Virus record (IMG/VR): IMGVR_UViG_3300042139_000023
Source: a virus
Taxonomy: Duplodnaviria > Caudoviricetes
DNA: 64,000 bases
Strand: one strand, 5' to 3'
Shown: positions 1-64,000 of the stretch, piece by piece
Layout: the number at the start of each line of letters is the position of its first letter
Numbering within the stretch: the stretch's first letter is position 1
The notes under the pieces: generated by a model
Seen by the model: the letters and a program-made list of their open reading frames with translations, nothing else
What the model was told of the DNA's origin: nothing
Databases searched by the model: none
Program-made: the position numbers and the translations under genes

Positions 1-10
1 CGTCCTGGCC

Positions 11-280
11 GTGCAGTACGCGAACGGCGCGGGCGGCGGGGAGCGGCGCATCGGCACGGCCCTGGCGTGGACCGACCACAAGCGGGAGTACGTGGTCTAC
101 ACCATCGACCCGTACGGCGAGGTGAGCAACGGGACGTACACCTTCGACGAGCAGCGGGCGCTGAACGCGTACATCGCCCGGTCGAACGACCACCTGTTCC
201 GCCACTTCAACGCCAAGCCCCCGGCCATCACGTACGCCCACGTGGCGGAGCGGGACGTCCTGAAGGGGGACAAGGCGTGA
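11..280 (+). CDS. hypothetical protein (start may lie outside window)
   Basis: ORF track; GTGA overlap with next gene. Confidence 0.6.
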   Translation: MQYANGAGGGERRIGTALAWTDHKREYVVYTIDPYGEVSNGTYTFDEQRALNAYIARSNDHLFRHFNAKPPAITYAHVAERDVLKGDKA

Positions 281-852
281 GCAGCGGACTGACGGGCCTG
301 CGGGTCAAGGTCGGGCTGGCCGAGCGGCCGGTCTACGGTGTCGCCCGGGTCCGGTACAACGAGGGCCACACGCACGCCGGGAAGTACGAGATCGAGACGG
401 CCGACGGGACGTCTTTCCTCGCCCCGTTCGACACGTGCAGGCCCGGCGACAACTGGGACGTCACGCCGGAAGAGGGGCGGTTCACGGGAGCGGAGATCTT
501 CCGGCCGAACTTCCTGGACGGCACCGGCAAGGAGTTCCTGAGCCGGAGCCCCGGAGTCATCGTGCCCGGGAGCATGGCGCAGATGTGGAAGCTGCTCGAC
601 CCGGTCCGCAAGGGCTGGACGGTCGAGTGGTTCGGCCGTGGCGCCAACGAGTTCCGGGGCACGCTCACGGTCGCCGAGCGGGAAGAGGCGGCGTTCCGGC
701 TGACCGGGAAGTACCCGTTCCACTACGTGTGGCCGCAGGTGGGAGAGGAGTTCGAGGTCGACGGCAACACGCTGCACGAGGTGCGGGTGCCGCCGAAGAG
801 GACCGGGAAGCACCCGTCCCGGTCCCTGTCGCTCACGTTCCACCGGCCCTGA
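277..852 (+). CDS. hypothetical protein
   Basis: GTG at 277 in frame with ORF 67..852; overlaps upstream stop. Confidence 0.7.
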   Translation: MSSGLTGLRVKVGLAERPVYGVARVRYNEGHTHAGKYEIETADGTSFLAPFDTCRPGDNWDVTPEEGRFTGAEIFRPNFLDGTGKEFLSRSPGVIVPGSMAQMWKLLDPVRKGWTVEWFGRGANEFRGTLTVAEREEAAFRLTGKYPFHYVWPQVGEEFEVDGNTLHEVRVPPKRTGKHPSRSLSLTFHRP

Positions 853-869
853 CGGAAAGAGGGAAGAGC

Positions 870-1148
870 ATGGAAAGCGGAAGCAGCCGATACCCGGCGA
901 TGTCGTACGACAAGCTGAACGAGGGGTGGGAGGTCCGGGCGGAGCCGATCACGCAGATCCGCATCGCCTCGGAGCTGGCCCCCTGCGTGAACGCCGGGAT
1001 GGCCGTGCGCGGCGGCCCGCTGCGGGCGCAGCTCCCCGACGGTTCGTCCGGCCGGGAGATCGGCGCCGTGTCGATCGTGTGGAGTCAGACCGAGCAGGAC
1101 GACGGCAGTCGTACGGTGCTCGGGTGGTACGAGTCCGGGCGGAACTGA
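870..1148 (+). CDS. hypothetical protein
   Basis: ATG after GAGGGAAGAG RBS. Confidence 0.7.
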   Translation: MESGSSRYPAMSYDKLNEGWEVRAEPITQIRIASELAPCVNAGMAVRGGPLRAQLPDGSSGREIGAVSIVWSQTEQDDGSRTVLGWYESGRN

Positions 1149-1179
1149 CACCCGGGTGGCGGCCCGTGCACGGTGCCGC

Positions 1180-1196
1180 TAGTCTGGCCTAGGCCG
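1180..1196 (+). promoter_or_regulatory. -10-like TAGTCT abutting operator-like TGGCCTAGGCCG
   Basis: Intergenic; same layout as at 14446, 24711 and 39948. Confidence 0.55.
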
Positions 1197-1282
1197 ACGG
1201 GTTCGGGAGCGGCCGGTCCTGCGGGATCGGCCGCTGACGTGCCGTGTCGGACGGCGGAGTTGAATCGGAGAGGGAGAAGAGC

Positions 1283-1633
1283 ATGGGGACGTACGTCACC
1301 GACGGTGAGAACGAGATCGGCGTTGCCCTGACGGACTCGTGGGCGGCCGTGTGGACCGTCGACACGCAGTACATCGAGGTCATCCGGCGCGACTTCTGGG
1401 ACGAGCACAGCGAGGCGATCAAGGCGGCGGCCAAGCGGGGCCGCGACTTCACCGACGAGGACGGCCACAACGGCACCGTCGCGGTGATCAGCACGGACGG
1501 CGACCTGGACGACGAGGGCTTCCCGAAGGAGTTCGACGACGCCTCGGAGTACGTCGCCGACGAGCTGTCCTCGTGGACCAGGTCGGACGGTGGCGCGTAC
1601 GAGCGGGCCACCGTTCAGGGCTACAGCTACTGA
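1283..1633 (+). CDS. hypothetical acidic protein
   Basis: ATG after GGAGAGGGAGAAGAG. Confidence 0.75.
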   Translation: MGTYVTDGENEIGVALTDSWAAVWTVDTQYIEVIRRDFWDEHSEAIKAAAKRGRDFTDEDGHNGTVAVISTDGDLDDEGFPKEFDDASEYVADELSSWTRSDGGAYERATVQGYSY

Positions 1634-1646
1634 CGGGAGCGGCGGG

Positions 1647-2099
1647 ATGCACGGGGAGCTGATCAGGTACACGTGGGCACCGAACCCCGGGATGGCCTGG
1701 GGTCTGGTCCATCTGTCGCAGGGCAGGGACGGCGACATGATCGGCGCCTTCGTGTACGAGGACCGCGATGCGGCCCTGAAGGGCGACAAGCGGGCCGGAT
1801 CCACGCTGTACCGGGTGGTGCGGCAGATCCGGCCCGCCGACCAGAGCACCGGAACCCCGGACGCCGGGGCCTACGCCTTCGTGTGCAGCTCAGCCACGGA
1901 GTACACCATCTGGACGAAGCCCACGGTGAACGACGTGGGCGGGAGCGAGTACGACGGGGTGTGGTCCTTCCGGGACGCACCGGCCGCCGTGGAACGCACC
2001 GGATGGGCGAACAAGGAGAACGCACGGTACGAGGGACCGGATAACCCCCGGTTCGCAACGTTCCTGCTCACGTGGGACGTGACGGAAGAGGAGAAGTGA
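1647..2099 (+). CDS. hypothetical protein
   Basis: ATG after GGGAG RBS; in frame with ORF 1590..2099. Confidence 0.65.
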   Translation: MHGELIRYTWAPNPGMAWGLVHLSQGRDGDMIGAFVYEDRDAALKGDKRAGSTLYRVVRQIRPADQSTGTPDAGAYAFVCSSATEYTIWTKPTVNDVGGSEYDGVWSFRDAPAAVERTGWANKENARYEGPDNPRFATFLLTWDVTEEEK

Positions 2100-2100
2100 C

Positions 2101-2661
2101 GTGGCTCAGACACTGCGCGGGATTCAGATGTTCGACCGGGGCGACCGGGTCGAGATCGGGGAGGGCGAACTGGCCACAGTCGAGCACGACATGGGCGGCG
2201 AGGTCGTCCATGTGCACCCGGACGGGAGCCGGAGCCGGTACCCGCACGACGCCATGCCGGTCGCCCGGGAGGGCGTGAAGCTGACCCGGCAGACCGAGAA
2301 CGGCGAAGAGGTTCAGGTCGAGATCTACTCGAACGGCTCCACGCACACGCTGTACGAGTGCTGCGGATACGACGAGTGCCGGGAGCTGATCCTGGTCAAG
2401 GGTCTCGGGATCGACCGGGCGGAGGCGTTCGCCGGGGACCGGTTCGTGGTCGAGGTCGAGGGTGAGCCGGTACGGATCACGGTCAAGCCGCTCGACGATC
2501 CGTCCTCGTGCATCTGGTGCTACGGGTGCGGCGACTTCCTCGCGCACGGCGAGGGCTGCGAGTGCGAAGACCGGGGCCACAACCCCGAGGCCGACCGGGA
2601 GCCGATGCGCCCGCTGGTCGTGGAGAAGGACGGGCGACTGGAACTGACGCCCTTCAACTGA
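2101..2661 (+). CDS. hypothetical protein with CxxCxD/HxxxC Cys motifs
   Basis: ORF track; tight packing. Confidence 0.7.
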   Translation: MAQTLRGIQMFDRGDRVEIGEGELATVEHDMGGEVVHVHPDGSRSRYPHDAMPVAREGVKLTRQTENGEEVQVEIYSNGSTHTLYECCGYDECRELILVKGLGIDRAEAFAGDRFVVEVEGEPVRITVKPLDDPSSCIWCYGCGDFLAHGEGCECEDRGHNPEADREPMRPLVVEKDGRLELTPFN

Positions 2662-2666
2662 GCGGA

Positions 2667-2730
2667 GACGCCCTAGGGTTCCCGGCCGCGCGCCGGGGGC
2701 CCGGGAGTGTCGCTGATCGGGCGATGCCGG
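2667..2730 (+). repeat. conserved intergenic long hairpin, copy 1 of 3
   Basis: GACGC-CCTA-GGGTTCCCGG..CCGGGGGCCC-GGGA-GTGTC; homologous to copies at 3976 and 4403. Confidence 0.65.
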
Positions 2731-2749
2731 AACGGAGAAGGAGAACGGG

Positions 2750-3340
2750 ATGACCGAGATGGACGTGCTGGAGACGGCGGGCCGCTACCGGGTGCGCCTG
2801 GTGGTTCAGCAGGACTCGCAGGACTGCAACCCCCGGACCGAACAGGACTGCAACCTGACGAACGTGATCACCCCGAAGGGTCAGCGGTACATCGACGTCG
2901 ACAAGGACGGCGGGCCGTTGGCGGAGGGGTGGGAGCGGATCGAGGACCGGTACGTGGACGCGGTCCCCGTCTTCACCCGGTGGGCCAAGATCTTCCACGG
3001 TGCCACGGTCGTCGAGGACCGGCCGCACGACGGTGCCTGGTCGATCTGGTACGTGATGCCGGAGAAGCTGGCCGAGACCACGTGGACCGCCGAGAAGGTC
3101 ATCGAGTCGGAGCAGACCGAGTACCGGCGATGGGCCGAGGGTGAGGTGTACGGCCACATCGTCGAGAAGGACGTGACCCGCATCCCCCGGGACGCCGAGG
3201 ATCGAGACGACCCGGAGCTGGACGACGAGACGCGCGAGTGGGAAGAGGTCGACTCGTGCTGGGGCTACATCGGCCGGGAGTACGCCGAGGAGGCGGCCCG
3301 CGAGGGGTTCGCCCCGTACGCCGAGGAGGCCGGGAAGTGA
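2750..3340 (+). CDS. hypothetical acidic protein (DSCWGYIG motif)
   Basis: ORF track with RBS. Confidence 0.75.
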   Translation: MTEMDVLETAGRYRVRLVVQQDSQDCNPRTEQDCNLTNVITPKGQRYIDVDKDGGPLAEGWERIEDRYVDAVPVFTRWAKIFHGATVVEDRPHDGAWSIWYVMPEKLAETTWTAEKVIESEQTEYRRWAEGEVYGHIVEKDVTRIPRDAEDRDDPELDDETREWEEVDSCWGYIGREYAEEAAREGFAPYAEEAGK

Positions 3341-3645
3341 AGCGGGAGACACGAGAGATCGCCCCGATGACGGTGACCCGGATCGTCCGGGGCAGGCCGC
3401 CGGGGCACATCGGACCGTACTGGTTCGGCTTCGACATCAAGGTGACCGGCCCGGCGGACGGAGCGTACGTGAGCGCCCGCGCCCGCGCCCTGGCCATGAC
3501 CGACGCGCAAGCCCTGTGCAACGAGGTGAACGCGCCGGGCCTGGTGCTCCAGTTCGAGCGGGCCGGTAACTGGGACGACCCGAGACAGTACGAGTGCACG
3601 ATCAGCTTCGGTACGAGCCTTTCCGTGGAGGAGGACCCGCTGTGA
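3337..3645 (+). CDS. hypothetical protein
   Basis: GTGA overlap. Confidence 0.65.
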   Translation: MKRETREIAPMTVTRIVRGRPPGHIGPYWFGFDIKVTGPADGAYVSARARALAMTDAQALCNEVNAPGLVLQFERAGNWDDPRQYECTISFGTSLSVEEDPL

Positions 3646-3968
3646 GCGGTGACAACGTGTGGACCCTGCCCGACGGGACGGAGCTGGTCTACCAGGACGG
3701 CGATCACGTCACGATCGACATCGACCCCGGTTCACCGTCGGCCCTGAGCCTGCCGTTCCTGAGCGGCTACGTGCGGGGGTACGACGCCGTGATCGAGGAC
3801 GGCGGCCCGGCGAAGGTGGCGTACACGCTGTACAACGTCGGGAACAACCCGCTGGTCGGCGTGCGGGAGGACCGGCTGAAGAAGACGGTCAGCCGGTTCG
3901 GCATCGGCCACGGCCGGGGTGCGCACGGGGACGGCAAGGCGTGCCACCTGTGCGGTGCGAATCTCTGA
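3642..3968 (+). CDS. hypothetical protein
   Basis: GTGA overlap. Confidence 0.65.
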   Translation: MSGDNVWTLPDGTELVYQDGDHVTIDIDPGSPSALSLPFLSGYVRGYDAVIEDGGPAKVAYTLYNVGNNPLVGVREDRLKKTVSRFGIGHGRGAHGDGKACHLCGANL

Positions 3969-3975
3969 GCGGGAG

Positions 3976-4032
3976 GCGCCCTAGGGTGACCGGCTGCGGC
4001 CGGTCACCCGGGAGTGCCGCTCGATCGAGCGG
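3976..4032 (+). repeat. conserved intergenic long hairpin, copy 2 of 3
   Basis: GGCGC-CCTA-GGGTGACCGG-CTGCGG-CCGGTCACCC-GGGA-GTGCC. Confidence 0.7.
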
Positions 4033-4047
4033 ACGGAGAGGGAGAAG

Positions 4048-4395
4048 ATGCTGACGAGTGAGGGTCTGGCCAAGGGACGCGCCTGGGTGGCGACGCCGGA
4101 GGAGTACGAGGAGGCGGCGCAGCCGCACGTCCGGCAGCGCAACGAGCGCCGCCTGCGGGGCTTCAACTTCGAGATCATGATCGGTGGCCTATGCCGGGAC
4201 GGGGACTTCTCGTACCCCTACCCGGGCTACTACGGCACGACGGCCCCGGTCGTGGGCCTGCGCCGGGACCAGGCCGAGCACCTGACGGCCGAGCTGCTGA
4301 AGAAGCTGGCCCCTGGCGGCGAACTGCCGACCGACGCGGCCGAGCTGTTGGACTTCGTGTCCACTGTGCTCCGCAACGGCTCCGCCCCTGCCTGA
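4048..4395 (+). CDS. hypothetical protein
   Basis: ORF with RBS. Confidence 0.7.
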   Translation: MLTSEGLAKGRAWVATPEEYEEAAQPHVRQRNERRLRGFNFEIMIGGLCRDGDFSYPYPGYYGTTAPVVGLRRDQAEHLTAELLKKLAPGGELPTDAAELLDFVSTVLRNGSAPA

Positions 4396-4402
4396 CGGGA
4401 GG

Positions 4403-4458
4403 CGCCCCAGGGTTTCCGGCTGCGACCGGAGGCCCGAGAGCGCCGCCCACGGGTGGCG
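4403..4458 (+). repeat. conserved intergenic long hairpin, copy 3 of 3
   Basis: GGCGC-CCCA-GGGTTTCCGG-CTGCGA-CCGGAGGCCC-GAGA-GCGCC. Confidence 0.65.
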
Positions 4459-4482
4459 CAAGTCGGAAGGGAGGTGAGTCGG

Positions 4483-4554
4483 ATGAGCAACGACGACGAG
4501 TGGGAGAAGGCGGGCCGGGAGGCCGAGGAGATCCTGCGGAGGCTGAAGGGCTGA
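4483..4554 (+). CDS. 23-aa micro-ORF MSNDDEWEKAGREAEEILRRLKG
   Basis: Strong GGAGGTGA RBS; below ORF-track cutoff. Confidence 0.55.
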   Translation: MSNDDEWEKAGREAEEILRRLKG

Positions 4555-4620
4555 CCCGCAGGCAGAAGCGCAGCACACCACGTGAGCACAGAGAACTGCA
4601 TCCGCGAGAAGGAGAAGAAC

Positions 4621-4749
4621 GTGACGCAGGAGACGCCCCAGACCCCGCCGGACATGATCAACGTCCCCGTCCCGGCCGACACGCCGCCGCCGGAGGCCAT
4701 CTCGGTCACCCCGGAGAACGCGCAGCAGATGGACGCCGACAAGAAGTAG
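4621..4749 (+). CDS. small Pro/Thr-rich peptide
   Basis: GTG after GGAGAAG; GC3-biased codons. Confidence 0.5.
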   Translation: MTQETPQTPPDMINVPVPADTPPPEAISVTPENAQQMDADKK

Positions 4750-4810
4750 CGGGCCGACGGCGCCGCTCGGGGCGGCCGGGAGACCGGCCGCCCTCCCGGA
4801 AGGGGGAGAC

Positions 4811-5179
4811 ATGCACGAACAGGATGTGTGGCGGGTGCGGTTCACCCGGGAGCACGGGGAGCTGTGGTCGCAGACCCTGGAAGGGCTGATGACCTTCCGG
4901 TACGGGTCCAGCGGGACGTGGGCGGCGCATGCGGCCCTGATCCACTGGACCCGGGCGTGCGGGGTGCCGGGCAGTGCCGACAACTACCCGATGCGGTACC
5001 TGGCCGAAGCCATCCGCATGAAGGACGGTGAGGAGATCGTTGCCGGGAAGGCGACCGCCGTCCGGGACTCCCTGAACGGGAAGTTCCTCAACGAGAACCA
5101 GGTCGACATTCTCCAGTTCACGCCGGAGGGGACGCTGATCCACACCCGGGAGAGCTGGACCGTAGCCGAAAGGCACTGA
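4811..5179 (+). CDS. hypothetical protein
   Basis: ORF with RBS. Confidence 0.7.
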   Translation: MHEQDVWRVRFTREHGELWSQTLEGLMTFRYGSSGTWAAHAALIHWTRACGVPGSADNYPMRYLAEAIRMKDGEEIVAGKATAVRDSLNGKFLNENQVDILQFTPEGTLIHTRESWTVAERH

Positions 5180-5195
5180 AGGAAGGGAGTGGGGC

Positions 5196-5420
5196 ATGGC
5201 TCTCACGCTCACGAAGGAACCGACGCCGGAGATCACCGGCCCGATCACGATCAGCGCCGAGTGGAACCACTCGTGCACGTCGCAGTGCCCGAACCCGTGC
5301 CCGGCGTCGTCCCGGTTGACGCAGCCGGGCGTCACGGCCCGCATCCCGCAGCAGCCGGGGCCGCAGTCGCCCCCGCCGAAGACGCCGAAGGTCCCGCAGC
5401 AGCCGGGCCCCCGGGACTGA
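5196..5420 (+). CDS. Pro-rich small protein with CxxxCxxxC and two PQQPGP repeats
   Basis: ORF track; RBS. Confidence 0.6.
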   Translation: MALTLTKEPTPEITGPITISAEWNHSCTSQCPNPCPASSRLTQPGVTARIPQQPGPQSPPPKTPKVPQQPGPRD

Positions 5421-5447
5421 GACCCGAACGAGGAGAGGGAGAAGATC

Positions 5448-5891
5448 ATGGGCGAGTGGACGATGCACGGCCAGGTGTGGGCCGACGACGGCGACGTGGG
5501 CGGGGACACGCAGATCGGGAAGGCGGCAAGCGTCCGGTTCGTGAACCCGGACTGCCCCGGCGCCCGGGTCACGGTGTACGCCTACGCCTCCGCTCCCGAG
5601 CGCTCGATCGAGGCCAAGGTCGGTTCGATCGAGGTGTTCATGGGCTACGACGCCGACCTGGGCAACCTCGGGATCGAGTCGCAGGTCTGGTTCGAGATCG
5701 ACGACGACGCCGAGGGCGACGCCGACGAGTGGGACCCGACCTGGTCGGAGATCAGGTACGAGTCGCTGGACTCGTACATCGCCCCCGGGCCGGACGAGAA
5801 GCGGGTGGCCGTGGCCGAGGCGGCGGCGCTCGCCTGGGTCCGGGCGTACGACCCCAAGAAATTCATCAACTGGGACGGCAAGCGGTTCTGA
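5448..5891 (+). CDS. hypothetical acidic protein
   Basis: ORF with RBS. Confidence 0.7.
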   Translation: MGEWTMHGQVWADDGDVGGDTQIGKAASVRFVNPDCPGARVTVYAYASAPERSIEAKVGSIEVFMGYDADLGNLGIESQVWFEIDDDAEGDADEWDPTWSEIRYESLDSYIAPGPDEKRVAVAEAAALAWVRAYDPKKFINWDGKRF

Positions 5892-5966
5892 GCCGGTGCG
5901 TTCGGGGCGGCGGGAGCTGTGGGTTCCCGCCGCCCAGTGCACATCGGACGGAAGGAGAGGGAGAGC

Positions 5967-6938
5967 GTGAAGAGGTTCGAGGACGCCGAGAAGGTCACCC
6001 CGCAGCAGCTCAAGGGCATGACCCCGACACAGGTGGACGAGCTGTTCGCCGTCGCCTGGGATCACCGGTACGAGCTGGTGGAAGAGGTGTACGCCGCCTG
6101 GAACGAGGTGCACTACGCCGTCGGTGACCGCCGGGTCAGCACGCAGACGTGGCGCCTGGGTCATCAGGAGGTGCAGGACAAGGCCGCCGGGACCGAGCGG
6201 GGCCGCAAGGCGCTCGACCGGGTGAACCGGGCGAAGGGTTCGGTCGCCGAGCTGGACGGCACCGTGCTGGCCAAGCTGGAAGCCGAGTTCGACAGCCGGG
6301 GCGGATGGTCCCGGGCCTACCTGGTCACCGATGGCCACGTGCACAGCTCGATGCACTGCTCGTCGTGCAACCGGGGCGAGTTCCCGACCCGCTTCTTCTG
6401 GATGATCGACTACTCCGGGAAGAGCATGGCGGAGATCGTCGAGGCCGCTGGGGAACGGGCCTGCACCATCTGCTACCCGGATGCGCCGGTCGCCCGCAAG
6501 GACAAGGGTGAGACGGTGAACGTACCGAAGTCGGTGATGCTGACTTCCGAGGAGATCCAACGCGACGAGGCCAGGGATGCGGAGGCCAAGCGCCGGGCGG
6601 AGAAGAAGGCCAAAGCCGCGCTGAACGCCATCACGCAGCCCGACGGCACTCCCCTGCGGGACGAGGTGGACCGGGACGGCAGGCAGAAGGGCTCGGTCGT
6701 GAAGACCGTGCGCACGGCCCGGACCGAGCTGAAGCGGCAGTGCTGGTACGCGTACGCCTGGGGCGACGACGACGGCGCTCACGAGCGGAACATCCAGCAC
6801 CTGGGCAGGGCCGTGGCCTGGAAGGAGAACGGCCTGGCGATCGGGGACGAGCCGACCGCCGAACAGATCGAAGCGGTGATCAAGCCGCTGCGGGACAAGG
6901 CCGTGAAGGAAGTCGACAAGGCCCGAGCAGAGGGCTGA
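5967..6938 (+). CDS. hypothetical protein with HCSSC and CTICYPDAP Zn-binding motifs
   Basis: GTG after GAGAGGGAGAG; motif pair recalled from uncharacterised actinophage proteins. Confidence 0.75.
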   Translation: MKRFEDAEKVTPQQLKGMTPTQVDELFAVAWDHRYELVEEVYAAWNEVHYAVGDRRVSTQTWRLGHQEVQDKAAGTERGRKALDRVNRAKGSVAELDGTVLAKLEAEFDSRGGWSRAYLVTDGHVHSSMHCSSCNRGEFPTRFFWMIDYSGKSMAEIVEAAGERACTICYPDAPVARKDKGETVNVPKSVMLTSEEIQRDEARDAEAKRRAEKKAKAALNAITQPDGTPLRDEVDRDGRQKGSVVKTVRTARTELKRQCWYAYAWGDDDGAHERNIQHLGRAVAWKENGLAIGDEPTAEQIEAVIKPLRDKAVKEVDKARAEG

Positions 6939-6952
6939 AGGGGAGCGAGAAG

Positions 6953-7489
6953 ATGAACGAGACCACCATCCGCATCATCCACTGGATCTGGGGCGAGCCG
7001 AAGCTGGCCGACTTCCTGCGCGGCATCGCCGAGGGGGAGAAGATCCCGCCGCATGACGAGGCGTTCGAGTACGGGGACGACCAGCTCGCCTGCTGGATCT
7101 CCGACCTCGTCTTCCCGGAGGACCGCAGCCGGGGGATCAAGGCGTGGATCGACCTGGGCGGCAGCGACGAGCGGGCCGACGCCCTGTACGAGGCGCTGAC
7201 CGAGGGCCGCAAGACGCCCGCCGGGCGCCTGAAGTGGCTCGACGAGATGGACATCGGCCTGATCCGGGACGCCCTGCTGGGGCACAAGGGAGGATCGGAC
7301 ATCTACGTCCACTCCCTGGTCAAGCCGTACCACCCGAACAACACCTACCGGGTGCACGACTTCGGGACGGTCTACGAGCGGGGATGGACGTCGGCCTCCG
7401 GCGCCTGGGGGCTGGCCGAGAAGGACCGGCAGGTCTGCCCCAACCCGACGGTCTCACCGTGCGGGTGCACGGTGGTGCAGCGTGGCTGA
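6953..7489 (+). CDS. hypothetical protein
   Basis: ATG in frame with ORF 6740..7489. Confidence 0.7.
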   Translation: MNETTIRIIHWIWGEPKLADFLRGIAEGEKIPPHDEAFEYGDDQLACWISDLVFPEDRSRGIKAWIDLGGSDERADALYEALTEGRKTPAGRLKWLDEMDIGLIRDALLGHKGGSDIYVHSLVKPYHPNNTYRVHDFGTVYERGWTSASGAWGLAEKDRQVCPNPTVSPCGCTVVQRG

Positions 7490-7826
7490 ACTGGCCTGCA
7501 CCTGCGGTCCCGGCGATTCGGTCGCCGGGACCCGGCGGGAGATCGTCGAGCAGCGGCTGGCCGGACTCTTCAATCTCACGGTTCCCGAGGTTCATGCTCT
7601 GCTGGATCTGCTGGACCGCGCGAACGAGGCTGCACTGGACATCCCGGATGATGAACGGGACCCGGAGGGCGGGGAGACCGAACGCCAGATGGCCCGGGAA
7701 TCCGGCCGCACCGAGGGCTGGATCAAGAACTTCCTGAGCGCCTGGGAGTTCACGTCCACCGCACTGGACCAGGAACTGCACGAGAAGCACGGCCCGTGGG
7801 GCGGGCTCTTCGGCAAACAGTCCTGA
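7482..7826 (+). CDS. hypothetical protein
   Basis: ORF track. Confidence 0.65.
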   Translation: MAELACTCGPGDSVAGTRREIVEQRLAGLFNLTVPEVHALLDLLDRANEAALDIPDDERDPEGGETERQMARESGRTEGWIKNFLSAWEFTSTALDQELHEKHGPWGGLFGKQS

Positions 7827-7841
7827 ACAACTGGAACTTCA

Positions 7842-7860
7842 CGGCCTAGGTCAGTAGTAT
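7842..7860 (+). promoter_or_regulatory. operator-like CGGCCTAGGTCA followed by -10-like TAGTAT
   Basis: Intergenic copy of motif family. Confidence 0.6.
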
Positions 7861-7902
7861 TCGAGGGCCCCGGGAGAACCGGGGCCCGGGAGGAGAGACG
7901 GG

Positions 7903-8250
7903 ATGCAGCAGATGGACGAGTACCGGCGTACGGCGGAGTTCGTGGACGTGGTGGCCGGTGAGCCGGGCCAGGTGCACACGGTGTACCGCTTCCCGAACAC
8001 GGAGCACGGTCACGGCCGGGCGGTCGAGTACCGCAACGCCTACAACGAGTCCCTGCGCGAGGCGATGGAGATCCCGAAGGCCGATCTGGAACTGGAGCGT
8101 CCCGACTGGGGCCAGCGCCGGGAGGAGTACGACCGGGCGGAGAAGGTCGAGCTGTACCGGTACAACCAGGCGGGCCTGTCGTACGTGCACCCGCCCAAGC
8201 TGATCGGGCCGAACGACCCGATGCCGACCGACTACCCGCACGAGTTCTGA
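7903..8250 (+). CDS. hypothetical protein
   Basis: ORF with RBS. Confidence 0.7.
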   Translation: MQQMDEYRRTAEFVDVVAGEPGQVHTVYRFPNTEHGHGRAVEYRNAYNESLREAMEIPKADLELERPDWGQRREEYDRAEKVELYRYNQAGLSYVHPPKLIGPNDPMPTDYPHEF

Positions 8251-8261
8251 GGAGATCCGGG

Positions 8262-8573
8262 ATGGCTGCTGGACTGACCCGCGAGACCACGCACTACATC
8301 GTCCATTCCACGGTCGTCGACCCGGGACCGAACTCCACCTTCGGCACCTCTCCCCCGTACTCGGGTGAGCGGGCGCTGGAGCGGGCCGTCAAGGCGGCCC
8401 ATCAGGAGTTGCGGGGGCGGCGCCGGGCGTTCGTGACGGCCCGAGACGACGCAAGCCGGATCCTCGCCGTGATCCCGGTCGTGGACTACCCGGTTTTCGG
8501 GGACACGCACGTCCCCGAGCATGCGCAGGACGCCATCACGGCCCTCTTCGAGGGGCTGGACTGGACGATCTGA
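8262..8573 (+). CDS. hypothetical protein
   Basis: ORF track. Confidence 0.65.
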   Translation: MAAGLTRETTHYIVHSTVVDPGPNSTFGTSPPYSGERALERAVKAAHQELRGRRRAFVTARDDASRILAVIPVVDYPVFGDTHVPEHAQDAITALFEGLDWTI

Positions 8574-8644
8574 CCCGGACGAAACCGGGCCCCTGGGAAG
8601 GGCTCCCGGTAGGCGGAACAGGACCGCCCTGACGAGTCCCGTCA
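8571..8644 (+). ncRNA. type II hammerhead ribozyme
   Basis: GGAC-GAAA-CCGGG..CCCGG-TA (GTA site 8609-8611)-GGCGG loop CCGCC-CTGACGA-GTCC; complete core and three stems. Confidence 0.9.
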
Positions 8645-8660
8645 GCACGGAGAGGAGAAG

Positions 8661-8981
8661 GTGAACGTGAATGCCGAGCTGCCCAAGTCGATCGAGACGG
8701 TGACTCTCGCCGACATGCCGGTGGGGATGACCGCCTACACCGTCCCCTGGGCCATGTATGCGGACCAGGACAGGAAGTTGTGGCTCGACCCCAACTTCAC
8801 CTTCGAGAGGAAGTCGGGTGGCACCGTTCAGATGCGGGTCACGCGCCTTGACGAGGGCTTCCGGGTGGGCTACGTGCCCGGGGAGACGTACGAACCCGGG
8901 AACGGTCGAGCCTCCGATAAGGACGGCCTGCCCGTCGTCGCACTGACCGGGGCACCCGAAGCCGACGACACGAACGCCTGA
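8661..8981 (+). CDS. hypothetical protein directly downstream of hammerhead 1
   Basis: GTG after GGAGAGGAGAAG. Confidence 0.7.
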   Translation: MNVNAELPKSIETVTLADMPVGMTAYTVPWAMYADQDRKLWLDPNFTFERKSGGTVQMRVTRLDEGFRVGYVPGETYEPGNGRASDKDGLPVVALTGAPEADDTNA

Positions 8982-9005
8982 CCCACGAACGGATCGGAGA
9001 AGAAC

Positions 9006-9359
9006 ATGCCGGTGAGCTACGCCTTCAAGAAGGACGACGGGACCGACCAGGACCCGGCCACCGACCTGAGTCCGGCACAGCAGGCGTTCCTGGCCCTGAG
9101 CGAGATGGGGATCGGGATCCCCCGGCTGGACCGCAGCACCCTGGACGAATTCGTACGCCGCGCCGACCTGTTGCAGGCGTACGTCGGCATCGTGTGGCGC
9201 AACGGTGACGGGACGCCCCGGATCTTCACCCGAGCCGACTTCGTCGAGCTGCTGCCCGGTGCCCGTACCAACTGGACGGCCCGTAGCAAGCGGGACTTCG
9301 ACCAGGCCATGAAGAAGGAGATCGACGCGTACTGGAGCAGCGTCGACAGCCGGAAGTGA
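9006..9359 (+). CDS. hypothetical protein, paralog of 17815..18150
   Basis: Shared DEFVRRADL motif. Confidence 0.75.
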   Translation: MPVSYAFKKDDGTDQDPATDLSPAQQAFLALSEMGIGIPRLDRSTLDEFVRRADLLQAYVGIVWRNGDGTPRIFTRADFVELLPGARTNWTARSKRDFDQAMKKEIDAYWSSVDSRK

Positions 9360-9368
9360 GGGACGCCC

Positions 9369-9671
9369 ATGGTGGCGGACGAGAAGGGTGACGAGTACGA
9401 GGAGACGGCGATCGGCTATGCCATCGGTGTCCTCACGTACATGCAGAACGGCGGGAAGCTGTCGAGCATCGAGGCGACCGCCTCGGAGATCGTCCGGCTG
9501 GCCGGTCGGGAGCTGGCACAGAAGATGCCCGGCCCGGAGAAGGCCCGGGTGCTGATGGAGTCGGTCGAGGAGATGCGGCTCCGGCACAACAACCTGAACG
9601 CCGACGCGGTGTTCGAGGACATGATGGCGCAGGCGAGGAATGCCGGGCGCCTTCGGAGTGAGGGGAAGTAG
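9369..9671 (+). CDS. hypothetical protein
   Basis: ORF track. Confidence 0.7.
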   Translation: MVADEKGDEYEETAIGYAIGVLTYMQNGGKLSSIEATASEIVRLAGRELAQKMPGPEKARVLMESVEEMRLRHNNLNADAVFEDMMAQARNAGRLRSEGK

Positions 9672-9674
9672 AAC

Positions 9675-10121
9675 GTGGACAGCTTCATCAACGTGGCCGC
9701 CGCCGTGGTGACGACGCACGAGAGCGGGATGTACCGGAAGGGCGCCAACGCCGCCGCCGATCACGTGGTCGAGGCGATCGGGAAGTACGGCAAGTGGGTG
9801 GTGCTCGCCGCCGCCGAGCTGCACGAGAACTGGCCCGACGCGTTCGAGAACATCCCGGCCGACAAGGTCATGGAGTTCCTGGAGGAGAACTACCTGCACG
9901 CCGGGGCCACCATCGCCCACGCGCTGGAGACCTACGCCAAGGACGCCGGGGACCACACCGAGCTGGGCCGCCTGTACAACGCGCTCGACAAGGCGGGCGG
10001 CGTGGACCGGTTCGACTGGGGCTCGTACGCCGACGACGGCATGACCCCGACGATCGGCCTGCACTTCGTGCAGATGCCCACTCCGGCCGATGAGAACTCC
10101 GTCTTCATCTTCGGGAGCTGA
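9675..10121 (+). CDS. possible ArdA-like antirestriction protein
   Basis: FLEENYLHAG..RFDWGSYADD..VFIF resembles the ArdA C-terminal YFDYEAYARD..GHVF pattern. Confidence 0.4.
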   Translation: MDSFINVAAAVVTTHESGMYRKGANAAADHVVEAIGKYGKWVVLAAAELHENWPDAFENIPADKVMEFLEENYLHAGATIAHALETYAKDAGDHTELGRLYNALDKAGGVDRFDWGSYADDGMTPTIGLHFVQMPTPADENSVFIFGS

Positions 10122-10124
10122 GCC

Positions 10125-10442
10125 GTGCCGTGGCAGTCCGACCGGGGCGCGGTCCGGGAAGCCCTCATCGAAGCGAAGAAGATCAACGGCGTCGACCTGG
10201 GTCCTGCGACGCTCACGGAACAGGCCGGGGCGAGTGACAGCAACACCTGGTTCTGCCTCACGGGAACGTGGCGCCTGTACGCCCGCTTCCTGGCATCCGT
10301 GGCGGCGATCGATCCGCAGACCTCGGACATTCTGGACTTCAACATGAACCCCCGGGAGGCCGGGGACGGGGTGATGCACTTCTTCTTCATGGGGTGCGAG
10401 CTGGTCGACATCAGAAAGGGGAACGGTGCGAGGAGCGAGTGA
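10125..10442 (+). CDS. hypothetical protein
   Basis: ORF track. Confidence 0.6.
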   Translation: MPWQSDRGAVREALIEAKKINGVDLGPATLTEQAGASDSNTWFCLTGTWRLYARFLASVAAIDPQTSDILDFNMNPREAGDGVMHFFFMGCELVDIRKGNGARSE

Positions 10443-10842
10443 CCTGCTCGACTGGTGGACGGTTCCGGGTGCCCGCTGGGGAGTCCGGAACATCGACTTC
10501 AAGATCGAGCTGAAGCGGGACGGGGTGGCCAGCCCGGTCCTGCTGGAGGGGTACAGCGAGGAAGACCTGGCCGCGTTCGACGGCGGGGACTGGCAGTTCG
10601 TCATCGTCCGGGTGGTGCCGGTGGACCGGGACCTGACGGACCTGGTCAGCGCCGAGCGGTTCATCCGGGGTGTGGACTGGGGCGACCTGCCCCAGGGCCG
10701 CATCGACCGGGAGGACGTGACCGACGCGCAGGCGAAGGAGCTGGCCATCGAGTCGGTCCGGGCGCTGCGCAGCTTCGGAGTCACCGTCGAGACGGAACGG
10801 GACAGCGAGTTCGCCATCCCGCGCATCACGGCACCGTTCTGA
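10426..10842 (+). CDS. hypothetical protein
   Basis: ORF track. Confidence 0.65.
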   Translation: MRGASDLLDWWTVPGARWGVRNIDFKIELKRDGVASPVLLEGYSEEDLAAFDGGDWQFVIVRVVPVDRDLTDLVSAERFIRGVDWGDLPQGRIDREDVTDAQAKELAIESVRALRSFGVTVETERDSEFAIPRITAPF

Positions 10843-10917
10843 ACGAGCCCTGCGGAGCCCTCGCTGAGGGCCCCGTGGAGTCCGGGTCAGCCGGTGGAAA
10901 CGGAAGGGAGAAGAGGG

Positions 10918-11139
10918 ATGTTCACACTGGTGCTGTGCTTCCCGAGGCAGGGGAAGCGCCCGCAGTCGCAGAACACGGTGACCGGGGGCCACGTGCCGCA
11001 GATCGGTTCGACGATCAACACGACCGGGATGCGCTCCGGCTGCTGGCGAGTAACCAGCGTCGGGCAGGACGCCAGCGAGGAGACCTTCAGCAGCACGGTC
11101 TACGTCTACCTGGCCGACACCTACGAGGAGAACGACTGA
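10918..11139 (+). CDS. hypothetical protein
   Basis: ATG after GGGAGAAGAGGG. Confidence 0.6.
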   Translation: MFTLVLCFPRQGKRPQSQNTVTGGHVPQIGSTINTTGMRSGCWRVTSVGQDASEETFSSTVYVYLADTYEEND

Positions 11140-11483
11140 TGGGCCACCACATCAAGGTCGAGCGGTACGGCCTGGACCACAAGCTGGAGAGCAGCGAGGA
11201 GTTCAACGCGCCCTCGTGGGAGGGCATCTGGCAGGCCGTCGAGGGCGAGATGGAGCGCACCGGCAAGACGCCGAGCGGGATGGAGGGCTGGGAAGAGGGC
11301 GGCTGTGTCCTGGACCCGGACCACGACTGCGACGCCGAGCCCAGCAAGTGCCAGGAGAACTTGAAGGAGGCGATCCGGGACTGGATCAAGTCGGCCTGGG
11401 AGCACAGCGAACTCCAGACCGGCAGCTTCCACTTCGGCGGCGCGGACTGGTCGTCGGTCACCTTCGGATGGGACGGGAAGTAG
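11139..11483 (+). CDS. hypothetical protein
   Basis: TGATG coupling. Confidence 0.65.
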   Translation: MGHHIKVERYGLDHKLESSEEFNAPSWEGIWQAVEGEMERTGKTPSGMEGWEEGGCVLDPDHDCDAEPSKCQENLKEAIRDWIKSAWEHSELQTGSFHFGGADWSSVTFGWDGK

Positions 11484-11486
11484 ATC

Positions 11487-11807
11487 ATGAGCAACGAGGA
11501 CAAGCTGCGCGTCAAGGAAACGCCGACCCGGGTGGAAGGCCAGCCCGTGATCAAGGGCAGCTTCCTGGGGTGGCAGCCGGACCTGGTCCTGGCGAAGACG
11601 CCGGGCTACTTCGCCTTCGTCGTCACGTACGACACGAGCCCCGAGCGCAACGGTGACCCGGACGCCTACAGCGTCCACCTGATGCGGGCCACCTCGCTCG
11701 ACGGCCGGTGGCTGCGCATCGACAGCCGCCGGAATCTGTTCTGGAGCGAGGCCGAGTCCGCGTTCAACGAGCACGACAAGCTGGCCATCCGGCCGGGGAG
11801 GATCTGA
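11487..11807 (+). CDS. hypothetical protein
   Basis: ORF track. Confidence 0.65.
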   Translation: MSNEDKLRVKETPTRVEGQPVIKGSFLGWQPDLVLAKTPGYFAFVVTYDTSPERNGDPDAYSVHLMRATSLDGRWLRIDSRRNLFWSEAESAFNEHDKLAIRPGRI

Positions 11808-11809
11808 AC

Positions 11810-12139
11810 ATGGCAGGCATCCGCATCGCCGAGCGTGACGGCACGAACGTCCTGCACCCGACGGTCTGGGTCGACCCGGACGAGGTGCCGGTCATCTTCG
11901 TGATCGTGAAGAGCGGGGCAATGGCGCTCGCTCACCCCGACTACATCGGCTCGACGCTGTACGACATCGAGCAGGGTGACCTCTCGATCGAGGAGGCGTG
12001 GGACTTCATCCAGGTGAAGACCCCGAAGATGCCGTTCCCGCAGCACTGCCACATCCGCAGGCTGACCGGGACCGGTGGCGGCGCCGAGATCGTCGTCAAG
12101 GGCCAGGTCGTGCACCGGATCGCGGGGGTGAACGAGTGA
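11810..12139 (+). CDS. hypothetical protein
   Basis: ATG in frame with 11708..12139. Confidence 0.65.
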   Translation: MAGIRIAERDGTNVLHPTVWVDPDEVPVIFVIVKSGAMALAHPDYIGSTLYDIEQGDLSIEEAWDFIQVKTPKMPFPQHCHIRRLTGTGGGAEIVVKGQVVHRIAGVNE

Positions 12140-12441
12140 GCCCCTTCGAGAGGCCCAAGGAGATCGGGGAGCGACCCGGGCCGGGCGAGCTGGACCTGAA
12201 GTGGACCTACCTCAACTGGACGAAGTCGTACTACTTCGACATGTGGCGGTCGGAGGGTCTGGACACCCTCAACTTCACGGACCCGCGCATGAACCCCCAG
12301 CCGCGCGAGCTGGAGGGCGGGTCGCTCGACATGATCCTCACCCGGCAGAGAATGGTCGAACTGCGGGACACGCTCACGTACCTGATCGACAACTGGGGCC
12401 AACCGTGGGCGCGCGAGTCCCACCCGGAGCAGCCGGAGTGA
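12136..12441 (+). CDS. hypothetical protein
   Basis: GTGA overlap. Confidence 0.65.
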   Translation: MSPFERPKEIGERPGPGELDLKWTYLNWTKSYYFDMWRSEGLDTLNFTDPRMNPQPRELEGGSLDMILTRQRMVELRDTLTYLIDNWGQPWARESHPEQPE

Positions 12442-12788
12442 GCGTCAAGATCAAGGACGCCATCGGACTGGGATGTGCGGTCGCCACGGTGGCCATCTGG
12501 GTCGCCGTGGCGTGCTCCGGAGGGGACGACGAGCCTCGCCTTCCTCCGGTGGGCGACACCTCGATCTCGGCTCCTGTCGAGACCGAGGTGGTGCGGGATC
12601 CTCTTCAGGACCAGTTCGACACCGCCTGGAGCGGGCTGGACGACGAGACCAGGGCTTCGTACTGCTGGGCCCTGGAGTCGATGACCCCGAGGGAGCTGGC
12701 CGAGTTCAGCGCCGAGCTGACCGGCCAGAACACGGACGACTGGGAAAAGGTCGCCGTCATGATCAACGAGAAGTGCTCGGGAGAGTGA
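12438..12788 (+). CDS. putative lipoprotein/membrane-anchored protein
   Basis: Basic N-terminus, hydrophobic stretch, AVAC then SGGDD linker. Confidence 0.55.
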   Translation: MSVKIKDAIGLGCAVATVAIWVAVACSGGDDEPRLPPVGDTSISAPVETEVVRDPLQDQFDTAWSGLDDETRASYCWALESMTPRELAEFSAELTGQNTDDWEKVAVMINEKCSGE

Positions 12789-12795
12789 GAAGAAG

Positions 12796-13131
12796 ATGGC
12801 CAAGCTGATCGAAATCCCCAACGTCACCTGCGGGAACGGCCTGCACATGCAGGCGCCCGTCCCGGAGCCGGTGTTCCACTTCACGCAGAACGACGGCTTC
12901 CACGGGATCATCTACCTGGACGCCGTGAAGGCGTGGGCGCGGGCCATGCGGGAGGACGGGGTGCCCCTGCGGGAGATGGCCCACGACCTCTACGTCCTGC
13001 TGCCGGGCAGCCGGGAGCTGATCCGCTGCACGCTGGTCGTGGCGGACGGCGAGGACGGGCCGGAGATGGAGGTCGAGGCCCTGCGCCCGACGGTCCTGGA
13101 GTCCAACACCCTGTTCACCTGCCCCATCTGA
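12796..13131 (+). CDS. hypothetical protein
   Basis: ORF with RBS. Confidence 0.7.
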   Translation: MAKLIEIPNVTCGNGLHMQAPVPEPVFHFTQNDGFHGIIYLDAVKAWARAMREDGVPLREMAHDLYVLLPGSRELIRCTLVVADGEDGPEMEVEALRPTVLESNTLFTCPI

Positions 13132-13206
13132 GCCGGTCGACTTCCGGGGAGCACGGGCTGCGGCCCGTGCCCCTCGGTGGACCATCGGAACGGAGAGTGA
13201 GAAGAG

Positions 13207-13524
13207 ATGCGGTATCGAGTGTGGACCTTCCAGGACGGCCAGCCGCCGTCCCTTCCCCGCCAGGAGGGCGGCCGACCGGCGTTTCCGGGCAGCTACCCGA
13301 ATGCGCAAGGGACGGCTGGCCGGGCTTCGCAGTCCGAGGAGGTCGACGGCCTGACGCAGGCGGTCGACCGGATCATGAGTCTGATGCGCAGCAACAGCCT
13401 GAACGACGAGGCCGAGGAGACGATCGTCCGGGGCCGGGCCACCGAGGCTCTGCGGGACCGGGGTGCCTATCGTACGGCGCTTCCGGCGCGGGGCCGCTGG
13501 GTTCTGGCCGAGAAGATCAAGTAG
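13207..13524 (+). CDS. hypothetical protein
   Basis: ORF with RBS. Confidence 0.65.
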   Translation: MRYRVWTFQDGQPPSLPRQEGGRPAFPGSYPNAQGTAGRASQSEEVDGLTQAVDRIMSLMRSNSLNDEAEETIVRGRATEALRDRGAYRTALPARGRWVLAEKIK

Positions 13525-13542
13525 GAGAGGGAGAGGAAGCAC

Positions 13543-14028
13543 ATGCGATACGGGCTGACGGTAAACAAGGGCCGCGTGATGGCGGCCGACCGGGCGGAAA
13601 CGAAGTCGATGATCATCGGCGTGCTGCTGGCCGCCGGGTTCAGCGAGCCGGTCTCCGTGCAGGCGAAGGCTGACGAGGTGCTGGACCGGGCCGACAAGCT
13701 GCCCTCGGACGAGGTGCAGGGCGTCAAGCTGAACGCCCTGGGTGAGCTGCTGGTCTGGCGGGAGCGGGGCCGTGAGGTCCCGGGCCGGGCCTATCACGTG
13801 AAGACCGGGGACCTCGGGCCGTCCTTCCGGGCCACCAGTGAGGCACCCCTGGTGGCCTACCTGATGGGCATCCTGGTCGGCAGCGAGGGCATCGGCCTGG
13901 AGCGGGCGGGAGCGCTCGCCGAGGGTGTGGCGCACTGCCTCTCGGAGGGCGGCAGCTACCCGGACCGGATCATCACGGAGCTGAAGGACGGCTCCGACCT
14001 GCTCGCCTGGTGGGAGGACGAAGCGTGA
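13543..14028 (+). CDS. hypothetical protein
   Basis: ORF with RBS. Confidence 0.7.
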   Translation: MRYGLTVNKGRVMAADRAETKSMIIGVLLAAGFSEPVSVQAKADEVLDRADKLPSDEVQGVKLNALGELLVWRERGREVPGRAYHVKTGDLGPSFRATSEAPLVAYLMGILVGSEGIGLERAGALAEGVAHCLSEGGSYPDRIITELKDGSDLLAWWEDEA

Positions 14029-14384
14029 CGCACAACTGGAGCTGGACCCTTCGGGTCAAGCAGGGCGACCCGGGATACCGGGTGCACAGCATCGAGGCCC
14101 TGATGGCGGCCGTGGCTGGTGCCCTGATGGCGGAGGGCACCGACTCCCGGATGGCCGACACGTTCGCGCGGTCGGTCCGGGAGCGGGCGCTGGAGCAGTG
14201 CGAGCGGCGCCGCATGAACCACTCGACGCCGCCTCTGGAGTACCAGCAGATCCTCACCGTCACGAAGGTGCTCCACATCGTCTCGGACGACCTCCCGGAG
14301 GATCCGGACCGGTACTGCGAGGGCCGGACCGAGTCCGGCAGCCGCTGCCCGAAGCACCTCAACCACCTCGGGGAGTGTCGGTGA
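14025..14384 (+). CDS. hypothetical protein, C-terminal C/H cluster
   Basis: GTGA overlap. Confidence 0.65.
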   Translation: MTHNWSWTLRVKQGDPGYRVHSIEALMAAVAGALMAEGTDSRMADTFARSVRERALEQCERRRMNHSTPPLEYQQILTVTKVLHIVSDDLPEDPDRYCEGRTESGSRCPKHLNHLGECR

Positions 14385-14414
14385 GCCGATCCGGCCGCAC
14401 CTGGCCGGATACTG

Positions 14415-14462
14415 GGGGCCCGCTTGACGGCGGGCCCCTTCGCTGTACGATGGCCTAGGTCA
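14415..14462 (+). promoter_or_regulatory. sigma70-type promoter TTGACG-16-TACGAT plus operator TGGCCTAGGTCA; -35 in loop of 9-bp hairpin
   Basis: Direct reading. Confidence 0.7.
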
Positions 14463-14477
14463 AGGAAAGGGAGAAGC

Positions 14478-14954
14478 GTGAAGGCCAGTGAATTCCCGGA
14501 TGCGCTCCGGGAGTTGAAGATCGAAGGCGCCACCGTGGGACCCGTGGTGAACAAGGACGGCGAGCCTGCCCCGGCAGGGTCCGGTGTGCAGCACGGCTTC
14601 CTGGTGACGGGCCAGCACGGCGCCCGCATCGCCTTCCAGGTGGCCACCCAGGAGGACGGCCTGCTGGCAGGTACGGGACCTTCGGTCGCCTACCCGTCCG
14701 CTGTCCCCATCGCTCCGGACCGGCTCGTCTGCGCCGAAGTCGAAGCGTCCATCGCCCACTGGATCGGCAAGAACCTGGGCGAACACATCAGCGAGATGGT
14801 CAGGTACAGCGAGACCCGGGACAAGGGCATCCGTTACGGCCTGCGCATCGACCTGTACAGCGGGGGCCGGGTATTCATCCAGGCCCTGTGGATCCTGGAG
14901 CCCGGAGAAGAGCCGAACCGGGACAACAAGTACCGCATGCGCGAAGCGGTCTGA
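14478..14954 (+). CDS. hypothetical protein
   Basis: GTG after RBS. Confidence 0.7.
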   Translation: MKASEFPDALRELKIEGATVGPVVNKDGEPAPAGSGVQHGFLVTGQHGARIAFQVATQEDGLLAGTGPSVAYPSAVPIAPDRLVCAEVEASIAHWIGKNLGEHISEMVRYSETRDKGIRYGLRIDLYSGGRVFIQALWILEPGEEPNRDNKYRMREAV

Positions 14955-14969
14955 AGAAGGAGAAGACGG

Positions 14970-15347
14970 GTGGCACGAGACGTCACGGTCCACATCGGGA
15001 CCAGCGAGAACGGCGCCGGAGTGAAGCGACCGGCAGCCTGGGTGGAAACGGCCCTGCTGCTGGAGCCCGAGCCCCACGACCTGATGAACGGGGTCGGGAG
15101 CCGGTTCCTGCGGCACGAGATCAGCGAGGACGACGAGCTGGTGGGCGACCGCCCGAAGGATCTGCCGGAGTCCATGACGCAGCGGGAGATCCTGAAGACC
15201 TACCGGGACGAGCTGCGCCACTACGGCGAAGAGGTCATGGGCATGTGGGGCAACGAGATGGGGACCGCCCGCCGTGCCGCCTGCGAGAAGTGGATCTACG
15301 AGGTCGTCCTGGCCGCCTTCCCCGCGATGAAGGGGTACGAGCTGTGA
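14970..15347 (+). CDS. hypothetical protein
   Basis: ORF with RBS. Confidence 0.7.
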   Translation: MARDVTVHIGTSENGAGVKRPAAWVETALLLEPEPHDLMNGVGSRFLRHEISEDDELVGDRPKDLPESMTQREILKTYRDELRHYGEEVMGMWGNEMGTARRAACEKWIYEVVLAAFPAMKGYEL

Positions 15348-15703
15348 GCGCCCCGTCCGCAGCGGCCGTGAGCCGCTTTCTGGGAGAGCGGTTCAACCGG
15401 TCCGAGCGCACCCACCGGGGACCGACTGGGATCACTGCCGGGTTCACGGTCAAGCGCGGGCTCGGTCACGGCCTGCGTGAAGTGGACTGGGTGGTCGTCG
15501 AGTTCGAGCCCGGCTACCACACGGTGGCCCGGTATGGCTTCGGGCGGGACGCCGAGGCCCTGCTGAAGTACACGCAGCGGGTGCTCGGCGACTACGAGCG
15601 GAACCTGAAGACCAGGTACAACGTCGCCCGCAACGACGAGGACGGCGAGGACCAGTGGAACTGCCTGCTGGTGCGGACGAAGACGGAACAGGAGAAGGGC
15701 TGA
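15344..15703 (+). CDS. hypothetical protein
   Basis: GTGA overlap. Confidence 0.65.
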   Translation: MSAPSAAAVSRFLGERFNRSERTHRGPTGITAGFTVKRGLGHGLREVDWVVVEFEPGYHTVARYGFGRDAEALLKYTQRVLGDYERNLKTRYNVARNDEDGEDQWNCLLVRTKTEQEKG

Positions 15704-16011
15704 TGACACAGACCCACATCGGCCGACTGGCCACCGAGTTGAAGCAGGCCGCCGCCACGCTGGAGCAGTTCGAGGACTTCCGCTCCCCCGTCAACCAGGA
15801 GGTCATCTCGGCCGTCTGGTGGGCCGCCAACAACTACTCGGACCGGATCGTCCGGGTCGCGGTCCGCGAGGAGCACGGCACCTTCTACCGGGGCCGGATC
15901 ACCGAGGTCGGCACCAAGGGAGGCTGGGAGGTGCTGGCCGACGACGGCGAGCTGGTCCCCAACGTGACGGCCGACATGTTCGTCTCCGTCATGCTGGTGC
16001 AGCAGCCGTGA
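15703..16011 (+). CDS. hypothetical protein
   Basis: TGATG coupling. Confidence 0.65.
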   Translation: MTQTHIGRLATELKQAAATLEQFEDFRSPVNQEVISAVWWAANNYSDRIVRVAVREEHGTFYRGRITEVGTKGGWEVLADDGELVPNVTADMFVSVMLVQQP

Positions 16012-16150
16012 ACGACGAGAGGATGCCCGAAAGGGATCCCACCGACCGCAGCAAACCGCCGAGGAGGCGCGTGATGGGCAACAGCGACGAAACCAAGCAC
16101 ACCCGCCCGCTGGAGAAGCGCAAGGACGGATCCAAGCCGCACCCGCAGTC

Positions 16151-16378
16151 GTGAACTCCGCCGACAAGGCGAAGGAGTTCGATGCGCTGTGGCGAGGATC
16201 CATCGCCCGAGCTGGGCGAAGACCGGACTGGAACGACCTGAGCCTGATCGAGCAGCAGGCGATGTCGTCGACCTTCCGGGCGGAGATGGACCGGTACGGG
16301 GACGAAGATCCCACCGCCGCGAACCGGACGGGGACCGGGCTGTACGCCTCGCCGACGAGTTCGAGGCATCCTGGCTGA
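16151..16378 (+). CDS. hypothetical protein
   Basis: ORF track. Confidence 0.55.
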   Translation: MNSADKAKEFDALWRGSIARAGRRPDWNDLSLIEQQAMSSTFRAEMDRYGDEDPTAANRTGTGLYASPTSSRHPG

Positions 16379-16441
16379 CCTCCTGGCTGAACGCCGGGAG
16401 CCGCACGACCACCACTTCGGGCCGCCTGGCGGCCCGCTGGG

Positions 16442-17032
16442 GTGATGACTATCGCAACGCACGAGACCGGGAACAAGGAGAAGATCACGATGGGTGCACG
16501 CATCATCACTCCGCTCAAGGGAGTGCGGAAGACCTCGGCGTGGCCGTACACGGAGATGCCGGAGAGCAAGAAGCCGCGCGTCCGTAAGGACGGCTGGGTC
16601 CTGGCGATGTCGATCGAGCCCGAGCTGAGCGGTCTGGTCACCTTCTACCCGGCCGGGACCGACTTCCCGGTCCCGATGGAGGACCGCACCAGCAAGCGCC
16701 AGATCCTGCACATCGACAACGGCTCGATCTGGGGCAAGAAGATCACCACCCGCCCCTTCTACCAGGTCGACACCAAGGAGCAGTGCGAGCGGTTCGCAAC
16801 CACGTTCTGCTCGCTCGGCTACACCACGAACGAGAAGCTGCTTCCGCACCAGGGCGGCGCCTTCTGGGGATTCAACTGGTCCTCGCTCACGGTCGCCACG
16901 GTGCACATCGCCTCGCAGGTCGCCGACCACTACTTCAACGACCGGTACGACGAGGCGTGGACCGTCGGCAAGGCGTTCGGCGACCAGATCCACGCCGCCG
17001 AGAACGCTTACTGGGAAGCCCAGGGGAAGTGA
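16442..17032 (+). CDS. hypothetical protein
   Basis: ORF track; start uncertain. Confidence 0.7.
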   Translation: MMTIATHETGNKEKITMGARIITPLKGVRKTSAWPYTEMPESKKPRVRKDGWVLAMSIEPELSGLVTFYPAGTDFPVPMEDRTSKRQILHIDNGSIWGKKITTRPFYQVDTKEQCERFATTFCSLGYTTNEKLLPHQGGAFWGFNWSSLTVATVHIASQVADHYFNDRYDEAWTVGKAFGDQIHAAENAYWEAQGK

Positions 17033-17352
17033 GCACCGAACGGAGCGCCGTCACACTGGACGGCGGAACGGTGATCGGCGAGATGGAGCCCTGGGACTCC
17101 GACCCCGCCCTCTTCGGCGGATGGCTGGCCGAAGGCTCGGGGGTCTCCTCGCTCGTGGCCGAAGGGATGGATCACGACCGCACGAAGCTGGAGATCGTCC
17201 GGCTGTTCCTGGTGCGCGAGATCAAGGTTCAGGAAAGGGCCGACCAGTCCAGTTCCGAGGGCGTGGAGCGCAACCGGCTGATCCAGGAGGGCTTCCGCAT
17301 GCAGAAGGCCCTCACGTCCAAGATCCTCCGAGAGCAAGGGGAGGTGGCTTGA
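17029..17352 (+). CDS. hypothetical protein
   Basis: GTGA overlap. Confidence 0.65.
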   Translation: MSTERSAVTLDGGTVIGEMEPWDSDPALFGGWLAEGSGVSSLVAEGMDHDRTKLEIVRLFLVREIKVQERADQSSSEGVERNRLIQEGFRMQKALTSKILREQGEVA

Positions 17353-17732
17353 TGATGGTCGGCGACCCCGGGACGGTGCAGCTCCCGTCATCGGGGGTGA
17401 ACGTCGGCCGGGTCGAACAGTGGGACGGTGACTCGACCACCTGGGACGGCTGGGCCGACATCCCCGGTGCGGCAACCGAGGAACTGGTCTGCAACGGCGG
17501 CAGCCGCAACTGGTGCATCTACATGGTGGTCAAGCGCTACCAGAAGCACCTGATCGACGAGCTGGCCGGGGCCACGTACTGGAGCGAGAACCCGCAGAAC
17601 GACCGGGACTTCACGGAGAAGGCCCGGATGATCAGCGAGTGCTTCGACGTGATGCGCAACGCGCTGCACGAGCACTACCAGGAGATCCGCAGGGAGCAGG
17701 CTCGGGTTCGCCGGGAACTGCATCGGAGCTGA
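17352..17732 (+). CDS. hypothetical protein
   Basis: TGATG coupling. Confidence 0.65.
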   Translation: MMVGDPGTVQLPSSGVNVGRVEQWDGDSTTWDGWADIPGAATEELVCNGGSRNWCIYMVVKRYQKHLIDELAGATYWSENPQNDRDFTEKARMISECFDVMRNALHEHYQEIRREQARVRRELHRS

Positions 17733-17814
17733 ACGGCTTCGGCTCGGCGGTGCACGGGCTCTGGTCCGTGCACCTGCCGTACTGCCGCCGGGCAGGACAT
17801 CGGAAGGGGAAGAG

Positions 17815-18150
17815 ATGCGAGCGTACTTCGAGACGGCCAGCGGCGAGACGGTTCCGCTGCCGGACCCGATGAGCCCCGAGCAGTCGGCCATCGTGTACCT
17901 CACGGGAGGGACCGGCATCCGCCGGATCGACAACGAGACGATCGACGAGTTCGTGCGCCGGGCCGACCTGTACGACACGTACATCGGCGGGATCGACCTG
18001 CGGGACATCGAGACCGGCAAGAGGGTTCCGATCACCCGGCAGATCATCACCGAGGCGATGGCCGGTCACCCGGCGCTCTGGACGAACGCCGGGCTCGTCA
18101 CGCCCGAGGCGTTCGACCGCATGATCCGCGTCGCCAAGTCGGCGCTGTAG
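17815..18150 (+). CDS. hypothetical protein, paralog of 9006..9359
   Basis: DEFVRRADL motif. Confidence 0.75.
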   Translation: MRAYFETASGETVPLPDPMSPEQSAIVYLTGGTGIRRIDNETIDEFVRRADLYDTYIGGIDLRDIETGKRVPITRQIITEAMAGHPALWTNAGLVTPEAFDRMIRVAKSAL

Positions 18151-18169
18151 ACCGGAGAGGAGAAGAACG

Positions 18170-18595
18170 ATGGGTGAGCCCGTGAACAAGGACGGCTGGG
18201 GCCAGGTGACGATCTTGTCACCGGGGGCGTTCGCCGATCCCCGCGAGATGAACGCGGTGATCCGTGAGCTGTTCTGCCACGACAGCGTTCTGGAGTACCA
18301 GCGCAGGGTCGCCGAGGCGGCCATGAGGGAGGCCGTGGCGGGCTGGCGCAGGGCGATGGCCAAGAAGGGCCTGAGTGCCGACAGTGACGCCGGTAAGGCG
18401 ATCCTGGAGGCCGTCAACTCGGTGCTGGACAGCTTCGACCCGGAGAGCGATGAGTGGGATGGCTTCTTCCCGCCGGTCATGCTCTGCACCGAGCACGACA
18501 GCCCCGTCAAGCCGAAGCACGGCAAGGGCATCGTCTTTACGGCCTGCCCCGGCGTCCCGTGGTGCCGGGCGCACGAGGGGGTGCGGGTCCAGTGA
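18170..18595 (+). CDS. hypothetical protein
   Basis: ORF with RBS. Confidence 0.7.
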   Translation: MGEPVNKDGWGQVTILSPGAFADPREMNAVIRELFCHDSVLEYQRRVAEAAMREAVAGWRRAMAKKGLSADSDAGKAILEAVNSVLDSFDPESDEWDGFFPPVMLCTEHDSPVKPKHGKGIVFTACPGVPWCRAHEGVRVQ

Positions 18596-18918
18596 GCTAC
18601 GGATGTCGTGGCTGCGACGGAACGTGCTGCACGGGCGTCGGGAGCGACCCCTGCACCTGTCCGCCGCCGCCCGTGCAGGAAGAGCAGCCGCTGTACCCCC
18701 GGCGGGCGCCGGGAGCGCACGGCAAGCACTGCACCTGGCCGGAGTGCGACGGTTCATGCCTGATCACGGTGACCGTCGAATGGCGGGCGCTGGAGTCGTT
18801 CTACGAGGCGGCCCGCTTCGGCCGGGCAATGAACCCCAGCACGGCGGGCGAGCGGACCGGGCTGGAGCTGATGCAGCAGATCATCGAGCAGGGCAAGAAG
18901 GGTGTGGGACGTGGCTGA
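18592..18918 (+). CDS. Cys-rich hypothetical protein (GCRGCDGTCCTG..PCTCP)
   Basis: GTGA overlap. Confidence 0.6.
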   Translation: MSYGCRGCDGTCCTGVGSDPCTCPPPPVQEEQPLYPRRAPGAHGKHCTWPECDGSCLITVTVEWRALESFYEAARFGRAMNPSTAGERTGLELMQQIIEQGKKGVGRG

Positions 18919-19011
18919 GGTGATCCGGGCGTTCGCCGGGGTCGTGGCACTGATCGCCATGAAGAAGACCGAGATCGACCGCCGGAAGGCGGCCGGAAAG
19001 GGGAAGCGAGC

Positions 19012-19308
19012 ATGACCACCCAGAGCGAGAAGCTGGACATGCGGAAGATCCACCTGCTGGCGGCGGCCAAGGAACTGGCCGACCTGCTCTACAAGTGGAA
19101 CGTCATCGACGAGTACGACCTGGTCATCCAGGACGGCCGCAACGGCGGCACCCCGTACCACCACGTGAACGAGGCGCTGGTGGCAGTGCTGAAGAAGCTC
19201 GGCACGGAGAACAAGGACGGCTTCTACGAGGGCCTGACCTCGGGCATGGACCCGCAGGAGGCGCTGGACAACGCCATCGCCTACGAGCACCGCTACGACG
19301 AGATCTGA
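19012..19308 (+). CDS. hypothetical protein
   Basis: ORF with RBS. Confidence 0.7.
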   Translation: MTTQSEKLDMRKIHLLAAAKELADLLYKWNVIDEYDLVIQDGRNGGTPYHHVNEALVAVLKKLGTENKDGFYEGLTSGMDPQEALDNAIAYEHRYDEI

Positions 19309-19338
19309 CCGGAAGACGCGGAGAGGGAGAAGAAGAGC

Positions 19339-20169
19339 ATGGGCGAGATCAGCAAGTACGAGGGCAGCGGTTCCGGTGCGGAGCTGAGCAAGCGGGACGG
19401 CCTGCCGGACCAGACGTTCTCCGGGAAGGGGAAGCACTCCGGCCCGGTCCTGCTGGACATCGAGGGCGACTCGATCAACGGCACCGTGACGGTGGGAGAC
19501 GTCGACTTCGCTTCGGTCCGGGTCTTCACCCGCTCCACGGTGCAGTCGGTGATCGACGCCGTCCGCAGGACGGAGATCCACCTGTCCGGCAGCACCCTGA
19601 CGGTGAAGGTGCCGAAGTTCCAGGTCCCCCCGACGGTGATCCAGGGTGGCGGCAGCCGGATGGTCTTCTCCGGGAACGTCTCCTTCGTGTCGGTCGGCAG
19701 GGGAACCACGGTGATCGGCGGCTCCAGCTCCGGCGAGGACGTGGTCCGGGTCGAGGTCACGCTGCCCCGGAACTCGGGCGTCCGGGCCGACCTGGGATCC
19801 GGCCTGCTCGATGTACACGGCGACCTCGTCGGGATCGACGGCGACCTCTCTTCCGGATCGATCGCGGTTCACGGTTCGGTCGGCAAGGCCCGCGCCGAAC
19901 TCTCCTCCGGCTCGTTCCAGATCGGTCGGGTGACCGAGGGGATCGAGGCCACCGCGTCCTCCGGCAGCCTGAACGTCGGCGAGTACACCGGATCCCACGC
20001 CAAGCTGCGGATCTCCTCCGGCAGCATGAACCTGAACGTCGGCCGGGCCGCCAGTGGAACCATCGACGTCCGGGTGTCCTCCGGATCGGCCAACATCGGC
20101 GGGACGCGCGGGCGCAGCGACCTGGACATCAGGACGAAGAAGTCCTCCGGCAGCATCAACCTCTACTGA
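19339..20169 (+). CDS. DUF4097-like beta-strand repeat protein
   Basis: Tandem SSGS-x-x-V repeats; VEVTLP motif. Confidence 0.7.
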   Translation: MGEISKYEGSGSGAELSKRDGLPDQTFSGKGKHSGPVLLDIEGDSINGTVTVGDVDFASVRVFTRSTVQSVIDAVRRTEIHLSGSTLTVKVPKFQVPPTVIQGGGSRMVFSGNVSFVSVGRGTTVIGGSSSGEDVVRVEVTLPRNSGVRADLGSGLLDVHGDLVGIDGDLSSGSIAVHGSVGKARAELSSGSFQIGRVTEGIEATASSGSLNVGEYTGSHAKLRISSGSMNLNVGRAASGTIDVRVSSGSANIGGTRGRSDLDIRTKKSSGSINLY

Positions 20170-20170
20170 C

Positions 20171-20653
20171 ATGCTGGACGCCGAACTCGTCCACGAGACA
20201 GGGCATTTCAGCTACGCTGATGCCGAGCACCTGGCGGACCTGTGGAACCGGGCCTACCCGGTGATGCGACAGATCGCCACGCTCTACATCGAAGGCATGC
20301 GGGCCTACATCGAGCGGGAGGGCTGGGTCATCGATCCGGCCCACCGGCACGCCGAAGTACTCCAGGCGTACACCACCCCGGAGAAGAAGGCCCGCCGCAA
20401 GCTGAAGCTGGCGGAGGAGCTGCGCCGGGACCTCGGCCAGCTCGACCGTGGGACGCACAAGCTGTGCACCCGCAGCCCCGGCGGCTTCACGGTGACGGGC
20501 GCCTACATGGCGGTCCGGAACCTGCTCAACATCAGCTCCCTCAGCAGTGAGGGACTGGCCTCGGTCTTCCGGCTGGCCGCCGAGCTGGCCGAGGCCGAGG
20601 AACGAGTCAACGAGGCCCGCAAGAAGTGGCACCAGGAACAGGAGAAGAAGTGA
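20171..20653 (+). CDS. hypothetical protein
   Basis: ATG in frame. Confidence 0.7.
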   Translation: MLDAELVHETGHFSYADAEHLADLWNRAYPVMRQIATLYIEGMRAYIEREGWVIDPAHRHAEVLQAYTTPEKKARRKLKLAEELRRDLGQLDRGTHKLCTRSPGGFTVTGAYMAVRNLLNISSLSSEGLASVFRLAAELAEAEERVNEARKKWHQEQEKK

Positions 20654-20892
20654 ACGCAGAGACCGAAGTCCCCGTCGCCGAGAACATCGCCGTGGGGCTG
20701 GCGATCGTCTTCCAGGGCCTCCCGCAGAGCACCATCACGTGGACGTCCGAGCTGATGGTGCGCACCTGGCACGAGGCGCCGGACCGCTCCGACGACCGGC
20801 TCTTCGAGGAGCTGGACAAAGAGGTCCGGGCGGGCAACGAGGACGCCATCCGCATGGTCGTCGCCGCCGCCAGGCGCGGCCTCAAGGTCTGA
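20650..20892 (+). CDS. hypothetical protein
   Basis: GTGA overlap. Confidence 0.65.
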   Translation: MNAETEVPVAENIAVGLAIVFQGLPQSTITWTSELMVRTWHEAPDRSDDRLFEELDKEVRAGNEDAIRMVVAAARRGLKV

Positions 20893-20936
20893 TCTACCAC
20901 ACCACGAGAACACCGGAAACAGGAGAAGAACTCATC

Positions 20937-21158
20937 ATGGAACTGCCCAACCGCGCCGCCGTGCGCAGCCAGATCAGCTCGAAGTTCCCGGGCCTGCCCA
21001 ACGACACCCTGGACTGGGTGGCGGGCATGCTCTCGGACAAGATCGAGGCCGACTGGGAGACCGCTGACGCCGAGTTCCACCGCGAGATGGAGCGCGCGAT
21101 CCGGGCCGGTGAGGAGCACGCGATCCTCGTGGCCCTCGCCGCGCTGAAGGCCGTCTGA
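20937..21158 (+). CDS. hypothetical protein
   Basis: ATG after GGAGAAG. Confidence 0.65.
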   Translation: MELPNRAAVRSQISSKFPGLPNDTLDWVAGMLSDKIEADWETADAEFHREMERAIRAGEEHAILVALAALKAV

Positions 21159-21173
21159 CCCACGGGTCACAGT

Positions 21174-21230
21174 GAAGGGGCTCCGGTTGCGACCGGAGCC
21201 CCTTCTGCGTATCGTCTTTGACCTAGGCCA
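21174..21230 (+). promoter_or_regulatory. terminator-like 13-bp hairpin with loop TTGCGA as -35, 17-nt spacer, -10 TATCGT, operator TGACCTAGGCCA
   Basis: GAAGGGGCTCCGG-TTGCGA-CCGGAGCCCCTTC. Confidence 0.7.
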
Positions 21231-21249
21231 TTCGGAGAGGGAGAGAGAC

Positions 21250-21564
21250 ATGAGGGAAGCGCCGCAGCACAAGGAGCACTCGGCCAGGATCGTGATGAAG
21301 GAGAACCTGGAGTCCTTCGTCACGGGAGTCATGGGCAAGGACTTCCGCCTCAAGACGGGTGACGGAGACCAGGAGCTGGGGGCGCGGATCGCCTTCGACT
21401 TCCGTCTGTGCACGCCGGACATCGGTGGCGCCATGGAGATCTCCGACTGGCTGGAGAGCGACGGACCGCAGCCCAGCAACGAGACGGTCCTGAACAACCT
21501 GGTCGTCACCGGCCGCATGGAAGGCGGCATCTACGTCGTCATAGCCCCGGCGAGCGAGTGGTGA
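21250..21564 (+). CDS. hypothetical protein
   Basis: ATG after RBS. Confidence 0.65.
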   Translation: MREAPQHKEHSARIVMKENLESFVTGVMGKDFRLKTGDGDQELGARIAFDFRLCTPDIGGAMEISDWLESDGPQPSNETVLNNLVVTGRMEGGIYVVIAPASEW

Positions 21565-21845
21565 GCGAGGACGAATTCGAGGCCCTGGCCGACGAGTTAC
21601 GGGCCTCCTGGAACGAGGACCGAGTTCGCTGGGACGGCATCCGCGAGGAACTGACGGAGAAGCTGCTCTGCCTGCGCTGGGACGGCGATCACCGCCTCCT
21701 CCTGGAGCAGCACACCAGCAAGCAGGCGGCGCTGATCGCCACCACGTACGGCCGCAGGCAGGACGACCGGATCCGGTACGCCGTGATCCTGGAGCGCAGC
21801 CTGGGGTCGGGCCGCATGGAGACGAAGAGGATGGAGCCCTCGTGA
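21561..21845 (+). CDS. hypothetical protein with in-frame TTA codon (21597-21599)
   Basis: GTG start; codon 13 is TTA. Confidence 0.65.
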   Translation: MSEDEFEALADELRASWNEDRVRWDGIREELTEKLLCLRWDGDHRLLLEQHTSKQAALIATTYGRRQDDRIRYAVILERSLGSGRMETKRMEPS

Positions 21846-22162
21846 ACCACCCCGACAACGCGGCGATCGACGTACCGGCACAGGACGGGACGCTGCTGCA
21901 CATCACCCTTCACCGGGAGTCCGACACCGGACGATTCACGTACTCCAGCCTGGTCGACGTGCAGCGGCACACGCCGCACGGCCTGCGGCCAGTCGCCTCG
22001 TACCGGATGGGCCCGATGGTGAGGGCGCCCCGGAACAAGGGCTTCGGTCTTCACGCCGAGGACCCGGGCCTGACGATCGAGGGTCACTGGATGATCGTGA
22101 TCGGCGACTGGATGGAGATGCTGAGCGAGGCCAGCGTCGACACATGGAAGGTGGATGCCTGA
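21842..22162 (+). CDS. hypothetical protein
   Basis: ORF track. Confidence 0.65.
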   Translation: MNHPDNAAIDVPAQDGTLLHITLHRESDTGRFTYSSLVDVQRHTPHGLRPVASYRMGPMVRAPRNKGFGLHAEDPGLTIEGHWMIVIGDWMEMLSEASVDTWKVDA

Positions 22163-22362
22163 TGGCGGAAGTTCGGATTGAGTTCGAGGACGGCGAGGCA
22201 TACGAGACCGGCGGCCCCCCGGAGCACCTGGGGACCGCCTTCGGGTACGGCAGCCTGGAGGGGTACCGGTTCGGTGAAGACGGCATGATCGTGCTGGACT
22301 TCGGCGCCGGGAGGCTCCGGAAGATCCCGGCCCGGCGTCTCCTGCGCATCACGGAGAAGTGA
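22162..22362 (+). CDS. hypothetical protein
   Basis: TGATG coupling. Confidence 0.6.
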   Translation: MAEVRIEFEDGEAYETGGPPEHLGTAFGYGSLEGYRFGEDGMIVLDFGAGRLRKIPARRLLRITEK

Positions 22363-22363
22363 C

Positions 22364-22825
22364 ATGCCGCTGATCTGGACGCAGGGAGATCTGCTGGAAT
22401 CCCGGGCACAGGGACTGGTCAACCCGGTCAACTGTGTCGGCGTGCCGGGCGCCGGGCTGGCCCGGCAGTTCCGGGACCGCTGGCCCGTGCAGGTCGACGA
22501 GTACGTGACCTTCTGCCGCGAGGGCCGGATGAAGCCCGGCCTGGTGCACGATGCCGTCCTGCCGGACGGCCGCCGGATTCTGAGCGTCGCCACTAAGCGG
22601 CACTGGCGGGACAACTCCCGGATCGAGGACGTGGATCTCGGCCTCTCGGGTCTGGCCACGTACCTGGACACCACGGGCCTGATCTCGGTCGCACTGCCCG
22701 CACTCGGTTGCGGGCTCGGCGGCCTGCCGAAGGCGCTGGTGGCCAGCCGGGTGAAGTTCTGGCTGGCCGACAACTTCTCCGTGGTCTACGCCTACGGACT
22801 CGATGCGCCGGAGGCGACGGTATGA
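22364..22825 (+). CDS. macrodomain protein (Poa1p/DarG-like ADP-ribosylhydrolase)
   Basis: GDLL..LVNPVNCVGVPGAGLARQF..TKRHWR..VALPALGCGLGGL. Confidence 0.9.
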   Translation: MPLIWTQGDLLESRAQGLVNPVNCVGVPGAGLARQFRDRWPVQVDEYVTFCREGRMKPGLVHDAVLPDGRRILSVATKRHWRDNSRIEDVDLGLSGLATYLDTTGLISVALPALGCGLGGLPKALVASRVKFWLADNFSVVYAYGLDAPEATV

Positions 22826-23019
22826 GCAAGGAGATCATCCGGGTCACCGTCGTCTTCGAGTACGAGGTCGACCCGGACCTGTACCCCGGGGCGAACACGC
22901 CTGGGGAGCGGGCGGAGATCGACCGGGAGAACTTCGCCAAGAACCCCGACCTGGTGGTGGAAACGCTCGCCGACAAGGGAGCGAAGTCCGTCACCCTCGG
23001 GTCTTTCACGATCAACTGA
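22822..23019 (+). CDS. hypothetical protein
   Basis: ATGA overlap. Confidence 0.6.
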   Translation: MSKEIIRVTVVFEYEVDPDLYPGANTPGERAEIDRENFAKNPDLVVETLADKGAKSVTLGSFTIN

Positions 23020-23039
23020 TCATCGGAACTGGAGAAGAC

Positions 23040-23645
23040 ATGGCGATGACCCGCGAAGAAGAGACGGCGCTGGCGAAGGAGATGGCCGAGGAGGTCGGTC
23101 TGAACCTTCCGTACGCCGCCCAGGTGGGCTTCGAGTACGACGTGAAGGCCGCCCGGCGGAAGGCGGAGGAGCTGCGGGACCTGGCCCGCAAGCGGGAGCA
23201 GGAGTCACGTGATTCCTTCGACCGGTGCGACACCGACGGTTCCCTTTCGCAGTGGGCGAGCGGGATCAACGCCGACAAGTACCGGATCCAGGCCGACATC
23301 GCCGAGAACGGCGGCATGTGGGTCTTCGCGGCCCTCTTCGACCTGGAGGGCAACCTGATCCCGGCGCGGGAGATGTACGGCCAGTACGGGTCCTTCTGGT
23401 CCCTGCTGGACGCCGACGGGAACCGCACGGGCGAGACCTTCAACGAGTCGAAGGCTCAGAACGACAAGGTGAAGATCCGCAACGACGCCCGGAAGGGCTA
23501 CTACGTCGGTTCGGTGCTGGCTCCGGCCCGGGTCGTGACGCGCGGGCAGTCCGTCACCTCGGTCGCCTGCTACGTCGACCGCAACGACGGCGGCTGGGAC
23601 CCGAACGTTCTGGTGATCGACAACGGGAAGGACGAGCAGGAGTGA
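23040..23645 (+). CDS. hypothetical protein
   Basis: ATG after RBS. Confidence 0.7.
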   Translation: MAMTREEETALAKEMAEEVGLNLPYAAQVGFEYDVKAARRKAEELRDLARKREQESRDSFDRCDTDGSLSQWASGINADKYRIQADIAENGGMWVFAALFDLEGNLIPAREMYGQYGSFWSLLDADGNRTGETFNESKAQNDKVKIRNDARKGYYVGSVLAPARVVTRGQSVTSVACYVDRNDGGWDPNVLVIDNGKDEQE

Positions 23646-23962
23646 AGCTGGTCAGCAACACACCCCGCATGGAGCTGCTGCGGATCGAGCTGACGACCGG
23701 CCAGTGCCCGCCGCAGTCCTGCCTGGAGTGGGACGAGTTCCTTCACCTGTACGCCCTGCTGCGGCGGCTCCCCGGAGCCGCCCCGGCGGTGCGCTCGGAG
23801 GTGCTGACGAAGCTGCTCGGCCGGGGTTTCGAGCACCGGTACGCCACGAACTTGATGGGCCTGGCCACGGCGGGAGTTCAGCCGTTGGCGATGCTGGTCC
23901 GACAGGCGGCGCTCCACTCGGAGATCCGGCCGCTTCGAGAAGAGGAGAAGGTGGACAAGTGA
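23642..23962 (+). CDS. hypothetical protein
   Basis: GTGA overlap. Confidence 0.6.
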   Translation: MKLVSNTPRMELLRIELTTGQCPPQSCLEWDEFLHLYALLRRLPGAAPAVRSEVLTKLLGRGFEHRYATNLMGLATAGVQPLAMLVRQAALHSEIRPLREEEKVDK

Positions 23963-24348
23963 GCGACGACCCTGACAGCAAGAACCCGGACTTCTGGCCG
24001 GGCAAGGACATTCAGGCTGCGGTCCGGCGCATGCAGCTCTGGCTGGAGCAGTACCCGGACGACGTGAGCGTGGCGAGCCAGATCGGAAGCTCGCAGGAGT
24101 TCGTCTCCCCGGGCTGGCCGTACCGGATGTACGCCGTGGACCGCCGGGACCTGGAAGCCGTGCTGAAGCTCGTGCAGAACCTGCCGAACTTCCAGATCTA
24201 CACGGCCGACGCGTCCACGGTGTGCGAGGCGTGCGACACGAACATCACCTGGGGGGACCAGGATCCCCGGCTGTACTCACTGGTCGAGGCGGCGGCGGCG
24301 CACGTATGTGACCCGGTGGAGAAGGCGAAGATCAGCGGAACTGCATGA
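23959..24348 (+). CDS. hypothetical protein
   Basis: GTGA overlap. Confidence 0.65.
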   Translation: MSDDPDSKNPDFWPGKDIQAAVRRMQLWLEQYPDDVSVASQIGSSQEFVSPGWPYRMYAVDRRDLEAVLKLVQNLPNFQIYTADASTVCEACDTNITWGDQDPRLYSLVEAAAAHVCDPVEKAKISGTA

Positions 24349-24414
24349 GGTGCTTCGGTGGGGCCCGGTTGCGGCCGGGCCTTCGCCGTGGGACCTCACG
24401 GAACTGGAGGAGAA

Positions 24415-24690
24415 ATGCACCACAGCGAGATCGATCACAAGGCCAAGGTGACGGATGCCCTGGCGGACCTGGACGAGGACGACCGGTACGGGTACCGGCC
24501 GGTGCTGATGGAGAGCTTCGTCATGGTCGACGGCACCGACGTTCTGGTTCCGGCGGAGGACTCGCCGGAGGGAATGATCGTGGCCCTCACCGAGACGCAG
24601 GCGGTTCAGGCCCTGCTGTGCCTGGCCGAGCAGATCGGTGACATCGTGGCCGTGAAGCTCATCCAGGAACAGATGGCAAAGCCCAAGTAG
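24415..24690 (+). CDS. hypothetical protein
   Basis: ATG after GGAGGAG. Confidence 0.7.
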   Translation: MHHSEIDHKAKVTDALADLDEDDRYGYRPVLMESFVMVDGTDVLVPAEDSPEGMIVALTETQAVQALLCLAEQIGDIVAVKLIQEQMAKPK

Positions 24691-24727
24691 CCAGGGCGAG
24701 TTCGATCAGATAGTGTGGCCTAGGTCA
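24688..24727 (+). promoter_or_regulatory. TAGCCA-17-TAGTGT promoter with abutting operator TGGCCTAGGTCA
   Basis: Direct reading. Confidence 0.6.
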
Positions 24728-24743
24728 GGGAAGGAGGAAAGAC

Positions 24744-24821
24744 ATGGCGGAGAAGCTGCCCCAGCGCGAGCCGGGCAAGGCCCTCAAGGAGGCGCGCGAG
24801 CGCGAGGAGGGCCAGCGCTGA
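24744..24821 (+). CDS. 25-aa micro-ORF MAEKLPQREPGKALKEAREREEGQR
   Basis: AAGGAGG RBS right after operator; followed by hairpin. Confidence 0.6.
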   Translation: MAEKLPQREPGKALKEAREREEGQR

Positions 24822-24885
24822 ACACCGAGGGGCGCCCACGGGCGCCCCTTCTGGCGTCACAGAAACCGGAACAGGAGAAGGATTC

Positions 24886-25320
24886 ATGGAGTTCCACGAG
24901 CGTTTTGCCACGGCTGCGGCCGACACCGACTACTCGCGCTACCCGCAGCTCCAGGCCCTGAGCAAGTACGACATCATCGCCACGGCCGAAGCCCTGCGCC
25001 TCACGGCCATCCGTCTCGGCACGCACGTCAAGGGCTGGGGCATGCTCGATGAGCTGATCCTGGACGAGCCGACCGTCACCACGGCCCTGCTGGCGCAGAA
25101 GCAGCGCTGGGACGACGAAGGACACCTGGTCTCCACTGAGTTCGAGGAGTACTGGGACGCGACCGACACCCACAACTTCCCCTCCTCGCTGCTGGAGGAG
25201 ATGAAGCGCCACCTGGTCCGCCAGTTCCTGGAGGGCAAGAAAGCGGAGCACGTCGCGGTCGACAACCCGTACGGCATCTGGCTGTTCGACAAGGCCGTCC
25301 TGGAGGGAATCTTCCAGTGA
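24886..25320 (+). CDS. hypothetical protein
   Basis: ORF with RBS. Confidence 0.7.
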   Translation: MEFHERFATAAADTDYSRYPQLQALSKYDIIATAEALRLTAIRLGTHVKGWGMLDELILDEPTVTTALLAQKQRWDDEGHLVSTEFEEYWDATDTHNFPSSLLEEMKRHLVRQFLEGKKAEHVAVDNPYGIWLFDKAVLEGIFQ

Positions 25321-25604
25321 TCGACCTCTTCGACAATCTGCCGATCGGGCAGAAGCTCGAACTGTTTCCCGACATCTGGGGCGCCTTCGCCGTCATCACT
25401 GTACGGCCGCGTCCGGACGGTGGCCGGAAGCCGGAGATGCCCCTGCTGTCCCGTGGCCACTTCTTCATGGACCACCAGCAAGAGGTCTGGACTGTCCTTC
25501 AGGCTGCCGTTCTGGCCGAGGTGGATCAAGGCAGTGGAGACGAGCTGCCGTACCGTTACGCGTACGAGTACGTGGTCGTGAACGGCAAGCGTCAGCTCGA
25601 CTGA
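25317..25604 (+). CDS. hypothetical protein
   Basis: GTGA overlap. Confidence 0.65.
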   Translation: MIDLFDNLPIGQKLELFPDIWGAFAVITVRPRPDGGRKPEMPLLSRGHFFMDHQQEVWTVLQAAVLAEVDQGSGDELPYRYAYEYVVVNGKRQLD

Positions 25605-25658
25605 GCCACCCGGGGGGCGGCCCCGGATCGGGGTCGCCCCTTCGCCGTGTTTCCAGCC

Positions 25659-25684
25659 TGACCTAGGCCGGTTGATGATAGACT
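25659..25684 (+). promoter_or_regulatory. operator TGACCTAGGCCG followed by -10-like TAGACT
   Basis: Intergenic copy of motif family. Confidence 0.55.
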
Positions 25685-25706
25685 CCCGTGCGCGGAAGGA
25701 GAGGAA

Positions 25707-26201
25707 ATGGCAAACGACTTGGTCAAGTTCCCGGAGGCCGGGGACCACTGGGAGGAAGTGCCGGGACCCGGCATGTACGTGCTGGCGATTCTCCCCCGGA
25801 AGGCCGAGCCCGATCAGTGTGCCGTGGGTGCCGCCATTCTCATGCTGCGCCCCCAGGGGCGTCTGCTCACCCCGGTCGACCCGCTGTGGCCGACGGAGGA
25901 GAGCCGGAACTACGACGCCAGCCTCCTGGAGGAAGCGGCCCAGCTCTTCGAGGAGAAGGGGGAGCGGGTCAAAGCCGCAACGATACGGGCCCAGTTCCCC
26001 GCCACGGATCTGTCGGTCGAGGTCGTTCAGGCGACGCACATGGGATCGACGGCGCGAACCCTGCGCAGCACGAAGACCGGCGAGTACTGGCAGGCACGGT
26101 GGGAAGACCTCACACCGTCCGGGATCCTGCACCTGCACCAGATTCACACCTGTTTCGTACGGCCGCCCGTACTGATCACGTTCCTGGGGGACGAGGACTG
26201 A
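25707..26201 (+). CDS. hypothetical protein
   Basis: ORF with RBS. Confidence 0.7.
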   Translation: MANDLVKFPEAGDHWEEVPGPGMYVLAILPRKAEPDQCAVGAAILMLRPQGRLLTPVDPLWPTEESRNYDASLLEEAAQLFEEKGERVKAATIRAQFPATDLSVEVVQATHMGSTARTLRSTKTGEYWQARWEDLTPSGILHLHQIHTCFVRPPVLITFLGDED

Positions 26202-26554
26202 TGAAGCTGTTCGGCAAGGAAGTTCCCGGCCCGAAGCCCCGCCTCTCCGGCGAGACGCAGCCGGTGTACGACGCCGGAGCCAAGAACGCCTTCGTCGCCG
26301 TACTCCAGCGGGCGCTCGACGTACAGATCCCGGGACGCCTGGGAGCCAGCAGCTACACCGACCCGGCGACCGCACTGGAGAACGCCGTCCAGGTCGCTTC
26401 GTCGTACTGCAACGACGAACTCCTCTCCCGGATGAACAACTTCCGGGACGCCGTCCTCGACGCCTCCCGGGGCGAAGGCGGAGAGCAGGAAGTCAACAGG
26501 GCCCGGGAGATCTTCACCAAGGGATGCCGGGAAGCACTCGGCAACGACCAGTAG
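26201..26554 (+). CDS. hypothetical protein
   Basis: TGATG coupling. Confidence 0.65.
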   Translation: MKLFGKEVPGPKPRLSGETQPVYDAGAKNAFVAVLQRALDVQIPGRLGASSYTDPATALENAVQVASSYCNDELLSRMNNFRDAVLDASRGEGGEQEVNRAREIFTKGCREALGNDQ

Positions 26555-26575
26555 GACCGGAAAGGGAGAAGAACA

Positions 26576-27091
26576 GTGCGACTCATGCACCAGCACGACC
26601 TGGGCGGCCCCGGCCGCGTGATCGTCATGGCCGGAGACCTCCCCGTCACCATCACGGTCGACGAGCGGGCCGAGTACCGATCGGTCGATGTCATGGCCGA
26701 CCGGGGGCTGGCCGCCTGGGCGGGGCCCATCGGCCCGGGAGGGGTCTCCTTCGGCGTCGAGGTCGGCAGGCCCAGCCTGATCAACACTCTGCGCGACAAG
26801 CTGGGTCTGCGCATGGGGACCTCGGTCTCCGGCGGGGGCTCGGTCGTGTCGTCCGGGCGGGACTCGATCGCGGCCGGAGGGAGCATCGTCAACTGCGCCA
26901 CCGGCCGGGGTGCGAAGGTAACAGTGGACGGCGTGGAGCAGAGGCTGCCGGAGATCGGCGTGCACCTGACCGCTCCCCCGCTGTGCACCTTCGAGATCCG
27001 CTCGCACGGCGGCATCACGGTGCTTCACGGCGACACCGAGTTGACCGTCCAGGCGGCCGAGGAGCGGGGCCTGCTGGCGGTGGCCCGATGA
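26576..27091 (+). CDS. hypothetical protein
   Basis: ORF with RBS. Confidence 0.65.
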   Translation: MRLMHQHDLGGPGRVIVMAGDLPVTITVDERAEYRSVDVMADRGLAAWAGPIGPGGVSFGVEVGRPSLINTLRDKLGLRMGTSVSGGGSVVSSGRDSIAAGGSIVNCATGRGAKVTVDGVEQRLPEIGVHLTAPPLCTFEIRSHGGITVLHGDTELTVQAAEERGLLAVAR

Positions 27092-27306
27092 TCTCGGCGG
27101 TCGGCGACTTCCTGGTGGAGCGCTTCCCGGGCGTCGGCCCGAACCGCAAGGTGGCACGGATCGTCAGCGACCAGCCGGAGGAGGGGCGCCTGCGGGTGTC
27201 CCGGACCGTCCAGGCGGGCGGCAGGCGCTACACCGTGGCCTTCCATTTCCCGCCGGGCATCCGGCAGGGCCGGGCCATCGCGTGGCCGAAGGAGAGGGAG
27301 AGCTGA
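27088..27306 (+). CDS. hypothetical protein
   Basis: ATGA overlap. Confidence 0.55.
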   Translation: MISAVGDFLVERFPGVGPNRKVARIVSDQPEEGRLRVSRTVQAGGRRYTVAFHFPPGIRQGRAIAWPKERES

Positions 27307-27734
27307 TGGGTCTGCGGCAAGAGGCGGAAGCGCTGTTCTTCGGGACCGGAGTCCAGGAGCTGTACCCGCACTGGCAGTCGGAGTACTCGCCGGGCCCGCA
27401 GTTCCAGCCGCACGGCGAGTGGGCGCGCGGTGAAGCACCCGACATCTGGGCCTACAAGATCCGGATCACCGATCCTCTCAACTGTGAACGCCTGATGGAT
27501 CGGATCATCACGTACTCGATCCTCTACAGCACCGCCGAGATGATCAGCGGGGACAAGGTCGACACCGAGAAACCGTTCCACCCGGTGGACGCCGAGACCG
27601 TTCGGGCCTGCGAGATGTGGGTCTACTCGGACGAACTCGGCATGTTCGACCCCCACACGCTGGACCAGGTTCTCCAGGTGGCCGTGTTCGGCGGCCTGCT
27701 GCACCCCCACTTCGAGCCCCGCAACCGGGGCTGA
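27306..27734 (+). CDS. hypothetical protein
   Basis: TGATG coupling. Confidence 0.7.
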   Translation: MGLRQEAEALFFGTGVQELYPHWQSEYSPGPQFQPHGEWARGEAPDIWAYKIRITDPLNCERLMDRIITYSILYSTAEMISGDKVDTEKPFHPVDAETVRACEMWVYSDELGMFDPHTLDQVLQVAVFGGLLHPHFEPRNRG

Positions 27735-27752
27735 CGGAAAGCGAGAAGAGAC

Positions 27753-28082
27753 GTGAAGCACGAGTTCGCCATCGACTACGCCGGGCTCACCCCGCAGCAG
27801 AAGATCCTGATCCTGGAGGAGATGGGCTTCAAGGAGATCCCGCCTCCCGAGCATGGCACGAACTGTCTGTCCCGGCAGGGCAGCGGCATGCGGTGCGACT
27901 GCCTTCAGGGTGTGACGACCTGGGGAGCGCCGCTCGACGTGAAGAAGTACCTGGGCGAGACGCACGAGGAGCGCGCGGAGTTCGCTGCCCGGCGCCAGAT
28001 GTACCTGAACGACGGCGAGGGTGAGAACCCCGGACCGTGGTGGGCCCACCTGGAGAAGAACGCCCCCCGCAACCGGCACTGA
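27753..28082 (+). CDS. hypothetical protein
   Basis: ORF track. Confidence 0.65.
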   Translation: MKHEFAIDYAGLTPQQKILILEEMGFKEIPPPEHGTNCLSRQGSGMRCDCLQGVTTWGAPLDVKKYLGETHEERAEFAARRQMYLNDGEGENPGPWWAHLEKNAPRNRH

Positions 28083-28092
28083 GGGAGTAGCC

Positions 28093-28431
28093 GTGACCGA
28101 CATCCGGGACATCTACACAGGCCGCCCGATCCGGAACGACCTTCTGGACAACGGCCATGCGCCGAAGTGCACCTGGGCTCCCGAGCAGGGAACGCTGTTC
28201 CCCAAGGGGATGCTCCCCAGCGGCTGGCCGGGTGACCGGCAGGGGCACGAGGCGGCACACGCCCTGTCGGCCCTGCTCGGGTCCGAGGGTATCCGGACCG
28301 ACATCGTGTTCTACCCGAACGGGCAGGTCGACCTGTACTGCCCCGGCGGGAAGCTGGAACTGTCCATGGGTGAGGCCATGAAGCTGGCCCGCCTGCTGGA
28401 CAGGGAGAAGCCGGACCGGCGTCCGGCCTGA
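28093..28431 (+). CDS. hypothetical protein
   Basis: GTG after GGGAG. Confidence 0.65.
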   Translation: MTDIRDIYTGRPIRNDLLDNGHAPKCTWAPEQGTLFPKGMLPSGWPGDRQGHEAAHALSALLGSEGIRTDIVFYPNGQVDLYCPGGKLELSMGEAMKLARLLDREKPDRRPA

Positions 28432-28446
28432 CGGAGAGGGAGAAGC

Positions 28447-28749
28447 ATGGCGAAGATCGACGTGAACGAGGTCCAGGGCCTGTTCCGGGTCGGCCTGGCG
28501 GCCGACCAGAAGGGCAACGAGGTCTACGTGCTGGAGATCCTGGGGATCCCGGTTCTGTACGCCGACGCCCACGAGTTCGAGGCTGGACACCAGGACGCCG
28601 AGGACTGGCAGGAGACCTTCGAGACGCGGCTGGCCCGGATGCTGGCCAAGGTGCTGACGGAGGGCTACGACCACGACTTCGTGAAGTGGCGCACCGAGTC
28701 CCCGACCGGCCGCGAGGTGTACCGCCTCGGCCCGTTCGGAGGTGAGTGA
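28447..28749 (+). CDS. hypothetical protein
   Basis: ORF with RBS. Confidence 0.7.
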   Translation: MAKIDVNEVQGLFRVGLAADQKGNEVYVLEILGIPVLYADAHEFEAGHQDAEDWQETFETRLARMLAKVLTEGYDHDFVKWRTESPTGREVYRLGPFGGE

Positions 28750-29021
28750 TGGACGCCATCCGGGTCGGGAAGACCGAGGAGTCCGGCCAGCCTCTGATCG
28801 TCGTCGAACTGTTCGGCGTTCCGCTGGCCAGCTCGACTCACAAGGTCGCCGAGTACGACGCGGATCCGGAAGGGTTCACGAAGTGGTGGCGGGAGTACTT
28901 CGCCCGTCAGATCGTCAGCATGCTGGCGGAGGAACTGCACCAGGAGCGGCGGGTCACCGGCTGGCTGATGGCCACCCGGCTGTCACCGGTACCTCCGGGT
29001 CTGCCGGTGGAGGAGGCGTGA
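28746..29021 (+). CDS. hypothetical protein
   Basis: ORF track. Confidence 0.65.
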   Translation: MMDAIRVGKTEESGQPLIVVELFGVPLASSTHKVAEYDADPEGFTKWWREYFARQIVSMLAEELHQERRVTGWLMATRLSPVPPGLPVEEA

Positions 29022-29299
29022 ACTCCGGACTGTTCGAAGCGGGGGTCGTCGAGCTGCCGAACGGCGGGCGCATCACCGTCGTGGAGTTCATGGGGCAGCC
29101 GATCGCCGAGGGCCCGGCCGAGGCACTGGACGGCGAGGGGGCGGTCGAGGAGATCCAGGAAGCCTTCTGCGCCGCTCTCGTCGCCACCCTGTCCCTGGTG
29201 ATGGGGAGCCAGGAGTTCGGCCGGTACGCGCCCAGGGAGTGGACGTACTGGCATCCGATGGCCCCGCCCCTGGCGAGGCTTCCGAAGGGAGAAGAGTGA
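29018..29299 (+). CDS. hypothetical protein
   Basis: GTGA overlap. Confidence 0.6.
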   Translation: MNSGLFEAGVVELPNGGRITVVEFMGQPIAEGPAEALDGEGAVEEIQEAFCAALVATLSLVMGSQEFGRYAPREWTYWHPMAPPLARLPKGEE

Positions 29300-29547
29300 T
29301 GAAGGGCATGGACGGGCTGATCGTCACGGCGGTCAACCGGATGCACGAGGACGAGCTGGAGATGCGGCGCCGCTGGGCCGAGCGCATCCGGGAGGAGTTC
29401 GGGAAGTACCACGAGCACTCCGGCGGCGGTGAGTGCGGCGCCTGCGGGGCGATCCAGGGGGCGAACTGGATGGACCCGGACTACGTCAAGGACGGCCCGG
29501 TCGCGGAGCCGTTCGGGACCTGGAAGGACCGCCAGCCCCAGGTGTGA
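29299..29547 (+). CDS. hypothetical protein
   Basis: TGATG coupling. Confidence 0.65.
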   Translation: MKGMDGLIVTAVNRMHEDELEMRRRWAERIREEFGKYHEHSGGGECGACGAIQGANWMDPDYVKDGPVAEPFGTWKDRQPQV

Positions 29548-29617
29548 CTGACCCGAGGCCGAAACGCCGCACCCAGCGGCGTCGCGCAGTGAGACTGCGC
29601 CTGACGATGGCCGTCAG
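29548..29617 (+). ncRNA. type II hammerhead ribozyme, variant with extra U between A9 and G10.1
   Basis: CTGAC-ccga-GGCC-GAAA-CGCCGC loop GCGGCG-TC (GTC site 29581-29583)-GCGCAG loop CTGCGC-CTGACGA-T-GGCC-GTCAG. Confidence 0.85.
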
Positions 29618-29635
29618 TGGAGGGAGGGGAGAGTA

Positions 29636-29842
29636 GTGAGGAAGCGGGATTCGACGGCCGACGAGGTCTACGACTGGGCGGTGAAGCAGAAGCTGCCCGC
29701 GCCGGACGCATTCGCCATGCGGTACTGGGATCTCGCCGGGGCGACGGTCAGGCTGGGTCTGGCTGCCAGGCTCTGGCGACGGCAGGTCAGGAACGGCACC
29801 ACGGGATTCCCACTGGTGGACGGGGATCGAACGGACGCGTAA
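29636..29842 (+). CDS. hypothetical protein downstream of hammerhead 2
   Basis: GTG after GGAGGGAGGGGGAG. Confidence 0.6.
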   Translation: MRKRDSTADEVYDWAVKQKLPAPDAFAMRYWDLAGATVRLGLAARLWRRQVRNGTTGFPLVDGDRTDA

Positions 29843-29890
29843 GCAGTCCGGAAGACAGGCGAAGCGGTTCGGAAGGGATGAGGAAGAGGC

Positions 29891-30367
29891 ATGGAATTCG
29901 TGGAACCGAAGCGCGGTGACCGGATCGCCAGCGGCGGCCGGATCACGACGATCGACAGCTTCAGCGAGGACGACGGGACGTTCCTGCGCAGCGGGCAGTG
30001 GGTCGACATCTCGGACTTCGAGAAGAACGAGGACGGAGTGTGGGTTCGCACCCATTCGCCCCGTACGTACGAGATCGGTGAGCCGTACAAAGTCAGCTCC
30101 CTGCGCAAGGGTGTCGCCGTCGTCCGGCCCGCCGTATTCGCCGGAGGAGTGAGCGGCAAGGACAAGGTGGTCACCACCTCGCCGTGCTGCCAGCTCTACA
30201 TGCGGCGCCTGGACTTCGGCGACCTCACGTCCGACCTGGCGGCCCGGCAGGGGGGCTGGTCGGAGCAGTGCAACTCCTGCAAGGCGTACTACAAGGTCAT
30301 GCTCATGTTCACCGGCAGCCCCCGGCTCGGCCTGTACGGCGTGCGCTGGGAATCCCTGGGGTTCTGA
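29891..30367 (+). CDS. hypothetical protein
   Basis: ORF with RBS. Confidence 0.7.
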   Translation: MEFVEPKRGDRIASGGRITTIDSFSEDDGTFLRSGQWVDISDFEKNEDGVWVRTHSPRTYEIGEPYKVSSLRKGVAVVRPAVFAGGVSGKDKVVTTSPCCQLYMRRLDFGDLTSDLAARQGGWSEQCNSCKAYYKVMLMFTGSPRLGLYGVRWESLGF

Positions 30368-30370
30368 ACC

Positions 30371-30856
30371 ATGGCAAACATGAACAACGTCACGGACTCC
30401 ACGCGCATCCGGGAAGCGGAGCGTCTGGGTGAAAAGCTCCTCCCCGACATGTCGTTCGAGGATCGCCTGAAGGTAGCCGAGGTCGCCCTGTCGAACTACG
30501 GGCGCGTGGCCCAGACCTACCCGGTGGATCACGAGCGGGTGCGTACGGACATCTCGCGCGAGCTGCGAATGCTGGCCAACGGTGGCGAGCGATGGGCGGG
30601 CCGGGCGCTGCTCGTCTACGTCTGCAAGGTCTGCTTCGACAGCCGGGCTGAAATGTACGAACCGGTCGGGCACCGTGCGGTGTGCGGGGTGACCAGTCTC
30701 CACGAGCCGATTCAGGGCCTGATGTACCACCGGGCCGCCCGGGTGCAGTACTACGGCGGGTCGTGGGATCTGAACGTGTACATCGCCGAGTGCGGCATCA
30801 CCAACCTGGTCAACGGCAGCAGGGGTTCGGTCCCCTGTCCCGAGTGCTTCCGATAG
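30371..30856 (+). CDS. hypothetical protein with Cys motifs
   Basis: ORF track. Confidence 0.7.
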   Translation: MANMNNVTDSTRIREAERLGEKLLPDMSFEDRLKVAEVALSNYGRVAQTYPVDHERVRTDISRELRMLANGGERWAGRALLVYVCKVCFDSRAEMYEPVGHRAVCGVTSLHEPIQGLMYHRAARVQYYGGSWDLNVYIAECGITNLVNGSRGSVPCPECFR

Positions 30857-30868
30857 GGGTGAATCGAC

Positions 30869-31402
30869 ATGAAGCCGACAGAACTGCAAGAAGCGGAGAT
30901 CTTCGACGTTGACGGCACGCTGTGCAACGTCACCAGCGTCCGCCACTACGTCACGCCGCCGAACCGGGACTTCCACTCCTTCCACATGGCTTCCGCCTTC
31001 TGCCCGCCGCACGAGGAGGTGGTCGAGCGGGTGCACGAGGCCAAGGCCAAGGGGCGAGCCGCCATCGTGGTGACCGCCCGCATGGCCCGGTACCGGACCC
31101 TCACCCGGAAGTGGCTTCAGAGCTGCGGGATCCCGTTCGACAGCCTCTGGATGCGAGCGAACGACGACTTCCGCAAGGACGCGATCGTGAAGCGGGAGAT
31201 CCTGGCCAAGATCCGAGCCAACGGATTCGTCGTGATGAAGGCGCACGACGACAACCCGGCCGTGATCGAGGTGTGGGAAGACGAGGGAATCGAGACCCAG
31301 ATCGTGCCCGGATGGGACGATCAGTTCACCGGCCTCCTGCTGCCGCAGGACGGCCTGACCGTGGTCCGTGAGACGGGCCACGCCGGAGAGGGGAAGCAGT
31401 GA
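30869..31402 (+). CDS. polynucleotide kinase-type 3'-phosphatase (HAD), stand-alone domain
   Basis: FDVDGTL, IVVTAR, MRANDDFRKDAIVK, DDN motifs as in the T4 Pnk phosphatase domain. Confidence 0.85.
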   Translation: MKPTELQEAEIFDVDGTLCNVTSVRHYVTPPNRDFHSFHMASAFCPPHEEVVERVHEAKAKGRAAIVVTARMARYRTLTRKWLQSCGIPFDSLWMRANDDFRKDAIVKREILAKIRANGFVVMKAHDDNPAVIEVWEDEGIETQIVPGWDDQFTGLLLPQDGLTVVRETGHAGEGKQ

Positions 31403-31671
31403 GTATCAGGATCAAGCCGCTCGGGAAGCGGCCCGACTACTTCGACGGCGAGTACGAGGCGACCGAGATCCGCCACGAGCCCACCGGGTGGGACACCTGG
31501 CCGACGGGACCCGTCTTCCCGGAAGGGCACATCTTCCAGGACAAGGACGGCAACGTCTACGAGGTCGTCGTTCCGCGCACCGTGCAGGAGCAGCGCATGG
31601 GCGACCCCTCCAGCGTCCGGTACATCCACGTGTACACCTGCCGCCCGGCCGACCCGAGGGACGCCGCCTGA
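31399..31671 (+). CDS. hypothetical protein
   Basis: ORF track. Confidence 0.6.
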   Translation: MSIRIKPLGKRPDYFDGEYEATEIRHEPTGWDTWPTGPVFPEGHIFQDKDGNVYEVVVPRTVQEQRMGDPSSVRYIHVYTCRPADPRDAA

Positions 31672-32162
31672 TGCTCTCGATCAAAGACGTCCTGACCCTC
31701 ATGGCCGAGGGAAAGCCGCTTCCGCAGCAGCAGTTCCCGGAGATCACCCAGAAGCAGATCGACGACCTTCAGGAGTTCGAGCCTGTCCTGCTGAACCGGC
31801 TGATCGAGTCGGAGGAGGGTGGCGAGGAGTCCGTCGACACCGTCCTGGCGGAGCTTCAGGAGAAGGTGGGTCAGCACGGCTGGTACCCGGTGGTCGCCGT
31901 GCTCTGCGTGGCGTTCTCCCGCCGGTACCACGAGGACATGGTCCCGGTGAACCTCCAGCTCTCCGACGACACGGTGGGCCTGCTGAAGATGCTCCCCATC
32001 GCGAGCCGGGCCGAGGGGCACGACGAGGGCGCCTGGACGATCCCATTCGCCATGCTCGTCAGCCTGGGCGAGGAGGACGCCCTGGCGTTCACCGTCGGCG
32101 CCGCCATGTGTGCGGCCGTCGGCTTCATCCAGTCCACCTTGGAAAAGGAGGCGCAGGCGTGA
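31671..32162 (+). CDS. hypothetical protein
   Basis: TGATG coupling. Confidence 0.65.
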   Translation: MLSIKDVLTLMAEGKPLPQQQFPEITQKQIDDLQEFEPVLLNRLIESEEGGEESVDTVLAELQEKVGQHGWYPVVAVLCVAFSRRYHEDMVPVNLQLSDDTVGLLKMLPIASRAEGHDEGAWTIPFAMLVSLGEEDALAFTVGAAMCAAVGFIQSTLEKEAQA

Positions 32163-32587
32163 GCGCCGACGGGGACACCTACCTCTGCCCGACCTGCGGC
32201 AAGCCGTTCGACAAGACGGATCGGCTCTTCGACTTCGCCATCGCGGCGCACGAGAAGGACCACACGCCGCAGCGCAACAACCCGGCGAACATGATCCGCT
32301 GGAACGAAGACGGCCTGATGTGGTGCTGCGTCCTGTGCGGCGCTCCGATCCACATCGGCGAGTACACGGCTCGGCAGATGATCATCGGTCACTGCCGGGT
32401 GGTGCACGACTCGGTGACCGCAGGCTCCTCTTCCGCCCCTGTTACGGCCAGGGGCGGCCGGGGATCCAGCAGGTCGCGCGGGTTCGGTGAGGCGGTCGGC
32501 GACATCGTCGAGGATGCCGCCGAGGGGATCGGCAAGGTCTTCAAGGCCATCGGCAACGCCATCGGCGACGCAAACCCCTTCGACTAA
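32159..32587 (+). CDS. hypothetical protein with C2H2-like fingers
   Basis: CPTCGK..H; CVLCG..H. Confidence 0.6.
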   Translation: MSADGDTYLCPTCGKPFDKTDRLFDFAIAAHEKDHTPQRNNPANMIRWNEDGLMWCCVLCGAPIHIGEYTARQMIIGHCRVVHDSVTAGSSSAPVTARGGRGSSRSRGFGEAVGDIVEDAAEGIGKVFKAIGNAIGDANPFD

Positions 32588-32687
32588 CCGAGGGACATCC
32601 CAATGGCGGCCGTCTCGACGATCGTCTTGACGGCCGCCACCCCCATCGTGTTCTATGTAGTCACGCACCCGGAAAGGTGAGGAAAAA

Positions 32688-33800
32688 GTGGCACGAGAAG
32701 AGAACCTTTCGACCATCGAGAGGATGCTGGGATTCGAGTTCGTCTCGGACCCCCGCAAGGCCCGGTTCCCGATCCCGGAGACCCCGAAGGAGTACCTGGA
32801 GAAGAACCCCGAGCGTCCGTACCCGCACCCCTCCATGAAGATCACCCCGGAGATGGCACGCGACGTGCTGAAGTACCGGGTGATCCGTGTCGAGCGGATG
32901 CCGCGCGAACTGCGCCACCCCGAGGTCACGGCCAACCGCCGCTTCCTCATCACGACGCTCAACGGCACGAAGAAGAGCAAGGGCCTGGTCTCCATCGTCG
33001 CCGACGGCGGCTGGGACGACCGGATCTCCACCTCCGTCGTCTTCACGGAGGACGGCTTCCTGCTCGACGGCCAGCACCGCTTCGCCGCGTGCGCCCTGTC
33101 GGGCAAGACGATCGAGGTCCCCGTCACCACCAACGGTCAGTGGGGCACGTTCTCCGTGCTCGACACCGGCCGTGGCCGCAACGCCGGTCAGCTCCTCGGT
33201 GACATCCCCTACCCGGACCAGTCGGCCGCCGCCGCCAAGCTCATCCTCCCGGTCATCCGGGGCACCGAGCGCACCGAGTGGGCCGTCACCGACGCCAGCA
33301 ACCAAGAGATCTACGAACTGGTCCACGGCTGGCCCTTCTTCCACGAGACGTGGGAGGGCTCCGGCTCCTGGATGAAGCACGTGCTCCAGGCGGCGGCCAG
33401 CCGGATCCCGCCGAGCGCACTGGCGGCTTCCGTCATGATGGCGCTGGCGGCCGGTGCCAACGCCTCGCACGTCCAGGAGTTCCTGAACGGACTGAAGCCG
33501 GGCTACCGCGACGGCTTCCCCCGGATCGGCCCCAAGGGTGAGGACCCGCGTCACCTGCTGCGCCGTCAGTACATGAACAAGGGCAACCGGAAGCCCACCG
33601 ACAAGGACCGCCGCGACCAGGTCAGCCACGTCCGCAAGGCGATGGACGTCTGGCTGGAGTGGAGGGCCCACGAGGAGGGTGACCCGAAGGCGAAGGTCAT
33701 CGAGCTGCTGAAGCTCCAGGCCGCCGCCGAGAACGCCGACCTGCCCGAGGTCTGGCACGCCGATCGAGTCCGCAAGTTCCACAGCGAGAGGGTTTCCTGA
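32688..33800 (+). CDS. ParB/Srx-fold DGQHR domain protein
   Basis: GFLLDGQHRFAA and LDTGRGR motifs. Confidence 0.7.
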   Translation: MAREENLSTIERMLGFEFVSDPRKARFPIPETPKEYLEKNPERPYPHPSMKITPEMARDVLKYRVIRVERMPRELRHPEVTANRRFLITTLNGTKKSKGLVSIVADGGWDDRISTSVVFTEDGFLLDGQHRFAACALSGKTIEVPVTTNGQWGTFSVLDTGRGRNAGQLLGDIPYPDQSAAAAKLILPVIRGTERTEWAVTDASNQEIYELVHGWPFFHETWEGSGSWMKHVLQAAASRIPPSALAASVMMALAAGANASHVQEFLNGLKPGYRDGFPRIGPKGEDPRHLLRRQYMNKGNRKPTDKDRRDQVSHVRKAMDVWLEWRAHEEGDPKAKVIELLKLQAAAENADLPEVWHADRVRKFHSERVS

Positions 33801-33802
33801 AC

Positions 33803-34213
33803 ATGGCCGAGATCTGGCTGCGCCCCGAGTTCCAGGGGCGTGAGAAGGAGCTGGAGACCCGGGTCGACTTCGAACGGCGTACGGGCATCTCCGCCCAGTC
33901 CCTGTCCTCCAAGTTCTCCAACTACGCCGACCGGCTGCCGAAGCTGGTCAAGCGCAACGGCAAGCTGAAGTACTTCGTCGCCGTCGAACTCGACGAGTTC
34001 GTGGGCTGGATCGAGGCCAACGCGGGCACCCGCTCCGAGGCCGATGTCCGCCGCGCCGAGCTGGCCCGGGTTCAGAACGCGATCGAGGACACGATGGAGC
34101 GCGTCGCCGACCGGCAGCGCGACCTCGACAAGGCGAAGCGCGACCTGGCCAAGTACCAGCGCCAGGCGAAGACCCTGAAGTCCGACATCGAGTTCCTGGA
34201 CCAGGTCGAGTAA
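33803..34213 (+). CDS. putative DNA-binding protein (HTH-like N-terminus plus coiled coil)
   Basis: DFERRTGISAQSLS; heptad-rich C-terminus. Confidence 0.5.
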   Translation: MAEIWLRPEFQGREKELETRVDFERRTGISAQSLSSKFSNYADRLPKLVKRNGKLKYFVAVELDEFVGWIEANAGTRSEADVRRAELARVQNAIEDTMERVADRQRDLDKAKRDLAKYQRQAKTLKSDIEFLDQVE

Positions 34214-34224
34214 CACCGCAGAAT

Positions 34225-34283
34225 CCAGCCGCTTTTCGGTGGCTGGCGAACAGCGAGAGAGGGCCCTTCGGGGCCCTCTTTTC
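34225..34283 (+). terminator. tandem hairpins, the second with UUCG loop and T-tract
   Basis: CCAGCCG..TGGCTGG; AGAGGGCCC-TTCG-GGGCCCTCTTTT. Confidence 0.7.
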
Positions 34284-34317
34284 GTGGTACCGTATTGCTC
34301 AAGGGAAGGAGAATACC

Positions 34318-34518
34318 GTGGAGTTCACGGTCGAGGTATTCGACTACGGACGGTACGGCTGCACGGTGAAGGAGCCCCGCACGGGGCTCTCTGGTGAGGG
34401 TGACACCAAGGAAGAAGCGATGGACGATCTCCGGAGGAAACTCTGGAGCCACATCGAGTACGACTTCGTCCCGCCCGAAGAGGGTCCGACCCGCAGCATC
34501 GAGAAGATCACCATCTGA
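34318..34518 (+). CDS. HicB-like small protein
   Basis: GLSGEGDTKEEAMDDL matches the HicB N-terminal GxTxEEA pattern. Confidence 0.55.
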   Translation: MEFTVEVFDYGRYGCTVKEPRTGLSGEGDTKEEAMDDLRRKLWSHIEYDFVPPEEGPTRSIEKITI

Positions 34519-34529
34519 AGGAGACCGTC

Positions 34530-34817
34530 GTGTACACCCTGGTCAGGCACAACCTCTGGACGTTCGAATGCTTCCCCCGCTTCCGGCGGGGGCTGGAGCC
34601 GCTGTTCGTCAGCCCGCTGACGGCGCGGCGCGTGCGCGAGGAGGGCGGAGTCCTCTTCGACACCTCGGAGGAGGCGTGGGACGCAGCCGAGGGGTTCATG
34701 TACCCGGCCGGGGACATGACGGTTCCGGCGAATCCGGTCGGATCTTTCAAGGACATCTTCTTCCTGCGCCAGCCGCTTTTCGTTCCAGAGTTTTCCGGCG
34801 ATCTCATCGCGGCATAG
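34530..34817 (+). CDS. hypothetical protein
   Basis: ORF track. Confidence 0.6.
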   Translation: MYTLVRHNLWTFECFPRFRRGLEPLFVSPLTARRVREEGGVLFDTSEEAWDAAEGFMYPAGDMTVPANPVGSFKDIFFLRQPLFVPEFSGDLIAA

Positions 34818-34869
34818 GCTGGGTGCAGGTGCAGGTCAACGCGGGTAACATCCTGCACTGTTTCCGGCA

Positions 34870-35358
34870 GTGAAGGAGTTGAGCAAAATGGCACGCGTTC
34901 ACGGTGTATATCTGAGGAAGCCTCCGAAGGGCCCCTCGTCCTACACCTCGAAGGAAGCGGCACTGGCCGCTTCGCCCACGCTGGTCGTGCCGGATGCGGC
35001 CTTCCCGAAGAACAAGGTCGAGTCGGTCAGGAACGCGGCCTTCCGGGTGAACTCGGGAGGCCGTGGCGACTGGTCGCCGGGGCAGTTCTTCGCCATCTGG
35101 GACTACGCGCAGGATGTCGTCCTGCGGGTGCGCCGGGACGAGGACGGTGACGGACCTGTCGAGGTCATCGGCTTCGTCAAGGAGGGCGAGGTCATCGGGA
35201 GCACCGGGGAATCCGTCGGCTCCCTGGAGGCGGTCCTGAAGGAAGAGGACGTCGAGACCGGCGGATGGGTGTTGCTGATCGGCATCCACCCGAACGTGCC
35301 CGAGGGCTGGGAGGAAGTGGTGAGCGCCCCGGGCAGCCGGAAGCGCAAGAAGAGCTGA
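34870..35358 (+). CDS. hypothetical protein
   Basis: ORF track. Confidence 0.65.
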   Translation: MKELSKMARVHGVYLRKPPKGPSSYTSKEAALAASPTLVVPDAAFPKNKVESVRNAAFRVNSGGRGDWSPGQFFAIWDYAQDVVLRVRRDEDGDGPVEVIGFVKEGEVIGSTGESVGSLEAVLKEEDVETGGWVLLIGIHPNVPEGWEEVVSAPGSRKRKKS

Positions 35359-35400
35359 AGGGCGGGGCCGGACGGGGCCCCGCCATGGAGGGGAGACAGG

Positions 35401-35565
35401 GTGGAAACGCGTGTCGTGATCAGGGACAACCTGACCGAGAAGACGATCGAACTGATCGCCGACCTCACCCCGGAGGATGCCCGGGTGGTCAACGAGATCG
35501 GCGAACGGGTGGCGCAGGGCACCGGCTGGGATGTGACGGTCCTGGCAGTTGAGGCGGAGAAGTGA
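35401..35565 (+). CDS. small hypothetical protein (54 aa)
   Basis: GTG after GGAGGGGAG; GTGA overlap with next gene. Confidence 0.55.
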   Translation: METRVVIRDNLTEKTIELIADLTPEDARVVNEIGERVAQGTGWDVTVLAVEAEK

Positions 35566-36074
35566 ACCTCGATCCTCACGAGCTGGGCTGGCACGAGTTC
35601 TGGCTGAGGATCGGGGTGATCTTCTTCGTGCTGTCGCTCCTGATGCTTGCGGTGCTGATCGTGGGCCGGATCCTGCTGACGGCCTGCGACCTGGTCCGCT
35701 GGGTGAAGAAGAAGATTCACGGAGAGGAAGAAGAGATGTCGCCTGTGCGCATGCACCGCGCCCTGCTGAAGCTGGTCCCGGCCTCCCACCGGGGTCAGGC
35801 GGAGAAACTGCTGAAGGGCCTTCTCGCGGCCGATGAGAACGGTCGCGAGGTCTTCGTCGCCGAGTACGACGGCCAGCCCGCCAGCGTCCACGTGAGCGCC
35901 GAGGCTGCGATGGGCGCCTGCGCCCGGCACCTGTCGGCCGAGCCCGGTCCCGACATCCCCTGGGACTGGTTCGAGGACGAGTTCGGCTGGGTGATGCGCC
36001 GGATCGACCTCGACACCGACAAGCCGCTCAGCCTGCTGGCGGGCAAGGTCACCCGGACCGAGGTGAAGGCATGA
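35562..36074 (+). CDS. membrane-anchored hypothetical protein
   Basis: N-terminal hydrophobic helix. Confidence 0.65.
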   Translation: MNLDPHELGWHEFWLRIGVIFFVLSLLMLAVLIVGRILLTACDLVRWVKKKIHGEEEEMSPVRMHRALLKLVPASHRGQAEKLLKGLLAADENGREVFVAEYDGQPASVHVSAEAAMGACARHLSAEPGPDIPWDWFEDEFGWVMRRIDLDTDKPLSLLAGKVTRTEVKA

Positions 36075-36559
36075 GCCACCCGGATCCCGCTTTCCGCCAG
36101 ATCGCCGAAGCGGAGCGCAAGATCGTCAAGTACTTCAAGTATGAGGCGTTCGCAGGGGCCGAGAGACTTCCGGCCCCCCTGAAGGGAATCGACGGCGTCC
36201 CCTTCACCACGATTCAGGTCGAGTGCGACGAGCAGTTCTCGTTGCAGCACCGAATCAACGAACTGATCGTGCGCCGGGACGCCGACGGGAATCCGTTCTG
36301 CCTTCTGGTGGCCCGGAGCAAGGGGAAAGTGCCGGAATTCTGGGATGCATACCTGCCGCCCATGTGGGATCTGGACTACGGTCCCGAGCCAACTCCGGAG
36401 AACGAGGCGTGGACGTGGGTCCGCATGGATCTGCGGCTCGCCGTCATCCACCTGAGCAGCGCGATCCGCACCTGGGGATTCGCTCAGATGTACTCGCTGG
36501 TCACGGAGAAGCCGCCCACGCTGAGCGGCATACAGGCGTGGCTGGCGCGGCCGAGCTGA
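36071..36559 (+). CDS. hypothetical protein
   Basis: ATGA overlap. Confidence 0.65.
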   Translation: MSHPDPAFRQIAEAERKIVKYFKYEAFAGAERLPAPLKGIDGVPFTTIQVECDEQFSLQHRINELIVRRDADGNPFCLLVARSKGKVPEFWDAYLPPMWDLDYGPEPTPENEAWTWVRMDLRLAVIHLSSAIRTWGFAQMYSLVTEKPPTLSGIQAWLARPS

Positions 36560-36583
36560 CCGGCCGGATCCGCCGAGATACCT

Positions 36584-36613
36584 GAAGGGGCGCCCCGTGA
36601 GGGGCGCCCCTTC
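36584..36613. terminator. bidirectional terminator between convergent genes
   Basis: GAAGGGGCGCCCC-GTGA-GGGGCGCCCCTTC. Confidence 0.75.
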
Positions 36614-36630
36614 TTGCGTTGTGGCCCTGC

Positions 36631-36921
36631 TCAGACGCCGTGCACCGACATCCCGGGAATCCAGAAGCGGGTGTCTCCCGTCTCGGTGTGCTGGAGCTGC
36701 ACCCGATCGGCCAGGACAAGCAGGTCGTCCGCGTGGCGGTACTGCACCGCCAGAGCCACCAGGAAGGCGCTGTACTCCCTGACGTCGGCTTCCAGGTAGA
36801 CGCAGTCGGTCCCGTTGTCGGGGTGCGGTCCGCGCTTGATCCCCTGCCACGTCAGGTTGGCGTAGGTCAGAGCCCGGCCGACCGCGTCCCGGCTGAGGCT
36901 TATCCGCATATCCGAGTCCAC
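36631..36921 (-). CDS. hypothetical protein
   Basis: ORF track; purine-rich RBS on - strand. Confidence 0.65.
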   Translation of the reverse strand: MDSDMRISLSRDAVGRALTYANLTWQGIKRGPHPDNGTDCVYLEADVREYSAFLVALAVQYRHADDLLVLADRVQLQHTETGDTRFWIPGMSVHGV

Positions 36922-37001
36922 TTTTTACCCCCTCGTTTCTTCTCTTTTCCTGCCTGTATTCTACTCCTATCCCCTGGTCAGAGCGATAGAAGAGGTTCAA
37001 G

Positions 37002-37247
37002 TTGCAACCGCTGAACGTGGTGGAGCAGGAGTTCGAAGGGACTGCGATGATGGTGGCAGTCCCCCAGACCGGCACCCTTCCCCAGGATCCCCACGTGCCC
37101 ATGCCGTCGCCCCTGCGCGCCATCCTGTACGCCGTCATCGCCACCGTCCTGGCCGCCTCCCTGTACGTATGCATCGAAGCGGCCGTCATGATCTACGACT
37201 TCTACCAGATCATCCAGTGGTTGGGGGCGCTCGCGGAGCACTCCTGA
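37002..37247 (+). CDS. small membrane protein
   Basis: Hydrophobic C-terminal half. Confidence 0.55.
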   Translation: MQPLNVVEQEFEGTAMMVAVPQTGTLPQDPHVPMPSPLRAILYAVIATVLAASLYVCIEAAVMIYDFYQIIQWLGALAEHS

Positions 37248-37281
37248 GACACTGTCCGTACGAACTGAAGGGGAGGTCGAG

Positions 37282-37458
37282 ATGGCCACGCAAGCCAGCT
37301 CCAGCGGGTGCAGCAGCACCACAACGGGGATCCGTGGATCCCTGACCGGCCGTGTCACCCGCGAGCCGGTGCGCAACTACTGGCCAGATCACGACATGAC
37401 CCCGAGGACCGACTTCATCAGCGAGCGGAATCGCACCGCTCTGATGTGGCGACTCTGA
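37282..37458 (+). CDS. small hypothetical protein (58 aa)
   Basis: ATG after GGGGAGGT. Confidence 0.5.
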   Translation: MATQASSSGCSSTTTGIRGSLTGRVTREPVRNYWPDHDMTPRTDFISERNRTALMWRL

Positions 37459-37512
37459 CGGACCTTTCCCGGTAGGATTTCTCCAGGAAAACGGAGAAGA
37501 AGGGACCGGGAA

Positions 37513-38019
37513 ATGTCGAAGTGGCCACAGCCGCATGAAGGTGTCGCCGGAGTCAAGCGGACCCGGGACGACCTGCTCAGCCTGGACCCGGCAGCACTGC
37601 GCCGCCGGGTCATCATCCTCGACATCGCCCGGTCCTTGTGGCAGGCGACTCTGCGGGGAGCCCACAACGAGTACGGCCGGAGCGCGTACGAGCGCATGAG
37701 CAAGCCGCGCATGGGTGATCTGGTCGTCGAGACGATGGGCATGGCGCACCCCTCGAAGGCCGATCGCGACGGCAGCGCGCTCGCCATCCACAGCTTCGGA
37801 ATCATGCTCGGCGAGCGCACCGAGTGGGCCTGCACGAACGAGAAGTGGCAGGAGTACGTCGAGGAGGATCCCGATCTCACCGACGACGACCGGGCCACCG
37901 ACACGGCGATCTATGTCCAGTACGGTCCGGAGCCTGAAGACGTCTGCCGCTGGGTGAACTGCTCCGTCATCGCCCTGCCGACCGGGGCGCTGTACCACAC
38001 GGCCGATCAGAATCCTTGA
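37513..38019 (+). CDS. hypothetical protein
   Basis: ORF with RBS. Confidence 0.7.
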   Translation: MSKWPQPHEGVAGVKRTRDDLLSLDPAALRRRVIILDIARSLWQATLRGAHNEYGRSAYERMSKPRMGDLVVETMGMAHPSKADRDGSALAIHSFGIMLGERTEWACTNEKWQEYVEEDPDLTDDDRATDTAIYVQYGPEPEDVCRWVNCSVIALPTGALYHTADQNP

Positions 38020-38187
38020 GTTCTTCCACTCCGTTCGGCATCCATCGAAACGCTTGCCTCGGCAGTCCCCCAGAAGAGACGATGGACTTGCTCACGAGGC
38101 GCCTTCACCGACCCGGACTGGCCCCTCCAGGACCCCGCTGCCCGGCTCTTGCCCAGCCGACTTCACCGGCAGCGGGGTTCGCCCATC

Positions 38188-38952
38188 TCAGCTCACGTCC
38201 ATGTTCGGGTACCGCTTCTTCACGGCCGCCCGCACCTTGCGCTTGTCCTCGTCGGAACCGAACTGCTCGACCCGGGACAGGGCGCTGCGAGCCCGAGCCG
38301 GGGTGTCGATGGGGTACTTGCGGCCCGGCAGAGCGAAGGCGGAGTCCGGCAGCTTGTTGCGCTTGTCGGCGTTCAGAGGCGCTTCCTGGAGGTCGCTCTC
38401 CCCCATGTAGCTGTACTCGTCCTCGTCGGGATCGCCGTACTCGTAGTCGTCGACCGGCGGCTCGGCCATCGGATCGCCGTACTGGTCCTCGATCGCCTGC
38501 TGAAGGTCGTCGAGGGTGTCGCCGTCCACGAACTGGCTCAGCACGGCGAGCGCCATGCGGGCGTCCTCCTCGCAGGGGAAGGACGACATGTTCTCGCGTA
38601 CGAACTCGACCGCCGCCTCCTTCTGCTCCTCCTTGTCGCCCTCTCCCTTCTTCTGGAGCCATGGCGGCAGGGCTTCCAGCAGGCCGGACTTCTCCAGGGT
38701 GGCACGCGGCTTGATCTGCGGGCTGGTCGCCTCCTGGGCGGTCTCCCAGGGCCGCTGCGACTCGTCCATGCCGCGCTTGCGGGTGGCCGTGCCGCCCGGG
38801 TAGTCAGCCTCCTGCTGGGTGCGGAAGCCGATCCCGTTCCGGGTGTATCGCTTGTCCTTCACTGCCGTGCGCAGACCCATCGGCATGTCCGAGCTGGCTG
38901 CCTCGCGCAGACCGGTCGTCTTCAGGCTGTGACTGTCGTATCCGTTGGCCAC
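38188..38952 (-). CDS. acidic protein with C-terminal DUF6582-like domain
   Basis: LNADKRNKLPDSAFALPGRKYPIDTPARARSALSR. Confidence 0.65.
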   Translation of the reverse strand: MANGYDSHSLKTTGLREAASSDMPMGLRTAVKDKRYTRNGIGFRTQQEADYPGGTATRKRGMDESQRPWETAQEATSPQIKPRATLEKSGLLEALPPWLQKKGEGDKEEQKEAAVEFVRENMSSFPCEEDARMALAVLSQFVDGDTLDDLQQAIEDQYGDPMAEPPVDDYEYGDPDEDEYSYMGESDLQEAPLNADKRNKLPDSAFALPGRKYPIDTPARARSALSRVEQFGSDEDKRKVRAAVKKRYPNMDVS

Positions 38953-39011
38953 TGCTCCACCTCATTTCCGGGCGTGCCCGTATCCAGAAGAGCGTATCCG
39001 TGGGAACGGCG

Positions 39012-39048
39012 AACGGCCCGCCTCCAGGGTCTGGGGAGGCGGGCCGTT
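39012..39048 (-). terminator. GC-rich hairpin after TerD gene
   Basis: AACGGCCCGCCTCC..GGAGGCGGGCCGTT. Confidence 0.6.
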
Positions 39049-39067
39049 CTGTCCTGCGCGGTGTAGG

Positions 39068-39751
39068 TCAGCCGTTGTTGACGGCGGCGGCCTGACGGAT
39101 GAGGTCCATCTGGTCACCGTGCTTGACGCGCACGCGGGTGTTCTTCTTCTCCATCGTCCACTGCGTGGTGTTGCCGACGCGGTCGAGGACCGTGACGATC
39201 ACGCAGTTCTCGGTTCCGAGCAGGGAGGGGCGGATGCAGAACTCCGGCTTGGCACCGGGGCCGCCGGTCCCGTCGTAGACGGAGGTGAGGACGTTGTTGG
39301 CACCCTGGAAGCCCTGGTCGCCGAGCTTCTTGTTCTTGTCCTTGAAGGCGGCGACCATGATGACGATCCGGTGGAACTCCCCGGGGATCTTGTCGAGGTG
39401 GAAGGTGACCGTCTCGTCGTCGCCCTCACCCTCACCGGTCTGGTTGTCGCCGGAGTGCGTGACCGACCCGTCGCCGGGCTGGCCGTGCAGCGGGTTCACG
39501 AGGCTGTCCCACCCGGCACACAGCACCACGGGCTCGTTGTCCTGGAAGAGGACGGCGACCACGTCGAGGTCGCTGCCCGCCTTCTTGAAGACCTTCCCGA
39601 GCAGGCCGCCCTTGCCTCGGGACGACGCGTCCCAGGAGACTCCGACCGACACGGTGCCGGTGATGTCCAGCTTCTGGCCGACGCCGAGCACCGGCACACC
39701 GGCCGGAGCGAGCTGCGCGTCCGACAGGGTCTCCTTGGTCATGTCCGCCAT
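39068..39751 (-). CDS. terD: TerD-domain protein
   Basis: GVSWD, SDLDV, HSGDNQTGEGEGDDE motifs. Confidence 0.85.
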   Translation of the reverse strand: MADMTKETLSDAQLAPAGVPVLGVGQKLDITGTVSVGVSWDASSRGKGGLLGKVFKKAGSDLDVVAVLFQDNEPVVLCAGWDSLVNPLHGQPGDGSVTHSGDNQTGEGEGDDETVTFHLDKIPGEFHRIVIMVAAFKDKNKKLGDQGFQGANNVLTSVYDGTGGPGAKPEFCIRPSLLGTENCVIVTVLDRVGNTTQWTMEKKNTRVRVKHGDQMDLIRQAAAVNNG

Positions 39752-39906
39752 TACTTGGTCCTCCCGACCCGGAACCCGTTCAGGGTGCCGTCGTTGTCCG
39801 GCCCCTTGCCCCGGTCGCCCGCCGGGATGCCGCTGCTGCCGTTGCCGGACCCACTGGATCCGGAACCGCCGGAGCTTCCACTTCCGTTCTGGAATTCGAG
39901 CGTCAC
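39751..39906 (-). CDS. 51-aa Gly/Ser-rich peptide
   Basis: GTG after AAAGGGAAGAG; TAATG coupling to terD. Confidence 0.6.
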   Translation of the reverse strand: MTLEFQNGSGSSGGSGSSGSGNGSSGIPAGDRGKGPDNDGTLNGFRVGRTK

Positions 39907-39947
39907 GCTCTTCCCTTTCCTCGGCTTATTCTGCCGTTTTTCCGTTG

Positions 39948-39988
39948 CTGCCTAGGCCAGTCTATCCACATCAACATGTTTGCCGCAA
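39948..39988 (-). promoter_or_regulatory. TTGCGG-18-TAGACT promoter with abutting operator TGGCCTAGGCAG
   Basis: Read on - strand. Confidence 0.65.
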
Positions 39989-40133
39989 GCCTGTCTTGGC
40001 GATCTGCATCACAGAGTGTTCCCATGTTTCCAGGCATTCGGTGAACGATGAACCGAGAGTGACACGTGCAGGTCAACGGCGATATGATGCCTATCATGAT
40101 CCCCGTGTTCCGGGGACAAGGAAGGGAGAGAAC

Positions 40134-40895
40134 GTGAACGAGAAGCAGCCCTGGACGGGCATCGCCCCGTCGCCGACGGTTCTCGGTCAGCTCGACTACG
40201 AAGAGATGGCGGTCCTGGCCCTGCTCTCCTGGTCGACCGCCACGAACAGGCCCGTGACGTCGCTCGACGTGGCCAACCTCGAAGACCGCGACGGCAAGAA
40301 GCTCGGCCCGGCCGAGGCGAAGGACATCGTGCGCCAGCTCGGCGACCTGAAGATCGCGTCGGTGTACGGCATGGGCAACGACCGTCCCATGTCGGTGCGG
40401 CTCGGCGGCTTCGTGCCCAGGATGCCCCGTAAGTTCGACGACCGGCGCCCGGCACCCCAGCGCACCTCCTCCGCCGCCCCCCGCAGTGCACCCGCAGCGG
40501 CCCGGCGTCCGGAGTCCCGCAGCAAGCCGCCGCAGGGCAAGCGGGGCGGCACTCCCCCGTGGGTGCTGAAGGAGCGCCGGGTGGAGACCGGCCTGGCCGT
40601 CAGCCCGCGCACCCCCGACTACGTCCTGCCGGAGGCGACGCGCCTGCGTGAGGAGCAGATCCGGATCGAGAGCGGCGAGTTCTCGGGCACGCTCGTCGAG
40701 CAGGCGCAGGCCCGTCTCGCTGTGCTGGAAGGGCGCATCCGGCTGTACGAGAAGTGGCTGCGCGACGAGCCCCGGCACCCGGCCCTCCCGGGCGCCCTGG
40801 AGAAGAAGCGCAAGGCGGTGCCGGAGATGAAGTTCCAGATCGAGCGGGCCGCCGTGAAGCAGGCCGAGATGGCGGCGGAGGCGAGCGGTGAATGA
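40134..40895 (+). CDS. hypothetical protein, possible winged-helix N-terminus
   Basis: GTG after GGGAGAG. Confidence 0.6.
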   Translation: MNEKQPWTGIAPSPTVLGQLDYEEMAVLALLSWSTATNRPVTSLDVANLEDRDGKKLGPAEAKDIVRQLGDLKIASVYGMGNDRPMSVRLGGFVPRMPRKFDDRRPAPQRTSSAAPRSAPAAARRPESRSKPPQGKRGGTPPWVLKERRVETGLAVSPRTPDYVLPEATRLREEQIRIESGEFSGTLVEQAQARLAVLEGRIRLYEKWLRDEPRHPALPGALEKKRKAVPEMKFQIERAAVKQAEMAAEASGE

Positions 40896-41328
40896 CGGCC
40901 TGAACGAGGAGTTCCAGCGGTCGCGGGCGGAGAGAAGGCGGCTGGCCGAGATGAGCCAGCGAATGCGGATGGAGAACGAGCGGGCCGTCCGGCTGGTGCT
41001 CGACGAGTACTTCCCCGAGGGGGTACCGACCGACCTGCTGGAACGGATCTGCATGATCCAGAACTCCCTGATCAGGGAGATCGTGACGGCAGACAAGGTC
41101 ACCCGCGAACTGCACGACGGCATCAACCGGATCGGCGAGGAGGCGGCTCAGCGCTGGGTGAACGGCTTCAAGGAGTGCGCCGACCAGGTGCGCACCTTCG
41201 CAGCCGAGCTGAACCTGAGTCAGGCGGTCGTGGACAGCCTGCTGCGCAACGACTCCAGCGTGCGTGAGACGGAGGCGGCGGCCAGAGACCAGGCCGCCAC
41301 CCAGCAGGTGGAGTGGTCGCGGACCTGA
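40888..41328 (+). CDS. hypothetical coiled-coil protein
   Basis: ORF track. Confidence 0.65.
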   Translation: MNDGLNEEFQRSRAERRRLAEMSQRMRMENERAVRLVLDEYFPEGVPTDLLERICMIQNSLIREIVTADKVTRELHDGINRIGEEAAQRWVNGFKECADQVRTFAAELNLSQAVVDSLLRNDSSVRETEAAARDQAATQQVEWSRT

Positions 41329-41486
41329 CACCCTTGCCGGGTGGCGAAGTTCCGGCCCCCGTCCTGGGCCGAGCCCGAGTCGGGCGAGGACACGATCGAG
41401 ATCGAGTACACCGACGGGTCAACAACGAAGGAGCTGCACCTTCCGCTCTCGTGGCGGATCGGGTGCAGCTCCTTCCGGCGTCTGTG

Positions 41487-41759
41487 TCAGGCCGTGGCGT
41501 CGGCCTGGGCCTCGATCTCCTGCTTCTTGCCGACGAAGAAGTAGCCGTTCTTGCGCGGCGTCCCCTTGCCGGTGTTCCGGTCCTCGTGCAGGTACTTCAC
41601 GTTGATCGAGCGGTGGTTCTTCCCGCTCGGGTAGCTGACGATGTTGGCGTTGGCGTAGCCCGTGTAGAACGAGGTAACGAGGATGCGGCGCCCACCGTCA
41701 CGCGGGTCGGCCGACTCGTAGATGTTGTCCTTCTCGATCTTGTAGTCCTGGTCGCTCAC
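41487..41759 (-). CDS. hypothetical protein
   Basis: GTG after GGAAGAGGAGA. Confidence 0.6.
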   Translation of the reverse strand: MSDQDYKIEKDNIYESADPRDGGRRILVTSFYTGYANANIVSYPSGKNHRSINVKYLHEDRNTGKGTPRKNGYFFVGKKQEIEAQADATA

Positions 41760-42544
41760 GTACTCTCCTCTTCCGAAGGGATGGCGGAGACCGCCCTGAT
41801 CTCCAGCCGCTGGCCGCACATGGCCAGGATCTTCTCTGCCCACGACAGGGTCAGCGTCGCCTTTCCGGTGAGCATCTGACTCATGTGCTTGGTGGACACC
41901 CCGAGCCTGCGGGCCGCCGCCGCCTGACTGATCCCGGATTCCTCCAAGGCCGCCCGCACCTGACCCCGCAGGCTGTCCTGCACGCCGGGCGAACCGCGAC
42001 CGGCCAGCACGTCCGACAGCTCACCGCGCCGCTCCTCCCACCACCAGCTCTGCGGCGGTCCGAACGGCGCGGTCAGGGTGTTCCAGTATTCCAGCAGGCC
42101 GTAGACGCGTTCGATGAATTCCTCGGCCTGCTGGGCGTTCTCGAACCGCCGCATGTACCGGACCCCCGGCAGGATCTCCTTCCCGGCCAGCGCACCGATC
42201 ACCTTCAGGCTGTCGTACGGCACGTAGGTGCCGTCGTCGCGGATCATCCACTCGGCGACGGCCGCCCTGTACCGCTCGATCGTCGACTCGGCGGCCTGTG
42301 CCCGGCGGTTCAGGTTCCGGTTGGTCTGCCGGGCTTCCGCCAGCTCGGCCGCCATCTGGACGGGGTCGCCGACGTGCATGATCTTCGATATCTCGGTGTA
42401 CAGCCTGCTGCGGGCCGCTCCGTCCTCGATCACGTCGCTGATCACGTGATTGACCTCGGACATCAGCGCGGCCAGGGCGGGGTCGCATCGGTGGCACCAG
42501 CCGTGGTCCACGCAGTGCCGGGTCTGCTTGCAGGGGCTACTCAT
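41756..42544 (-). CDS. protein with C-terminal XRE/Cro-type HTH
   Basis: ISQAAAARRLGVSTKHMSQMLTGKATLT. Confidence 0.75.
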   Translation of the reverse strand: MSSPCKQTRHCVDHGWCHRCDPALAALMSEVNHVISDVIEDGAARSRLYTEISKIMHVGDPVQMAAELAEARQTNRNLNRRAQAAESTIERYRAAVAEWMIRDDGTYVPYDSLKVIGALAGKEILPGVRYMRRFENAQQAEEFIERVYGLLEYWNTLTAPFGPPQSWWWEERRGELSDVLAGRGSPGVQDSLRGQVRAALEESGISQAAAARRLGVSTKHMSQMLTGKATLTLSWAEKILAMCGQRLEIRAVSAIPSEEEST

Positions 42545-42836
42545 CACCCTCGCCGACCATCTCGTAGAGGTGCCAGACCAGACCGGCTGGGTCGCGGTCG
42601 GTGGTGCCACGCCACTTCGCCTTCTCGGGCAGGGGGTGGCCGGTCCCGAAGACCTGGAAGGTCCGTTGGAGCAGCGTGCCGTTCGGCGCCGGGGTGACGT
42701 CCTCGGCCCAGAACTCCACGACCGGCATCTTCCCGGGTGCCCACTCCTGGGTGGCCACCTTCTTCACGATTCCGTACACCACGTGCCGGTGCTCCCGGTC
42801 ATCGACCGGAACCTCGTACCTGAACATCCGCCTCAT
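42537..42836 (-). CDS. hypothetical phage protein
   Basis: GTGHP..GT..LVWHLYE pattern seen in small phage proteins. Confidence 0.65.
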   Translation of the reverse strand: MRRMFRYEVPVDDREHRHVVYGIVKKVATQEWAPGKMPVVEFWAEDVTPAPNGTLLQRTFQVFGTGHPLPEKAKWRGTTDRDPAGLVWHLYEMVGEGDE

Positions 42837-43042
42837 CGCTTCTTCCTCTCCGCTCTGGCGCACATCCACGCCATCAGTCGTCCCGGAACCAGGTGGATCC
42901 GGTGTCCCATCCTGTGCTTGACCTCGTACAGATCCTGCCATCCCCAGTCAGCCGGTTCGCGGAGCCAGTGCACCAGCTCGTGGCGCCACCCCATATCGCG
43001 GTGGTCCTCGTGCCGCTCGCGCCAGCTCCGCATCCGCCTCAC
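42833..43042 (-). CDS. small Trp/His/Arg-rich protein
   Basis: ORF track. Confidence 0.5.
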   Translation of the reverse strand: MRRMRSWRERHEDHRDMGWRHELVHWLREPADWGWQDLYEVKHRMGHRIHLVPGRLMAWMCARAERKKR

Positions 43043-43869
43043 CGGATTCCCATCTCCTTGCGCAGCCTGTCGGCCGTCTCCTGTGCCGTGCGGGCCGTCC
43101 GGTCCAGCTCCCTGACGGCAGACTCCGCCCGATCCTTTGCCCTGTCCAGGCTGAGTTGCCCCTGAACGAGGGCCTGAAGGACTTCAGCGGCCCCCTCCGG
43201 CTCCAGCTTGCCCTCCCAGGAGTACTCGGCCAGGCCGACCCCCAGCGCCGCTTCCAGGCGGTCCAGAAGCTCCAGGCGGCGCTTGTCCTTCTCGTTGAAG
43301 GTGCCCCGCTGGCGCTGGGTCTGCCGCTCCTGCTCGTAGAACTTCTGCCGAAGCTCCCGCTCCAGGCGCTGGAGTGCATTCGTCCGGGTCGTCTCGGTGT
43401 TCTTCAGCAGGGTGATGAGCAGGGGAATGGTGAGCCTGAAGTCCTCCTCGCTGCGCTCCTCGGGCTTGACCAGCACCTTGAAGCGGCGCCCGCGCGGACC
43501 GGGCATCATCAGGCCCCACCCCTTGGGCAGCTCCCCGTCCTTGACGATCCCCTCGTGCGGCACGACCAGCCAGAAGTGGTGGCAGTACGACCACCAGGCT
43601 TCCGCCTTCTTCGGCTCCTTCAGCTCCCGGAGCCAGTCGGCACGGCTCACCTTCAGCTCGCAGACCTCGATCGTCCCGGCACCCCGCGAGTTCCACAGGC
43701 CGATGTGCACCGCGTCGGCCCGGCGGCCGGAGTGCCCCGGTGCGGTGACTTCCGTCAGGTACACGGCCCCGGCCCCGGCCAGGGCGAGCTGGTCCTTGTC
43801 GCTGATGAAGTGCTGGCGGAGCCTGTCATCCAGCTCCGCCGTGGTCATCCCGTTGGGCGTGGCCATCAC
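43039..43869 (-). CDS. MmcB-like PD-(D/E)xK nuclease-fold protein
   Basis: RADAV..ELKVSRADW..EL..CHHFWLV. Confidence 0.6.
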   Translation of the reverse strand: MMATPNGMTTAELDDRLRQHFISDKDQLALAGAGAVYLTEVTAPGHSGRRADAVHIGLWNSRGAGTIEVCELKVSRADWLRELKEPKKAEAWWSYCHHFWLVVPHEGIVKDGELPKGWGLMMPGPRGRRFKVLVKPEERSEEDFRLTIPLLITLLKNTETTRTNALQRLERELRQKFYEQERQTQRQRGTFNEKDKRRLELLDRLEAALGVGLAEYSWEGKLEPEGAAEVLQALVQGQLSLDRAKDRAESAVRELDRTARTAQETADRLRKEMGIR

Positions 43870-44576
43870 GCTTCCCCTTCCCTGACAAGGCCCTTCGGCC
43901 GAGCCTTCGGATCCCTCAGATCCTCTTCATTCCATGCGGCCGGAGGAGCCCAGCCCGCCTTCTTTGCCCACGCTTTCGCCCGGTTGGAGTCCGGCTCGGC
44001 GATCCCGTAATCCAAGGGATCGGCGTCCCACATTCTGCGGTAGGCGTGGAAGATCGCGCTCTCCATCGAGACCCGGATGGTGGTCCGGCGCCCCTGCCTG
44101 ATGGCCCCGATCGTCTCGGTCGTTGTGCCGTCCACCTCACGAGCCAGCACAGGGAGGGAGAACCCACGGGCGCTGAGCGCCTGAAGGATGCGCCGAGCGG
44201 CCGTCGCGTCGGTCATGCCATCCAGCTCTGGTCGGTAGGTTTTCGGCGGAATCTCGATCGCCAGAATGGCGCGCTCGGTGTCCCGGTGGATGCGCTCGAT
44301 TCGGTTGGCCACCAGGTGTCCGACCGTGCCGCGCGCCAGTCCCGACTTCCTGGCGATGTCCGCGAGCGACATGCCCGCATCCCGCAGGAGGCGGCAATGG
44401 GCTCCAGCCGGGGCAGCGCTGACGTTCGCGCGCTGGCCCCGGTGAACGTTGACCTTGCTCCGCTTCTGCTGACGGAAGAGCGCCAGCCGACACTCCTCCC
44501 GGTCGCACCCGTACCTCCCGCAAGAGGCAGACCCGTGCTCGACCTTCGACCTGACCGGCCGCTCCACGCTCTTCAC
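43866..44576 (-). CDS. HTH DNA-binding protein with N-terminal Cys cluster
   Basis: MSLADIARKSGLARGTV; second HTH-like GFSLPVLAREV. Confidence 0.7.
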   Translation of the reverse strand: MKSVERPVRSKVEHGSASCGRYGCDREECRLALFRQQKRSKVNVHRGQRANVSAAPAGAHCRLLRDAGMSLADIARKSGLARGTVGHLVANRIERIHRDTERAILAIEIPPKTYRPELDGMTDATAARRILQALSARGFSLPVLAREVDGTTTETIGAIRQGRRTTIRVSMESAIFHAYRRMWDADPLDYGIAEPDSNRAKAWAKKAGWAPPAAWNEEDLRDPKARPKGLVREGEA

Positions 44577-44586
44577 CCTTTCCGCT

Positions 44587-45150
44587 TCAGCCGTAGTACG
44601 ACTGGTTCATCTCCTCGTAGTACGCGTCGATCTGCTCCTGCTGCTCTCGGTCGAAGTCGGCCTCGGTGCAGCCCTCCTCCCCGCAGGGCCAGGGCAAGAT
44701 CTTCCGGCCGTCCGGGTAACACGCCTTGCACCAGCGGTGGTCGGCGCAGATGTGACCCGGTACACCCGGCATGTCACAGGGCGGCGGCGGGAGCTGGCAG
44801 GTGTGCTCAACCGGCTCGGCCTCGATCAGCTTGATCCCGTGAGGGCAGTACACGCCCCACTCCGGCCGCCGGGCGGCCGACAGGCCGCACTCGTAGACGC
44901 CTCCACTGGCCGTCTCGATCCGCACGACCTCCTCGTCCCGGTGGACGACCGTACCGGTGCGCTCCCGGTCACCGTCGGGAACCGTGATCATCCCCCGCAG
45001 GCGGGGCCACTGGCACTGGGGCTGCGGGCACTTCTCGACGTCGCCCTCGTGCATGACGATGGCGCCGCTCTCGTCGGCGTCGTGGAACTGCCGGATGCCG
45101 AGCCCCTTCAGACCCGTCACAAAGGGGCTCTCACCGAATACGGCGTCCAT
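44587..45150 (-). CDS. Cys-rich hypothetical protein
   Basis: ORF track. Confidence 0.65.
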   Translation of the reverse strand: MDAVFGESPFVTGLKGLGIRQFHDADESGAIVMHEGDVEKCPQPQCQWPRLRGMITVPDGDRERTGTVVHRDEEVVRIETASGGVYECGLSAARRPEWGVYCPHGIKLIEAEPVEHTCQLPPPPCDMPGVPGHICADHRWCKACYPDGRKILPWPCGEEGCTEADFDREQQEQIDAYYEEMNQSYYG

Positions 45151-45563
45151 CAGACGAGTCCCTTCCGGCGCCGGATGTCATAGACCCACGCCGCGATGAC
45201 GGCGCCGCACTGGATCAGCTCGGTCTCCAGCTTGTCCAGGTCCCCGGCGGCGGCCTCGGTCAGGGCCTCGTAGACCTCCTCCAGCAGGATGAAGTCCCAG
45301 GCGGTGTGCTTGTGGTCGCCTTCCGGCTGGCACCGGCTGCACCGGCCGACGGTCCGGCTGGGCGTCTCGCGCTCGTCGTTGACGCCCTTCATGATCCCGG
45401 CTTTGTACTCGTAATGGTGGTGCGTCACGAAGGCGATGTCACGGGGATCGATGTCGGGGTGGATCTGGTCGCCCCACTTCTTGAGCTGGCGGGCGCGCTC
45501 GTCGTCCACCTTCTCCGCGAAGTCCTTCATGCCGGGCACCGCCAGCAGGATGGGGTAGCTCAC
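45150..45563 (-). CDS. MazG-like NTP pyrophosphohydrolase
   Basis: LLEEVYEA..ETELIQCGAV. Confidence 0.65.
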   Translation of the reverse strand: MSYPILLAVPGMKDFAEKVDDERARQLKKWGDQIHPDIDPRDIAFVTHHHYEYKAGIMKGVNDERETPSRTVGRCSRCQPEGDHKHTAWDFILLEEVYEALTEAAAGDLDKLETELIQCGAVIAAWVYDIRRRKGLV

Positions 45564-46030
45564 GTCGGTTCCTCCTCGTTCACCGAGCCGCCAGGCAGCA
45601 GCTCCTTCAGAATGTCGACCGGTCCGGGCTTGCCCTTGCCCCACTCGGCCATGCCCTTCATCGACATGGCCAGGAAGTCGGCATCGTTCGCCGACATGCG
45701 CACCTCGACCCGGCGGCCGACCGCGCCCTTCGTGCCGTCCGTGATGCGCACCTCGAAGCAGAGAGCCGTGTCGGGCTCACGCTCCCGGTACCAGGCGATC
45801 TCCTGCGGCCAGACCGCACTGACCGGCTGGGCCAGCCAGGTGGCCGGGCGCCGCTCGCGCCGCATGGACTGCATCCGGAGCTTCGCGTACGCCAGGTGCA
45901 GGATGTGGTCGATCTCCTGCGCCGGATTCGTGTGGCTCCAGTCGGACCCGGCCCACTCGTCGAGCACCTTGCGCACTTCGGCCAGCGCGTCCAGCGCCAC
46001 GTCGGCGCGCGTCGGCTCACCCTTCTTCAT
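45560..46030 (-). CDS. hypothetical protein
   Basis: ORF track. Confidence 0.65.
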   Translation of the reverse strand: MKKGEPTRADVALDALAEVRKVLDEWAGSDWSHTNPAQEIDHILHLAYAKLRMQSMRRERRPATWLAQPVSAVWPQEIAWYREREPDTALCFEVRITDGTKGAVGRRVEVRMSANDADFLAMSMKGMAEWGKGKPGPVDILKELLPGGSVNEEEPT

Positions 46031-46187
46031 CGCCGGGCTCCTTCGACAGGCTCGTGACCACCGGCCCCTGCTCCGGCTTCATGCCGAGCTGGGACAGCTT
46101 CTTGTACAGCTCGGCCGAACCGACGAGCAGGCCCGACAGGATCGCCGAACCTGCCACGCCGACACCGAGCACCTGGCCTGCGTCCAT
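46017..46187 (-). CDS. small membrane peptide (56 aa)
   Basis: MDAGQVLGVGVAGSAILSGLLVG; TGATG coupling. Confidence 0.5.
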   Translation of the reverse strand: MDAGQVLGVGVAGSAILSGLLVGSAELYKKLSQLGMKPEQGPVVTSLSKEPGDEEG

Positions 46188-46477
46188 CAGTCCTCCCGCC
46201 TGGTCACGACCATGACGCCCCGGGCGTCGAAGCGCACGACGTTCCGGCCGTCCGCCCGCATGACCTCCATCAGGCCGTTGCGCTGCTCCTGTTCGCTCTG
46301 CCGTGAGCGCAGGAGATGGGCCGCCTCGTCGGCCACGGCGAACTCCATCACCGCGCCGGTCTCCAGCCGAACTCCGGGCAGGGTGCGCCCGAGGAAGCAG
46401 TCCTTGTTCTGGCAGCGGGAGATCGTCGGGTACATCAGCCCGTGCAGCAGCCGGACCATGCTGACGCGCTCGCTCAC
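46187..46477 (-). CDS. hypothetical protein
   Basis: GTG in frame with 46187..46849. Confidence 0.6.
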   Translation of the reverse strand: MSERVSMVRLLHGLMYPTISRCQNKDCFLGRTLPGVRLETGAVMEFAVADEAAHLLRSRQSEQEQRNGLMEVMRADGRNVVRFDARGVMVVTRRED

Positions 46478-46674
46478 GGGGTCACCTCGATCTCGTTCAG
46501 CGGCCGGGCGTCGTGGATCTGGTCGTACAGCTCCCGCAAGCGCTCGGCCGCCAGGTTGTCGGTCTTCTTCAGGGCGTTCTTCACCCACACCCGGAGCTGG
46601 TCCCAGCAGGATGTGCACAGGTACTGGCGGCGCCTGCGGGCTGCCCCGCAGCAGGGGCACGGAGTGGTGTTCAC
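46474..46674 (-). CDS. small Zn-finger protein
   Basis: CPCCG..LCTSCW. Confidence 0.6.
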   Translation of the reverse strand: MNTTPCPCCGAARRRRQYLCTSCWDQLRVWVKNALKKTDNLAAERLRELYDQIHDARPLNEIEVTP

Positions 46675-47198
46675 TGCCTCTCCCCCGTCGCCACGGCCTT
46701 GTAGGCGCGCTCGGCCAGGATCTGGAGGTGGTCGAGGATGTCCTGCGGGGCGCCCTCCTCCTCGGCCTGCCGGATGGTGTGCGCCACGGCGGCCGGGTCC
46801 TCGCGGTTCTCCCGGACCCGGCGCACGAACCGGTGCTGCCAGTAGGCATTCTCCTGCTTCATCCGCCACTCGCGCAGGGCGCGGAGCTGGCGCCTGGCCC
46901 GGGTGCGGCAGTTCATGTCCGGGCATTCGCCGTCGTGGGCGAATTCGTGCAGCACGTCGATGCCGCTCGTCACCTTCGGCGCCTTCTGGTCCTGCGGCGC
47001 CGGGATGATGTTCACCTCGGTCGACTCGCCGATCCGCCAGCCCTGGCCCCAGTCGAGCAGCACCGTGCGCACCGGGTGCGGGATGTAGTCGACCTCGTCG
47101 TAGATCTTCACGAGGAAACCGCCCGCGCCTTCGCCGTCCGGGTCGATCAGCTCGACGTACTTCCCGAGGTACTGATCGAGGTCGTTGATGTCGGTCAT
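46671..47198 (-). CDS. hypothetical protein
   Basis: ORF track. Confidence 0.7.
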   Translation of the reverse strand: MTDINDLDQYLGKYVELIDPDGEGAGGFLVKIYDEVDYIPHPVRTVLLDWGQGWRIGESTEVNIIPAPQDQKAPKVTSGIDVLHEFAHDGECPDMNCRTRARRQLRALREWRMKQENAYWQHRFVRRVRENREDPAAVAHTIRQAEEEGAPQDILDHLQILAERAYKAVATGERQ

Positions 47199-47458
47199 GC
47201 GTCCCTCCGGTTCAGGATCGCGAGCCGCGCCTGCGAGGCCCAGTTCCTCTCGCCGGGCACGACCTCCGCGTGCATGCGGTCGGAGAACGCCTCACCCAGA
47301 CTCACGCCCTCCGGGCGGTTGTCGAGCAGTTCGATCGCCACGGTGGCGAGCTTCAGGGCCTCCTCGTCGGTAAGGCCGGGGTAGATCTTCCGGACCTCGT
47401 CCGTGATCGTCCCGAGCAGCTTGATCACCGGCCACCCGTCGTCCGGCCCGGTGTTCAC
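47195..47458 (-). CDS. hypothetical protein
   Basis: ORF track. Confidence 0.65.
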   Translation of the reverse strand: MNTGPDDGWPVIKLLGTITDEVRKIYPGLTDEEALKLATVAIELLDNRPEGVSLGEAFSDRMHAEVVPGERNWASQARLAILNRRDA

Positions 47459-47898
47459 AGGCGGTCCACGGTGAGGCCGACGACCGTCTCTCCGGCCGCC
47501 ACGACGTCGAGCTGCTGGATCACGGTCAGGTGGCCGTTGCGGACCTCCTGGCGGGTGCCCGGCGTGATCGGGTGGACCAGGGCGGCGCCGGTCGTACCGA
47601 CGTAGACGATGCGGTCGGCGGCGTACGAGAGGTTGGTGAGGCGGCCGTCGAAGGCGCTCCGGTCCAGACGTCCCTCGACTTCCGGCATGGAAGCGAAGAC
47701 GACGATGGGCCGGTCCTCACGAACCGTCTCCGCCTTGAGCGCGTCCACGTCCACGTCGGCGCTGAAGTGCCGCATGTCGAAGGCGATGGCCGCCTTCGAG
47801 ACGATCTCGCGGATCCGGGCGTAGTCCGGTCCGGCCATCAGGATCAGGGCCGGTCGGCTCGCGTCGCCGAGCAGGTGGTACGGGGCAACCTGTCCCAT
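47455..47898 (-). CDS. hypothetical protein
   Basis: ATG after GGAGAGGGAAG. Confidence 0.65.
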   Translation of the reverse strand: MGQVAPYHLLGDASRPALILMAGPDYARIREIVSKAAIAFDMRHFSADVDVDALKAETVREDRPIVVFASMPEVEGRLDRSAFDGRLTNLSYAADRIVYVGTTGAALVHPITPGTRQEVRNGHLTVIQQLDVVAAGETVVGLTVDRL

Positions 47899-47947
47899 GT
47901 TCTTCCCTCTCCGAAGTTCCTTGCCAATAAGGCTAGTTGGTTCTTCC

Positions 47948-47968
47948 ATTCTAACATGGCCCAGGCCA
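47948..47968 (-). promoter_or_regulatory. operator TGGCCTGGGCCA followed by -10 TAGAAT
   Basis: Read on - strand. Confidence 0.55.
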
Positions 47969-48014
47969 CTCGGGATACGAGAACGGGCCCCTCCTTCAGG
48001 GAGAGGCCCGTCAC

Positions 48015-48527
48015 TCAGCCGATCCGGCCGCCCGGCCAGACGAACGTCTTGATCTCGGTGTTCTTCAGGATCTTCAGACAACCGGCGCAGGGCTGCTCGG
48101 TGATGTACATCGTGGCGCCGACCAGTCGGCTGCGGTCCGAGACGTCCAGCAGGGCATTCATCTCGGCATGCACCGCGATGCACGTGCCCGGCCCGGTGTC
48201 GTACGAACTGCCGGGGGCCACCGAGAAGGCGCAGGGCCACGTCTCGCCGCAGGCACACCAGCCGGTGAAGACCCGGCACTTGCAGTCCGGCGGGTGTGGC
48301 GGCCCGGGGCACTGCGAGGTCTCGTAGTGCCTGCCGCGTGGGCACTCACCGGCCAGGCAGCTCTCACCGCCACGCGGGCCACCGTTGTAGCCGCAGCCGA
48401 TGACCCGGTGCGCCTCATCCAGCAGAACGGCCCCGACTTGGCGCCTGGTGCAGTCACCCCGGAGGGAGACGGCCTCGGCAATGCCGAGTGCCCAGGCGTC
48501 CCAGTCGGGGCGCTCCGCCGTTCTCAC
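48015..48527 (-). CDS. dCMP deaminase
   Basis: [24 protein letters not shown]. Confidence 0.9.
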
Positions 48528-48730
48528 GAAGTGACCGTGACGCCCTGCGCCTCGATCCCCTTCTTCCCCTGCTGCGTCTCGAAGATCACTCGCTGGCCCT
48601 CTTCCAGGCTGCGGTAGCCCTGGGCGTTGATCTGCGAGTAGTGCACGAAGACGTCGGGCCCGCCGCCGTCCTGCTCGATGAAGCCGAAACCCTTCTCGGC
48701 GTTGAACCACTTCACGGTGCCCAGCGGCAT
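48524..48730 (-). CDS. csp: cold-shock domain protein
   Basis: [22 protein letters not shown]. Confidence 0.95.
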
Positions 48731-48798
48731 GTTTCTCTCCGGTCTCTCTGCTGTCTTGCCGGAGGAAATCTACCCTGTTTTTCAGCCCCGTGGCGGGC

Positions 48799-49041
48799 TC
48801 ACTTCTCGTCGGGAAGTCGGTCCACGTAGGCGGCCTTCGTGCGCCAGCGGGTCGGGCAGGCCGTGCACCGGACCTCGGAGTAGTCACTGGGGGTGCGGTG
48901 GTAACCGTTGAAGGCGGAGTAGTTCGCCCGGCGCACCGTCACCACCCAGTGCTCGAAGTGCTCCTTGCGGTTCCGGCAGGCCGTTCCCGATCGGCCACGG
49001 TCACTGACATGACCATGGCTGTCCCAGCCAGAACCCGTCAC
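48799..49041 (-). CDS. hypothetical protein
   Basis: ORF track; CxxC. Confidence 0.6.
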   Translation of the reverse strand: MTGSGWDSHGHVSDRGRSGTACRNRKEHFEHWVVTVRRANYSAFNGYHRTPSDYSEVRCTACPTRWRTKAAYVDRLPDEK

Positions 49042-49466
49042 TTCATCTCCCCTGTCTCGTCGGTGTGCTTCAGGGCGTCGGCCGCGCGAAGGGCACGGGT
49101 TGCGTCCTTCAGGAACTGGTCGACGTCGTCGTTGCCCTCCAGGAACTCGATATCGCCGAGGTCGCGCAGTTCCTGGATGTTGCGCTGGGCGGCCTTGATG
49201 CGCCGCAGCGCCTCCTCCAGGTTGCCGTGCAGGCTGCGCGCGGCCTGGCGCATGAGCCGGTTCGTCCCGGCGATCTCGGTGGCCTCGTTGAAGATGTACT
49301 CGGCCTCACTGTCGCCGCCCTCGGGCGCCTCGCCGAAGTCCAGCTCGGGTCCGAACGAGTGCCCGGTGCCGCCCTTGCGGATGGCCTCGCGAACCTCGGG
49401 CCAGCGTGCGGTATCGAGCGAACCGAGGATCGTGGCGACGTCGTACTCGCTCTCGATCTTCGTCAC
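49038..49466 (-). CDS. hypothetical protein
   Basis: GTG overlap. Confidence 0.65.
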   Translation of the reverse strand: MTKIESEYDVATILGSLDTARWPEVREAIRKGGTGHSFGPELDFGEAPEGGDSEAEYIFNEATEIAGTNRLMRQAARSLHGNLEEALRRIKAAQRNIQELRDLGDIEFLEGNDDVDQFLKDATRALRAADALKHTDETGEMK

Positions 49467-49675
49467 TGGCCACCGCCGTGGCCGAAGTTGCGCAGCGTGT
49501 GACCGTTGCCGCCGTTCTTGTAGGGATCCGGGGTGACGGCTCGCTTCATGGTGCCGGTGGTCTCGTCGCGGACCATCGGCGCCGGGGCCGGGTGTGCCTC
49601 GCCACTCTTGCCGCTGGTCGGCTGCTTCCAGGTCGAGCTGTCCACGGGCGCCTGCCCGCCGTCGTACGTACCCAT
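49463..49675 (-). CDS. small disordered protein
   Basis: ATG after GAGGAGAG. Confidence 0.55.
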   Translation of the reverse strand: MGTYDGGQAPVDSSTWKQPTSGKSGEAHPAPAPMVRDETTGTMKRAVTPDPYKNGGNGHTLRNFGHGGGQ

Positions 49676-49696
49676 CGCTTCTCTCCTCATCCGATG

Positions 49697-49730
49697 ACGG
49701 AGCCCCCAATCGCCAGACCGGGGGCTCCGT
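49697..49730 (-). terminator. GC-rich hairpin
   Basis: ACGGAGCCCCC..GGGGGCTCCGT. Confidence 0.55.
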
Positions 49731-49772
49731 GGGTTGCGATTCTTCAACTGTACCGAACTGGAGCGGAGTTGC

Positions 49773-50009
49773 CTACCCGAAGTGCATGACAGCCCGGATC
49801 GCCTGGACGTCGAACTCGGGGCCGCCGTCGAGTTCCTTCACGAAGGTGCGCACTTCCACTGCCGTCGCCTTCGGGTACTTCTCGATCGCTTCGCGGATCA
49901 GTTCAGCCGTCGCCTCGTCCGGCATGTCGTCAGCCGTCGGCGGCCTTCGCTTCACCGGCCGATGCGGGCGCCTGCCGAGGTTCCCGTCGTACCCGCCGAG
50001 CCATGTCAT
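49773..50009 (-). CDS. hypothetical protein
   Basis: ORF track. Confidence 0.6.
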   Translation of the reverse strand: MTWLGGYDGNLGRRPHRPVKRRPPTADDMPDEATAELIREAIEKYPKATAVEVRTFVKELDGGPEFDVQAIRAVMHFG

Positions 50010-50020
50010 CGCGCGCCCCC

Positions 50021-50296
50021 TTACGCCGTGAAGACGCTGATGGCGATCTTCTCGCCGGAGGCGATCAGCGCCTGGGCGAAGTCCTCCATGTAGACCGGCG
50101 GGAAGTCGGACCCGAACAGGTCGTCCACCGTGATCTTCTGGAACTGATCGGCGTGGCGCGGGATGATCCGGTACGTCGGGCCCTTCAGGTCGGCCCTGCC
50201 CGCGAAGATTTCCTTCCCGCCCGCGCGGTCCAGCGTCATCACCACGTCGCGGAACTCGATCGAACCCACGACCGTGACCGTGTTCTGTCCCATCAC
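50021..50296 (-). CDS. hypothetical protein
   Basis: ORF track. Confidence 0.65.
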   Translation of the reverse strand: MMGQNTVTVVGSIEFRDVVMTLDRAGGKEIFAGRADLKGPTYRIIPRHADQFQKITVDDLFGSDFPPVYMEDFAQALIASGEKIAISVFTA

Positions 50297-50790
50297 TTCT
50301 CCCCCTTCTTCAGCTCGGCCTCGACCTGGTCGACCAGGCCCTTCGTGCCCTTGTAGACCTGGCGCCGCTGGCTGAACTCGCGCAGGGCCTCACCGCTCGC
50401 GTACGCCTCCCTGGCGAGACGGCGCAGCTCGTCCTCCTCGTTGGGCAGCAGGCGCCGCATGACCTCGGAGCCGTACCCCACGGCGAGCTGGCCGTTGGTG
50501 CCGTCGTCCCAGGAGACGAGGAGGTTACCGGTTCCCGCGTGGATGCCGGTAACGACGCCGTGCTTCAGGGTGATGTAGCCGTTGTTCTTCGACTCGACCT
50601 TCGTGAAGGGGACGTTGACGGCCTTTTTCTTCAGGCGCATCACGCGTTCGATGTCGGCGAGCAGCTTGGCCCGCGTCGGGTGCTTCAGGTCCCGGCCGTC
50701 GAACTCGGTCAGCCAGTCACCGTCGTCGTTCACGCGCAGCTTGAACCAGGCTCCGGCGTGCTTGATGATCCCGGCCTTGTACTCCGCCAC
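50293..50790 (-). CDS. hypothetical protein
   Basis: In frame with 50293..50844. Confidence 0.65.
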   Translation of the reverse strand: MAEYKAGIIKHAGAWFKLRVNDDGDWLTEFDGRDLKHPTRAKLLADIERVMRLKKKAVNVPFTKVESKNNGYITLKHGVVTGIHAGTGNLLVSWDDGTNGQLAVGYGSEVMRRLLPNEEDELRRLAREAYASGEALREFSQRRQVYKGTKGLVDQVEAELKKGEK

Positions 50791-50795
50791 GCCGT

Positions 50796-51125
50796 TCACC
50801 GCCCGAACTGGGAGGCACCGAAGGGGCTGCGGTCCTCGTCCCACGGCTCAGGGTCGTCCGAGGTGTCGCGCGTGGCCGTGTAGACCCACATCCACTGGAC
50901 GTGTTCCTTCTTCACGACGGGTACTTGCTTGGCGCTCTCCACCCAGTACGTCCGGCCGTCCGGCACGGTGATGCCGTCCTCCTTGTGCAGGAAGGGCAGC
51001 TCGGGCATGATCCGGCCGCGCGCCGCAGGGGCGACCGTGATCCGGTACTGCTGAGGCCAGCCGGACGACATGCCGGTCCGCTTCGGCAGCTCAACCACCG
51101 TGATCTCATCGATGTCGTAGTCCAC
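50796..51125 (-). CDS. hypothetical protein
   Basis: GTG after GGAGAGGAAAAGG. Confidence 0.6.
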   Translation of the reverse strand: MDYDIDEITVVELPKRTGMSSGWPQQYRITVAPAARGRIMPELPFLHKEDGITVPDGRTYWVESAKQVPVVKKEHVQWMWVYTATRDTSDDPEPWDEDRSPFGASQFGR

Positions 51126-51271
51126 TTTTCCTTTTCCTCTCCGAGACAAGAACGCGGGGGCCGTATAGCCTCGACCGTGCGAGATCTTTTTCCAGGAGGG
51201 CCGCCACGCGGATCACTGGAGTTGGCCTCATCGCACCCATTCGCGCCCGGCGTGACGCGGTGGCACCGCCG

Positions 51272-51363
51272 TGGGCTGGAAGGGATTCGAACCCCTCTGC
51301 GCGGTTCCTGCATTCACTCGACACGACATCGTTGCAGGCAATCCTTTTCGGGGGCCGCAGCCC
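51272..51363 (-). ncRNA. atypical tRNA-like RNA (acceptor stem and T arm, no canonical D or anticodon arm)
   Basis: GGGCUG/CAGCCC acceptor; AGGGG-UUCGAAU-CCCUU T arm; internal CCUGCA/UGCAGG helix. Confidence 0.6.
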
Positions 51364-51496
51364 CACACCCCTGCCACGGGGACGACTGGAATTGAACCGG
51401 TCTACGCTCTCCGTTCAGCCCTTGATGGAGTTTTCATCGGCAGGACCTCCAGTCGGGTCTCTCTCCCGCTTTGGTCGGTACTCCAAACCCGCGCCG

Positions 51497-51569
51497 TGCT
51501 CCTGGCAGGATTCGAACCTGCGACATCCGGATCCGGAATCCGGTGCTCTATCCCCTGAGCTACAGAAGC
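51497..51569 (-). tRNA. tRNA-Arg(CCG)
   Basis: Full cloverleaf; loop TT-CCG-GA. Confidence 0.95.
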
Positions 51570-51580
51570 GTTTTCCGATC

Positions 51581-51976
51581 TCACCAGATGTCGTACAGCA
51601 TCCGGCGAGGAACCTTCTCGGCCTTCTCGTACAGCCGACGTTCGAGTTCACCCTTCGTTCGGCGCCCGGCCTCCAGCTTGCCCTTCACGTACCGCCGGTT
51701 GGCCCGCTCGTGCTTCTGGGCCCAGTAGGTACGGCTGGAGCTGGGTGTCCAGGCCCCGGTGTAGGTCCACCAGCGAGCGGTGCGCCTCACCTTCCGGGGC
51801 TGCGGCCTGCGGCCCTGCTCCTCGGCATCGCGGAGTTCCGCAGCGCTGTAGCGCAGGTCGTAGACCGTGTGCTCACGGACGGGGATGACGGGGCGGCCCC
51901 GCCAGTACATGCAGTACCCGTCCGGCCACTCCCGGATGTCGAACTTGCCCTTCAGGTGATGTGCCGTCTTGCCCAT
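51581..51976 (-). CDS. basic hypothetical protein within tRNA cluster
   Basis: ORF track; GGAGG RBS. Confidence 0.65.
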   Translation of the reverse strand: MGKTAHHLKGKFDIREWPDGYCMYWRGRPVIPVREHTVYDLRYSAAELRDAEEQGRRPQPRKVRRTARWWTYTGAWTPSSSRTYWAQKHERANRRYVKGKLEAGRRTKGELERRLYEKAEKVPRRMLYDIW

Positions 51977-52077
51977 CGGAATGCATCCTCCTAGGGCCGC
52001 GAGTTTCGCGGACCTAGGTGAAGCCGGTGGAGAATCCCATCATCACTCCAGACTGTTCAGGTACGGATGTTCCTGAG

Positions 52078-52175
52078 TGCGCGAGGCAGGGATCGAACCT
52101 GCACTGGACGTCTCCTCAGAGCCTTTCCGAGTGCCCTGTTCGCCGGGCTCTGACTCGGAGTACTCTTGCACGCGC
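52078..52175 (-). ncRNA. tRNA-like RNA with H-type pseudoknot replacing D and anticodon arms
   Basis: GCGCGUG/CUCGCGC acceptor; GCAGG-UUCGAUC-CCUGC T arm; UCCGAGU/ACUCGGA crossed with CAGAGCC/GGCUCUG. Confidence 0.65.
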
Positions 52176-52266
52176 GACCGCACTGCGCAATGCGGCCCTT
52201 TACCACCGACTGTAATTCCGACCGGGTTTTTCAGACCACGGAAGGACATAGTGTCGTCGGCACACG

Positions 52267-52339
52267 CTCTCCTGACTGGACTTGAACCAGTAACATCCGC
52301 ATTAACAGTGCGGCGCTCTGCCGGTTGAGCTACAGGAGA
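52267..52339 (-). tRNA. tRNA-Asn(GTT)
   Basis: Cloverleaf; CT-GTT-AA. Confidence 0.95.
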
Positions 52340-52478
52340 TCGAATCTGAAATTGTTTTCGTGGGCCTCATCCCTAGCACCACGCGGCGCACCGACCTTGT
52401 TCTGCTGCGCTTCTCAACTGTCCTGGCCGTCGGGCGGATGGCGACCAGGCAGTACTCCTATCTCCGCCACGTACTACG

Positions 52479-52550
52479 CTCCCCAGCCTGGATTTGAACC
52501 AAGAACGCCTGACCCAGAATCAGGTGTTTTGCCAGTTAAACTACCGGGGA
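52479..52550 (-). tRNA. tRNA-Gln(CTG)
   Basis: Cloverleaf; TT-CTG-GG. Confidence 0.93.
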
Positions 52551-52663
52551 TCGCTATGTAATTGTTGGCAACCGGACGGCAATGTTTCCGCTCTCGGGAT
52601 GCTTCCACTCGTATATCCTGCCCGCCACAGCAGAACCGTGTCCACATCTTACCGTCCGGCCAG

Positions 52664-52738
52664 TGGCCCCGACTGGACTCGAACCAGTGACCTCTGGGAT
52701 TTCACTCCAGCGCTCTTACACACCTGAGCTACAGGGCC
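52664..52738 (-). tRNA. tRNA-Phe(GAA)
   Basis: Cloverleaf; GT-GAA-AT. Confidence 0.9.
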
Positions 52739-52889
52739 TTGCACCCCTTGATGTATAGCTGGGCAGGGGCCGCCCTCCACTCACCTTCCGGAGAAGGTTG
52801 GCTCATGGACTCGCTTTGCCTCACTCTCTGCCCCGTGGATAGTGGTCTCGTGAACCACGAACTCCACGGGAATCCGCCTCCGAAGCCAG

Positions 52890-52967
52890 CGCACCTGACG
52901 GGATTTGAACCCGCGAAAATCTCCGCCTTGACAGGGCGGCGAGGACTCCAGACTCCTCCACAGGTGC
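52890..52967 (-). tRNA. tRNA-Asp(GTC)
   Basis: Cloverleaf; CT-GTC-AA; G73. Confidence 0.93.
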
Positions 52968-52974
52968 ATGTTTC

Positions 52975-53418
52975 TTATTCTTCTAGGCTAGACCACCATC
53001 CGAACTGAATGCCAGTCCTTTTCAGATGACAGTTCGCGCATCGAACGTCACATTTTTCGATCTCCTTCAGAACCGACTCCCATTTCATTGCATTCTTGAT
53101 CATGGTGGAAATCGGGTACAGCTTTTCCGAAGGCTCTCGATGGTCGAACTGTAAGACTCGGATGTCTGATTCACCGCAATCGACACAAGGCTTATCCTTC
53201 AGGTACTCCACGATCTTCTCGCGAAGCTCCTTCATGATTCTTTTGTTGCGTGTTCTCGCCTTGTCGACGTAAGCCTGTTTATTGTTGCTGTAGTGATTTC
53301 GAACGTACTCGCGCTGACAGTCGTGGCAGTGCTTGTACGTATACGGCTTTCCCTCCTTTACTGTCGTTCTGAACTCTGAATCAGGCTTGTCTTCATCGCA
53401 CTTGGTACAAATAGGCAT
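52975..53418 (-). CDS. HNH/His-Me endonuclease, likely homing
   Basis: CxxC..CxxC, CVDCG..FDHR..CANCH; AT-rich relative to flanks. Confidence 0.8.
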   Translation of the reverse strand: MPICTKCDEDKPDSEFRTTVKEGKPYTYKHCHDCQREYVRNHYSNNKQAYVDKARTRNKRIMKELREKIVEYLKDKPCVDCGESDIRVLQFDHREPSEKLYPISTMIKNAMKWESVLKEIEKCDVRCANCHLKRTGIQFGWWSSLEE

Positions 53419-53432
53419 TGATAGCTTTCAGG

Positions 53433-53507
53433 TCGAGGTGGCGAGATTTGAACTCGCGTCCTTCCGATCCGTAGTCGGCTGCCCCATCCGAACTGGGCCA
53501 CACCTCG
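53433..53507 (-). tRNA. tRNA-Arg(ACG) with C1:G72 Pro-like acceptor
   Basis: Cloverleaf; CT-ACG-GA. Confidence 0.9.
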
Positions 53508-53597
53508 TTCAGCCTTTCACCCTTCGCGCCAAGCGTGACCAAGGCAGGATCCAGGCCGACCACACCCAAGCCCCAGGAAGCCGTGAGGATGCGGCAG

Positions 53598-53670
53598 TAC
53601 GCCCTACTGGACTTGAACCAGTGACACGAGGATTAAGAATCCCCTGCTCTGCCAACTGAGCTAAGGGCGC
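53598..53670 (-). tRNA. tRNA-Lys(CTT)
   Basis: Cloverleaf; TT-CTT-AA. Confidence 0.95.
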
Positions 53671-53677
53671 GCGTTCT

Positions 53678-53800
53678 TCAGTTCTGCTTGTCGTCCTTGG
53701 GGCCCCAGTAGTGGCCCGTGTAGACGTGGACGGGATATCCGTCCTGCTGCACCTTCTTCAGGTGCCCTTCGTACGTCCGAGCTTTGCACTTACAGCTCAC
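53678..53800 (-). CDS. 40-aa hypothetical protein
   Basis: GTG after AAAGAAGGTG. Confidence 0.5.
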   Translation of the reverse strand: MSCKCKARTYEGHLKKVQQDGYPVHVYTGHYWGPKDDKQN

Positions 53801-53956
53801 GATCGCACCTTCTTTCTTGTCCCGATTTTCACAGGAACCCCTGGCTTCCCGGGACAGCGTTTCACCAGGGGTCTGCCTAACATCCAGCCGGGTCTGTCCT
53901 CCCGAGCCTTCCGCTGGCATACAGCTAACGGATTATGAGTCCGCGCTGCACCTTCG

Positions 53957-54030
53957 TATCCCTGACTGGACTTGAACCAGTGGCCTTTCCCTTATGAGGG
54001 GAGTGCTCTGACCAACTGAGCTACAGGGAC
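53957..54030 (-). tRNA. tRNA(CAT): elongator Met or Ile2
   Basis: Cloverleaf; CT-CAT-AA; G1 paired, so not initiator. Confidence 0.9.
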
Positions 54031-54035
54031 CTGCG

Positions 54036-54108
54036 AGCCTCCGACCGGAATTGAACCGATGGCATCCGACTTACGAAGACGGCGCTCTACCGACTGAGCT
54101 ACGGAGGC
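54036..54108 (-). tRNA. tRNA-Thr(CGT)
   Basis: Cloverleaf; TT-CGT-AA. Confidence 0.93.
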
Positions 54109-54295
54109 ATTCGGGGAAACCGCCCTGCTACTACCGACCCTCCCGCTCCGACCGGCAGACGCTTTCCCCTACGCAAGATGCCATCCTTGCACTCTTCGGC
54201 TCGCGAAACCGATGGCGCGGGAACTGCGGTTTCCTGGCGGAGTGGACGACGTCGTAAAGGAAAGAGGTACTTCCAGTACGCCGCCAGGAAACCAG

Positions 54296-54370
54296 TCGGA
54301 ATGACAGGATTTGAACCTGCGAACCTCTCCGTCCCGAACGGAGCGCTCTACCAAGCTGAGCTACATTCCG
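54296..54370 (-). tRNA. tRNA-Pro(CGG)
   Basis: Cloverleaf; C1:G72, A73. Confidence 0.95.
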
Positions 54371-54418
54371 GTAAAGGTTCCCCAGGGTGACGGGGGGATT
54401 GTAACCCCGGGGAACCAG

Positions 54419-54493
54419 CAGGGACAGCAGGATTTGAACCTGCGACACGCGGCTTTGGAGACCGCTGCTCTGGCCAAGCTGAGCTATATCCCT
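54419..54493 (-). tRNA. tRNA-Trp(CCA)
   Basis: Cloverleaf; CT-CCA-AA; G73. Confidence 0.95.
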
Positions 54494-54582
54494 TTGCCTG
54501 CCGAGAAGGTTTCCCCTCTCGGCTACAAGTACTACTCTACCGCAGAACTTCGCTATCTCATAGCGGTTTTCGGTGATGAGCC

Positions 54583-55230
54583 TCACGCACGGCGAAGGAA
54601 GGAGAACCCCGTTCCCGTGCTCGTGCAGGTCTGAAGCGCGACCGAGGCGCCGAAACCGGCCGACGGAAAGGTGCCGCCCTGACTGCCGCGCTTCGCCCAG
54701 CCGTGGCCGTACACCCGGTACGTCCCGGCCAGGCCACCCGACGTGATGACGACCTTCCGGCCCACGGGCAGGTCGTCCATCCAGGCCCAGCCCATGTAGT
54801 TGTGGCCCGCCAGCGTCTTCACCCCGGCCGGGTAGTACAGCGTCAGCTTCCCGGCGTCGATGCAGCGCTGGGCCGCCGCCACGGCCGAGCCGCAGAAGGC
54901 GTACCCACCGATCCTGGTGACCTTCTCGACCGGCTTCTTCTTCACCGGTCTCGTCGGCTTCGGCCGGGGCTTGGCGGCGGGCTTCGGTTTCACCACGGAC
55001 TTCCGCACGACGGGCGCCTTCGTCCGAACGGGCGGCGTGAAGGACGGCCTGGCTTCCGGCTTCGGCCCTTCGGTCCGGCCGAGTGGCGGAAGTTCGATGC
55101 GGATGGAGGGTACGACTGCTGCCGCCATGGCGGGTCGGCGCTCATCGGCACCAGCCGCTCCGGCGGCCGTACAGGTCGAGGCCACCAGTGCCCCAGCAGC
55201 GCCCAGCGCCAGCAGTCGTCTCCGTCTCAC
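54583..55230 (-). CDS. exported sortase-fold protein
   Basis: RRRR plus hydrophobic signal; Pro/Lys linker; LAGHN and ALQTC motifs. Confidence 0.6.
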   Translation of the reverse strand: MRRRRLLALGAAGALVASTCTAAGAAGADERRPAMAAAVVPSIRIELPPLGRTEGPKPEARPSFTPPVRTKAPVVRKSVVKPKPAAKPRPKPTRPVKKKPVEKVTRIGGYAFCGSAVAAAQRCIDAGKLTLYYPAGVKTLAGHNYMGWAWMDDLPVGRKVVITSGGLAGTYRVYGHGWAKRGSQGGTFPSAGFGASVALQTCTSTGTGFSFLRRA

Positions 55231-55249
55231 GTCGTTCCGCCTTCCTTGA

Positions 55250-55714
55250 TCACCGCACGTCGGCGATCTCGATGTCGTAGGGCAGCGCCTTCACGGCCTC
55301 TTCGATGTCGTACTCGACGAGGTTCGCATCGGCGTCCCGGCCGATCTTCACCTTCACCACGACCAGCAGTTCCCGATGCCGGGGCTCGGGCTCCGGCTGG
55401 GGGTTGCCCCACCCGCGCTCCTGGAGGGCCGTCAGCAACGGCAGCTCCTTGGCCCAGGCAACCGGGTTGCTGCGGCACGCCTCCAGCCGGGCCAGTTCGC
55501 CTTCGTAGGCGTCCGTCGCGGCGTCCCCGCTCGGACCGGGGCCCAGCAGGTAGGAGGAGATCAGCAGATCGAGGTGAGCCAGTGCGCGGTCGCGGTCGGT
55601 CAGGTATCGGTAGACGTTCTGCGCGTGCCGGATATCCATGTCGGCGACCCGGTGGATCCGGTTCTGACCGTCCACCCAGTACTCGCCCTGGAATAGCAGC
55701 TCCCTGCGGTCCAT
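55250..55714 (-). CDS. hypothetical protein
   Basis: ATG after GGAGGGGAGAG. Confidence 0.7.
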   Translation of the reverse strand: MDRRELLFQGEYWVDGQNRIHRVADMDIRHAQNVYRYLTDRDRALAHLDLLISSYLLGPGPSGDAATDAYEGELARLEACRSNPVAWAKELPLLTALQERGWGNPQPEPEPRHRELLVVVKVKIGRDADANLVEYDIEEAVKALPYDIEIADVR

Positions 55715-56133
55715 CACTCTCCCCTCCTTCCCAGCAGCTTGCCCAGCAGGTTCCAGCCCCGGCCACCGGATTCCGTCTCGCCCGGGTACGGTTCCCTCCC
55801 CGGGGTGTCGTCGCTGATCTGCCATCCCGGCATACCGGCGAAGCGCGGATCCATGGCCTCGTCGTGCATCCGGGGCGGGCTCGTCACGAGGACCGTGTAC
55901 AGCCGCCTCGGCGCCAGTTTGTCCAGGTGCAGCCAGTACACGGGGAAGCCCCGGTCGTGCTCGATCCGCATCAGACGGTCCTCCAGGATCGGCTGCATGC
56001 CGACACCCTTGAGGTACAGCCCCATCTCGATCGTGCGGCCCGTGTGCACCAGCTTGATCGACGATCCGCCGGTCGTGATGGTGCAGGGCTCCCCGACATT
56101 CAGGCTCTTCAGGTCGAGGCGTCCGCTGTTCAC
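55714..56133 (-). CDS. hypothetical protein
   Basis: In frame with 55714..56262. Confidence 0.6.
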   Translation of the reverse strand: MNSGRLDLKSLNVGEPCTITTGGSSIKLVHTGRTIEMGLYLKGVGMQPILEDRLMRIEHDRGFPVYWLHLDKLAPRRLYTVLVTSPPRMHDEAMDPRFAGMPGWQISDDTPGREPYPGETESGGRGWNLLGKLLGRRGE

Positions 56134-56522
56134 CCGCACTGGATCCGCCTCCACGAGTCGGCGGGGATCGGCCAGTACCACCGGTAGCTGCTGCCGTCCG
56201 AGTCGGCCCGTTCCACCCTGACGCCACCGAGCGGGTCCAACTCCAGCCAGTACTCCCGCCACGGCGTGAGCATGGCGACATCGAGCCAGCCGTCCCGGTC
56301 GACGGGCGACCGGTGCTCGTCGTACCCGCGCGTGGTGCAGTGGATGGTCACCCAGGGGCCGGGCGTGCCGATCCCGATACCTGCCTGGTCCGGGTGGCCG
56401 AGTTCGCTGACGATCACCATGTCGCCACCGACTCCGAGATGCCGACGGCCGCCGATGAGTGGCGTGCTGCCCGGCCGATCGGCCATCGTGCGCAAGTCCA
56501 GCAGGGTGCCATCGATCCTCAT
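56130..56522 (-). CDS. hypothetical protein
   Basis: ATGA overlap. Confidence 0.6.
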   Translation of the reverse strand: MRIDGTLLDLRTMADRPGSTPLIGGRRHLGVGGDMVIVSELGHPDQAGIGIGTPGPWVTIHCTTRGYDEHRSPVDRDGWLDVAMLTPWREYWLELDPLGGVRVERADSDGSSYRWYWPIPADSWRRIQCG

Positions 56523-56752
56523 GCGCTCACCGGCCGCATGTCCTCGATCGCGTCGCCGACGGCTTCGATCACGCTCTTGAGCGCGTCGGCCGCGCTGGCG
56601 TAGGCGCCGTCGCGCAGGTCGGCGGGTAGTCGCTTCACGTCGGCCGCGAGCTTGCTGCGCAACACCTCGAAGGTCTCCTTCGGGGATGCGGCTTCGTCCA
56701 GCAGCTCCTCGTAGTAGCGCTGGCGGTTCTCCGTATTTCCCGTGCGTGCCAC
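56519..56752 (-). CDS. hypothetical protein
   Basis: GTG after GGAAGGAG. Confidence 0.65.
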   Translation of the reverse strand: MARTGNTENRQRYYEELLDEAASPKETFEVLRSKLAADVKRLPADLRDGAYASAADALKSVIEAVGDAIEDMRPVSA

Positions 56753-56807
56753 ATCGTCTCCTTCCGAAAGCCCCGGTTCTCAACCGGGGCTCCGTTTCCT
56801 TCTGTTG

Positions 56808-56836
56808 AGAATATCAGATGGCCTGGGCCATGTCAG
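56808..56836 (-). promoter_or_regulatory. CTGACA-17-TATTCT promoter with operator TGGCCCAGGCCA in the spacer
   Basis: Read on - strand. Confidence 0.65.
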
Positions 56837-58356
56837 CCGCCCTGGACCGCCTTCGGCCGGTACGTCACGCCCTGCTTCTGCTGGCGCATCGGCGTGACGT
56901 TCGTCTTCTCCTGCTCGATCTCCTCCATGACGATCTCTTCGAGAACGTCCCCGGTGAACACGTCGCCGACCGGCTCGCAGTACTCGCGCTCCAGCGAGGC
57001 GTACTCCTCGTTCATCCGTTCCGCCGTCCGGCCGACCTCGGCCAGGATCTGGTCCAGCGGCCTCTTCTCGTCCTGGGCCGCCGACTCGGTGGCCCGGCTG
57101 ACGAGCGCCAGCATCCGGCGCATGGTGCGCTCCCGCAGGATGCGCGCCGCGACGAGCGGCTTGGTGGTGTCGTCGAAGGCGACGGCCTCCAGCTCAAGGG
57201 CGTAGGGCAGCACCTTCTCGAAGGTGCTCACCCCCATCTCCTCGACCTCGGCGGCCACCATCTCCGGCGTGATCACGTTCTCCTGCCGGGCCAGCCGGGC
57301 AGCAGCCTTGATGATCACGTTCATGCGGCTGTCGGTCTGGATGTCCACCTCGGCGATCCCGTACGAGTGGCCGTACCGCAGGATCGATCCGATCAGACTC
57401 CGCTCGACGGACTCCTGGCTGAAGCCGTTGAAGAACACCGGCTTCTCGCGGTGCTCCTCCTCGACCAGGATCACCATCTCAGGCCGCTTCTTGATCGGCT
57501 CGAAGGGAACGATCTCGAACTCGTCGAGACCGAACCCGTGGTCCCGGTGGTCGGAGAAGTCCGCGCCGTCGGCCATGAGCGGCGAGCAGACCACCTTCAC
57601 CTTGGTCACCACGTTGCTCAGGTGCTTGTGCACCTCCTCGGCGAACTCCAGGCCCGTCTTGTCGCAGTCGGCCACGATGATGACCTCGGAGGCGCCCTTG
57701 AAGTACCGGCCGTACTCCAGCCGCCACTTGCTCTTGCCCGCACCCGAGACGATGGTCGTCACCGCTTCGTCGGGGAAGTCCCGCCTCATCCGGTCGGCGT
57801 CCTTCTCGCCCTCCATGAGCCAGATCCGGCGCCCGGCCTTCGCCGCCTCGATCACCTTCACCAGGTTGTAGAGCACCCGGCGGACCGAGGAGGGAAGCCC
57901 CCATTTCTTGCCGAACTTCTTGCTGGCGTCGGGCACCCACTGCGCGAACGGCTGCGGGCATCCGTCACCCTTGCGCGAGCAGCGCGCCACCGCGTAGAGG
58001 AGGTTCCCGTTCTCGTCGGTATACCGGTATTCCGCCGACTTGTGGCCGCCGCAGCCGTTCTTCTGGCAGGGCATCCACAGATCGGCGGCGAGCTGGCGGT
58101 CTTCCTCTCCCATCTGGCCGCCGTTGTCGAACAGGTCGGGCCAGTTGAGGTCGAGCGCGATGCGGATGTCGTCGGTGGCGCAGCGGGCGTGGCAGTTGAG
58201 CACCGCACCCTTCTCACCCTGGGTGATGCTGAGCGATGCGTTGCGGTCCTCGTGCGCCGGGCACTGGGCGGTGTAGTACCCACCGTGCTGCTTGACCCGG
58301 CTTCCGCTCCTGTCCAGCGCCGCGAGTACGTTCCTGAGTCCTGACCCTCGTGCCAT
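56833..58356 (-). CDS. DNA primase (Zn finger plus TOPRIM) with DnaB-N-like C-terminal domain
   Basis: AQCPAHEDRNASLSI..CHARC; MEGEKDAD; IIVADCDKTG. Confidence 0.85.
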   Translation of the reverse strand: MARGSGLRNVLAALDRSGSRVKQHGGYYTAQCPAHEDRNASLSITQGEKGAVLNCHARCATDDIRIALDLNWPDLFDNGGQMGEEDRQLAADLWMPCQKNGCGGHKSAEYRYTDENGNLLYAVARCSRKGDGCPQPFAQWVPDASKKFGKKWGLPSSVRRVLYNLVKVIEAAKAGRRIWLMEGEKDADRMRRDFPDEAVTTIVSGAGKSKWRLEYGRYFKGASEVIIVADCDKTGLEFAEEVHKHLSNVVTKVKVVCSPLMADGADFSDHRDHGFGLDEFEIVPFEPIKKRPEMVILVEEEHREKPVFFNGFSQESVERSLIGSILRYGHSYGIAEVDIQTDSRMNVIIKAAARLARQENVITPEMVAAEVEEMGVSTFEKVLPYALELEAVAFDDTTKPLVAARILRERTMRRMLALVSRATESAAQDEKRPLDQILAEVGRTAERMNEEYASLEREYCEPVGDVFTGDVLEEIVMEEIEQEKTNVTPMRQQKQGVTYRPKAVQGG

Positions 58357-58419
58357 TCGCACAACCTCTCTCACCGGGCGCCGCGTACGCCCCACCGGTA
58401 GCGGGGCGTGCGACGACCA

Positions 58420-58956
58420 TCATGCCGGGCGATAGACCGGACCGCTCGGGTCGAACACGACAGGAACCTCGAAGCCCTCGGCGTCGTAGACGATCGTGTC
58501 GCCGCCGACGCGGATCACTTCGCTGGACAGCCGCTTCGCCGTCTCGCTTTCGAGGTCGGCGAGGGTCAGGATCGGAGCCGTCGTCTCACTGCTGAGGCGG
58601 CTGAGTTCGGAGGGGCTGAGTCCAGGAGCGTACACCAGCTCAGCCTTGTCGACGTGCTCCCGGCCAGTGCCGGAGGCGTACATGACGAGGCGCAGATGAC
58701 GCATCTCCCGGGCCGCCACACGCCCGTCCCCGCCGCCCAGAATCTGGCCGACCGAGGACCACACCTCATCGTCGGAACGCAGCCCCGGCAGGAGCACGAG
58801 CACCTTCATTCCGCAGATCGCCGCATTCAGCAGCATCTGCGCGCAGAGCACGTCCGGCCTGCCTCCCGAGTCGTTCGACACGAGCGACGTGACGGCGCCC
58901 TCCTTCAGTCCCCAGCCGGGCCGCGCCAGAGCGATGGGCCCTACAGACACAACCAT
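58420..58956 (-). CDS. degenerate DnaB/RecA-fold-like protein lacking Walker A
   Basis: Weak DnaB C-terminal-like layout; adjacent to helicase and primase. Confidence 0.4.
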   Translation of the reverse strand: MVVSVGPIALARPGWGLKEGAVTSLVSNDSGGRPDVLCAQMLLNAAICGMKVLVLLPGLRSDDEVWSSVGQILGGGDGRVAAREMRHLRLVMYASGTGREHVDKAELVYAPGLSPSELSRLSSETTAPILTLADLESETAKRLSSEVIRVGGDTIVYDAEGFEVPVVFDPSGPVYRPA

Positions 58957-59005
58957 CTCTTCACCCTTTCCGAGGGGTGAACCAACATCAACTTGGCTCA
59001 CCCAC

Positions 59006-59028
59006 AGCCTACTACATGGCCTGGGCCA
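59006..59028 (-). promoter_or_regulatory. operator TGGCCCAGGCCA followed by -10-like TAGGCT
   Basis: Read on - strand. Confidence 0.55.
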
Positions 59029-59164
59029 CTTCTACTGGCAAGCCCCTCGAAAGGGGCTTGCCGCCCGTCACCCATGGCTGCCATACTCTACATGCCGCCC
59101 CACGAGGGGCCGGAAGTGGGGCCAGGTCATCCGGTGGACACCGGACGCCTGGCCTTCGCGCTGT

Positions 59165-59611
59165 CTACCGGAGCTTCGCCCGGAACCGGGCGCCTCCGAT
59201 GATCTCCTCGTCGGTCGCCTCGACGACCTGCTTCGTCAGCTCGCGGATCGGGCCGAAGCCGTTGTACGAGAAGTCCTTCGGCACGTTCATCGCCTGCTGC
59301 TTGCCCATCTCCAGCAGGCCGACGACCGACAGCAGCCAGCCATCACAGACGGCGTACTTCGCCGCCTCGATGGTCCAGATGTCGAACCACTCCCGGATCG
59401 CGTCACGGCGTCCGCGCAGGTGGGCCGTCTTCAGCCACTTCCGGTACCTCTCGGCCTTCTCGTCGGCCTCCAGGTACCTTTCGTTGATCCACCTGCGTTC
59501 GGCGATCACGATGTTGACGTCCCGGGGCTCCATCACGAACAGGTCGCCGGGCGGCGCGAGGCGGCCGAGCGGACCGAGGTCGTCGCAGACCAGAAACTCC
59601 CCCGTGATCAC
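59165..59611 (-). CDS. hypothetical protein
   Basis: ORF track. Confidence 0.7.
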   Translation of the reverse strand: MITGEFLVCDDLGPLGRLAPPGDLFVMEPRDVNIVIAERRWINERYLEADEKAERYRKWLKTAHLRGRRDAIREWFDIWTIEAAKYAVCDGWLLSVVGLLEMGKQQAMNVPKDFSYNGFGPIRELTKQVVEATDEEIIGGARFRAKLR

Positions 59612-60969
59612 GACGACATCCCCGCCAGCATGTCGGAGGGGTTGAGGAAGCGGCTGTGGGCGCCGTCGAACAGCATCACCCGTTCGGCCGTCTTGCCCCC
59701 TCGGTTCTTCGCGAGGATCAGGTCCGCATCCTTGCCCCGCGCCGTGTCAGGGTCGATCTTGAACGGCAGGTGAACCAGGACCACCACGTTCGCGTCCTGC
59801 TCGATCTGGCCGGACTGGCGCAGGTCGGTCAGCTTGGGCTTGCCGTCATCGCGACCGGCCGACTCACGGTTGAGCTGAGCCAGCGCGATGATGATCACCC
59901 GGAGCGTACGGGCCAGCCTGCGCAGGCCCTCCGAGACGATCGCCACGTCCACCGTCGGGTTGCCGGTCGGCTTGTCCGGCTTGACGAGCTGGAGGTAGTC
60001 GATGACGAAGACCTTCGCGCCCTTCTCGCGCGCCGACTTGCGCACCTTCAGAGCGATCTCGCCAAGGGTCTGGCCCGGGTCGTCGTCGACCGTCATCGGG
60101 TAGTCCGCCTGGTTGGCGTCGTACTCGATCAGGCGCTCGATCGCCTCAGCGTCCACCCGGCCGTCACGGATGTCCTCGAAGGGGATGCCCGTCTCGGCCG
60201 ACGCGTTGCGCTGGCCCAGCTCCTCCTTCGGCATCTCCAGCGAGAAGATCTCCGTGGCGATGCCCTGGTGCGCGACGTTCCGGGCGACCTGGGCACCCAG
60301 GGTGGTCTTGCCATGGCCGGGGCGCCCGGCGATCACGATGAACTGGCCCAGCCGCATGCCGCCGGTCAGCTCGTCGATGTCGTGCAGCCCCATCGGGATG
60401 CCCTTTTCCATCGTGCGCCCGTGCAGGATGTGGCCCAGCGCCGCCTCCGAGACCTGCGACGCGGAGAAGGTGGTCTCCACCTTCGTGGAGGCGTCGATGA
60501 CCTCCGACACCACCACCGAGACCTCCCCGGCGATCTCCCCGTAGGAGCCGCCACCCGCCTGCACCCGGCCCGAGGACTCCACCAGCACCTTGTGCAGCAG
60601 GCGCCGCCGGTACAGGTCGAGCAGGGTCCGGGCGCCTCCGTGCGAGGCCGCCAGGTTCCCGGCCTTCGCGGGCAGGCTGTGCACGTGGTCGAACAGCTCG
60701 GCGGTCAGCTCACCTTCCTGCCGCAGCGCCCCGACGACAGCCACCGGGTGAGTGTTGCCGCCGTCGATGAAGCAGGACAGGAACGCCTCGTAGACCTTGC
60801 GGTTCAGCGGGTCGTGGAACACCTCCGGCCCGGCGTCCCGCAGGATCTCGGTGACCTCGTCACGGCAGTCGAGCGGGTGGCCGTCGGAGACGAGCAGTTC
60901 CCCTAGAACCGCCGTCTCCGCGTGCGGGTCGACCATCGTGCCGCCCGCAATGGCGCGTACTTCACCCAC
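59608..60969 (-). CDS. dnaB: replicative DnaB-family helicase
   Basis: GRPGHGKT, FSLEM, IDYLQL, AQLNRE, DLRQSGQIEQDA, AKNRGG. Confidence 0.95.
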   Translation of the reverse strand: MGEVRAIAGGTMVDPHAETAVLGELLVSDGHPLDCRDEVTEILRDAGPEVFHDPLNRKVYEAFLSCFIDGGNTHPVAVVGALRQEGELTAELFDHVHSLPAKAGNLAASHGGARTLLDLYRRRLLHKVLVESSGRVQAGGGSYGEIAGEVSVVVSEVIDASTKVETTFSASQVSEAALGHILHGRTMEKGIPMGLHDIDELTGGMRLGQFIVIAGRPGHGKTTLGAQVARNVAHQGIATEIFSLEMPKEELGQRNASAETGIPFEDIRDGRVDAEAIERLIEYDANQADYPMTVDDDPGQTLGEIALKVRKSAREKGAKVFVIDYLQLVKPDKPTGNPTVDVAIVSEGLRRLARTLRVIIIALAQLNRESAGRDDGKPKLTDLRQSGQIEQDANVVVLVHLPFKIDPDTARGKDADLILAKNRGGKTAERVMLFDGAHSRFLNPSDMLAGMSS

Positions 60970-60992
60970 GTTTGTTCTCCTTATCCGTTTCT

Positions 60993-61937
60993 TCAGCTCT
61001 TCAGCAGGTTGGCCCGCTCACGCTGGGCCTGGTACTCGCGCAGCCTTGCGTCGATCTTCTCCTGCTCCTCGGGGCTGATCTCCAGGCCGGGCCGCTGGTG
61101 GAACTGCTTCGGCGGCACGTACCGGTTGAGCTGTTCGTCCTCCTTCGGCGCCTCGGGCATCGCGATGCGCGCCTTCGGGGGCTTGCCCAGGTCTCCGGCC
61201 TTGCTGATCAGCAGCCGTTCCGGAGCGTTGACCCGGGGGTTCAGCTCGGCCGCCATCCGCAGCGCCAGCTCGCGCGGGTTCCATCCGGCCTCCAGCGCCG
61301 GGCGCACCGCAGCGGCGACCCGCTCACAGGCGGCCGACATCAGCCGCAGCCGGGGCTCGATGTTCCGCGCGGTGATCTCTTCCAGCTCGACAGCGAACTC
61401 GGCCTCGGCCCCGCTCGGCACGGGGGCCTGAAGGCCCGACATGTCGAACTCGGGCTCCGGCTCCTCGGTCTCCTCGTCCATGAGGACGATCGCCTGAGCC
61501 TGCGCCTCCTGCTGGCGGGCACCCTTGCGGGGCCTGCGGTTCAGCGGCACCGTCACGAAGACCACGCTGCGGCTCTTTTTCTTGCTGATCGCGGCGGCCT
61601 CGGCCATCACGCTCTTGGGGCCCGCGTACTCCTCCGGCGGCACCACGACGAACTCGAAGTCGGCACCCTCGCCCGACTGCGGGTTGTTCAGCCTGCGCAG
61701 GATCCCCTTCTTGGCCAGGGACTGCATCGCCTTGTGCGCGGTGCTCACCGAGACGAGGCCACCCGAGATCTCGTTGACCCAGGCTGCGGTCGCGCGGAAG
61801 CCGGTCTCGGGCACGCCGCCGTGCGTGTGCTTGAGGTTGCCCTTGATGATCGAGTAGATCCGGTACTCGGTGGACGTCACGTCCGGGTGCAGCAGCACCC
61901 AGTCGTCGACCACGGTGAAGTGCCTTGAATCCGACAT
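60993..61937 (-). CDS. phage replication initiator-like wHTH protein
   Basis: FTVVDDWVL..EYRIYSII N-terminus; directly upstream of helicase. Confidence 0.65.
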   Translation of the reverse strand: MSDSRHFTVVDDWVLLHPDVTSTEYRIYSIIKGNLKHTHGGVPETGFRATAAWVNEISGGLVSVSTAHKAMQSLAKKGILRRLNNPQSGEGADFEFVVVPPEEYAGPKSVMAEAAAISKKKSRSVVFVTVPLNRRPRKGARQQEAQAQAIVLMDEETEEPEPEFDMSGLQAPVPSGAEAEFAVELEEITARNIEPRLRLMSAACERVAAAVRPALEAGWNPRELALRMAAELNPRVNAPERLLISKAGDLGKPPKARIAMPEAPKEDEQLNRYVPPKQFHQRPGLEISPEEQEKIDARLREYQAQRERANLLKS

Positions 61938-62008
61938 GGCTTCCGCTGTAACCTTTCAGTCAGTTTGCTTGATCGAGGCCCCAGTTCACGCTGGGGCCTT
62001 CTCCTTTC

Positions 62009-62404
62009 TCAGGAGAAGGCTGCCACCAGCTTGCCGTTCGGGCGCCGGTAAGCGTCCAGCTCGTCGCGGATGTCGGGCGGGTACGCCTCCATCTGGAGCC
62101 GGACCTTGCCGCTGCGGTAGACCGCGACCTTCGTGATCGCCTCGATCTCCAGCAGGAACTGCATCGGCTTCTTCCACTCGCCGTTCTCACCGAACAGCGC
62201 TTCCGCCCAGTCCTTCGAGATGGTGACGCGCATCCTGTCGGAGTCCTCCATCGTCGCGGCGGAGGCGATCCGCGCGTACAGGCCCAGGGCCTCGAACTCC
62301 TCGCTGAGCTTCGCCACCACCCAGATGGGGAACGGCGCCGTCTGGGCGTACTGCCCGAACTCGTTCATCAGGGTCGCGTCGATGACGCTGGCCTCGTGTC
62401 CCAT
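62009..62404 (-). CDS. Rep N-terminal-like hypothetical protein
   Basis: PFPIWVV..ALGLYARI. Confidence 0.5.
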   Translation of the reverse strand: MGHEASVIDATLMNEFGQYAQTAPFPIWVVAKLSEEFEALGLYARIASAATMEDSDRMRVTISKDWAEALFGENGEWKKPMQFLLEIEAITKVAVYRSGKVRLQMEAYPPDIRDELDAYRRPNGKLVAAFS

Positions 62405-62479
62405 GCCGGTCACTCCTTTCCGTAGTTGCGACTCTAGCAGAACGATCTCGGCAGTGCAGCTAGAAGTCGCCCCCTTGTC

Positions 62480-62720
62480 CACCAGAAGGTACTCCCTCTA
62501 TCCGCGTATGAGAAGGGTGCGACAGGGAGACCGGGGTCACATCGTTGACATGTTCATGCTCATCGAGATGTCCAACTTCACCCCGGAATACCCTTGACCT
62601 CTCGTTGCCAAAGTAGGCCATATGGTTGACCATATGAGGTCAACGTCCCTGGCAGAAAATGACAGAGTCGGTAGCCCACCTGACCTGGGGAAACGTCGAT
62701 TTTCCACCCCCTATAGAAGT
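62480..62720. promoter_or_regulatory. AT-richer divergent control region with palindrome GTTGACC-ATATGA-GGTCAAC
   Basis: Several TTGAC hexamers and two CATATG units; between divergent arms. Confidence 0.5.
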
Positions 62721-63110
62721 ATCTAGAAGTCCTCCTCTTCAGGCTTGGCTCCAGCCATGCCAGGCACATGCCGGAGTGGGTTCCCCACCCACCGGCCCGC
62801 ACCTGACCTGTCTTCCGCCAAGCCTTCATCGTCGTCCTCAGCGCGTCGGCGCTCCGCGCCGCCGGAGGACGGATGGACTCGCTTCGCTCGAAAGACCTCG
62901 GGGCTTCTGTGGTCTGCCGGGTGCGGGGCGTCGGCCGGGGTCGCGCTTCGGGTGCGGCGGGAAGGTGGCTGGGCGCCCGGCTGCGGGCCCGCACGGGGTT
63001 CGGCGCCCCTCGGGTGGTCGGCGGGCGCCGTCGGCCGCCTGCGGGTCGCAGGAGCCTGGGGAGGTACGTGAGAAGTAGGGTGGCCGGGTTTCCCTACCTG
63101 GAGGTGGATC

Positions 63111-63386
63111 ATGGCGATCCCGAGTGGCGCCTACGCCGTCACGTACAAGCTGTGGCTGTTCGCCGACACGGACCCCGAGAACCCGGTGGACACCGGCATC
63201 GAGCAGACCTTCCCGTTCACGAACGGGTTCGGCGCGACGGTGACGGAGAACGAGGACGCGGCGGCCGAGGCGGCGATGGGTGCCTGGAAGGCAGCGATGG
63301 AGGCGGCGTACCCCGGCGTGACGGTGAATGCCCGCCGCGAGTACCTGATCCGGTCGGAGCCCGACACCTGGCCCTGGTCTTCCTGA
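63111..63386 (+). CDS. hypothetical protein
   Basis: GGAGGTG RBS. Confidence 0.7.
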   Translation: MAIPSGAYAVTYKLWLFADTDPENPVDTGIEQTFPFTNGFGATVTENEDAAAEAAMGAWKAAMEAAYPGVTVNARREYLIRSEPDTWPWSS

Positions 63387-63388
63387 AC

Positions 63389-63400
63389 CGGCCCAGGCCA
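63389..63400 (+). promoter_or_regulatory. operator-like CGGCCCAGGCCA
   Basis: Intergenic; TATCCT downstream. Confidence 0.45.
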
Positions 63401-63458
63401 TCAAGGTTCGCTGATATCCTCTCCGTTGGGGAATCACCCCATCGGAGAGGAGCAGGGG

Positions 63459-63833
63459 ATGGCGAGGATGGACGCGGCGGACCGCAAGGCGAACACGGTG
63501 AAAGATCTGCTGTACAGCGAGGGGATCCGCAACAACGAGTACGTCCACCTGGACGTGTATCCCTCGGCGGACCGCGAGAAGGTCATGGTCACCGTGCACC
63601 GGCACCACTACGACTGCGAGGGCTGCCGCAGCAAGACGCTCGGGGCGAAGATCCTGGAGGGGCTGAAGCACGGCATCCCGCCGGTCTGCCCGCAGTGCCG
63701 GATCCACAACGAGTCGATGGAGTTCGAGCAGCGGGCGCTCCTCAAGCGGATCACCGCTGCGCTGCGCCGGGAGTTCACCGTCACCGACGAGTACGCCGGT
63801 TCGGTGCTCGCCTCCGTGGACATCGCCGTCTGA
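63459..63833 (+). CDS. hypothetical protein with two CxxC motifs
   Basis: ATG after GGAGAGGAG. Confidence 0.7.
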   Translation: MARMDAADRKANTVKDLLYSEGIRNNEYVHLDVYPSADREKVMVTVHRHHYDCEGCRSKTLGAKILEGLKHGIPPVCPQCRIHNESMEFEQRALLKRITAALRREFTVTDEYAGSVLASVDIAV

Positions 63834-64000
63834 TGGCGGCCGACGGGTCGGCGAGCCTGCGGGCGGACCAGAAGAGGGCCGAAGACCTGGGCATCCGCCT
63901 CGCCCCGTGAACTTGTTGCGATGGCAGCCAAGTTCACGATAGGCTCCTCATAGGAGGTGGGCGCGGCCCACCAGTGGGAGGGAGAGACCATGGTCATCCT

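What the first reader, a model, noticed from the sequence alone, without database searches (positions are those of the whole stretch)
52078..52175. tRNA-shaped RNA with a pseudoknot in place of the D and anticodon arms
Seen on the - strand: 7-nt acceptor strands (one U-U mismatch), canonical T arm GCAGG-UUCGAUC-CCUGC, A73 followed by C as in the real tRNAs, and a small GGA-GACG-UCC variable-arm-like hairpin. The middle has two interleaved perfect 7-bp helices: UCCGAGU/ACUCGGA (52153-59 with 52126-32) and CAGAGCC/GGCUCUG (52146-52 with 52117-23), i.e. an H-type pseudoknot. It has no anticodon loop and no tmRNA tag frame. Inference: it may be processed like a tRNA and act as a decoy or mimic for anticodon nucleases, synthetases, EF-Tu or stringent-response sensors. 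I do not recognise the family.
Basis: partly seen in the sequence, partly recalled or inferred. Interest (0 to 1): 0.8.

Follow-up and report, generated by a model that had tools for sequence, protein, structure and literature searches.

The report
Anticodon-less tRNA look-alike in phage operon
A large soil Streptomyces phage carries, inside its tRNA operon, a conserved RNA that folds like a tRNA but cannot read codons. It is the back half of a longer structured RNA of unknown job, and the pseudoknot proposed for its middle is not real.

Summary
The tRNA-like features are real. On the minus strand, 52175-52078 has a 7-bp acceptor stem, a canonical T arm, A73-C74 like all 11 neighbouring tRNAs, and a small hairpin.

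Thirteen distinct homologues from BM-cluster Streptomyces phages (Frankenweenie, Satis, JustBecause) and soil viral contigs keep these helices with many compensatory changes. The pseudoknot is not kept. Its second helix breaks in 6 of 8 alignable relatives, and its 3' strand covaries with a nested 4-bp helix at the D-stem position instead.

The fold is a cloverleaf-like four-way junction. It has a long, fast-evolving arm where the D loop would be, and a 3-6 bp arm capped by a nearly invariant GACG tetraloop where the anticodon arm would be.

The element is also the 3' half of a conserved unit of about 190 nt. Three covarying hairpins with invariant loops lie upstream, and the last one abuts G1.

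One soil metatranscriptome contig (188 nt, 100% identical) covers just this unit.

The downstream 131-aa gene sits next to the Ro60/Rsr gene in three other phage lineages.

Neither ARAGORN nor Rfam calls the element, and I found no paper describing it. The function is inferred only: a non-decoding tRNA mimic.

This scan has flagged similar anticodon-less tRNA look-alikes before in other phages.

The parts
52078..52175 (-). tRNA-like domain (TLD), 98 nt from G1 (52175) to A73 (52078). It is a four-way junction.
   Evidence: The covariance model R1 finds exactly one strong copy per phage genome (86-116 bits).
52169..52175 (-). Acceptor 5' strand. It pairs with 52079-52085. G1-C72 and C2-G71 are near invariant; pairs 3-70 and 6-67 covary.
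   Evidence: Variants seen: GCGCGUG/CACGCGC, GCUCGGG/CCCGAGC, GCACGGG/UCCGUGC, GCGUGUG/CGCACGC.
52118..52166 (-). Arm I, at the D-arm position. It has a 4-bp base helix (52163-66 with 52118-21), a 7-bp middle helix (52153-59 with 52126-32) and a 4-bp apical helix. Its interior differs widely between lineages.
   Evidence: Base-helix pair 12:56 occurs as GC, AU and CG.
52106..52115 (-). Arm II, at the anticodon-arm position. The stem is 3 bp here and 3-6 bp in relatives, and it covaries. The tetraloop GACG (52109-52112) is found in 13 of 14 sequences; one has GACA.
52086..52102 (-). T arm: a 5-bp stem with three covarying pairs and the 7-nt loop UUCGAUC.
   Evidence: One lineage has the loop UGCGAUA.
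52176..52265 (-). Conserved 5' domain. HP1 (52251-52265) has the invariant loop GCCGACG. HP2 (about 52217-52246) is variable. The invariant single strand GUCGGUGGUAAA lies at 52199-52210. HP3 (52176-52197) has the invariant palindromic loop UGCGCA and abuts G1 with no spacer.
   Evidence: HP1, HP2 and HP3 have 2, 6 and 6 pairs with compensatory changes. The domain starts directly after C74 of tRNA-Asn.
52266..52339 (-). tRNA-Asn(GUU), directly upstream. Its 3' processing would create the 5' end of the unit.
51990..52018 (-). Palindromic hairpin that overlaps the Shine-Dalgarno sequence of the downstream gene. It is invariant in all lineages, including those without the tRNA-like RNA.
51581..51976 (-). 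P0001, a conserved 131-aa basic protein of unknown fold. It always follows the element in BM-type phages and lies next to rsr (Ro60) in three other lineages.

Best explanation
What it is (shown). The element is a real, selected, non-decoding tRNA look-alike. It keeps the 'top half' of a tRNA: a 7-bp acceptor stem, a T arm, A73-C74, and the same 3' context as the phage's genuine tRNAs. The decoding half is rebuilt. A 4-bp helix at the D-stem position carries a hairpin of about 40 nt where the D loop would be. The anticodon-position arm is a short stem closed by a GACG tetraloop. The element forms the 3' domain of a structured RNA of about 190 nt. The 5' domain of that RNA (three hairpins with invariant loops) begins right after the upstream tRNA-Asn.

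How it most likely works (inferred).
1. The unit is transcribed with the tRNA operon.
2. It is cut out by the tRNA-processing enzymes: 3' processing of tRNA-Asn makes its 5' end, and RNase Z-type cleavage after A73 or C74 makes its 3' end. Whether RNase P also cuts at G1 is open, because HP3 abuts G1.
3. It then acts in trans as a protein-binding tRNA mimic, not in translation.

The likeliest partners are the downstream protein P0001 and, through it, the phage's Ro60/Rsr-Y RNA system. A host tRNA-binding factor is the alternative.

My odds: about 0.9 that it is a functional tRNA-like ncRNA domain with this fold; about 0.4 for the trans-acting mimic role; about 0.2 for the link to the Ro60 module.
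For: Fold:
- On the 13-sequence alignment, 48 pairs are 94% paired and 24 of them carry compensatory changes. Controls with slid partners give 36-48%.
- Acceptor, arm II and T arm all covary.
- Independent RNAfold runs on 14 homologues give the same four-way junction.

Selection:
- There is one copy per complete phage genome, scoring 86-116 bits. Everything else scores below 33 bits.
- The flanks are only about 78% identical between lineages.

Not coding: stops, lost starts and frame-breaking indels occur across homologues.

tRNA-type ends:
- All 11 tRNAs and both look-alikes have N73-C74 followed by U or G.
- The 5' domain starts at the base after C74 of the upstream tRNA or tRNA-like gene.

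Expression hint: a soil metatranscriptome holds one 188-nt contig at depth 16.5, with no differences, spanning 52083-52270. That is the unit and nothing downstream. The only other contig of that run on the laid stretch has depth 2.9.

Module link:
- P0001 homologues are adjacent to TROVE+vWA_Ro60 genes in L019, L037 and L017/L018.
- All five complete relatives encode a TROVE protein, with weak, below-gathering-score matches to the Rfam Y-RNA family YrlA beside it in four of the five.
- Those relatives carry further closed-anticodon look-alikes near rsr.
Against: - There is no direct evidence of a discrete mature RNA, of its ends, of CCA addition or of any binding partner. The RNA evidence is one assembled contig from one sample, and DNA carry-over is not excluded.
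- HP3 pairs right up to position -1, which is unusual for an RNase P substrate. The tRNA-like domain may therefore never be released as a 98-nt species.
- With no D loop, the normal T-loop/D-loop elbow cannot form, so several tRNA-binding proteins may not recognise it.
- The tie between element and P0001 could be plain synteny within one phage cluster. P0001 occurs without the element in other lineages.
- The phage's Rsr already has its own Y RNAs next to it. Those share no motif with this unit.
- The YrlA model does not match the element.
Confidence: 0.45

Rival explanations
1. It is a cis-acting processing cassette or leader. The tRNA-like domain serves as a cutting signal, as in tRNA punctuation, plant-mitochondrial t-elements or mascRNA. 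Cleavage would separate the tRNA transcript from the P0001 mRNA and define that mRNA's 5' end. The excised piece itself would have no job.
For: - The element lies about 100 nt upstream of P0001 in every BM-type genome.
- It keeps exactly the parts that RNase P and RNase Z read, and the tRNA-like 3' context.
- Protein genes are interspersed among the tRNAs of this operon.
- Earlier follow-ups of this scan reached this reading for other Streptomyces and Mycobacterium phage tRNA mimics.
Against: - A cutting signal needs only the acceptor and T arm. Here arm II's GACG loop, the base helix and a 90-nt 5' domain with invariant loops are also under selection.
- A real tRNA (Asn) already lies 90 nt upstream and could do the punctuation.
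- P0001 keeps its own invariant leader hairpin and works without the element in other lineages.
- The metatranscriptome contig suggests that the excised unit accumulates and the mRNA does not.
Confidence: 0.25
2. It is a chargeable tRNA-like RNA. After CCA addition it is aminoacylated by a synthetase that ignores the anticodon. It then either donates the amino acid in a non-ribosomal reaction or ties up a synthetase or EF-Tu.
For: - The acceptor stem is intact, with invariant A73 and G1-C72, C2-G71.
- The T loop is canonical in most lineages.
- Precedents exist for charged tRNA-like RNAs that are not used in translation: irregular tRNA1 species and B. cereus tRNA-Other, both cited in PMC5389517.
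Against: - Pairs 3-70 and 6-67 vary freely.
- There is no G3-U70.
- There is no D arm, and no long variable arm of the Ser, Leu or Tyr type.
- One lineage has the T loop UGCGAUA.
- HP3 at position -1 may prevent 5' maturation.
Nothing in the sequence points to a particular amino acid.
Confidence: 0.1
3. One reading: the middle forms an H-type pseudoknot of two interleaved 7-bp helices, replacing the D and anticodon arms.
For: Both complementarities are perfect in the window and in contig L028.
Against: - Helix 2 is 83% paired with no covariation, and its central pair is broken in 6 of 8 sequences.
- Helix 2 has no counterpart at all in the Satis, L032, L033 and L009 lineages.
- Its 3' strand covaries with the nested base helix.
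Confidence: 0.03
4. It is a decaying tRNA pseudogene, or a short protein-coding gene (the 68-codon ORF at 52043-52249).
For: It lies in a tRNA array. An ATG-initiated ORF spans it in the window.
Against: - Compensatory changes occur in every helix across lineages.
- The ORF has stops, lost start codons and frame-breaking indels in 6 of 13 homologues.
Confidence: 0.03

Closest known systems
Bacterial and phage Y RNAs with tRNA-like modules (YrlA, Rfam RF02553; D. radiodurans Yrn1; Chen et al. 2014, PMC4201824)
   Same: - Both are non-decoding ncRNAs that copy the acceptor, T and D geometry of tRNA.
- Both occur in phages that encode Ro60/Rsr. This phage group does.
- Yrn1, like this element, has the natural (not permuted) arm order and a shortened 'anticodon' arm.
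- The gene downstream of the element is Rsr-linked in other lineages.
   Different: - The YrlA model does not match the element.
- There is no long Ro-binding stem formed by the RNA's own ends.
- The element lies about 44 kb from rsr.
- The phage's own Y RNAs share no motif with it.
- It has free tRNA-like ends with A73-C74.
tmRNA tRNA-like domain
   Same: Both have an acceptor stem plus T arm, no normal D arm, and a long helix leaving the core.
   Different: - The element has G3-C70, not G3-U70.
- It is a four-way, not a three-way, junction.
- It has no tag reading frame.
- ARAGORN finds no tmRNA, and the best Rfam tmRNA match scores 9.5 bits.
tRNA-like processing signals: plant-mitochondrial t-elements (PMC1920247) and mascRNA (RF01684)
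   Same: Each is a tRNA-shaped module without decoding ability, placed next to an mRNA end and recognised by RNase P or RNase Z.
   Different: Those need only the tRNA top half. Here extra parts are conserved (the GACG loop and the 5' domain). No cleavage data exist for this element.
Phage T4 RNAC and RNAD
   Same: They are stable small RNAs of still unknown function made by a phage (PMC9697503). From memory, they are encoded beside the T4 tRNA genes and are matured by RNase P.
   Different: I detected no sequence or structure relationship. The host and phage lineage are different.
Other closed-anticodon tRNA look-alikes in the same phage group
   Same: - They share the operon or the rsr neighbourhood.
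- They have A73-C74-type ends and a closed anticodon-position hairpin.
- The 'type 2' class-II-like form sits directly upstream of the 5' domain in four relatives.
   Different: Type 2 keeps a normal D arm and has a giant variable arm. This element replaces the D loop with a long arm and has its own 5' domain.

Membership tests
tRNA (RF00005) | 7-bp acceptor stem, and a 5-bp T stem with a 7-nt T loop | tested here: met
   One U-U mismatch here is U-A, C-G or G-C in relatives.
tRNA (RF00005) | D arm with a D loop (G18 G19), and a 7-nt anticodon loop with U33 | tested here: not met
   The D loop is replaced by a hairpin of about 40 nt. The anticodon-position arm ends in the 4-nt loop GACG.
tRNA (RF00005) | Detected by ARAGORN, or by Rfam at 29 bits or more | tested here: not met
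   No call, even at E<=10.
tmRNA | G3-U70, a tag reading frame, and detection by ARAGORN or Rfam | tested here: not met
   The element has G3-C70. ARAGORN finds no tmRNA. beta_tmRNA scores 9.5 bits against a gathering score of 84.
Y RNA / YrlA (RF02553) | Match to the YrlA model, including the Ro-binding stem formed by the 5' and 3' ends | tested here: not met
   No YrlA match on the element. An end-to-end helix of the unit has no covariation, and it breaks where HP1 covaries.
Y RNA / YrlA (RF02553) | Encoded next to rsr (Ro60) | tested here: not met
   In relatives rsr lies about 44 kb away and has its own Y RNA candidates. The only link is indirect, through P0001.
Y RNA / YrlA (RF02553) | Bound by Ro60/Rsr | not testable with these tools
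   This needs Rsr immunoprecipitation from infected cells.
tRNA-like processing signal (t-element / mascRNA type) | Cleaved by RNase P and/or RNase Z in vivo | not testable with these tools
   Only contextual evidence exists: the N73-C74 signature and the extent of the contig.

The most novel reading that the evidence does not exclude
The unit of about 190 nt (three-hairpin 5' domain plus anticodon-less tRNA-like domain) is a new class of phage ncRNA. It works with the Rsr-associated protein P0001, and possibly with the phage Ro60 particle. The tRNA-like half would recruit or imitate tRNA-handling machinery. The invariant loops (GCCGACG, UGCGCA, GACG) would be protein-contact or loop-loop contact sites. 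Its role would be phage control of host tRNA or RNA surveillance, or escape from tRNA-directed defence.
Probability: 0.2. Interest if true: 0.8.

Novelty: new variant of a known kind. Interest (0 to 1): 0.58.

Why it matters
Phage tRNA genes are now seen as weapons in the conflict over host tRNA cleavage. This element shows that phage tRNA operons also carry selected RNAs that keep the tRNA shape but have given up decoding.

It defines a clean, covariation-supported candidate RNA family that tRNA finders and Rfam miss. It is unannotated in all seven GenBank genomes that hold it.

It also ties a second unknown into the phage Ro60 story: P0001, a protein family that sits beside Ro60 genes. Cultured phages (Frankenweenie, Satis, JustBecause) and their laboratory hosts exist, so the function can be tested directly.

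Tried and rejected
- Rfam at E<=10 over 51400-54700 finds no family for the element or its 5' domain.
- Pfam and PHROGs give nothing for P0001. The AlphaFold model has mean pLDDT 71, and Foldseek against the PDB gives no match with E<=0.001. The ESM Atlas gives only unnamed clusters.
- Complex prediction of the L019 Rsr with its neighbouring P0001 homologue returned no verdict, with a score of 0.00. I do not use this either way.
- An exact scan of 185,579 prokaryote genomes for the 5'-domain pattern gave 10 hits in unrelated MAGs and none in Actinobacteria. By my own estimate that is about the number expected by chance for this pattern. I did not inspect those hits further.
- The same pattern in IMG/VR returned only the contigs already known.
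- The wastewater and other 'RNA?' runs (X18-X20, X25) matched only conserved tRNA parts or small shares, so they are not evidence.
- The promoter and terminator scan of the operon found nothing above shuffles.
- I found no shared motif between the unit and Frankenweenie's Y RNA region.
- The end-to-end pairing of the unit that RNAfold proposes has no covariation.
- The long-range pairing GUCGGUGG with CCACCGGC (the P0001 leader) is rejected. The downstream half is equally conserved in lineages that lack the 5' domain.
- The idea that the element derives from tRNA-Arg(ACG), because of ACG in the loop, is rejected. It has no similarity to the phage's tRNA-Arg(ACG), and most type-2 relatives have GAAA instead.
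- Literature searches found no description of this RNA.

Full report
**Where the window comes from.** The window is from a large lytic Streptomyces phage of the BM cluster. The 500 nt around the finding are 90% identical to phage Frankenweenie. They are about 78% identical to Satis, JustBecause, Kela, Kradal, Quantum and EhyElimayoE (cluster assignment from PMC10652959). The element lies on the minus strand inside an array of 11 tRNA genes. It sits between tRNA-Asn (52339-52266) and a 131-aa ORF, P0001 (51976-51581). It is unannotated in all seven GenBank records.

**The observation.**
- A 7-bp acceptor stem with one U-U mismatch.
- The T arm GCAGG-UUCGAUC-CCUGC.
- A73 at 52078, followed by C.
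- The hairpin GGA-GACG-UCC.
- Two interleaved 7-nt complementarities in the middle.

All 11 genuine tRNAs of the array end in N73-C74 followed by U or G, with no encoded CCA. So does a second look-alike at 51363-51272.

ARAGORN and Rfam do not call the element.

A T arm with a 6/7 acceptor turns up about 1.6 times per shuffled window. The real window has 14 T-arm motifs, and 13 of them lie in this one operon on one strand. The case for the element therefore rests on context and conservation, not on the single sequence.

**Homologues.** I anchored on the downstream protein and on conserved DNA patterns. This recovered the element from GenBank phages, IMG/VR contigs, JGI metagenomes and Logan assemblies, giving 14 distinct sequences (alignment A3). 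A covariance model built from them (R1) finds exactly one strong copy in each of five complete genomes, scoring 86-116 bits. Ordinary tRNAs and other look-alikes score below 33 bits.

**The fold.** RNAfold gives the same four-way junction for nearly every homologue, each folded on its own. The parts are, in order:
- The acceptor stem, then two nucleotides (N, A).
- A long arm I, then one or two nucleotides.
- A short arm II, then 0-3 nucleotides.
- The T arm.

Compensatory changes are plentiful:
- The acceptor occurs as four different sequences.
- Three of the five T-stem pairs switch.
- The arm II stem switches and varies from 3 to 6 bp, while its GACG loop is kept in 13 of 14 sequences.

The junction spacing (2/1/0-3 nt) matches that of a tRNA before the D stem, at position 26 and in the variable region. 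I therefore read arm I as a D stem whose loop has become a hairpin of about 40 nt. I read arm II as a closed, shortened anticodon arm. The alternative labelling (no D arm, a long anticodon arm and a variable-arm hairpin) is not excluded.

**The pseudoknot fails.** I tested it on the eight homologues whose arm I aligns without ambiguity (A6).
Its central pair (27:56) is unpaired in 6 of 8 sequences.
- Column 56 instead covaries with column 12 of a nested 4-bp helix (GC 4, AU 2, CG 2).
- The two pairings compete for the same strand.
- In the more distant lineages arm I is rebuilt altogether, and helix 2 has no counterpart.

The perfect second helix is a peculiarity of this strain and of one near-identical contig.

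**The element is half of a larger RNA.** The 90 nt between tRNA-Asn and G1 are at least as conserved as the element. They fold into three hairpins that covary:
- HP1 has a stem that changes GUGU/ACAC to GUAG/CUAC and an invariant loop GCCGACG.
- HP2 is variable in sequence.
- HP3 has 8-9 bp, six pairs with compensatory changes and an invariant palindromic loop UGCGCA.

An invariant single-stranded 12-mer, GUCGGUGGUAAA, lies between HP2 and HP3.

Over the whole unit, 48 pairs are 94% paired and 24 carry compensatory changes. With partners slid by 1-3 columns, only 36-48% are paired.

The HP1 loop could pair with GUCGGU to form a pseudoknot. Both sides are invariant, so this cannot be tested here.

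HP3 ends at position -1, directly against G1. That is unusual for an RNase P substrate and leaves open whether the tRNA-like half is ever released.

No reading frame is conserved over the unit. RNAfold proposes an end-to-end helix for the full unit, but it has no covariation and breaks where HP1 covaries.

**Expression.** Sixteen soil and rhizosphere DNA runs hold half or more of the sampled words of the 901-nt stretch around it. One soil metatranscriptome (run X17) holds a single 188-nt contig at depth 16.5, with no differences, spanning 52083-52270. That is the unit from the tRNA-Asn junction to five bases short of A73. Nothing from that run covers the spacer or P0001 downstream. The only other contig of that run on the laid stretch has depth 2.9. 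This fits a stable processed RNA of about 190 nt. It remains one assembled contig from one sample: contigs do not show true ends, and DNA carry-over is not excluded.

**Context.** P0001 is a conserved basic protein (38 clusters, all 131 aa). It has no Pfam or PHROG match and no structural neighbour. Its leader carries an invariant palindromic hairpin that overlaps the ribosome-binding site. That hairpin is kept even where the tRNA-like RNA is absent.

In three lineages outside the BM type, the P0001 homologue lies next to the Ro60/Rsr gene (TROVE plus Ro60 vWA domains):
- L019 has the order Y RNAs, then P0001, then rsr.
- L037 has rsr, then P0001.
- L017 and L018 have rsr, two tiny ORFs, then P0001.

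All five complete BM-type genomes encode a TROVE protein about 44 kb from the tRNA operon, which is outside this window. Four of the five have weak, below-gathering-score matches to the Rfam Y-RNA family YrlA beside it. Further closed-anticodon look-alikes lie upstream.

In four relatives a second look-alike ('type 2') sits directly between tRNA-Asn and the 5' domain. It has a class-II D arm, a GAAA- or CACGA-capped hairpin at the anticodon position and a variable arm of about 50 nt. In one lineage it replaces the present element upstream of P0001.

These phages therefore carry a suite of non-decoding tRNA mimics. Their members are found in either of two neighbourhoods, the tRNA operon and the rsr locus, depending on the lineage.

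**Mechanism.**

*Shown:* the fold, the selection on it, the tRNA-type ends, the larger unit and the genomic associations.

*Inferred:* the unit is cut out of the operon transcript by tRNA-processing enzymes and acts in trans as a tRNA mimic that binds protein. P0001 and the Ro60 system are the best-placed candidate partners.

The main rival is a purely cis-acting cutting signal for the P0001 mRNA. It does not explain selection on the GACG loop or on the 5' domain, nor the presence of a real tRNA just upstream.

Aminoacylation cannot be judged from sequence.

**Comparison and novelty.** The element works like known tRNA mimics: Y RNAs of the YrlA and Yrn1 kind, the tmRNA tRNA-like domain, and t-elements or mascRNA. 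It fails the defining tests of each family (see the membership table). I found no published description. Earlier notes of this scan report the neighbouring look-alikes in this genome and similar anticodon-less tRNA mimics in other phages. The general class has therefore been seen repeatedly in this scan, though apparently not in the literature. I rate this element a new variant of a known kind.

Noticed in passing
window 52975-53418 (-): An HNH endonuclease ORF (147 aa; phrog_2255, E 2e-35) is inserted between tRNA-Arg(ACG) and tRNA-Asp. Frankenweenie has no gene annotated there, so this looks like a mobile homing-type insertion in the tRNA operon.
   Followed up: partly
window 51272-51363 (-): A second unannotated tRNA look-alike lies downstream of tRNA-Arg(CCG). 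It has the acceptor GGGCUG/CAGCCC, the T loop UUCGAAU, A73-C74, no D stem and one long helix, so it resembles a tmRNA tRNA-like domain. It overlaps the start of an ORF that is annotated in Frankenweenie.
   Followed up: partly
window 51990-52018 (-), and all P0001 loci: A palindromic hairpin (CCUAGG-N-CCGCG, a 5-nt centre, then CGCGG-N-CCUAGG) overlaps the ribosome-binding site of P0001. It is almost invariant across all lineages, which suggests an operator or an autoregulatory site.
   Followed up: partly
L019 2501-4514; L037 3-1414; L017 2-1338: The P0001 family (131 aa, no known domain) is adjacent to Ro60/Rsr genes in three phage lineages, in different gene orders. It is a candidate new Rsr-associated protein.
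   Followed up: partly
L020 2089-2211; L029 66-188; L032 1094-1216; L033 278-400; L013 2773-2890: These are 'type 2' class-II-like tRNA look-alikes of 118-123 nt, with a closed anticodon-position hairpin and a variable arm of about 50 nt. The Rfam tRNA model scores 39 bits on L013, but ARAGORN misses it. The type is absent from this locus in the window.
   Followed up: partly
JustBecause MH744418 122809-122897; Satis MH576962 125692-125783: Further unannotated tRNA-like matches to model R1 (32 and 24 bits) lie in the gap between tRNA-Arg and tRNA-Asp of relatives.
   Followed up: no
Frankenweenie OQ921725 92530-92620 and 94959-95044: A 91-nt 'tRNA-Pro(tgg)' is annotated beside the Ro-like gene, in the region that gives YrlA-like matches. 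It is probably the tRNA-like module of a Y RNA. An 86-nt 'tRNA-Undet(ac)' is a Glu-like look-alike with a closed anticodon arm.
   Followed up: partly
L019 889-1917: An ATP-grasp gene (ATPgrasp_Ter, E 5e-33) lies just upstream of the Y RNA trio, P0001 and rsr in a distant relative.
   Followed up: no
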